Part shown: in pieces, positions 1-20,000 of the stretch
Layout: each line of letters begins with the position of its first letter
Numbering within the stretch: the stretch's first letter is position 1
IMG/VR virus record: IMGVR_UViG_3300031547_000001
Reading direction: 5' to 3' (one strand)
Length of the DNA stretch: 20,000 bases
Origin: an uncultured virus (IMG/VR IMGVR_UViG_3300031547_000001)
Taxonomy: Duplodnaviria; Heunggongvirae; Uroviricota; Caudoviricetes
Notes under the pieces: model-generated
Told to the model about the DNA's origin: nothing
The model's input: the letters and a program-made list of their open reading frames with translations, nothing else
Databases searched by the model: none
Program-made: the position numbers and the translations under genes

Positions 1-1173
1 CAGGTCGTCGTCCGACACGATGAGCGTCTCCGCGTCGTCCTCGTGAACGAACTCGTCGTGGATGTGCCGGGCCACCTCCATAGGGTCGGCGGCGTCAGGA
101 GCGAACGCGCGGCCGTCCTCAGCCTCGTCGGGCTTCGGACCGGACTCGGTCTTGACCTTGCTGGAGTCGAAGAGGTCGTATACGCGGATCCCGAGGAACT
201 CGCAGATCTGCTTGGTGCCCTCCTTGCCATAATTGCACTGGCCGGACTCGCACGTCATAACGACGCCCTTGTTGCCCTGCTCGAATTCGAACGAGGGGTT
301 GTGGTCGTCGTGGTCCGGATGCGGGCAGTTGGTCTTGTACCGCGTCGGGCCGATCTTCTCCAGAAAGAACCCCTTGGCCTCCAGCGCCTTGACAAACCGC
401 TGCATGCCGGGGCCCTCGGGCATGTCCGCCACGGAGAGCTGGAGAGTCGCGGAGCGCTTGTTTCCGGCCTCGATGGGAGCGCGCGCCTTGATGGTGTCCA
501 GCGTCACCTTCTTGAGCTGCGCGACCGTCTTACCAGCCTCCAGGTGATCCCGGATGTCCTTGCCCTTGACGGCCTCTCGGAAGAACGCCTTGACGCCCAC
601 TGCCTTCAGCGCGCGCCAACGCCGGAGAGCCGATGCAGCGCCAGGATAGTCCTTGCGCTTGGATTCGTCCTCGTGATTGAAGCGCGCCTGGTGCTCGGGA
701 TCGAGGTGGTCCCTGTCAACCAGAATATACACAGTGCCCTGGTAGCCCCGGAAGTGCTCGGCAACCTCCAGGGGGAATCGGGTGCCCAGGTGCGTAGTCG
801 TGGCGTAGACGTCGGCCAGGGCCCATGCGGCCTCGCAGTCCGGGCATCCCTCCACGAGGAACATGTGCGGAACGCGGTTGGCGATGGCCTCTTTGACGCG
901 GGGCAGGCCGTAGATCAGCGCCACGTGCTCCGGGTTGGTCCGGTCGTAGTGGTGGCAGTACCGGAACGTCTTGTCGACGTGATCGGTGAAGCCGGAGGGG
1001 TCGGCGATGGTGTAGCGGAACCGGCTGAAGACCCGGGTGCCCTCCGCGTTGTAGTACGGGAAGAGGTGCGTGAGGGTGCCGAAGTCCTTCTGGCTGTTAG
1101 CTCGGGTGCACTTGCACTCGTCGAGAGGGGACGGCTGCGGCGCGTACTTCTCGCGCTGCTTAGCTGCTGCCAT
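1..1173 (-). CDS. TOPRIM-domain DNA primase, probably primase-helicase (partial, runs off left edge)
   Basis: Hand translation from ATG at 1173 (SD AGGAGA at 1183-1188) gives 391 codons with no stop, starting MAAAKQREKY. TOPRIM motifs are MFLVEG (E108), YILVDRD (D153/D155) and GKDIRDHL. A CHC2-like zinc motif CPHPDHDDHNPSF...CESGQC follows at aa 283-313. The helicase is inferred to lie beyond the edge. Confidence 0.85.
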   Translation of the reverse strand, partial: MAAAKQREKYAPQPSPLDECKCTRANSQKDFGTLTHLFPYYNAEGTRVFSRFRYTIADPSGFTDHVDKTFRYCHHYDRTNPEHVALIYGLPRVKEAIANRVPHMFLVEGCPDCEAAWALADVYATTTHLGTRFPLEVAEHFRGYQGTVYILVDRDHLDPEHQARFNHEDESKRKDYPGAASALRRWRALKAVGVKAFFREAVKGKDIRDHLEAGKTVAQLKKVTLDTIKARAPIEAGNKRSATLQLSVADMPEGPGMQRFVKALEAKGFFLEKIGPTRYKTNCPHPDHDDHNPSFEFEQGNKGVVMTCESGQCNYGKEGTKQICEFLGIRVYDLFDSSKVKTESGPKPDEAEDGRAFAPDAADPMEVARHIHDEFVHEDDAETLIVSDDDL

Positions 1174-1218
1174 GCTCTTGGTTCTCCTGTGGTGCTTGTT
1201 GGGGCGGGGCAGCGGTTG

Positions 1219-1551
1219 TTACAGTTCCTGCTCTTCGTCCTCGAACTCCTCTTCCTCTTCGAGGTCGCTCATGTCGTCCTGCTCGTCCTCGACGTCCTCC
1301 TGGATCTCGGCGTCGTTGAGGGTGTCGGTGTGGACGAGATGGGCCAGGAAGGAGCGGGCTTCCGGCGTGAGGAACTCGCGGTGCACCAGGATCGCGTTCT
1401 CGACGTGAGCGGCTGCGAACTCCTCACGCCCCTTCTGCTCCATGTCGGGCTTACCGAGGCGCACACCTGAGGCGATCAGGCTGGAGGCCGACTTGATTCG
1501 GCTGTACACATTCTCGTTGGCGGTCTTCATACCCATGAGAAGGGGGTCCAT
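1219..1551 (-). CDS. Small helical protein with highly acidic C-terminal tail
   Basis: ORF-track frame 1219..1584 with phage-like codon usage, directly upstream of the primase. The start is uncertain (ATG 1551, 1536 or 1530, or TTG 1584; no clear SD). 21 of the last 35 residues are D/E. Confidence 0.75.
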   Translation of the reverse strand: MDPLLMGMKTANENVYSRIKSASSLIASGVRLGKPDMEQKGREEFAAAHVENAILVHREFLTPEARSFLAHLVHTDTLNDAEIQEDVEDEQDDMSDLEEEEEFEDEEQEL

Positions 1552-1595
1552 TCTGCTGCTGGGGAACGGGGTTGGGTCGTTCAAGGCTACGTCAG

Positions 1596-1605
1596 AACTA
1601 TACCC
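1596..1605 (-). promoter_or_regulatory. Putative leftward promoter -10 element (GGGTATAGTT)
   Basis: TATAGT fits the actinobacterial TANNNT -10 and lies just upstream of the leftward genes. The identical 10-mer occurs on + at 2040-2049. The -35 match is weak. Confidence 0.55.
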
Positions 1606-1684
1606 TCAACGGCCCCGGGTCGAAAGCGTGCCGTGTCGATATGAGATCTCGACAGAAAATGGGCAACGGCTCAGGAGCGTTGGG

Positions 1685-1985
1685 CGGATTCCGATGATTG
1701 AATCCGATGCGGCCTCTGATGGGAAAATCATCCGTTTGCGCAGGTAGGCATCAGTTTTAGGTCGGATGACGGCGGATGGCTGCCTATTCCCGCCGCCCCT
1801 TACGTTAGGCAGGCAGGCGTATAGGGGGCGGCAGGGGTAACGAGTAGGCTGTCCTCGTTCGAGGCTACTTTCTCTTATTCATCCGATCATCCGAAGAGAA
1901 GAGAGTGAAATAGGGTTCTACCAGCGGTTTCATGTCGATCGGATGAATTGGGCGCATCCGAGAGCATCCGAGGATTCATCGGATT
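1685..1985. repeat. Cluster of short ATCCG/CGGAT-core repeats in both orientations
   Basis: CATCCG at 1729, 1880, 1888, 1955, 1965; CGGATG at 1763, 1773, 1940; AATCCG/CGGATT variants at 1685, 1701, 1980. Tandem TCATCCGA x2 at 1879-1894. Perfect 12-bp inverted repeat at 1877-1888/1937-1948. Confidence 0.8.
1782..1849. other. Long imperfect GC-rich hairpin in the middle of the divergent intergenic region
   Basis: GCCTATTC (1782-1789) pairs with GAGTAGGC (1842-1849, one G-T). GCCGCCCC (1792-1799) pairs with GGGGCGGC (1825-1832). TACG (1801-1804) pairs with CGTA (1818-1821). Confidence 0.6.
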
Positions 1986-2019
1986 GGTCGGGGTCGACAG
2001 GGCGATGGCGGCTTGTGCA

Positions 2020-2049
2020 GTGACGCAAAAAAGGGGATGGGGTATAGTT
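2020..2049 (+). promoter_or_regulatory. Putative rightward promoter for the terS/virion operon
   Basis: GTGACG (2020-2025), 17-nt spacer, then TATAGT (2043-2048), upstream of terS. Confidence 0.6.
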
Positions 2050-2091
2050 GGTGTGTCGGAAATGGATGTAAAAAGGGCATTGGAGTGCACG

Positions 2092-2598
2092 GTGACGACA
2101 AATTCGGTGCCGACGGGGCGTGGGAGCGGCAGGAGGCATGACCTCACCGAGCAACTCAAGACGCAGATCGCAACACGAGCTGCACGTCTCCGTGTGCTGA
2201 GCTACACGTGGAAGCAGTGCCACGCCAAGATCCAGGAGGAGTTCCCTGAGGCCAATGTGTCGGAGAGCTCCATCATCAAGTGGGTCAACGAGCACATCAA
2301 GCCTGCGGCTGAGATTGCCGTTGAGGATTATCGACAGCAGCAGCTCGCTCAGATCGAGTTGGCCAAGCGGGCTATCATGCCACGTGTACAGAAGGGTGAC
2401 GACAAGGCCATTGCCTCGTTGAATGCTCTGATGAATCGCGAGGCCAAGCTGCTCGGGATGGATGCGCCGGTTCAGGTGCAGCTCGAAACCAAGCAGGTCA
2501 ATGACGAACTCGAAGTTCAGCGGATGCTGGCGGGCTTCATGGGCCACGTCATACCGGGTGAGGTTGTGAAGCCTGCTGAACTGGAATCGGGCGAATAG
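2092..2598 (+). CDS. terS: Terminase small subunit (HTH-type)
   Basis: First gene of the rightward operon. It has an HTH-like N-terminus and the REAKLLGMDAP motif typical of actinophage TerS-like proteins. GTG 2092 has SD GGAG at 2082-2085; alternative starts are 2053 and 2062. The ORF-track start at 1948 lies upstream of the predicted promoter. Confidence 0.7.
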   Translation: MTTNSVPTGRGSGRRHDLTEQLKTQIATRAARLRVLSYTWKQCHAKIQEEFPEANVSESSIIKWVNEHIKPAAEIAVEDYRQQQLAQIELAKRAIMPRVQKGDDKAIASLNALMNREAKLLGMDAPVQVQLETKQVNDELEVQRMLAGFMGHVIPGEVVKPAELESGE

Positions 2599-2637
2599 GG
2601 CGAGGCCGCGTATGGGCGCGTAACGGCCTATCTCGGA

Positions 2638-2687
2638 GGGGTTGGGGCAAGGGGGCTCGGACGGGGTACGGGGCTGTGAGAGCCCCC
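2638..2687 (+). other. G-quadruplex-forming motif overlapping an 8-bp inverted repeat
   Basis: Five runs of at least four G at 2638-41, 2644-47, 2651-55, 2663-66 and 2670-73, with loops of 2, 3, 7 and 3 nt. GGGGGCTC (2651-58) is complementary to GAGCCCCC (2680-87). Confidence 0.55.
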
Positions 2688-2789
2688 AAAGAATCCGTTC
2701 TCGGGTGTGATACGGACGGCGGGTGGTCGCTGTGACGGAGTGTTCGTGGTGCGGGAAGCAGATCACTGAGGAAGATGGGGAGGTATGGA

Positions 2790-3215
2790 GTGGACAGTTC
2801 GAATGCCGGGACAAGTGGCAGTGTGAGTTGCGCGTTGCCCTGCGAGGCCACGGTGTTGACGGAGTTCGAGACGGCATGGGCTGACTGGTTCGCCCGGAAT
2901 CCTGGAGTGGTCGCCTCGTACCGCAAGGCGATGGGAGAGTGGCCCATGGAGTACAGGGATGCCCCGGCTTGTGCCACGTGTCGACGGCATGAGTGCAAGA
3001 ATGTCGAGTGCAGGCGTATCACGTACAGGGCGATTGACCAGTCCAACTGGCCGTGCCCCTCCTGCGGCGGTCCATGCCACGTGTTGTTGGCACAGCACAG
3101 GACAGCGGTGTGTCGACACGACAAGGCTGAGAAGAAGCGGAAGCCCTATCGGCGCTACGCGCCACGTACCGTTGTCCGCAAGGGCGACGAGGAGGAGGTG
3201 AACAATGCCTGCTAA
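2790..3215 (+). CDS. Hypothetical Cys/His-rich (putative Zn-binding) protein with basic C-terminus
   Basis: Motifs CATC, HECKNVEC, CPSCGGPCH and CRH; tail KKRKPYRRYAPR. GTG 2790 has SD GGAGG at 2779-2783 (ORF-track start is 2775). Confidence 0.65.
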   Translation: MDSSNAGTSGSVSCALPCEATVLTEFETAWADWFARNPGVVASYRKAMGEWPMEYRDAPACATCRRHECKNVECRRITYRAIDQSNWPCPSCGGPCHVLLAQHRTAVCRHDKAEKKRKPYRRYAPRTVVRKGDEEEVNNAC

Positions 3216-3375
3216 GCGATACAAGGACGGGTGGATATGGGACGACAACAAGTCGACCATCTACAAGTCCAAGGCCGCTGCCGAACAGGCCAATGCCGCG
3301 ACGAACTCCAGTGGAGCTCAGCACTCGGTGTACTGGCCTGCCAGGAAGCCGCTCAGCAAGAAGAAGCCTGGCTGA
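3205..3375 (+). CDS. Small hypothetical protein, 56 aa (not in ORF track)
   Basis: Strong SD GGAGGTG at 3194-3200 and ATG at 3205. Translation MPAKRYKDGWIWDDNKSTIYKSKAAAEQANAATNSSGAQHSVYWPARKPLSKKKPG. The stop overlaps the next start (TGATG, 3373-3377). Confidence 0.75.
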   Translation: MPAKRYKDGWIWDDNKSTIYKSKAAAEQANAATNSSGAQHSVYWPARKPLSKKKPG

Positions 3376-3737
3376 TGAAGATCTGCACAGGTTGTGTATT
3401 CCACGATGGCAAGTCGATGTCTGGTGCGCAGTGGTGCTACTGCTGCGCGCTGGGCCACGGTAATGGAGAAGACATGGCAGTGATCGCGTACGACCCGACG
3501 ATCCACGGCGAGGACGACGTGCGTCGCAACCGGCTGAGGGAATGGCTGGAGGCGAATGGCCTCGACACGCGGTTCATCTCGGTGAACGGCACGATCCGAG
3601 TGGAGGGTTCACACATCCACTTCCTGGGCTATGTCCTGGACAAGGACGGCGTCAAGGTGCACGGGGACAAGGGTCCTCTGATGGCGGGCATGTCGGCCCG
3701 TCTCAAGGTCGAGTGGACGGAGCCGGACAATGGCTGA
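3375..3737 (+). CDS. Hypothetical protein
   Basis: Frame of ORF 3231..3737. It most likely starts at the TGATG-coupled ATG 3375 (Cys-rich N-terminus CTGCVFH...CYCCALGH) or at ATG 3474 (SD GGAG at 3465). Confidence 0.7.
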   Translation: MKICTGCVFHDGKSMSGAQWCYCCALGHGNGEDMAVIAYDPTIHGEDDVRRNRLREWLEANGLDTRFISVNGTIRVEGSHIHFLGYVLDKDGVKVHGDKGPLMAGMSARLKVEWTEPDNG

Positions 3738-4194
3738 GCTGGGTGTGACGGTGTCGGCGGCAGTTGAGCTGGAGGTTGGTGAGCGAACCCGAGCCTGGCT
3801 GATCTCCATGGGCTGGACGCCGCCTCAGGAGGAAGGCGCGGTCGAGACGCGAAAGGTTGTGGACCGGCTCGGCTCTCAGGGCGCAGCGATGGACAGGACC
3901 GCTGCCAAGGCTCGCCGCATCGCCCGGTTCTACAGGCAGGCCATGGACACCAGGACGCGTGGAGCGATCGACATGCTCCTGCTGGAGCTGGGTGTGGAGA
4001 TCAAGGAGCTGGACTCCGGCAAGAACGAGGGCTGGTCCTGGCTCGCTTCCGAGGCCCGCCACTCCAAGGCCAAGCAGCTGTACGACTCGCTGACCGAAGG
4101 GTCGCAGGCCGCCAAGGACGACCTGAACGAACTCCTGGACCTCGTGGGCATCGACCTGGGCGAGTTCCTCCGGCCGACGGTCATCAAGCGGTGA
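3730..4194 (+). CDS. Hypothetical protein
   Basis: Overlaps both neighbours and has phage-like codon usage. Contains an LISMGWTPP motif and a helical C-terminal half. Confidence 0.75.
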   Translation: MAELGVTVSAAVELEVGERTRAWLISMGWTPPQEEGAVETRKVVDRLGSQGAAMDRTAAKARRIARFYRQAMDTRTRGAIDMLLLELGVEIKELDSGKNEGWSWLASEARHSKAKQLYDSLTEGSQAAKDDLNELLDLVGIDLGEFLRPTVIKR

Positions 4195-4466
4195 CGACAC
4201 AAGAAGACCTCGATCAGGCGCACCGGGAACTCGAGAGGGCAATCGAGAACCTGTCGCGCCTGATCGGTGCCGAAGGGGTTATCTCGGAATGGACCGCTGT
4301 GGTGTCCTTCCAGTCCTTCGGCGCTAATCGAGGAGAAGGCACCACACAGATCATCCGCCTGTTCCCTGACGACGTGCCATATCACAGGAGCATGGGGCTC
4401 CTGGATTACGCGCTCACCAGGATGCGCCACAACATCGGAAGGCTCGACAATGACGATGACGATTGA
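4191..4466 (+). CDS. Hypothetical protein
   Basis: GTGA coupling to the upstream gene, 91 aa, and overlaps the terL start. Confidence 0.75.
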   Translation: MTTQEDLDQAHRELERAIENLSRLIGAEGVISEWTAVVSFQSFGANRGEGTTQIIRLFPDDVPYHRSMGLLDYALTRMRHNIGRLDNDDDD

Positions 4467-6036
4467 CGGCTATCTCCAGGAGGTGGCTGATACCTACACC
4501 GATGGCAATCGACAGGCGATGTCCTTCCTGCTGGGGACGGAATCCGGCCGACGCCATCTCACCAAGGATGAGCCGCTCCTGTTCGCCTTGACCTACATGG
4601 CCAACTCCCTCAAGATGCCCGCTCCCATCGCTGAGGCGGAAGGCGCGCAGTCTGAGGAGGGCGTCATCTCGATGTGTGAGTTCCACTGGGAGCTCTGCGA
4701 GAAGGCGCGTGACTGGAGCGAGAAGCCTGCCAGCCAGTACGGACCGGCCGAAGCGCGCGACGCCTACATCGCTCCGCGTGACGCGGGCAAGTCCACCTGG
4801 CTGTTCAAGATTCTGCCCCTTTGGGCGGCTGCACACGGACACGCCAAGTTCATTGCGGCCTTCGCCGACTCGGGGCCCCAGGCCAAGAAGCACCTGTCCT
4901 CCTTCAAGCGCGAACTGGAGACCAACGCACTTCTGCAGGCAGACTATCCCTTGCTGTGCCAGCCCATGAAGAGGCGCGGCAACGTCACGGTGTCCGACAC
5001 CCAGGAGATGTACCAGGCGCAGAGCGGCTTCGTGTTCGCCGCAACTGGAGCGGACACCTCAGTCCTGGGTATGAAGGTCGAGGACCAGCGACCCGACCTC
5101 ATCATCCTCGACGACCTGGAGCCCGACGAGTCCAGCTACTCCGCGTACCAGGCAGGCCAGCGACTCAACACCCTGACGGACGCCATCCTGCCCCTGAACA
5201 TCCGGGCGCGAGTTGTCCTGTCTGGAACCGTCACCATGCCCGGCTCGATCACGCACCAGCTCGTCAAGACCGTCCTGAACAAGGACGAGGAACCGGCCGA
5301 GTGGATCGTCACCGAGAAGTTCAAGGTGCACCACTTCAAGCCGATCCTCCAGAACGAGGACGGCACTGAGCGCAGCATGTGGCCGGAGAAGTGGCCCATG
5401 TCCTGGCTGGAGACCGTGCGCCACACCCGATCGTTCGCCAAGAACTACAACAACGACCCCATGGCGATGGACGGCCAGTACTGGACGCGCGACGACTTCA
5501 CATACGGCTCGCTGCCTTGCGCCAAGACCGTGCTGTCCATAGATGGCGCCGTGACCAACAAGGGCGGTAGCGACTTCACTGCGCTGGCCGTCGTTGGCGC
5601 CACGGGACACCCTGCTGGACATCCCGATCGTAAGTGCGAGGTCAAGTACGGCGTGGCCGTCAAGCTGTTGGGCGCAGCGCTGCGGAAGAAGGTCCTGGAC
5701 ATTCTCGAGATGTACCCCGAGATCAGCCTGATCCTGATCGAGGGAAACCAGGGCGGAGAGCTCTGGCGAGAAGTCCTGCATAACATGCCTGTGCGCATTT
5801 CCATATTCAGCAATTCGGAACCCAAGGAGGTTCGGGCCGGTCGAGTGCACGCGCTCTATCAGCGCATCCCGACGCGGGTCGTTCACACCGCCCGGCTTCA
5901 GGCCGTCGAGGAGAACATGGTGGGCTTCCCCAAGCTCAAGCACGACGACCTCGTGGACGCCGTGGGCAATCCCATCCTGAAGTTCCTCAAGCCGAAGCAA
6001 GCGCAAAGGCGGAGCGCTCGATCAGTGGGATACTGA
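4450..6036 (+). CDS. terL: Terminase large subunit
   Basis: Walker A APRDAGKST, Walker B LIILDDLE, and RNase H-like nuclease motifs SIDGAV...SDFTA and HDDLVDA. It precedes the portal gene. ATG 4450 follows GGAAGG. Confidence 0.95.
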   Translation: MTMTIDGYLQEVADTYTDGNRQAMSFLLGTESGRRHLTKDEPLLFALTYMANSLKMPAPIAEAEGAQSEEGVISMCEFHWELCEKARDWSEKPASQYGPAEARDAYIAPRDAGKSTWLFKILPLWAAAHGHAKFIAAFADSGPQAKKHLSSFKRELETNALLQADYPLLCQPMKRRGNVTVSDTQEMYQAQSGFVFAATGADTSVLGMKVEDQRPDLIILDDLEPDESSYSAYQAGQRLNTLTDAILPLNIRARVVLSGTVTMPGSITHQLVKTVLNKDEEPAEWIVTEKFKVHHFKPILQNEDGTERSMWPEKWPMSWLETVRHTRSFAKNYNNDPMAMDGQYWTRDDFTYGSLPCAKTVLSIDGAVTNKGGSDFTALAVVGATGHPAGHPDRKCEVKYGVAVKLLGAALRKKVLDILEMYPEISLILIEGNQGGELWREVLHNMPVRISIFSNSEPKEVRAGRVHALYQRIPTRVVHTARLQAVEENMVGFPKLKHDDLVDAVGNPILKFLKPKQAQRRSARSVGY

Positions 6037-6090
6037 GGGCTAAAGTAGACTGTGCGCGAACGCGCAATTGACCAGCCTCAGGAGTTAGCA

Positions 6091-7653
6091 ATGCCCAATC
6101 TCGCTCTCCTGCGGAAGTCCCTCGTGGAACTGGACAAGGCCAAGCCTGCCTACATCGAGGCTGGTCAGTTCTACGACGGGACGTTCGCAGAGCCGTTCCA
6201 GTCGCTCATGATGCAGCGCATGCTCATCCTGGCGAACCCCAACTACAAGATGGTCCTCAGCGCCGTGCCGGTTGACGCCGTCGTGGAGAAGCTGGAGATC
6301 GTCGACGTTCAGGCGTCAACCCCTGAGGGCACCGAGGTCCTTCAGGACGACATCTGGAAGCCGAACAACCTTCGGCTGGAGCACAAGCCCGCCATCCTCG
6401 CTGCCGAGAAGTACGGCGACGCCTACCTGTTCGTGTGGCCCGAGGACACCGAGTACGAGGTGGTCGAGTCCGACAACGAGGACGTCGCTGCCGAGGAGGC
6501 TGCTGACGAGGTAGAGGTCGAGACCTCCATCTCGATCACGTACCAGTCGCCCTTCAAGGTGCGTGTGTTCTACGACGAGGCCAACCCGCGCAAGAAGACG
6601 CACGCCGTCAAGCGGCTCAAGACCGGCAAGGGCAAGCAGGAGTGCGCCTGGCTGTACTACGCCGACGGCCGCATCGAGAAGTACGAGACTCCCGTCAACA
6701 AGTGCACCATCGACGCGTTCTACTACGTCGAGGACGTCGAGAACGAGATGGACGAGATCCCCTTCGTCCACCTGCGCAACGACTTCCCGTATGGTCGGCC
6801 CCTGCACGAGAAGGCGTACGGCCCGCAGAACGCGCTGACCAAGCTCACGGTCAACCAGCTCAGCGGCTCCGACTTCGACGCGTTCCCGCAGCGCTGGGCT
6901 CTGGCCAAGACCAAGGGCCTGACCGGCGGAGACGACATCGACTGGGATGGCGACGACAGCACCGTGCCGGACAAGGAGGGCAACACCCTGTCGACGCTCA
7001 CCAGCGGACCCGGGCGCATCTGGGACCTGTCGGGCTTCGACTCGGTGGGGCAGTTCTCCACGGGTGACGTCGGCCAGTTCCTGGAGCCGATGGACTACTA
7101 CGTCAAGCTGATGGCTAGCGCCACGGGTACGCCGCTCCACTACTTCACCTCGGACACCTCGGGTGGTGGAACGCCCACGGGCGAGTCGATCCGCCAGCGT
7201 GACGCGCGCCTGAACACCAAGGCGGAGTGGCACCAGAAGACTCTGAGCAACGGCTTCGAGGAAGCCCTGCTCATGGGCATGGATTACCTGGGCTACGAGG
7301 ACGAGTCGGTCAGCATCAAGTGGAAGCCGATCGAGTACGTCACCGAGGAGGAGAAGCTCGCCCTCGTCGAGAAGAAGGTCGCCATCGGCATCCCGCTCGC
7401 CGTGGCCCTGGCTGAGGCCGGGTACGACGAGGACACCGTCCGCCAGTGGACCACCGGACAGCCCAACGAGGACGAGCTCACGGCCCGAATCGCGATGCTG
7501 GCTCAGATGGGTGACGCGCTCCAGAAGATCGGTACCGCCGCCACCCTGGGCATCGACATGACCGACGTCAACGAGATCGTCAAGGCGCTGCTGGGCAAGT
7601 TCCAGGGGCTCAACGACCAGGACGACGCGGAAGAGGAAGAGCAGGAGGCGTAA
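6091..7653 (+). CDS. Portal protein (SPP1 gp6-like)
   Basis: Follows terL, about 520 aa, with motifs KYGDAYLFVWP, IPFVHLRN..PYGRP, AFPQRWA and TGESIR. SD AGGAG at 6080-6084. Confidence 0.92.
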   Translation: MPNLALLRKSLVELDKAKPAYIEAGQFYDGTFAEPFQSLMMQRMLILANPNYKMVLSAVPVDAVVEKLEIVDVQASTPEGTEVLQDDIWKPNNLRLEHKPAILAAEKYGDAYLFVWPEDTEYEVVESDNEDVAAEEAADEVEVETSISITYQSPFKVRVFYDEANPRKKTHAVKRLKTGKGKQECAWLYYADGRIEKYETPVNKCTIDAFYYVEDVENEMDEIPFVHLRNDFPYGRPLHEKAYGPQNALTKLTVNQLSGSDFDAFPQRWALAKTKGLTGGDDIDWDGDDSTVPDKEGNTLSTLTSGPGRIWDLSGFDSVGQFSTGDVGQFLEPMDYYVKLMASATGTPLHYFTSDTSGGGTPTGESIRQRDARLNTKAEWHQKTLSNGFEEALLMGMDYLGYEDESVSIKWKPIEYVTEEEKLALVEKKVAIGIPLAVALAEAGYDEDTVRQWTTGQPNEDELTARIAMLAQMGDALQKIGTAATLGIDMTDVNEIVKALLGKFQGLNDQDDAEEEEQEA

Positions 7654-7656
7654 CAG

Positions 7657-8712
7657 ATGGCCCAGGTCGATCCCGAGGCTCTCATCGAGCTGATTCAGGG
7701 CAAGCAGATCGAGGCGCTCCAGACGATCGAGAACCGGGCGGTCCGCTCTGCTACCCTGGCGGGCTTCACGGAGATCGACGACGCCATCCGCACCGCAACC
7801 CAGAACTGGGTCAAGGCGTTCGGCTCGGCCTCTGCAGAAGGAGAGGCCGGGTCGGCGCTGGCGTCCATGATCCGGGAAGCAGGCGGCTCCGTCACCAAGT
7901 CTCTGGCTGGCGTCCATGGTGGCGCGGTCAAGGCGATGAACGGCGCAATGGAGGAGGCGATGAAGCTCGCCCTCGGCCAAAGCGCTACGCTGGTCGCTCA
8001 GGCCTCGGGAGAGGCCGCCCCTCAGGTTTCCCTTCCCGACCCGCCCGCAGCCGCTAAGGCGGACGCTCAGGCCGCAGGGAAGACCGTCAAGGCGGCTGAG
8101 GCGACGGCCAAGAAGCTGCTGAACCCGACGACGGTGCTCCGACTTGGACTGCGAGGGCTGCTGGCACCACTGGCCACGGCTCGTTCTGCAATCACCGCTA
8201 TCCAGCGAATGATCTCCGTGAACGTCAACAGAGCTGTGGACGAGGCAACCAAGGCGACAGCCAAGGCTCTGCCCAAGGACGACGAGCCCAAGCTCGAAGT
8301 CTGGGTATGCAGCCGAGATGCCTGCGTTCGGTGCACAGCCTATGCTGGAGAGATTATCGCTGAGGGGAAGAACTTCCCCGGCGGCCTGTCGTGGGATCCA
8401 AAGTCCCGTGAAAAGAGCGCTCCTGCTGTGCGCCCTCCTCTCCATCCCAATTGTCGATGCCGGACTGTTCCATGGAAGGCATCGTGGAAGAAGCCGGGGC
8501 AGGTATCCTTGCCCGAGGCCGCACGACGAGAGGCCGAGCGATCGATAGCACGAGGATTCTCGCTGCCTTCCGAAAGCAACGCATCTCGAGTTCGTGCACT
8601 GAAGGAATTGTTGAAGACGAATCCTCAACTGCCTAAGACTGTTCTCGAGTCCGCTCGCAAGGCGGCCGAGAAGGGGACCTTCCCCAAGGGTCGGAGCGTT
8701 CCGACTCCATAA
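7657..8712 (+). CDS. MuF/SPP1 gp7-like head morphogenesis (minor head) protein
   Basis: DACVRC and PPLHPNCRC signatures; located directly after the portal. Confidence 0.85.
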   Translation: MAQVDPEALIELIQGKQIEALQTIENRAVRSATLAGFTEIDDAIRTATQNWVKAFGSASAEGEAGSALASMIREAGGSVTKSLAGVHGGAVKAMNGAMEEAMKLALGQSATLVAQASGEAAPQVSLPDPPAAAKADAQAAGKTVKAAEATAKKLLNPTTVLRLGLRGLLAPLATARSAITAIQRMISVNVNRAVDEATKATAKALPKDDEPKLEVWVCSRDACVRCTAYAGEIIAEGKNFPGGLSWDPKSREKSAPAVRPPLHPNCRCRTVPWKASWKKPGQVSLPEAARREAERSIARGFSLPSESNASRVRALKELLKTNPQLPKTVLESARKAAEKGTFPKGRSVPTP

Positions 8713-8727
8713 CAAGGAGATACGCGT

Positions 8728-9579
8728 ATGTCGAAGAACCTGGTACGCCCCGGCATGGCGCCTGCTCTGTCCGCCCCGTCTCTCCTGGAGGGTGGCGTCG
8801 AGGAACTGGTGACCGGCTGGGCCCACCCGTACTCCGTGTCCGACCCGTTCATGCCCTGGCACGCCGACGGCGGCGAGGCAGAGGACGAGGACGAGGGCGA
8901 GGAGGACGACAAGGGGTCGGAGGAAGACGACACCGAGGACGACGACCTCGAAGACGACGAGGACGCGGGCAAGAGCCCCGAGGAACTCGCCGCCGAGGTC
9001 AAGCGACTCCGTGCCGCCTACCTGAAGAAGCTCCGCCAGGGCAAGAACCGCTCGACCCGCATCCAGGCTCTGGAGGCGGACAAGCAGACCTACGACACCA
9101 AGCTCGCCGAGCTGACCGAGGAGCTCAAGTCTCTCCGGGAGCAGGGCGGTGCATCGGGCGAGGTCGACAAGGCCGCTCAGGATCGCATCAACGACCTGAT
9201 CGCTGCGGCCAAGGAGGAGGGCAAGAACTCCTTCAAGCCGGTGGTCATTCGGATGGCCGCGCGTTCGGAGCTCATGGCTGCGGGCGCTCGTGCCACGGTG
9301 GTGGACCGCCTCGTCAGGATGGTGGACGTTGAGGACGTCGACATCGACGACGAGGACGGGTCCATCGACCTGACTGACCAGGTCCTCCAGCTCAAGAAGG
9401 AACTCCCGGAGCTCTTCGGCCCCGTCCGTGCCCGCACCAAGACCAAGCCCAAGGGCGAGGCCAGCACCTCCGCCAAGGCGAAGGCTGCCGGTGGCGGGGA
9501 CGGCGGGGACGAGGGTGCCCAGGAGGTCGTCAAGACCGCGACCCAGAAGGCAGCCGACCGGCTGCGCGGGATCAAGTAG
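8728..9579 (+). CDS. Capsid scaffolding protein
   Basis: SD AAGGAG. An acidic stretch, a coiled-coil core and an LKKELPELF motif are followed by a G/K/A-rich tail. It lies upstream of the major capsid gene. Confidence 0.85.
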   Translation: MSKNLVRPGMAPALSAPSLLEGGVEELVTGWAHPYSVSDPFMPWHADGGEAEDEDEGEEDDKGSEEDDTEDDDLEDDEDAGKSPEELAAEVKRLRAAYLKKLRQGKNRSTRIQALEADKQTYDTKLAELTEELKSLREQGGASGEVDKAAQDRINDLIAAAKEEGKNSFKPVVIRMAARSELMAAGARATVVDRLVRMVDVEDVDIDDEDGSIDLTDQVLQLKKELPELFGPVRARTKTKPKGEASTSAKAKAAGGGDGGDEGAQEVVKTATQKAADRLRGIK

Positions 9580-9594
9580 CACGAGGAGCAGGAC

Positions 9595-9855
9595 ATGGCG
9601 ATCGGCGCGGCTGAGGCCAAGTTCATCGCTGACCTGAAGGCGCACTGTGCGGCCGGAGCCAAGATCGCTGAGAACTACCTCAAGGCGAGCGACAGCTCCG
9701 ACCGCCCGGCATCCGTCGTCAGCAGGGCGGCCAACATGATCTCCAGTCAGGCATACGAGATAGAAGAACTCGGACGCCTGGAGAAGTATCTCGAAGAAGG
9801 ACCGAACGCCTCCAAGGAGGCAGCGGCTCGCCTTATGGGTGGGTACGACTACTGA
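9595..9855 (+). CDS. Small DUF305-like (ferritin-like half-domain) protein
   Basis: SD GAGGAG. The pattern AEAKFIADLKAHCAAGAKIAENYL...VVSRAANMISSQAYEIEEL resembles one DUF305 repeat. The CDS is well supported; the family call is by eye. Confidence 0.6.
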   Translation: MAIGAAEAKFIADLKAHCAAGAKIAENYLKASDSSDRPASVVSRAANMISSQAYEIEELGRLEKYLEEGPNASKEAAARLMGGYDY

Positions 9856-9985
9856 TATCCCGCAATGGGGTATCATCTCCTTAGCGTCCGGTCGCTTGGC
9901 CGTGCGGAATGGCTCTGGTGGGTACCAGAAATGGGGTCCATCGGGGCCATTTGCATTTGACAATCTACGACAGAAGGAGTGGAGA
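9853..9985 (+). promoter_or_regulatory. Putative capsid-gene promoter with inverted repeat and structured leader
   Basis: ATGGGGTATCAT (9865-9876) resembles ATGGGGTATAGT (2037-2048). An 8/9 inverted repeat at 9853-9861/9867-9875 overlaps it. Stems lie at 9889-9955 and SD AAGGAG at 9974-9979. Confidence 0.5.
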
Positions 9986-11062
9986 ATGTCGGACATTCTC
10001 AACGCCCTCCAGGCCAAGCAGGCGCTGCGTGACGCCGAGCTGCAGGCCGCGAAGGTGTGGACCGAATTCGAGCCCGGCGACATCGTCGGCTACCGGAAGA
10101 ACGGCCAGCCGATCTTCCACATCGCCGGTGGTGCGGCGGACAACTTCGACGACTGGATCCCGGAGGAGATGGACTCCGCTGTCATCCAGCGGGTCAACCA
10201 GGTCTCCGTCGTCGAGGCCCACGCGCGGCACACCCCGATGGGTACCGCGACCAAGAACGTTCCGCGCTCCAGCGGCATGGCCGTCAAGACCCTCAACAAG
10301 TCCGGCGCCTACGTCTCCTCGGACGACGAGAACGACGACATCCTGCTCACCGCGCGGAAGCACACCGGCCTCCTGACCGTCGCGGAGGAGGACCTGAACG
10401 ACTCCGCCGCCGACATCATCGAGACCAAGAAGGTCGACTGGGCGACTTCCTACGCGAAGTACTTCGACAACGCCTGCGTCGCCACCTCCGGCGCCGAGTC
10501 CTCGCCGACCGTCCCCTACACCTCTGTGTACCGGACGCTCACGCAGACCGACGCGCCGCTGGGCTACACCGCCAACCAGAACATCAACGGCTCCGTGGTC
10601 GCCGGTCAGGTCTCGTACGACGAGCTGTCCGACACCTTCGGCGTCTACGAGGACGGCGACTACTTCGACGAGTCGATGACCATCGTCCTCGCTCACCCGA
10701 CGTTCCGCAAGCAGCTCCGCAACGTCAAGGACGACCAGGGCATGCCCATCTTCGTCCGTGGCCAGGGCGGCGACCGTGGGACGCCGGACACCCTGTTCGA
10801 CGCGCCGATCTACTGGAGCAACGGCCTCCGCGTGTCCGCCACGGCGACCGCGACCCCTGCCGGTGCCCCGCTCCTGGTGGTCTGCAACCGGGAGTACCTG
10901 GTCGTCGGTGACCGTTCGCCGGTCGAGACCCAGCCGATCCCGGCCGCGATCTCCACGACCGACGAGGCCAACATCAAGACCCGAGTCCGCAAGGGCTTCG
11001 CGGTCGGCCACCCGCGTGCGTTCGCGATCCTCATCGACGACGGCTCCGGCCTGAACTCGTAA
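9986..11062 (+). CDS. Major capsid protein (HK97 fold)
   Basis: Position, 358 aa and very strong codon bias. Motifs WIPEE, VAEEDLNDS, LRNVKDDQGMPIF, TLFDAPIYWS and RVRKGFAVGHPRAF. ATG 9986 has SD AAGGAG. Confidence 0.95.
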   Translation: MSDILNALQAKQALRDAELQAAKVWTEFEPGDIVGYRKNGQPIFHIAGGAADNFDDWIPEEMDSAVIQRVNQVSVVEAHARHTPMGTATKNVPRSSGMAVKTLNKSGAYVSSDDENDDILLTARKHTGLLTVAEEDLNDSAADIIETKKVDWATSYAKYFDNACVATSGAESSPTVPYTSVYRTLTQTDAPLGYTANQNINGSVVAGQVSYDELSDTFGVYEDGDYFDESMTIVLAHPTFRKQLRNVKDDQGMPIFVRGQGGDRGTPDTLFDAPIYWSNGLRVSATATATPAGAPLLVVCNREYLVVGDRSPVETQPIPAAISTTDEANIKTRVRKGFAVGHPRAFAILIDDGSGLNS

Positions 11063-11100
11063 GGCGCGGCCCTACGTGGGCGCCTAAGGCCCGAACACGG

Positions 11101-11142
11101 ACGGCCCGGTACCCGGCGAGGGTGCCGGGCCGTTCGCTCGTT
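11101..11142 (+). terminator. Intrinsic terminator-like hairpin after major capsid gene
   Basis: 14-bp stem ACGGCCCGGTACCC / GGGTGCCGGGCCGT (one G-U) with a 5-nt loop, followed by a weak U tract. Confidence 0.75.
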
Positions 11143-11183
11143 ACGCGCCCACCTAGCCCGCATTACGACCCGAGGAGGGCGGC

Positions 11184-11642
11184 ATGGCAAGCACCTGGGC
11201 GACGCCCGTTGAGGCGTCACAGATCGCCGGTGTTGCGATCTATCAGTCGGACCTGGACAGCGCCCAGTCCATCATCGACCTGTTCACCGACATCCACTAT
11301 GGCATCAAGGATCAGCTGGAGGACCGCACCCTCCGCATCCTGAAGCAGGCTGTCTCCTGGCAGGCCAAGTGGCAGAAGGAGCACGGCGACGAGTTCGGCA
11401 CGACAGGGCCGGAGAAGACCAGCGAGACTCTCGGCGACTACAGCTACAGCAATGCATCTCCGGGTGCAGGTAGCGGCGGATCGACCGAGGACCAGGCGAT
11501 CATCTCGCCGATCGCTCAGCGCTGGCTCACCAAGCTCAAGTGGAAGCGGACCCGCACGATCGACCCGCTCACGCCCGGCGAACGCTGGACGGCTGAGAAC
11601 GGCGACCTCGACGGGCTGATCCCCTGGAGGCCGGTGCTGTGA
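11184..11642 (+). CDS. Head-to-tail adaptor
   Basis: First gene after the capsid, SD GAGGAGG. Motifs WATPVE, LKQAVSWQA and SETLGDYSYS. Confidence 0.8.
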   Translation: MASTWATPVEASQIAGVAIYQSDLDSAQSIIDLFTDIHYGIKDQLEDRTLRILKQAVSWQAKWQKEHGDEFGTTGPEKTSETLGDYSYSNASPGAGSGGSTEDQAIISPIAQRWLTKLKWKRTRTIDPLTPGERWTAENGDLDGLIPWRPVL

Positions 11643-11986
11643 CCAGCATGACGTCGCACCTGTTGAAGCAGCGAGCGGACATCTACAGGCGGACCCAGGT
11701 CAGCGATGGCCAGGGCGGCTACACCACCTCGATGTCCCTCGTCAGCGCCAACGTCCGGTGCAAGATCGACCAGGCGTCCGGCGCCGAGCAGTTCGAGGCC
11801 CAGCAGGCCGGGGGCACCATGACCCACAAGGTCTATCTGGAGCACGACGAGAACATCCGGCGCGGTGACGAGGTTCGCCGCCTGGGGAAGGCGTACCGCG
11901 TCGATCTCGTCTACGAGCCCAGCACCCCCGGCGTCTATCGGCGCGCGGACTCCGAGCTTCTCCAAGAGGAAGGCGAGGACATCTGA
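11639..11986 (+). CDS. Head-to-tail stopper (head closure protein)
   Basis: SDGQGG and IRRGDEV...YRV beta-strand pattern of SPP1 gp16-like proteins; GTGA coupling to the adaptor gene. Confidence 0.8.
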   Translation: MTSMTSHLLKQRADIYRRTQVSDGQGGYTTSMSLVSANVRCKIDQASGAEQFEAQQAGGTMTHKVYLEHDENIRRGDEVRRLGKAYRVDLVYEPSTPGVYRRADSELLQEEGEDI

Positions 11987-12333
11987 TGGGCATCAACGCA
12001 CGCGGCATCGGCGGGGCTCGTCGCCGTCTGGAGCAGATCGCCGACCGCATCGCTGGCGCCACCGACAAGGCCTGCGAGGAGTTCGCAGAGGAGGCCAAGG
12101 ACCACATGAAGGGCATTGTGCCTGTGGACACCGGCGTCCTGAAGGAATCCATCGAGGTCGTGAAGGTCGGCGACACGTGGACGGTCGGACCGCGCGGAGT
12201 CGACTACGCGGTGTTCGTGGAGAACGGTACGAGCCGTTCTCCGGCCCAGCCGTATGTCGAGCCTACGATTCAGTGGGCCAAGCAGGTTGGACCCAAGAGG
12301 ATCGCTCGTAAGATCGAGGGGGCGATCACGTGA
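11986..12333 (+). CDS. HK97 gp10-like neck/tail completion protein
   Basis: Motifs VPVDTGVLKESI, YAVFVENGT and AQPYVEP. Confidence 0.88.
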   Translation: MGINARGIGGARRRLEQIADRIAGATDKACEEFAEEAKDHMKGIVPVDTGVLKESIEVVKVGDTWTVGPRGVDYAVFVENGTSRSPAQPYVEPTIQWAKQVGPKRIARKIEGAIT

Positions 12334-12737
12334 CGACCGCGCTGATCCCGTTCAACGAGCTGCAGAAGCAGATGTTCACCGCGCTCAACGGCAACATCTC
12401 GGCTGCGGTCTACGACAATGTGCCGGAGAACGTCACCAAGCCGTGGGTCATCATTGGCGAGGCGACTGGAATTCCGGACAACTGGCACGGTGGTTTTGGC
12501 TGGGACGTAACCGCCACGGTCCATGTGTGGACGAAATCCCGAGGATTCAAGTCCGCTCTGGATATCGCGGCTGAGGTGATTGCCATCTTCGATCACCAGA
12601 TCGAGAGCCTGGCAGTGCCAGCATCGTGGTCGGTAGTCTCCATCCGATTCATGCAGCTCCAGACGCTGCGCGACCCTGACCCCGAGATCCGCCACGTGCC
12701 GGTACAATTCGGGATAGTGATTCACCAAGAGGCGTGA
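12330..12737 (+). CDS. Tail terminator protein (DUF3168-like)
   Basis: Motifs VYDNVP...PWVIIGE and VHVWTKSRG; located before the tail tube gene. Confidence 0.82.
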   Translation: MTTALIPFNELQKQMFTALNGNISAAVYDNVPENVTKPWVIIGEATGIPDNWHGGFGWDVTATVHVWTKSRGFKSALDIAAEVIAIFDHQIESLAVPASWSVVSIRFMQLQTLRDPDPEIRHVPVQFGIVIHQEA

Positions 12738-12795
12738 GCCTATGCCATCTCGGTGTACCGGTAGAGTTCATCCCAGTAAGGAAAGGTAGAACGAC

Positions 12796-13140
12796 ATGGC
12801 TAACCTCACGACCATCCCGATCCTTCCGTCGGTCGGCCGCGTGGATGTCGTGGCTGCTCTCGTAGCGGCTGCGTCCCTCGGCGACTCGGCGGAGGTCGGG
12901 ACGGGCAAGTTCCTCGCGGTGAACAACGGCGGTGGCTCGCCCATCACCGTCACCATCGCCACCCCGGGCACGACTAAGGGCTTCGCCATCGCGGACGGCT
13001 CCTACGCCGTGGCGGCGGGCAAGCTCTGCATCGTGCCCCTGAACGACGTCTTCCGTGGCGGTGACGGCCGTGCCGCCATCACCTACTCCGGCGTGACCTC
13101 CGTGACCGTCGGCGTGTTCGACATCGGGACGGTGATCTAA
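12796..13140 (+). CDS. Small beta-rich virion-associated protein (possible decoration protein)
   Basis: 114 aa, G/V/T/A-rich, motif FLAVNNGGGSPITVTI. SD GAAAGG and strongly biased codons. It ends 1 nt before the tail tube gene. Confidence 0.65.
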   Translation: MANLTTIPILPSVGRVDVVAALVAAASLGDSAEVGTGKFLAVNNGGGSPITVTIATPGTTKGFAIADGSYAVAAGKLCIVPLNDVFRGGDGRAAITYSGVTSVTVGVFDIGTVI

Positions 13141-13141
13141 C

Positions 13142-13576
13142 ATGGCTGGACAGGACGCATGGGGTACCCAGTTCAAGCGGGACTCCACCGGCGGCGGCGT
13201 GTACGTCGTCATCGCGAACGTCACGGACATCTCGGGTCCGAGCCGTGAGCGGGAGGCCATCGAGGTCACCGCGCACGACTCGCCGAACCAGTACCGCGAG
13301 TTCGTCAAGGGCCTCAAGGACGGCGGCGAGGTCGAGCTCACGCTCAACTACCAGCCGAACGTCGCCTCCGTCGCCGCGCTCGACGCGGACTTCGAGGAGG
13401 ACGACCTCCGCAACTACCAGATCGTCATCAACCCCGGCAAGGCGGGCAGGGAGTTCACCTGGACGTTCTCGGGCCTCATCACGTCTCTTGGGGACGAGTT
13501 CCCCCATGACGACAAGGCTGAGCGCACCGTGACGGTCAAGATCTCCGGTAAGCCCCTCCTGGCCCAGACCGCGTAA
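13142..13576 (+). CDS. Major tail (tube) protein
   Basis: Motifs ISGPSREREAIEVTAHDS, EFVKGLKDGGEV and TVKISGKP, as in lambda gpV-like tubes. Confidence 0.92.
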   Translation: MAGQDAWGTQFKRDSTGGGVYVVIANVTDISGPSREREAIEVTAHDSPNQYREFVKGLKDGGEVELTLNYQPNVASVAALDADFEEDDLRNYQIVINPGKAGREFTWTFSGLITSLGDEFPHDDKAERTVTVKISGKPLLAQTA

Positions 13577-13588
13577 GGGATCAGCATC

Positions 13589-13993
13589 ATGGCACTTCTG
13601 GGCAAGGACCAGATCAACGCAGTAGTGGACCGCAAGTGGGAAGACGTGCCCGTCCCCGAGTGGGGCGGCGACGTGCGACTCATGGAGCTCTCCGCTGCGG
13701 ATCGCGGATACATCGAAGCTGGGTCCGTTGTGGCCCAGGGGCAGACGCCGCAGCTGCGGGTCGAGTCGCTCAAGACGTACCGCGAGAAGCTCGTCATGTT
13801 CGGCCTGGTGGACGAGAACTTCAACCGGCTGTTCTCCAACAAGGAGATCGTCGACCTGGGGAAGAAGTCCGGTGCCGTCATCGAGCGTCTGGCCGCCAGG
13901 ATCCAGGAGCTGTCCGGCATGGGCCGCTATGCACAGAAGGCAGCGGAGGGAAACTCCGACGCCGTCCCGAGCGGCTCTTCCGATTCCGACTAG
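13589..13993 (+). CDS. Tail assembly chaperone (gpG-like)
   Basis: VPVPEWGGDVRLMELS motif; lies between the tail tube and tape measure genes. Confidence 0.9.
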   Translation: MALLGKDQINAVVDRKWEDVPVPEWGGDVRLMELSAADRGYIEAGSVVAQGQTPQLRVESLKTYREKLVMFGLVDENFNRLFSNKEIVDLGKKSGAVIERLAARIQELSGMGRYAQKAAEGNSDAVPSGSSDSD

Positions 13994-14301
13994 CCGAGCA
14001 TCTCGGCATGACGGTGGCTGACCTGGAGTCTCGTCTCGGGTCGGCCGAGCTGACCGAGTGGATGGCATTCGAAAGGATGACCGGTCCACTCGGTCGGCGT
14101 CGGCAGGACATCCAAGCAGCCACCATCGCGGCGACAGTCGCCAATGCGAACAGGGGCAAGAAGTCCAAGCCCTTCAAGATGCAGGACTTCCTGATCCCGT
14201 ACGGAGAGAGCCGGGAGAAGACCCCGGACCAGATGCTGGAGGCCATCCGCCAGCTCAATGCGTCAATGGGAGGTGAAGAAATTGTCGGATGTAGTGATTG
14301 A
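13589..14301 (+). CDS. Tail assembly chaperone gpGT via programmed -1 frameshift
   Basis: In-frame slippery heptamer G GGA AAC at 13948-13954. The -1 frame reads ...LRRRPERLFRFRLAEHLGMTV...ELTEWMAF... to the stop at 14301. Confidence 0.88.
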
Positions 14302-16024
14302 GATCGATGCCGACCTCGGCGCCACGTCCCAGACAATCAACAGCGCGGCCGACAGCCTGGACGACCTGGGCGACGCGGCCAATGCTGCGGGCTCCGACCT
14401 TGACGCGGCGGGGCAGGATGCCCAGGACAGCGGCCGTGGAATGCAGGCGATGGGCGTCGCCGCGCTGGGTGCAGGAGCCGCGATGGCTGACCTCGGTCAG
14501 ACCGTCCAGGCGGCCTCCGACCTGTACAACATCGCCGACCGCCGGGCAGCCGCCCTGGCACAGGCACAGCTCGATGTTGAGCAGTCCTCGCAGGACATGG
14601 AGCAGGCTCAGCGTGATGCGAGCCAGGCGACCATCGACCTGAAGCAGGCGAACGTCGACCTCAAGCAGGCGACGCTGGATGTCAACCAGGCCCAGAAGGA
14701 CGGAGTCCAGGCGGGCATCGACGTCGAGCAGGCGGCCATCGACAAGAGGGCCGCGCAGGAGGACTACAACGACGCGGTCAAGGAGTTCGGCCCGGCCTCG
14801 GTTGAGGCGGCTCAGGCCGCGCTCGACATGAAGCAGGCGGACGCCGACGCGGCTCAGGCCAAGCAGGACATGGAGCAGGCAACCCTCGACGGCGAGCAGG
14901 CTCTCACCGACGGCCTGAACGCGCAGGAGGCCAGCAAGCAGGCCGTCATGGACGGCAAGCAGGCGACTCTCGATGCCAAGCAGGCACAGCTGGATCTCAA
15001 CGAGGCTCAGCGAGCGGCATCGGCTGCAGAGCTCAACAGCTCATGGATCGGCATCGCGTCGTCTCTGACCTCCACGCTCTTCGGCCTCGTCGGCATGTTC
15101 TCCATCCTCGGCACGGCCTGGATCGGCACTGCCGCTACTGCCGTCGCCACGGCTGCGACCACCGCCACGGCCTGGGTAGGCTCGATGCTGACGATGGCGG
15201 CAACGGCCGTAACCACCGCTGTAACGACCGCAACGGCATGGGTGAGTGCCTGGGTCACGATGGGCGTGCAAGCGCTCGCTAACGCGGCCAGGGTGGCCCT
15301 CGCATGGATCATCGCGATGGGTCCGATCATCCTGATCATCGCGGCCGTCGTCGCACTGGTGGCCCTGATCATCTACAACTGGGACACCATCTGGGCCTAC
15401 ACCAAGAAGATCTGGGGATACGTCTGGGAGTTCCTCAAGGGGCTCTGGGACATGATCGTCAAGGTCTTCGTCGGTGCATTCGATCTGATCAAGTACCTGT
15501 TCTTCAACTTCAACCCGCTGGGCATCATCATCAAGAACTGGGGTCCGATCACGGACTTCATCAGTCAGCAGTGGGACAACATCGTGCGCAAGGTCTCGGG
15601 TGCCGTCTCCAGCATCAAGGGATTCTTCCACGGCATGTGGGACGGCGTTGTGGCGGGCCTCAAGTGGGCGCTCAACAACATCATCTCCACGCTCAACAAT
15701 GGCATCTACGGAGTCAACCGGCTCATCGGTGGTGCTAACCGAATCCCTGGCGTCAACATTCCGTTCATTCCCTACATCCCCTTCCTCGCAGAGGGCGGCG
15801 TCACGACCGGGCCGACAATGGCCATGATCGGTGAAGGCCGTGAGCAGGAAGCCGTCCTTCCGCTGAGCAAGCTCCAGGGTATGCTTGACATGGCGGGAAG
15901 CGGCGGCGGACAGGCCGGACTCGTGTTCGAGTTCCGAGGTGGAAGCCGTGCCTTCCGGGAGTTCTTCCAGGAGTCCGTCCGCACCACCGCCGGTGGAAGT
16001 GTAGTCAAGTTCGCGGAGGGATAA
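14282..16024 (+). CDS. Tape measure protein (short, about 580 aa)
   Basis: TTG 14282 with SD GGAGGTG at 14269-14275. Contains Ala/Gln heptads, Trp-periodic and hydrophobic segments, and C-terminal LAEGG...AMIGEGREQEAVLPL. Confidence 0.9.
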   Translation: MSDVVIEIDADLGATSQTINSAADSLDDLGDAANAAGSDLDAAGQDAQDSGRGMQAMGVAALGAGAAMADLGQTVQAASDLYNIADRRAAALAQAQLDVEQSSQDMEQAQRDASQATIDLKQANVDLKQATLDVNQAQKDGVQAGIDVEQAAIDKRAAQEDYNDAVKEFGPASVEAAQAALDMKQADADAAQAKQDMEQATLDGEQALTDGLNAQEASKQAVMDGKQATLDAKQAQLDLNEAQRAASAAELNSSWIGIASSLTSTLFGLVGMFSILGTAWIGTAATAVATAATTATAWVGSMLTMAATAVTTAVTTATAWVSAWVTMGVQALANAARVALAWIIAMGPIILIIAAVVALVALIIYNWDTIWAYTKKIWGYVWEFLKGLWDMIVKVFVGAFDLIKYLFFNFNPLGIIIKNWGPITDFISQQWDNIVRKVSGAVSSIKGFFHGMWDGVVAGLKWALNNIISTLNNGIYGVNRLIGGANRIPGVNIPFIPYIPFLAEGGVTTGPTMAMIGEGREQEAVLPLSKLQGMLDMAGSGGGQAGLVFEFRGGSRAFREFFQESVRTTAGGSVVKFAEG

Positions 16025-16027
16025 GAG

Positions 16028-19000
16028 ATGCCGAGTCTGCCCCCGGACGTGAAGGGGTATCTGTTCTACGACGGCGTGTGGAACGACGTCAGCAACAAGA
16101 TGCGCCAGACCAGTCCGATCACCATTACCCGTGGCGCCGATAGCGAGCAGGGTGAGAACAGCCCGACCAAGGCTGAGCTCGTTATGGACAACCGTTCGGG
16201 GGCATTCAGCCCGCGCAATCCGGAGAGCCCGCTCTTCGGCAAGATCGGTCGCAACACGCCGATGCGGATCGCCATCGAGGCCGGTCCGCCGTACCTGCTC
16301 ATCCCCTTCCAGAGCCTGTTCAACGACAGCGCTCTGGTTGCGCAGGACTCGGCCCAGATGGACTTCACCGGAGACGTCGATCTCCGCATCGAGCTTTCGT
16401 CCAACGACTTCGCGACGTACGACGTTGGCTCGGCTCTCGGCTTCGCGAGCCGCTGGGAGTTCACCGGCAACAACAGGTGCTGGTGGTGGGGTCGGAGCCA
16501 GCAGGGCAACATGTACTTCGCCTGGACCGAGGACGGCCTGCTCATCGGTACCGGCGGGTCCGTCTCCTCGACCGCGCCCATCCCGTTCTTCAATGGTGAG
16601 CGCGTCGCCATGCGTGTCACCGTTGACGTCAACAATGGCGCCGGTGGATACACTGTTCGGTTCTACTACTCGAACCAGATCGACGGCGAATGGGTGCAGC
16701 TGGGCGACGACGTCGTCAACACCTCTGCCGGTGCAACCTTCATCTTCAACGGCAACGGCGACGCCGACATCTGGATCGGCGACGCTGCAGAGTCCATGCC
16801 TGCAACCGGCGGATCCGTCGACATGATCGATGGCAAGCTGTACGCCTTCCAGATGCGCCAGGGCATCAACGGTCCGCTCATGATCGACTTCGACGCGGCT
16901 CGTGACGCGGAGGCCGGAGACACGGCGATCGTCGACGGTTCCGGACAGGCCTGGGCCGTCCAGGAGGACGCGACGTTCTCCAACGAGTACGTTCGCATCC
17001 ACGGCGAGGTGCCCTCCTGGCCGCCGGACCGGGACCTGACCGGCAACAACAAGTTCTCCGAGATCCAGCCGACCGGTGTCACTCGTCGCCTTGACGCGGG
17101 TAACAAGCCGCTGGAGTCCGCTCTGCTGCGCTACCTTCGCTCCATCGAGGGGCAGCCGATCGACTGCTGGCCGATGATCGATGGTGTGCAGGCTCAGGGA
17201 GCCGCGTCCCTCAACGGAGGACAGGCGGCGAACTTCTGGGAGCGAGTCGGCACTCTGCAGTTCGCCATCGCGAACGAGAAGTACGAGTGGGCCAGCGGCA
17301 CCATCGCGAGCTGGCTGGAGCCGGTTGGTATCGCTGCCGAAGCCACCGCCGGTTACCTCCTGGCAGAGTGCCGGGAGGACGCCACGGCTGACACCTCCTG
17401 GGCTGTCGATGTCTTCTTCACGGACTGCAACGACAGCATTCCCGAGTTCGAGTACACTGACCGAACCGTGGCCACCGACGTGGACGGGACGGTCACCTGG
17501 CTCCTGTCGCTCAACCGAGACAGTGACGCCCTCGACTTGATCTTCCAGACTCGCACGGAAGGCGCCGGTTCGACCGCTCTTCTCGAGCACATCCTCGCGC
17601 CCGGCATCTTCGACAAGCAGCCGCACTTCATTCGTCTGCAGGTAGACCCGGGTGCAAACAGCGACTACTTCCTCTATGTCGACGGAGTTCTCGTTGCGGC
17701 CGGAACCTATCCCGTTCCGTCTCGGCAGCTCAAGCAGCTCAAGTTCAACTGGTTCCTGGACAGCGAGCCCTTCGTCGGATTCCCGTACGGATTCATCACG
17801 TACTGGGGTCTCAACTATCCGACGGTCGAGTCTGTGTACAATGCATTCCTCGGATTCCCCGGCGACAAGACCGGCACCCGATTCGAGCGACTCATGGACG
17901 AGCAGGGGCTCGTCGCCGGGATCGGAAGCAACGGCGGGTCCAGCGGAGAGCAGCAGTTCCAGGAGGAGATGGGAACGCAGGGGCTGAAGAAGTTCATCGA
18001 CCTTCTCCAGCAGTGCGCGAGCTCCGACATTGGCATCTTCGCCGAGATGCGAGATGACGAGCACCTGTATCTGCGAGCTCGATCCACGCTGTACAATCAG
18101 GCGCCCCGGTTCACGCTGGACTTCTCCGAGGGCGTCATCAGCGCGCCGTTCAAGCCGCTCGACGACGACAAGCTGACCGAGAACGACGTCCAGGTGACGC
18201 GCATCGGCGGATCCAACAGCAAGTCGGTCGACACGACGAGCAACATGTCGATCCAGGATCCTCCGAACGGCGTGGGCCGGTACGACGTCAACAAGGAGTT
18301 GTCGCTGTACCAGGACGCTCAGACGGCCAACCTGGCTGGCTGGTTCCTGCACATGGGCACCTTCGACGGGCTCCGATACACCCGGCTGACCGTCGACCTG
18401 GCGAACCCGCGCGTCTTCGAGATGTTCCCGCAGATCATGAACACAGACCTCGGCGACGTCATCCGGATCACCAACCTGCCGAAGCAGTACGGACCGGACG
18501 ATGTCGACCTGATCGTGCGCGGGTACACAGAGGAGATCGGGCCGGACGCCTGGAAGATCACCTTCAACTGCTCGCCCGGCGAGACCTTCCAGGTCGCCTC
18601 TGCGGTCCTCGATATCCACGAGGACTTCGAGGACGCCATCCTCAATGTCGACTTCACGAACGCTGGCTCCGCCTCCTGGGCTCGCAGCACCAACTTCGCC
18701 CACACCGGAATCAACTCCTACAAGTCCGGCGCCATCGCGGCTAGCCAGACGTCTGACTGGGTCGTCACCGTTCCCAAGGGTTCGGAGAAGGTCGAGTTCT
18801 GGTACAAGACGGACTCGTCCTCGGCCGGGACCGGCGACCGTCTGATCGTGCTCGTGAACGCGGCCACGGTCCTCACGACCTCTGGCATCGGCGAGTGGAC
18901 GGTGTTCTCGGCTGATGTGTCAGCTGCAACCACCGTGACGTTCCGGTACGCCAAGGATGCAGCAACCACCGCAGGGACGGACGCGGTCTACATCGACGGT

Positions 19001-19927
19001 CTCCGGTTCCGGATCACGAGCCCGTACGGCGCCAACGCTGACACAGACGGTTCGGCCCTGTCCGAGGCGATCAACACCGTCGACACGAGCTTCCTCGTGG
19101 AGACGAACAGCACAACGGACCGCTACTGGGTCTCCAACTACGACAGTCCGGCGGACTTCCCGTTCGACGTGAAGATGGGAGGCGAGCGGCTGCAGGTCAA
19201 CAGCATCATGCCTCCTCTCGCCGATCAGTACAGCCGGACGACCGCCAACACCTGGGACGGTCCGACCGTGGGCCCGTCCTGGCAGCAGTCTGGCGGTGTG
19301 GCGGCCGACTACAACACGACGGGTACGACTGGAACGCACACGCTCTCGACCGTCAACGTGTCGCGCCGTAGCTTCATCGACTGGGATGTCGAACCGGACT
19401 GCGACGTGTACGTCGACGTGGGCGTCTCGGCCGTGGCCACGGGCGGCAGCATCTTCGGCGGTCCGACGCTCCGACACCAGGGTGCCAACGACCTGTACAT
19501 GTGGCGTGTCGACTTCAACACGAGCGGCAACATCGTCTGCACTCTCCGCAAGCGCGTCGCGAGCGTCGAGACGTCCCTGGTGACGTTCACGCCCAACATC
19601 CCGTATGTCGCCAACACGATGGTGCGGACGCGCTTCCAGGTCAAGGGCACCCGGCTCCGCGCCAAGGTCTGGCTCGCGACCGAGGGCGAGCCGAACAACT
19701 GGCAGGCCACCGTGACCGACGCGGACCGAGCCGACTCGCCGTTCATCGGCCTCCGCTCGATCTCTGCGACCGGCAACACCAACGTCAACCCGCTGGTCAT
19801 CTACGACAACTACGTTATGGTTAGCCCTCAGCAGTTCACCGTGCTCCGGTCTCAGAACGGCGTCGTCAAGTCCCAGACGATCGGCACCGCAGTCGAGCTG
19901 TTCAAGACCCCGATCGTTCCCCTGTAG
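16028..19927 (+). CDS. Large multidomain tail-tip/minor tail protein
   Basis: 1299 aa immediately after the tape measure. The N-terminus ITITRG...MDNRSGAFSPRNP.SPLFGKIGRNTP is followed by several beta-sandwich-like segments. Confidence 0.85.
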   Translation: MPSLPPDVKGYLFYDGVWNDVSNKMRQTSPITITRGADSEQGENSPTKAELVMDNRSGAFSPRNPESPLFGKIGRNTPMRIAIEAGPPYLLIPFQSLFNDSALVAQDSAQMDFTGDVDLRIELSSNDFATYDVGSALGFASRWEFTGNNRCWWWGRSQQGNMYFAWTEDGLLIGTGGSVSSTAPIPFFNGERVAMRVTVDVNNGAGGYTVRFYYSNQIDGEWVQLGDDVVNTSAGATFIFNGNGDADIWIGDAAESMPATGGSVDMIDGKLYAFQMRQGINGPLMIDFDAARDAEAGDTAIVDGSGQAWAVQEDATFSNEYVRIHGEVPSWPPDRDLTGNNKFSEIQPTGVTRRLDAGNKPLESALLRYLRSIEGQPIDCWPMIDGVQAQGAASLNGGQAANFWERVGTLQFAIANEKYEWASGTIASWLEPVGIAAEATAGYLLAECREDATADTSWAVDVFFTDCNDSIPEFEYTDRTVATDVDGTVTWLLSLNRDSDALDLIFQTRTEGAGSTALLEHILAPGIFDKQPHFIRLQVDPGANSDYFLYVDGVLVAAGTYPVPSRQLKQLKFNWFLDSEPFVGFPYGFITYWGLNYPTVESVYNAFLGFPGDKTGTRFERLMDEQGLVAGIGSNGGSSGEQQFQEEMGTQGLKKFIDLLQQCASSDIGIFAEMRDDEHLYLRARSTLYNQAPRFTLDFSEGVISAPFKPLDDDKLTENDVQVTRIGGSNSKSVDTTSNMSIQDPPNGVGRYDVNKELSLYQDAQTANLAGWFLHMGTFDGLRYTRLTVDLANPRVFEMFPQIMNTDLGDVIRITNLPKQYGPDDVDLIVRGYTEEIGPDAWKITFNCSPGETFQVASAVLDIHEDFEDAILNVDFTNAGSASWARSTNFAHTGINSYKSGAIAASQTSDWVVTVPKGSEKVEFWYKTDSSSAGTGDRLIVLVNAATVLTTSGIGEWTVFSADVSAATTVTFRYAKDAATTAGTDAVYIDGLRFRITSPYGANADTDGSALSEAINTVDTSFLVETNSTTDRYWVSNYDSPADFPFDVKMGGERLQVNSIMPPLADQYSRTTANTWDGPTVGPSWQQSGGVAADYNTTGTTGTHTLSTVNVSRRSFIDWDVEPDCDVYVDVGVSAVATGGSIFGGPTLRHQGANDLYMWRVDFNTSGNIVCTLRKRVASVETSLVTFTPNIPYVANTMVRTRFQVKGTRLRAKVWLATEGEPNNWQATVTDADRADSPFIGLRSISATGNTNVNPLVIYDNYVMVSPQQFTVLRSQNGVVKSQTIGTAVELFKTPIVPL

Positions 19928-19935
19928 GAGGGCAG

Positions 19936-20000
19936 ATGACCAACTGGCTCGCCGGGATGCGGCTCACCGCCGACCGGCTCAACGACAACACGCTCCAGAC
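19936..20000 (+). CDS. Minor tail protein, N-terminus (partial)
   Basis: SD AGGAGG and ATG 19936. MTNWLAGMRLTADRLN matches the WxAGxxxTAxxLN start common in actinophage minor tail proteins. Confidence 0.75.
   Translation, partial: MTNWLAGMRLTADRLNDNTLQ

Follow-up and report, generated by a model that had tools for sequence, protein, structure and literature searches.

Phage T4 relies on capsid-targeting sequences, N-terminal tags that are common to the prohead shell and core proteins. The T4 protease gp21, which the phage itself encodes, cleaves gp23 as well as the core proteins at short linear sites. In HK97, the delta domain forms a helical extension of ~100 aa that lies N-terminal to the whole capsid fold and faces the procapsid interior, and an S78 prohead protease removes it. 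Adenain and ASFV pS273R are Gly-Gly-directed maturation proteases, and double-glycine leaders are cut by C39 peptidases. A further system is found in Staphylococcus phage 80alpha where, according to passages of PMC5744158, a motif of 13-14 residues reproduces the N-terminal sequence of the host's ribosomal protein L27 and is cut between F and A. The same passages describe that the 80alpha scaffold needs the tag, that tag cleavage is dispensable, and that a pre-cleaved capsid is viable (PMC5744158).

Here, we analysed the head module of an uncultured virus (IMG/VR record IMGVR_UViG_3300031547_000001, Caudoviricetes) in a stretch of 20,000 nucleotides, referred to below as the window. As far as those passages describe it, 80alpha resembles this phage group in having a short N-terminal element on the scaffold and/or the capsid, on non-homologous proteins across related phages, in the gene order portal, MuF-like protein, scaffold, capsid, and in its lack of a phage protease; its viable pre-cleaved capsid parallels the natural leaderless relatives found here. 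It differs in that the element described here is a hairpin of ~23 residues ending in GG[A/S] whose cleavage is a candidate only, and the L27 mimicry of 80alpha contrasts with the absence of a host look-alike and of Prp (0/5 genomes) here. Like the HK97 delta domain, the capsid leader of the window is an extension N-terminal to the whole fold and would face the procapsid interior, and in one locus (L132) the same element caps a true delta region next to an S78 gene. Unlike HK97, the leader of the window has 49 aa (one helix and a hairpin), a separate scaffolding protein is present and a protease gene is not. T4 offers the likeness of tags common to shell and core, but differs in its phage-encoded protease and short linear sites. 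The Gly-Gly systems offer an analogy in the form of a removable N-terminal segment whose end reads hydrophobic-x-Gly-Gly, with a small residue next; this likeness is a lead only. No CE-clan or C39 peptidase family turned up among the proteins searched in the complete genome of the relative Lizz.

Head-module genes

All head genes of the window lie on the + strand. The terminase large subunit (4267..6036; phrog_38, E 9.9e-67) is followed by the portal protein (6052..7653; phrog_104, E 1.3e-70; PF05133), a MuF-like minor head protein of 351 aa (7657..8712; head morphogenesis family phrog_241, E 1.7e-17), a scaffolding protein of 283 aa (8728..9579) and the major capsid protein of 358 aa (9986..11062). 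The interval between scaffold and capsid holds an ORF of 86 aa (9595..9855) that is not assigned to a family by Pfam, PHROG or NCBIfam, where searches returned no match; among the relatives inspected, a counterpart is annotated in Yara only. An Rfam search of the window found no family.

The capsid protein matched PF05065 over residues 58-349 (E 3.7e-19) and TIGR01554 over residues 57-349, corresponding to profile positions 115-383 (E 4e-19). Its AF2 model (pLDDT 82.7) aligned with HK97-fold capsids over residues 57-354 at Z 16-19 (VIA-align). By profile match and fold, it is an HK97-fold major capsid protein. The scaffolding protein matched PF06810 over residues 106-245 (E 2.7e-14; 54 bits against a curated cut-off of 35) and phrog_8952 over residues 27-282 (E 1.1e-44). 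Its translation reads as a polyacidic linker at residues 50-80 (8875..8967, +), and related scaffolds have an acidic or other low-complexity linker directly after their N-terminal element.

The capsid leader

The first 49 residues of the capsid protein (9986..10132, +) form an N-terminal leader that is predicted by AF2 to consist of a helix (residues 2-21), a linker and a hairpin with strands at residues 33-36 and 42-44. Residues 28-50 (FEPGDIVGYRKNGQPIFHIAGGA; 10067..10135, +) comprise what we call the hairpin-GG module, which matched an HMM of 42 capsid leaders at E 3.4e-15 and was recovered by jackhmmer searches seeded with the scaffold modules of other phages (E 8e-11 to 1e-17). At its end, Gly48-Gly49-Ala50 (10127..10135, +) marks the junction between the leader and the N-arm. 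Residues 48-60 have a pLDDT <50 in the AF2 model, and the junction is predicted to be a flexible tether to the HK97-fold core.

In the seven closest scaffold/capsid pairs, the capsid leader always ends in GG before AADNFDDWIPEE (7/7), as it does in 16/16 IMG/VR capsids that were picked up by sequence pattern. Other relatives lack the leader and start with MA followed by RNTFEDWIPEE or ADNFDDWIPEE, with M/V-A at the G49-A50 position. As these capsids begin with MA and the core, their initiator Met coincides with G49. The 118 distinct capsid cores comprise 68 that are leaderless and 50 with a leader. A quick ML tree requires at least 5 changes in the leaderless state, and well-supported branches force 4 of these. 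Capsid residues 1-49 are a discrete add-on N-terminal to the HK97-fold core.

Distribution of the hairpin-GG module

To follow the module beyond the capsid, an HMM built from the 42 capsid leaders only was searched against the six-frame ORFs of the window and 114 loci (1.67 M residues). At E<1e-3, it found 31 capsid ORFs and 46 scaffold ORFs, and ORFs of any other kind in this set scored no better than E 3.7. In the 46 scaffolding proteins the module is N-terminal (E 6e-9 to 3.6e-4) and stands directly before a polyacidic run in every case, and their capsids are leaderless. The original prediction placed an N-terminal unit ending in Gly-Gly on both the scaffold and the capsid of this phage. 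Such a unit is indeed discrete on the capsid and recurs on the scaffolds of sister phages (46 ORFs), but it was not detected on the scaffold of this phage.

The combinations of these states were tabulated for 105 locus records, which include a few duplicates of one phage. A scaffold with the module beside a capsid without it was found in 46/105 records, and neither protein had the module in 27/105. The capsid module stood beside a scaffold with a GWxHPY domain (see below) in 24/105 records and beside another scaffold in 4/105. Both proteins carried the module in 2/105 records, and a GWxHPY-type scaffold accompanied a capsid without the module in a further 2/105. Beyond the two tabulated records, the module is also on both proteins in L115 and L118. 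Where the capsid module is canonical, the scaffold copy is degenerate (L044, L115, L118) or swapped for another domain, as would be expected from redundancy. The absence of the module from both proteins in 27 records means that it is not essential to this assembly pathway. A complex prediction that took both the leaderless L105 capsid and residues 1-45 of the L105 scaffold, which bears the module, as alignments scored 0.00; made without controls, this result is neutral on binding.

We defined the module as a single copy of G-[YFH]-x-x-x-G-x-P-[IV]-x3-4-G-G-[AS] that lies within ~60 residues of the N-terminus and leads into a flexible segment. The capsid of the window fits this definition and its scaffold does not. 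With a 30-position profile, 207 protein clusters were found at E<=1e-3 among 1.84 billion representatives. Inspection of 149 of the 207 yielded 122 in which a single copy lies close to the N-terminus, starting at a median of residue 9 in proteins of median length 240. Gly-Gly forms the junction in 111/122 of these proteins, and the next residue is S in 58/122 and A in 42/122 (S or A in 100/122). Carriers include PF06810 scaffolds and scaffold PHROGs 8952, 15186, 22063 and 16044, the unnamed phrog_33339, and capsids of phrog_10, phrog_1357 and phrog_2263. On scaffolds, the module continues into acidic, Pro/Ala-rich or Gly/Gln-rich linkers, and in L132 it precedes a ~150-aa delta region of the capsid, with a Peptidase_S78 gene adjoining. 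Another 27 inspected matches were internal and multi-copy in unrelated large proteins, which indicates that the pattern is in part a generic hairpin repeat and that the weakest single matches may be look-alikes.

Among named phages, a module query of 38 aa retrieved SV1 gp6 and Micromonospora phage pMLP1 in addition to the capsids of this group. In tblastn searches of named phages, scaffold P0192 had no match, and scaffold P0180 matched six records in its module-less part only. The literature that we searched yielded no description of a hairpin-GG element. Judged by sequence, these comparisons show that head-assembly proteins of actinomycete phages carry the element as a portable N-terminal module.

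Role of the module

In our preferred reading, to which we assign a probability of roughly 55%, capsid residues 1-49 are a separate add-on whose hairpin serves as a portable, flexibly tethered assembly tag, and the likeness of the scaffold to it is most likely due to chance. The module rides on the capsid in the lineage of this phage and, before a low-complexity linker, on the scaffold in sister lineages, whose capsids begin exactly at the A50 position; other phages have it on both proteins, on neither, or before a delta domain together with an S78 protease. During assembly, the module may lie inside the procapsid as a tethered hook. It may bind a conserved partner, such as a host factor, the portal or itself, and be dispensable afterwards, when it would possibly be clipped at GG|A.

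This last step could also be the purpose of the element. The module with its Gly-Gly-[Ala/Ser] end would then be a maturation leader for a putative host or phage protease, with the mature capsid starting at A50 and the scaffold copies cut likewise, which we consider a serious candidate at a little under even odds. The two readings overlap, since one tag can first serve assembly and be removed afterwards, for which 80alpha is an example. Cleavage would agree with the leaderless relatives, whose start coincides exactly with the G49-A50 position in lineages that are at least 4-5 state changes apart, with the strong preference for GG followed by S or A, and with the predicted flexibility of the junction. 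The leader also lies N-terminal to the entire HK97 fold, in the place of the delta domain. Because capsid residue 57 aligns with TIGR01554 position 115, A50 falls within a few residues of the HK97 maturation site. Autoproteolysis through a Ser nucleophile after Gly-Gly was rejected, because the next residue is Ala here and in 42 of the 122 proteins. Precedent comes from 80alpha, in which a motif shared by capsid and scaffold is cut by the host protease Prp and the head module has no phage protease, as passages of PMC5744158 describe.

Against cleavage stands the search for the enzyme. In line with the original prediction, which had noted no recognisable prohead protease gene in the head module, Pfam, PHROGs and NCBIfam found none among the head genes of the window. 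In the complete relative Lizz, Pfam found no peptidase family among 62 unannotated proteins, including none of the C39 or CE-clan types, and the remaining 41 of its 103 genes have functional names, none of them a protease. The MuF-like protein shows no protease-like fold. Its Lizz orthologue matched PF04233 weakly, and its AF2 model (pLDDT 93.2) comprises a helical bundle (residues 6-204) and a small alpha/beta domain. Foldseek found no PDB match to this model at E<=0.001, the top rows being helical bundles, and the model gives no sign of protease character. Moreover, the residues conserved most strongly in the module precede the junction by 8-20 positions, as would be expected of a folded unit rather more than of a linear site, and in the S78-protease phage L132 the entire delta region would be degraded regardless. 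Virion LC-MS/MS has been reported for phiJoe, in passages that make no mention of processing.

It is also possible, though in our view rather doubtful, that the module is the actinomycete-phage counterpart of the Firmicute Prp/L27 tag, a portable address engaging one conserved host factor that would be either a protease cutting after Gly-Gly or a chaperone. A single conserved host factor that reads the tag would keep ~20 residues near-fixed while the remaining protein diverges beyond recognition. A search of host proteomes had been proposed along with the original prediction; in five actinomycete genomes it brought up no host protein with the module, which also counts against cleavage. The significant matches of the module HMM in these genomes were prophage scaffold or capsid genes (E<=2.6e-8), one further prophage capsid (L132) had E 0.003, and the rest had E>0.3. 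Prp (PF04327) was found in 0/5 of these genomes, which carry related prophages and are not those of this phage's own host, and the same search was positive in the controls B. subtilis, T. maritima and L. lactis.

The scaffold N-terminal domain

The original prediction rested on a pair of motifs, and its letters and coordinates are correct: scaffold residues 40-49 read PFMPWHADGG and capsid residues 40-49 read GQPIFHIAGG. That these are two copies of one signal with one reading factor seems unlikely to us. The matching letters do stand at identical residue numbers, and the likeness amounts to three identities and one aromatic pair across six residues. At zero offset, its match score was reached by 4.7% of 20,000 shuffles over the whole length and by only 0.76% when the first 60 residues were compared, but at any offset it was reached by 36% of 3,000 shuffles. 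The motif pair is thus unusual only through its common residue number.

This residue number is not kept in relatives. Scaffold leaders end at residues ranging from 42 to 53, at 42 in Yara and 53 in phiRKBJ001, in both of which the capsid leader ends at 49, so "exactly residue 49" does not hold. In the seven closest scaffold/capsid pairs, His45 is present in 2/7 capsids (otherwise F or L) and 3/7 scaffolds (otherwise Y). Gly-Gly fares better, being present in 7/7 capsids, but the scaffold has it in 6/7 (SGD in Dryad), and 5 of 16 further IMG/VR scaffolds end in ASG then D in place of DGG. The alignment of related pairs proposed with the original prediction therefore does not reveal a co-conserved pattern, as His45, the second Gly of the scaffold and the residue number all vary.

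Instead, scaffold residues 1-49 (..GWAHPY..PFMPWHADGG; 8728..8874, +) form an element distinct from the capsid module, with the consensus GWxHPY..[WF][HY]A[DS]G kept in 16 distinct sequences. The capsid-leader HMM had no match to GWxHPY-type scaffolds at E<10, and hhalign of the scaffold N-domain against the capsid module, each represented by a small alignment, gave a probability of 0.2. Jackhmmer searches from the degenerate scaffold modules of L115, L044 and L118 recovered 90-95 module proteins and 0 GWxHPY-type scaffolds. A single motif on both proteins of this phage is thus not borne out by any of these methods, and the GWxHPY domain is also found beside leaderless capsids (L041, L114). 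Some observations do favour two copies: four other phage loci carry the module on scaffold and capsid alike (L044/L045, L115, L118), and scaffolds of the Yara and Gibson types (SPFWYADGG, SPVFYADGG) resemble, by eye, the degenerate L115 module RPIWQTLGG. Short profiles have little power, which leaves room for a remote kinship of the two elements. On these profile comparisons, PFMPWHADGG appears to be part of a separate conserved N-domain, and its resemblance to the capsid motif, His45 and position 49 included, most likely arose by chance, or at best reflects a kinship beyond the reach of detection.

An untranslated capsid leader, with a true start downstream or a miscalled gene, is extremely improbable and ruled out as far as sequence can show: many relatives are annotated to start at the equivalent of residue 49-50, but codons 43-54 here hold no in-frame ATG, GTG or TTG, the ATG at 9986 has a strong ribosome-binding site (GAAGGAG, 6 nt upstream), protein-level conservation of the leader extends to capsids of only ~50% identity, and in leaderless relatives the start is preceded, within a few codons, by a stop codon. 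The scaffold ATG likewise has a ribosome-binding site (AAGGAG, 8 nt upstream).

Implications

The module supports the long capsid start in this phage group, and aids annotation by flagging scaffolding proteins that are recorded as hypothetical, such as SV1 gp6. Few features can be recognised in scaffolding proteins, which evolve rapidly. The 23 residues of the module are kept in several scaffold families and in three capsid families, over at least 207 protein clusters in all, and they move between scaffold and capsid. The module thereby provides a handle on a step of head assembly that the literature searched does not describe. Should a host factor read the module, this would be the second case, after 80alpha and Prp, of phage head proteins that need a host processing or folding factor, and the module would be a determinant of host range for Streptomyces phages.

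Identity and head gene cluster

The window represents the left arm of a Streptomyces siphophage. Phage Yara is the nearest record, 82% identical to it in head-gene nucleotide sequence and 93% identical in the capsid. The genes for the terminase large subunit (4267-6036), portal (6052-7653), a MuF-like minor head protein (7657-8712), the scaffolding protein (8728-9579, PF06810), an 86-aa ORF (9595-9855) and the major capsid protein (9986-11062, PF05065) are followed by head-tail connector and tail genes. This is the gene order of SPP1 and 80alpha, and a prohead protease is not among the genes. The 86-aa ORF between the scaffold and capsid genes had no matches in any family library searched; among the relatives inspected, its counterpart is annotated in Yara only, and others have two or three small genes between portal and MuF. 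Antisense open frames on the minus strand opposite the head and tail genes (6316-10083, 1255 aa; 15041-18703, 1220 aa) were rejected as genes, as such long frames are expected in high-GC DNA.

Ahead of the capsid gene, the untranslated sequence contains a conserved predicted stem-loop (9908-9951, with outer pairs between 9884-9886 and 9952-9954), preceded by a conserved GGTATCAT box at about 9871-9880. RNAalifold on eight relatives yielded 22 pairs, five of them with compensatory double changes, at -28.8 kcal/mol, and no Rfam family matched. The stem-loop might function in processing or stability, or as an attenuator setting the ratio of capsid to scaffold.

The capsid leader

Judged from sequence, the capsid leader (residues 1-49) is a discrete unit. 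It ends in Gly-Gly right before AADNFDDWIPEE in 7/7 close capsids and in all 16 IMG/VR capsids caught by our sequence pattern. More distant relatives, including Zuko, KimJongPhill, OscarSo and Wyvern, start M/V-A-R-N-T-F-E-D-W-I-P-E-E, so their start codon falls on the G49 position. Capsids of the Zuko/KimJongPhill type are truly leaderless, because in KimJongPhill a stop codon lies two codons before the start. The N-termini of 120 database homologues comprised long leaders (helix and hairpin), short leaders (hairpin only, in several flavours) and none at all; the leaderless group includes three proteins with ~70% identity that start MA+ADNFDDWIPEE. Among 118 distinct capsid cores, 68 had no leader, 28 a short one and 22 a long one. 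On a quick maximum-likelihood tree of these cores, the leaderless state involved at least five changes, four of them forced by well-supported branches, and the starts of all leaderless lineages fall 0-2 residues from one common point.

An AF2 model of the capsid from a 56-row alignment (pLDDT 82.7) contains a leader helix at residues 2-21 and strands at 33-36 and 42-44 (pLDDT about 62-78), with pLDDT <50 at residues 23-27 and 48-60. In this model, the Gly-Gly-Ala junction would be a flexible tether. The HK97 fold spans residues 57-354: structural alignment matched HK97 prohead II residues 119-383 to capsid 58-353 and encapsulins, from residue 1, to the capsid from 57, and TIGR01554 placed capsid residue 57 at profile position 115. 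As these alignments start at ~57, the leader lies N-terminal to the whole HK97 fold, where delta domains sit. An HK97-type delta domain is ruled out as its identity, since the leader is too short and a protease gene is absent.

Scaffold and capsid N-termini

The original prediction held that scaffold and capsid residues 40-49 (PFMPWHADGG and GQPIFHIAGG) form a common maturation signal. These residues are correct on translation, and a good ribosome-binding site precedes each start codon. The six-residue match consists of three identities and one aromatic pair, a score reached by 4.7% of shuffles aligned by residue number over the whole length, by 0.76% over the first 60 residues and by 36% at any offset. 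Because so many any-offset shuffles score as well, the case for the pairing rests on equal residue number. This equality is lost in close relatives, where scaffold leaders, counted by hand, end at 42 (Yara) and 53 (phiRKBJ001), whereas their capsid leaders end at 49. In the seven closest pairs, His45 is found in 2/7 capsids (F or L in the rest) and 3/7 scaffolds (Y in the rest). The scaffold Gly-Gly is replaced by SGD in phage Dryad and by ASG then D in 5/16 IMG/VR scaffolds. The exact pairing is probably a coincidence, which nonetheless led to a real and widespread feature, the capsid module described below.

The core of the leader has a hairpin-like consensus, PGD-I-I-G-Y-R-K-x-G-x-P-I-x-x-x-A-G-G-A, and we refer to capsid residues 28-50 as the hairpin-GG module. 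An HMM made from 42 capsid leaders only was searched against six-frame ORFs of >=60 aa from the window and 114 other loci (1.67 M residues). The matches at E<1e-3 were 31 capsid and 46 scaffold ORFs (scaffolds at E 6e-9 to 3.6e-4); the best E for any other ORF type in these loci was 3.7. All 46 scaffold matches are N-terminal and directly followed by a polyacidic run (e.g., ..PPGTILGYRADGRPIHVIAGGA, then ETDDEPD), and the capsid of each locus is leaderless. These scaffolds start MGIHP.., with a ribosome-binding site.

Among 105 locus records having both genes, a few of which duplicate one phage, the module is on the scaffold opposite a leaderless capsid in 46 and on neither protein in 27. The capsid carries it in 24 records whose scaffold has the GWxHPY domain (the N-domain of the window scaffold) and in four with another scaffold type. 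Two records have it on both proteins, and two combine a leaderless capsid with a GWxHPY scaffold (L041, L114). Two further loci with both copies are an Actinomadura prophage (L118) and a prophage on a MAG contig (L115); the scaffold copy is degenerate where the capsid copy is canonical (L044, L115, L118).

The scaffold N-domain (8728-8874) is kept as GWxHPY..[WF][HY]A[DS]G in 16 distinct sequences and appears to differ from the capsid module. The capsid-leader HMM did not match it, and hhalign of the two profiles, both small, gave a probability of 0.2. Three jackhmmer runs from the degenerate scaffold modules each recovered 90-95 module proteins, including the window capsid at E 8e-11 or better, and 0 GWxHPY-type scaffolds. 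By eye, SPFWYADGG resembles RPIWQTLGG. A remote kinship may escape profiles as short as these, but none of the computed comparisons supports one.

The Streptomyces satellite phages Mulchroom (L010) and MiniFlayer (L012) have leaderless capsids related to this capsid family (31-40% identity) and short scaffolds with neither N-terminal element. In a distant relative (L030/L080, 1224-3099), the scaffold and capsid genes are separated by three ORFs, and the capsid and scaffold leaders alike end ..I-[SC]-G-A-D-P.

Breadth of the module

A search of 1.84 billion representative proteins with a 30-position profile returned 207 matches at E<=1e-3. A single N-terminal copy was present in 122 of the 149 matches fetched (median start residue 9, median length 240 aa), with the junction GG in 111, GA in 10 and GS in one, followed by S (58), A (42), D (12) or another residue (10). 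The carriers sampled were PF06810 scaffolds, scaffolds of PHROGs 8952 (to which the window scaffold belongs), 15186, 22063 and 16044, members of phrog_33339 (unnamed), and capsids of phrog_10, phrog_1357 (matching the N4-gp56 family weakly) and phrog_2263 (586 aa including a delta region). A whole-genome scan added L132, whose 449-aa capsid has the module at 23-42, followed by a coiled-coil delta region, and is encoded next to a Peptidase_S78 gene. Among named phages, SV1 has a scaffold-like protein, gp6 (annotated as hypothetical), that carries the module at residues 14-33. The module itself is not represented by any curated model in Pfam, PHROG or NCBIfam.

The other 27 matches (P0123-P0130, P0145 and P0166 among them) are large, apparently non-phage proteins in which an x-I-G-Y-x-x-D-G-x-P-I-Y hairpin repeat, similar to the core of the module, occurs internally 3-12 times. 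Examples are a TrbI-domain protein, SPOR proteins and peptidoglycan-binding proteins, and Pfam has no family for the repeat. As these proteins are unrelated, the module pattern is partly a common hairpin.

Cleavage and the role of the module

Cleavage of the leader at GG|A is a possible, if tentative, explanation: leaderless forms begin exactly at the junction, its residues are small, and 80alpha offers a precedent. However, conservation is centred on the hairpin rather than the junction, and no candidate enzyme was found in the window, the complete genome of phage Lizz, the sister locus L042 or five actinomycete genomes. As originally noted, no prohead protease was recognised in the head module, with zero peptidase families (Pfam, PHROG, NCBIfam) among the window genes. 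Neither the 62 unannotated Lizz proteins (peptidase families) nor the annotations of its 103 genes revealed a protease, and in L042 an identical set of five head genes leaves no space for one. In the five actinomycete genomes, all with related prophages, the module HMM matched prophage head genes only. Prp (PF04327) was absent from 5/5 of these, and control genomes were positive. The MuF-like protein is modelled (AF2 pLDDT 93.2) as a long helical bundle and a small alpha/beta domain bearing a cluster of Cys and His (invariant Cys223, Cys226, His263, Cys266 and Cys268); Foldseek found zero PDB matches at E<=0.001.

In 80alpha (PMC5744158), an N-terminal tag common to head proteins is cut by the host protease Prp; the scaffold must carry the tag, cleavage is not required, and a common chaperone is proposed by the authors. 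The proposed working of the module is closest to that of this tag. However, the tag's defining features, a host look-alike and Prp, were not found in the five genomes, and the motif also differs. In the open-access papers searched, supplements aside, we found no description of the module.

The module is a portable N-terminal element on a tether predicted to be flexible, carried by scaffold, capsid or delta domain, each of them facing the inside of the procapsid. Two copies are redundant, and some lineages do without the module. Its ~20 residues are nearly fixed, while its carriers have diverged beyond recognition, which argues for a conserved partner and not a fast-co-evolving phage protein. 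Most likely, the module would act as a hook during head assembly, and its conserved partner may be, for example, a host factor, the portal or another copy of itself.
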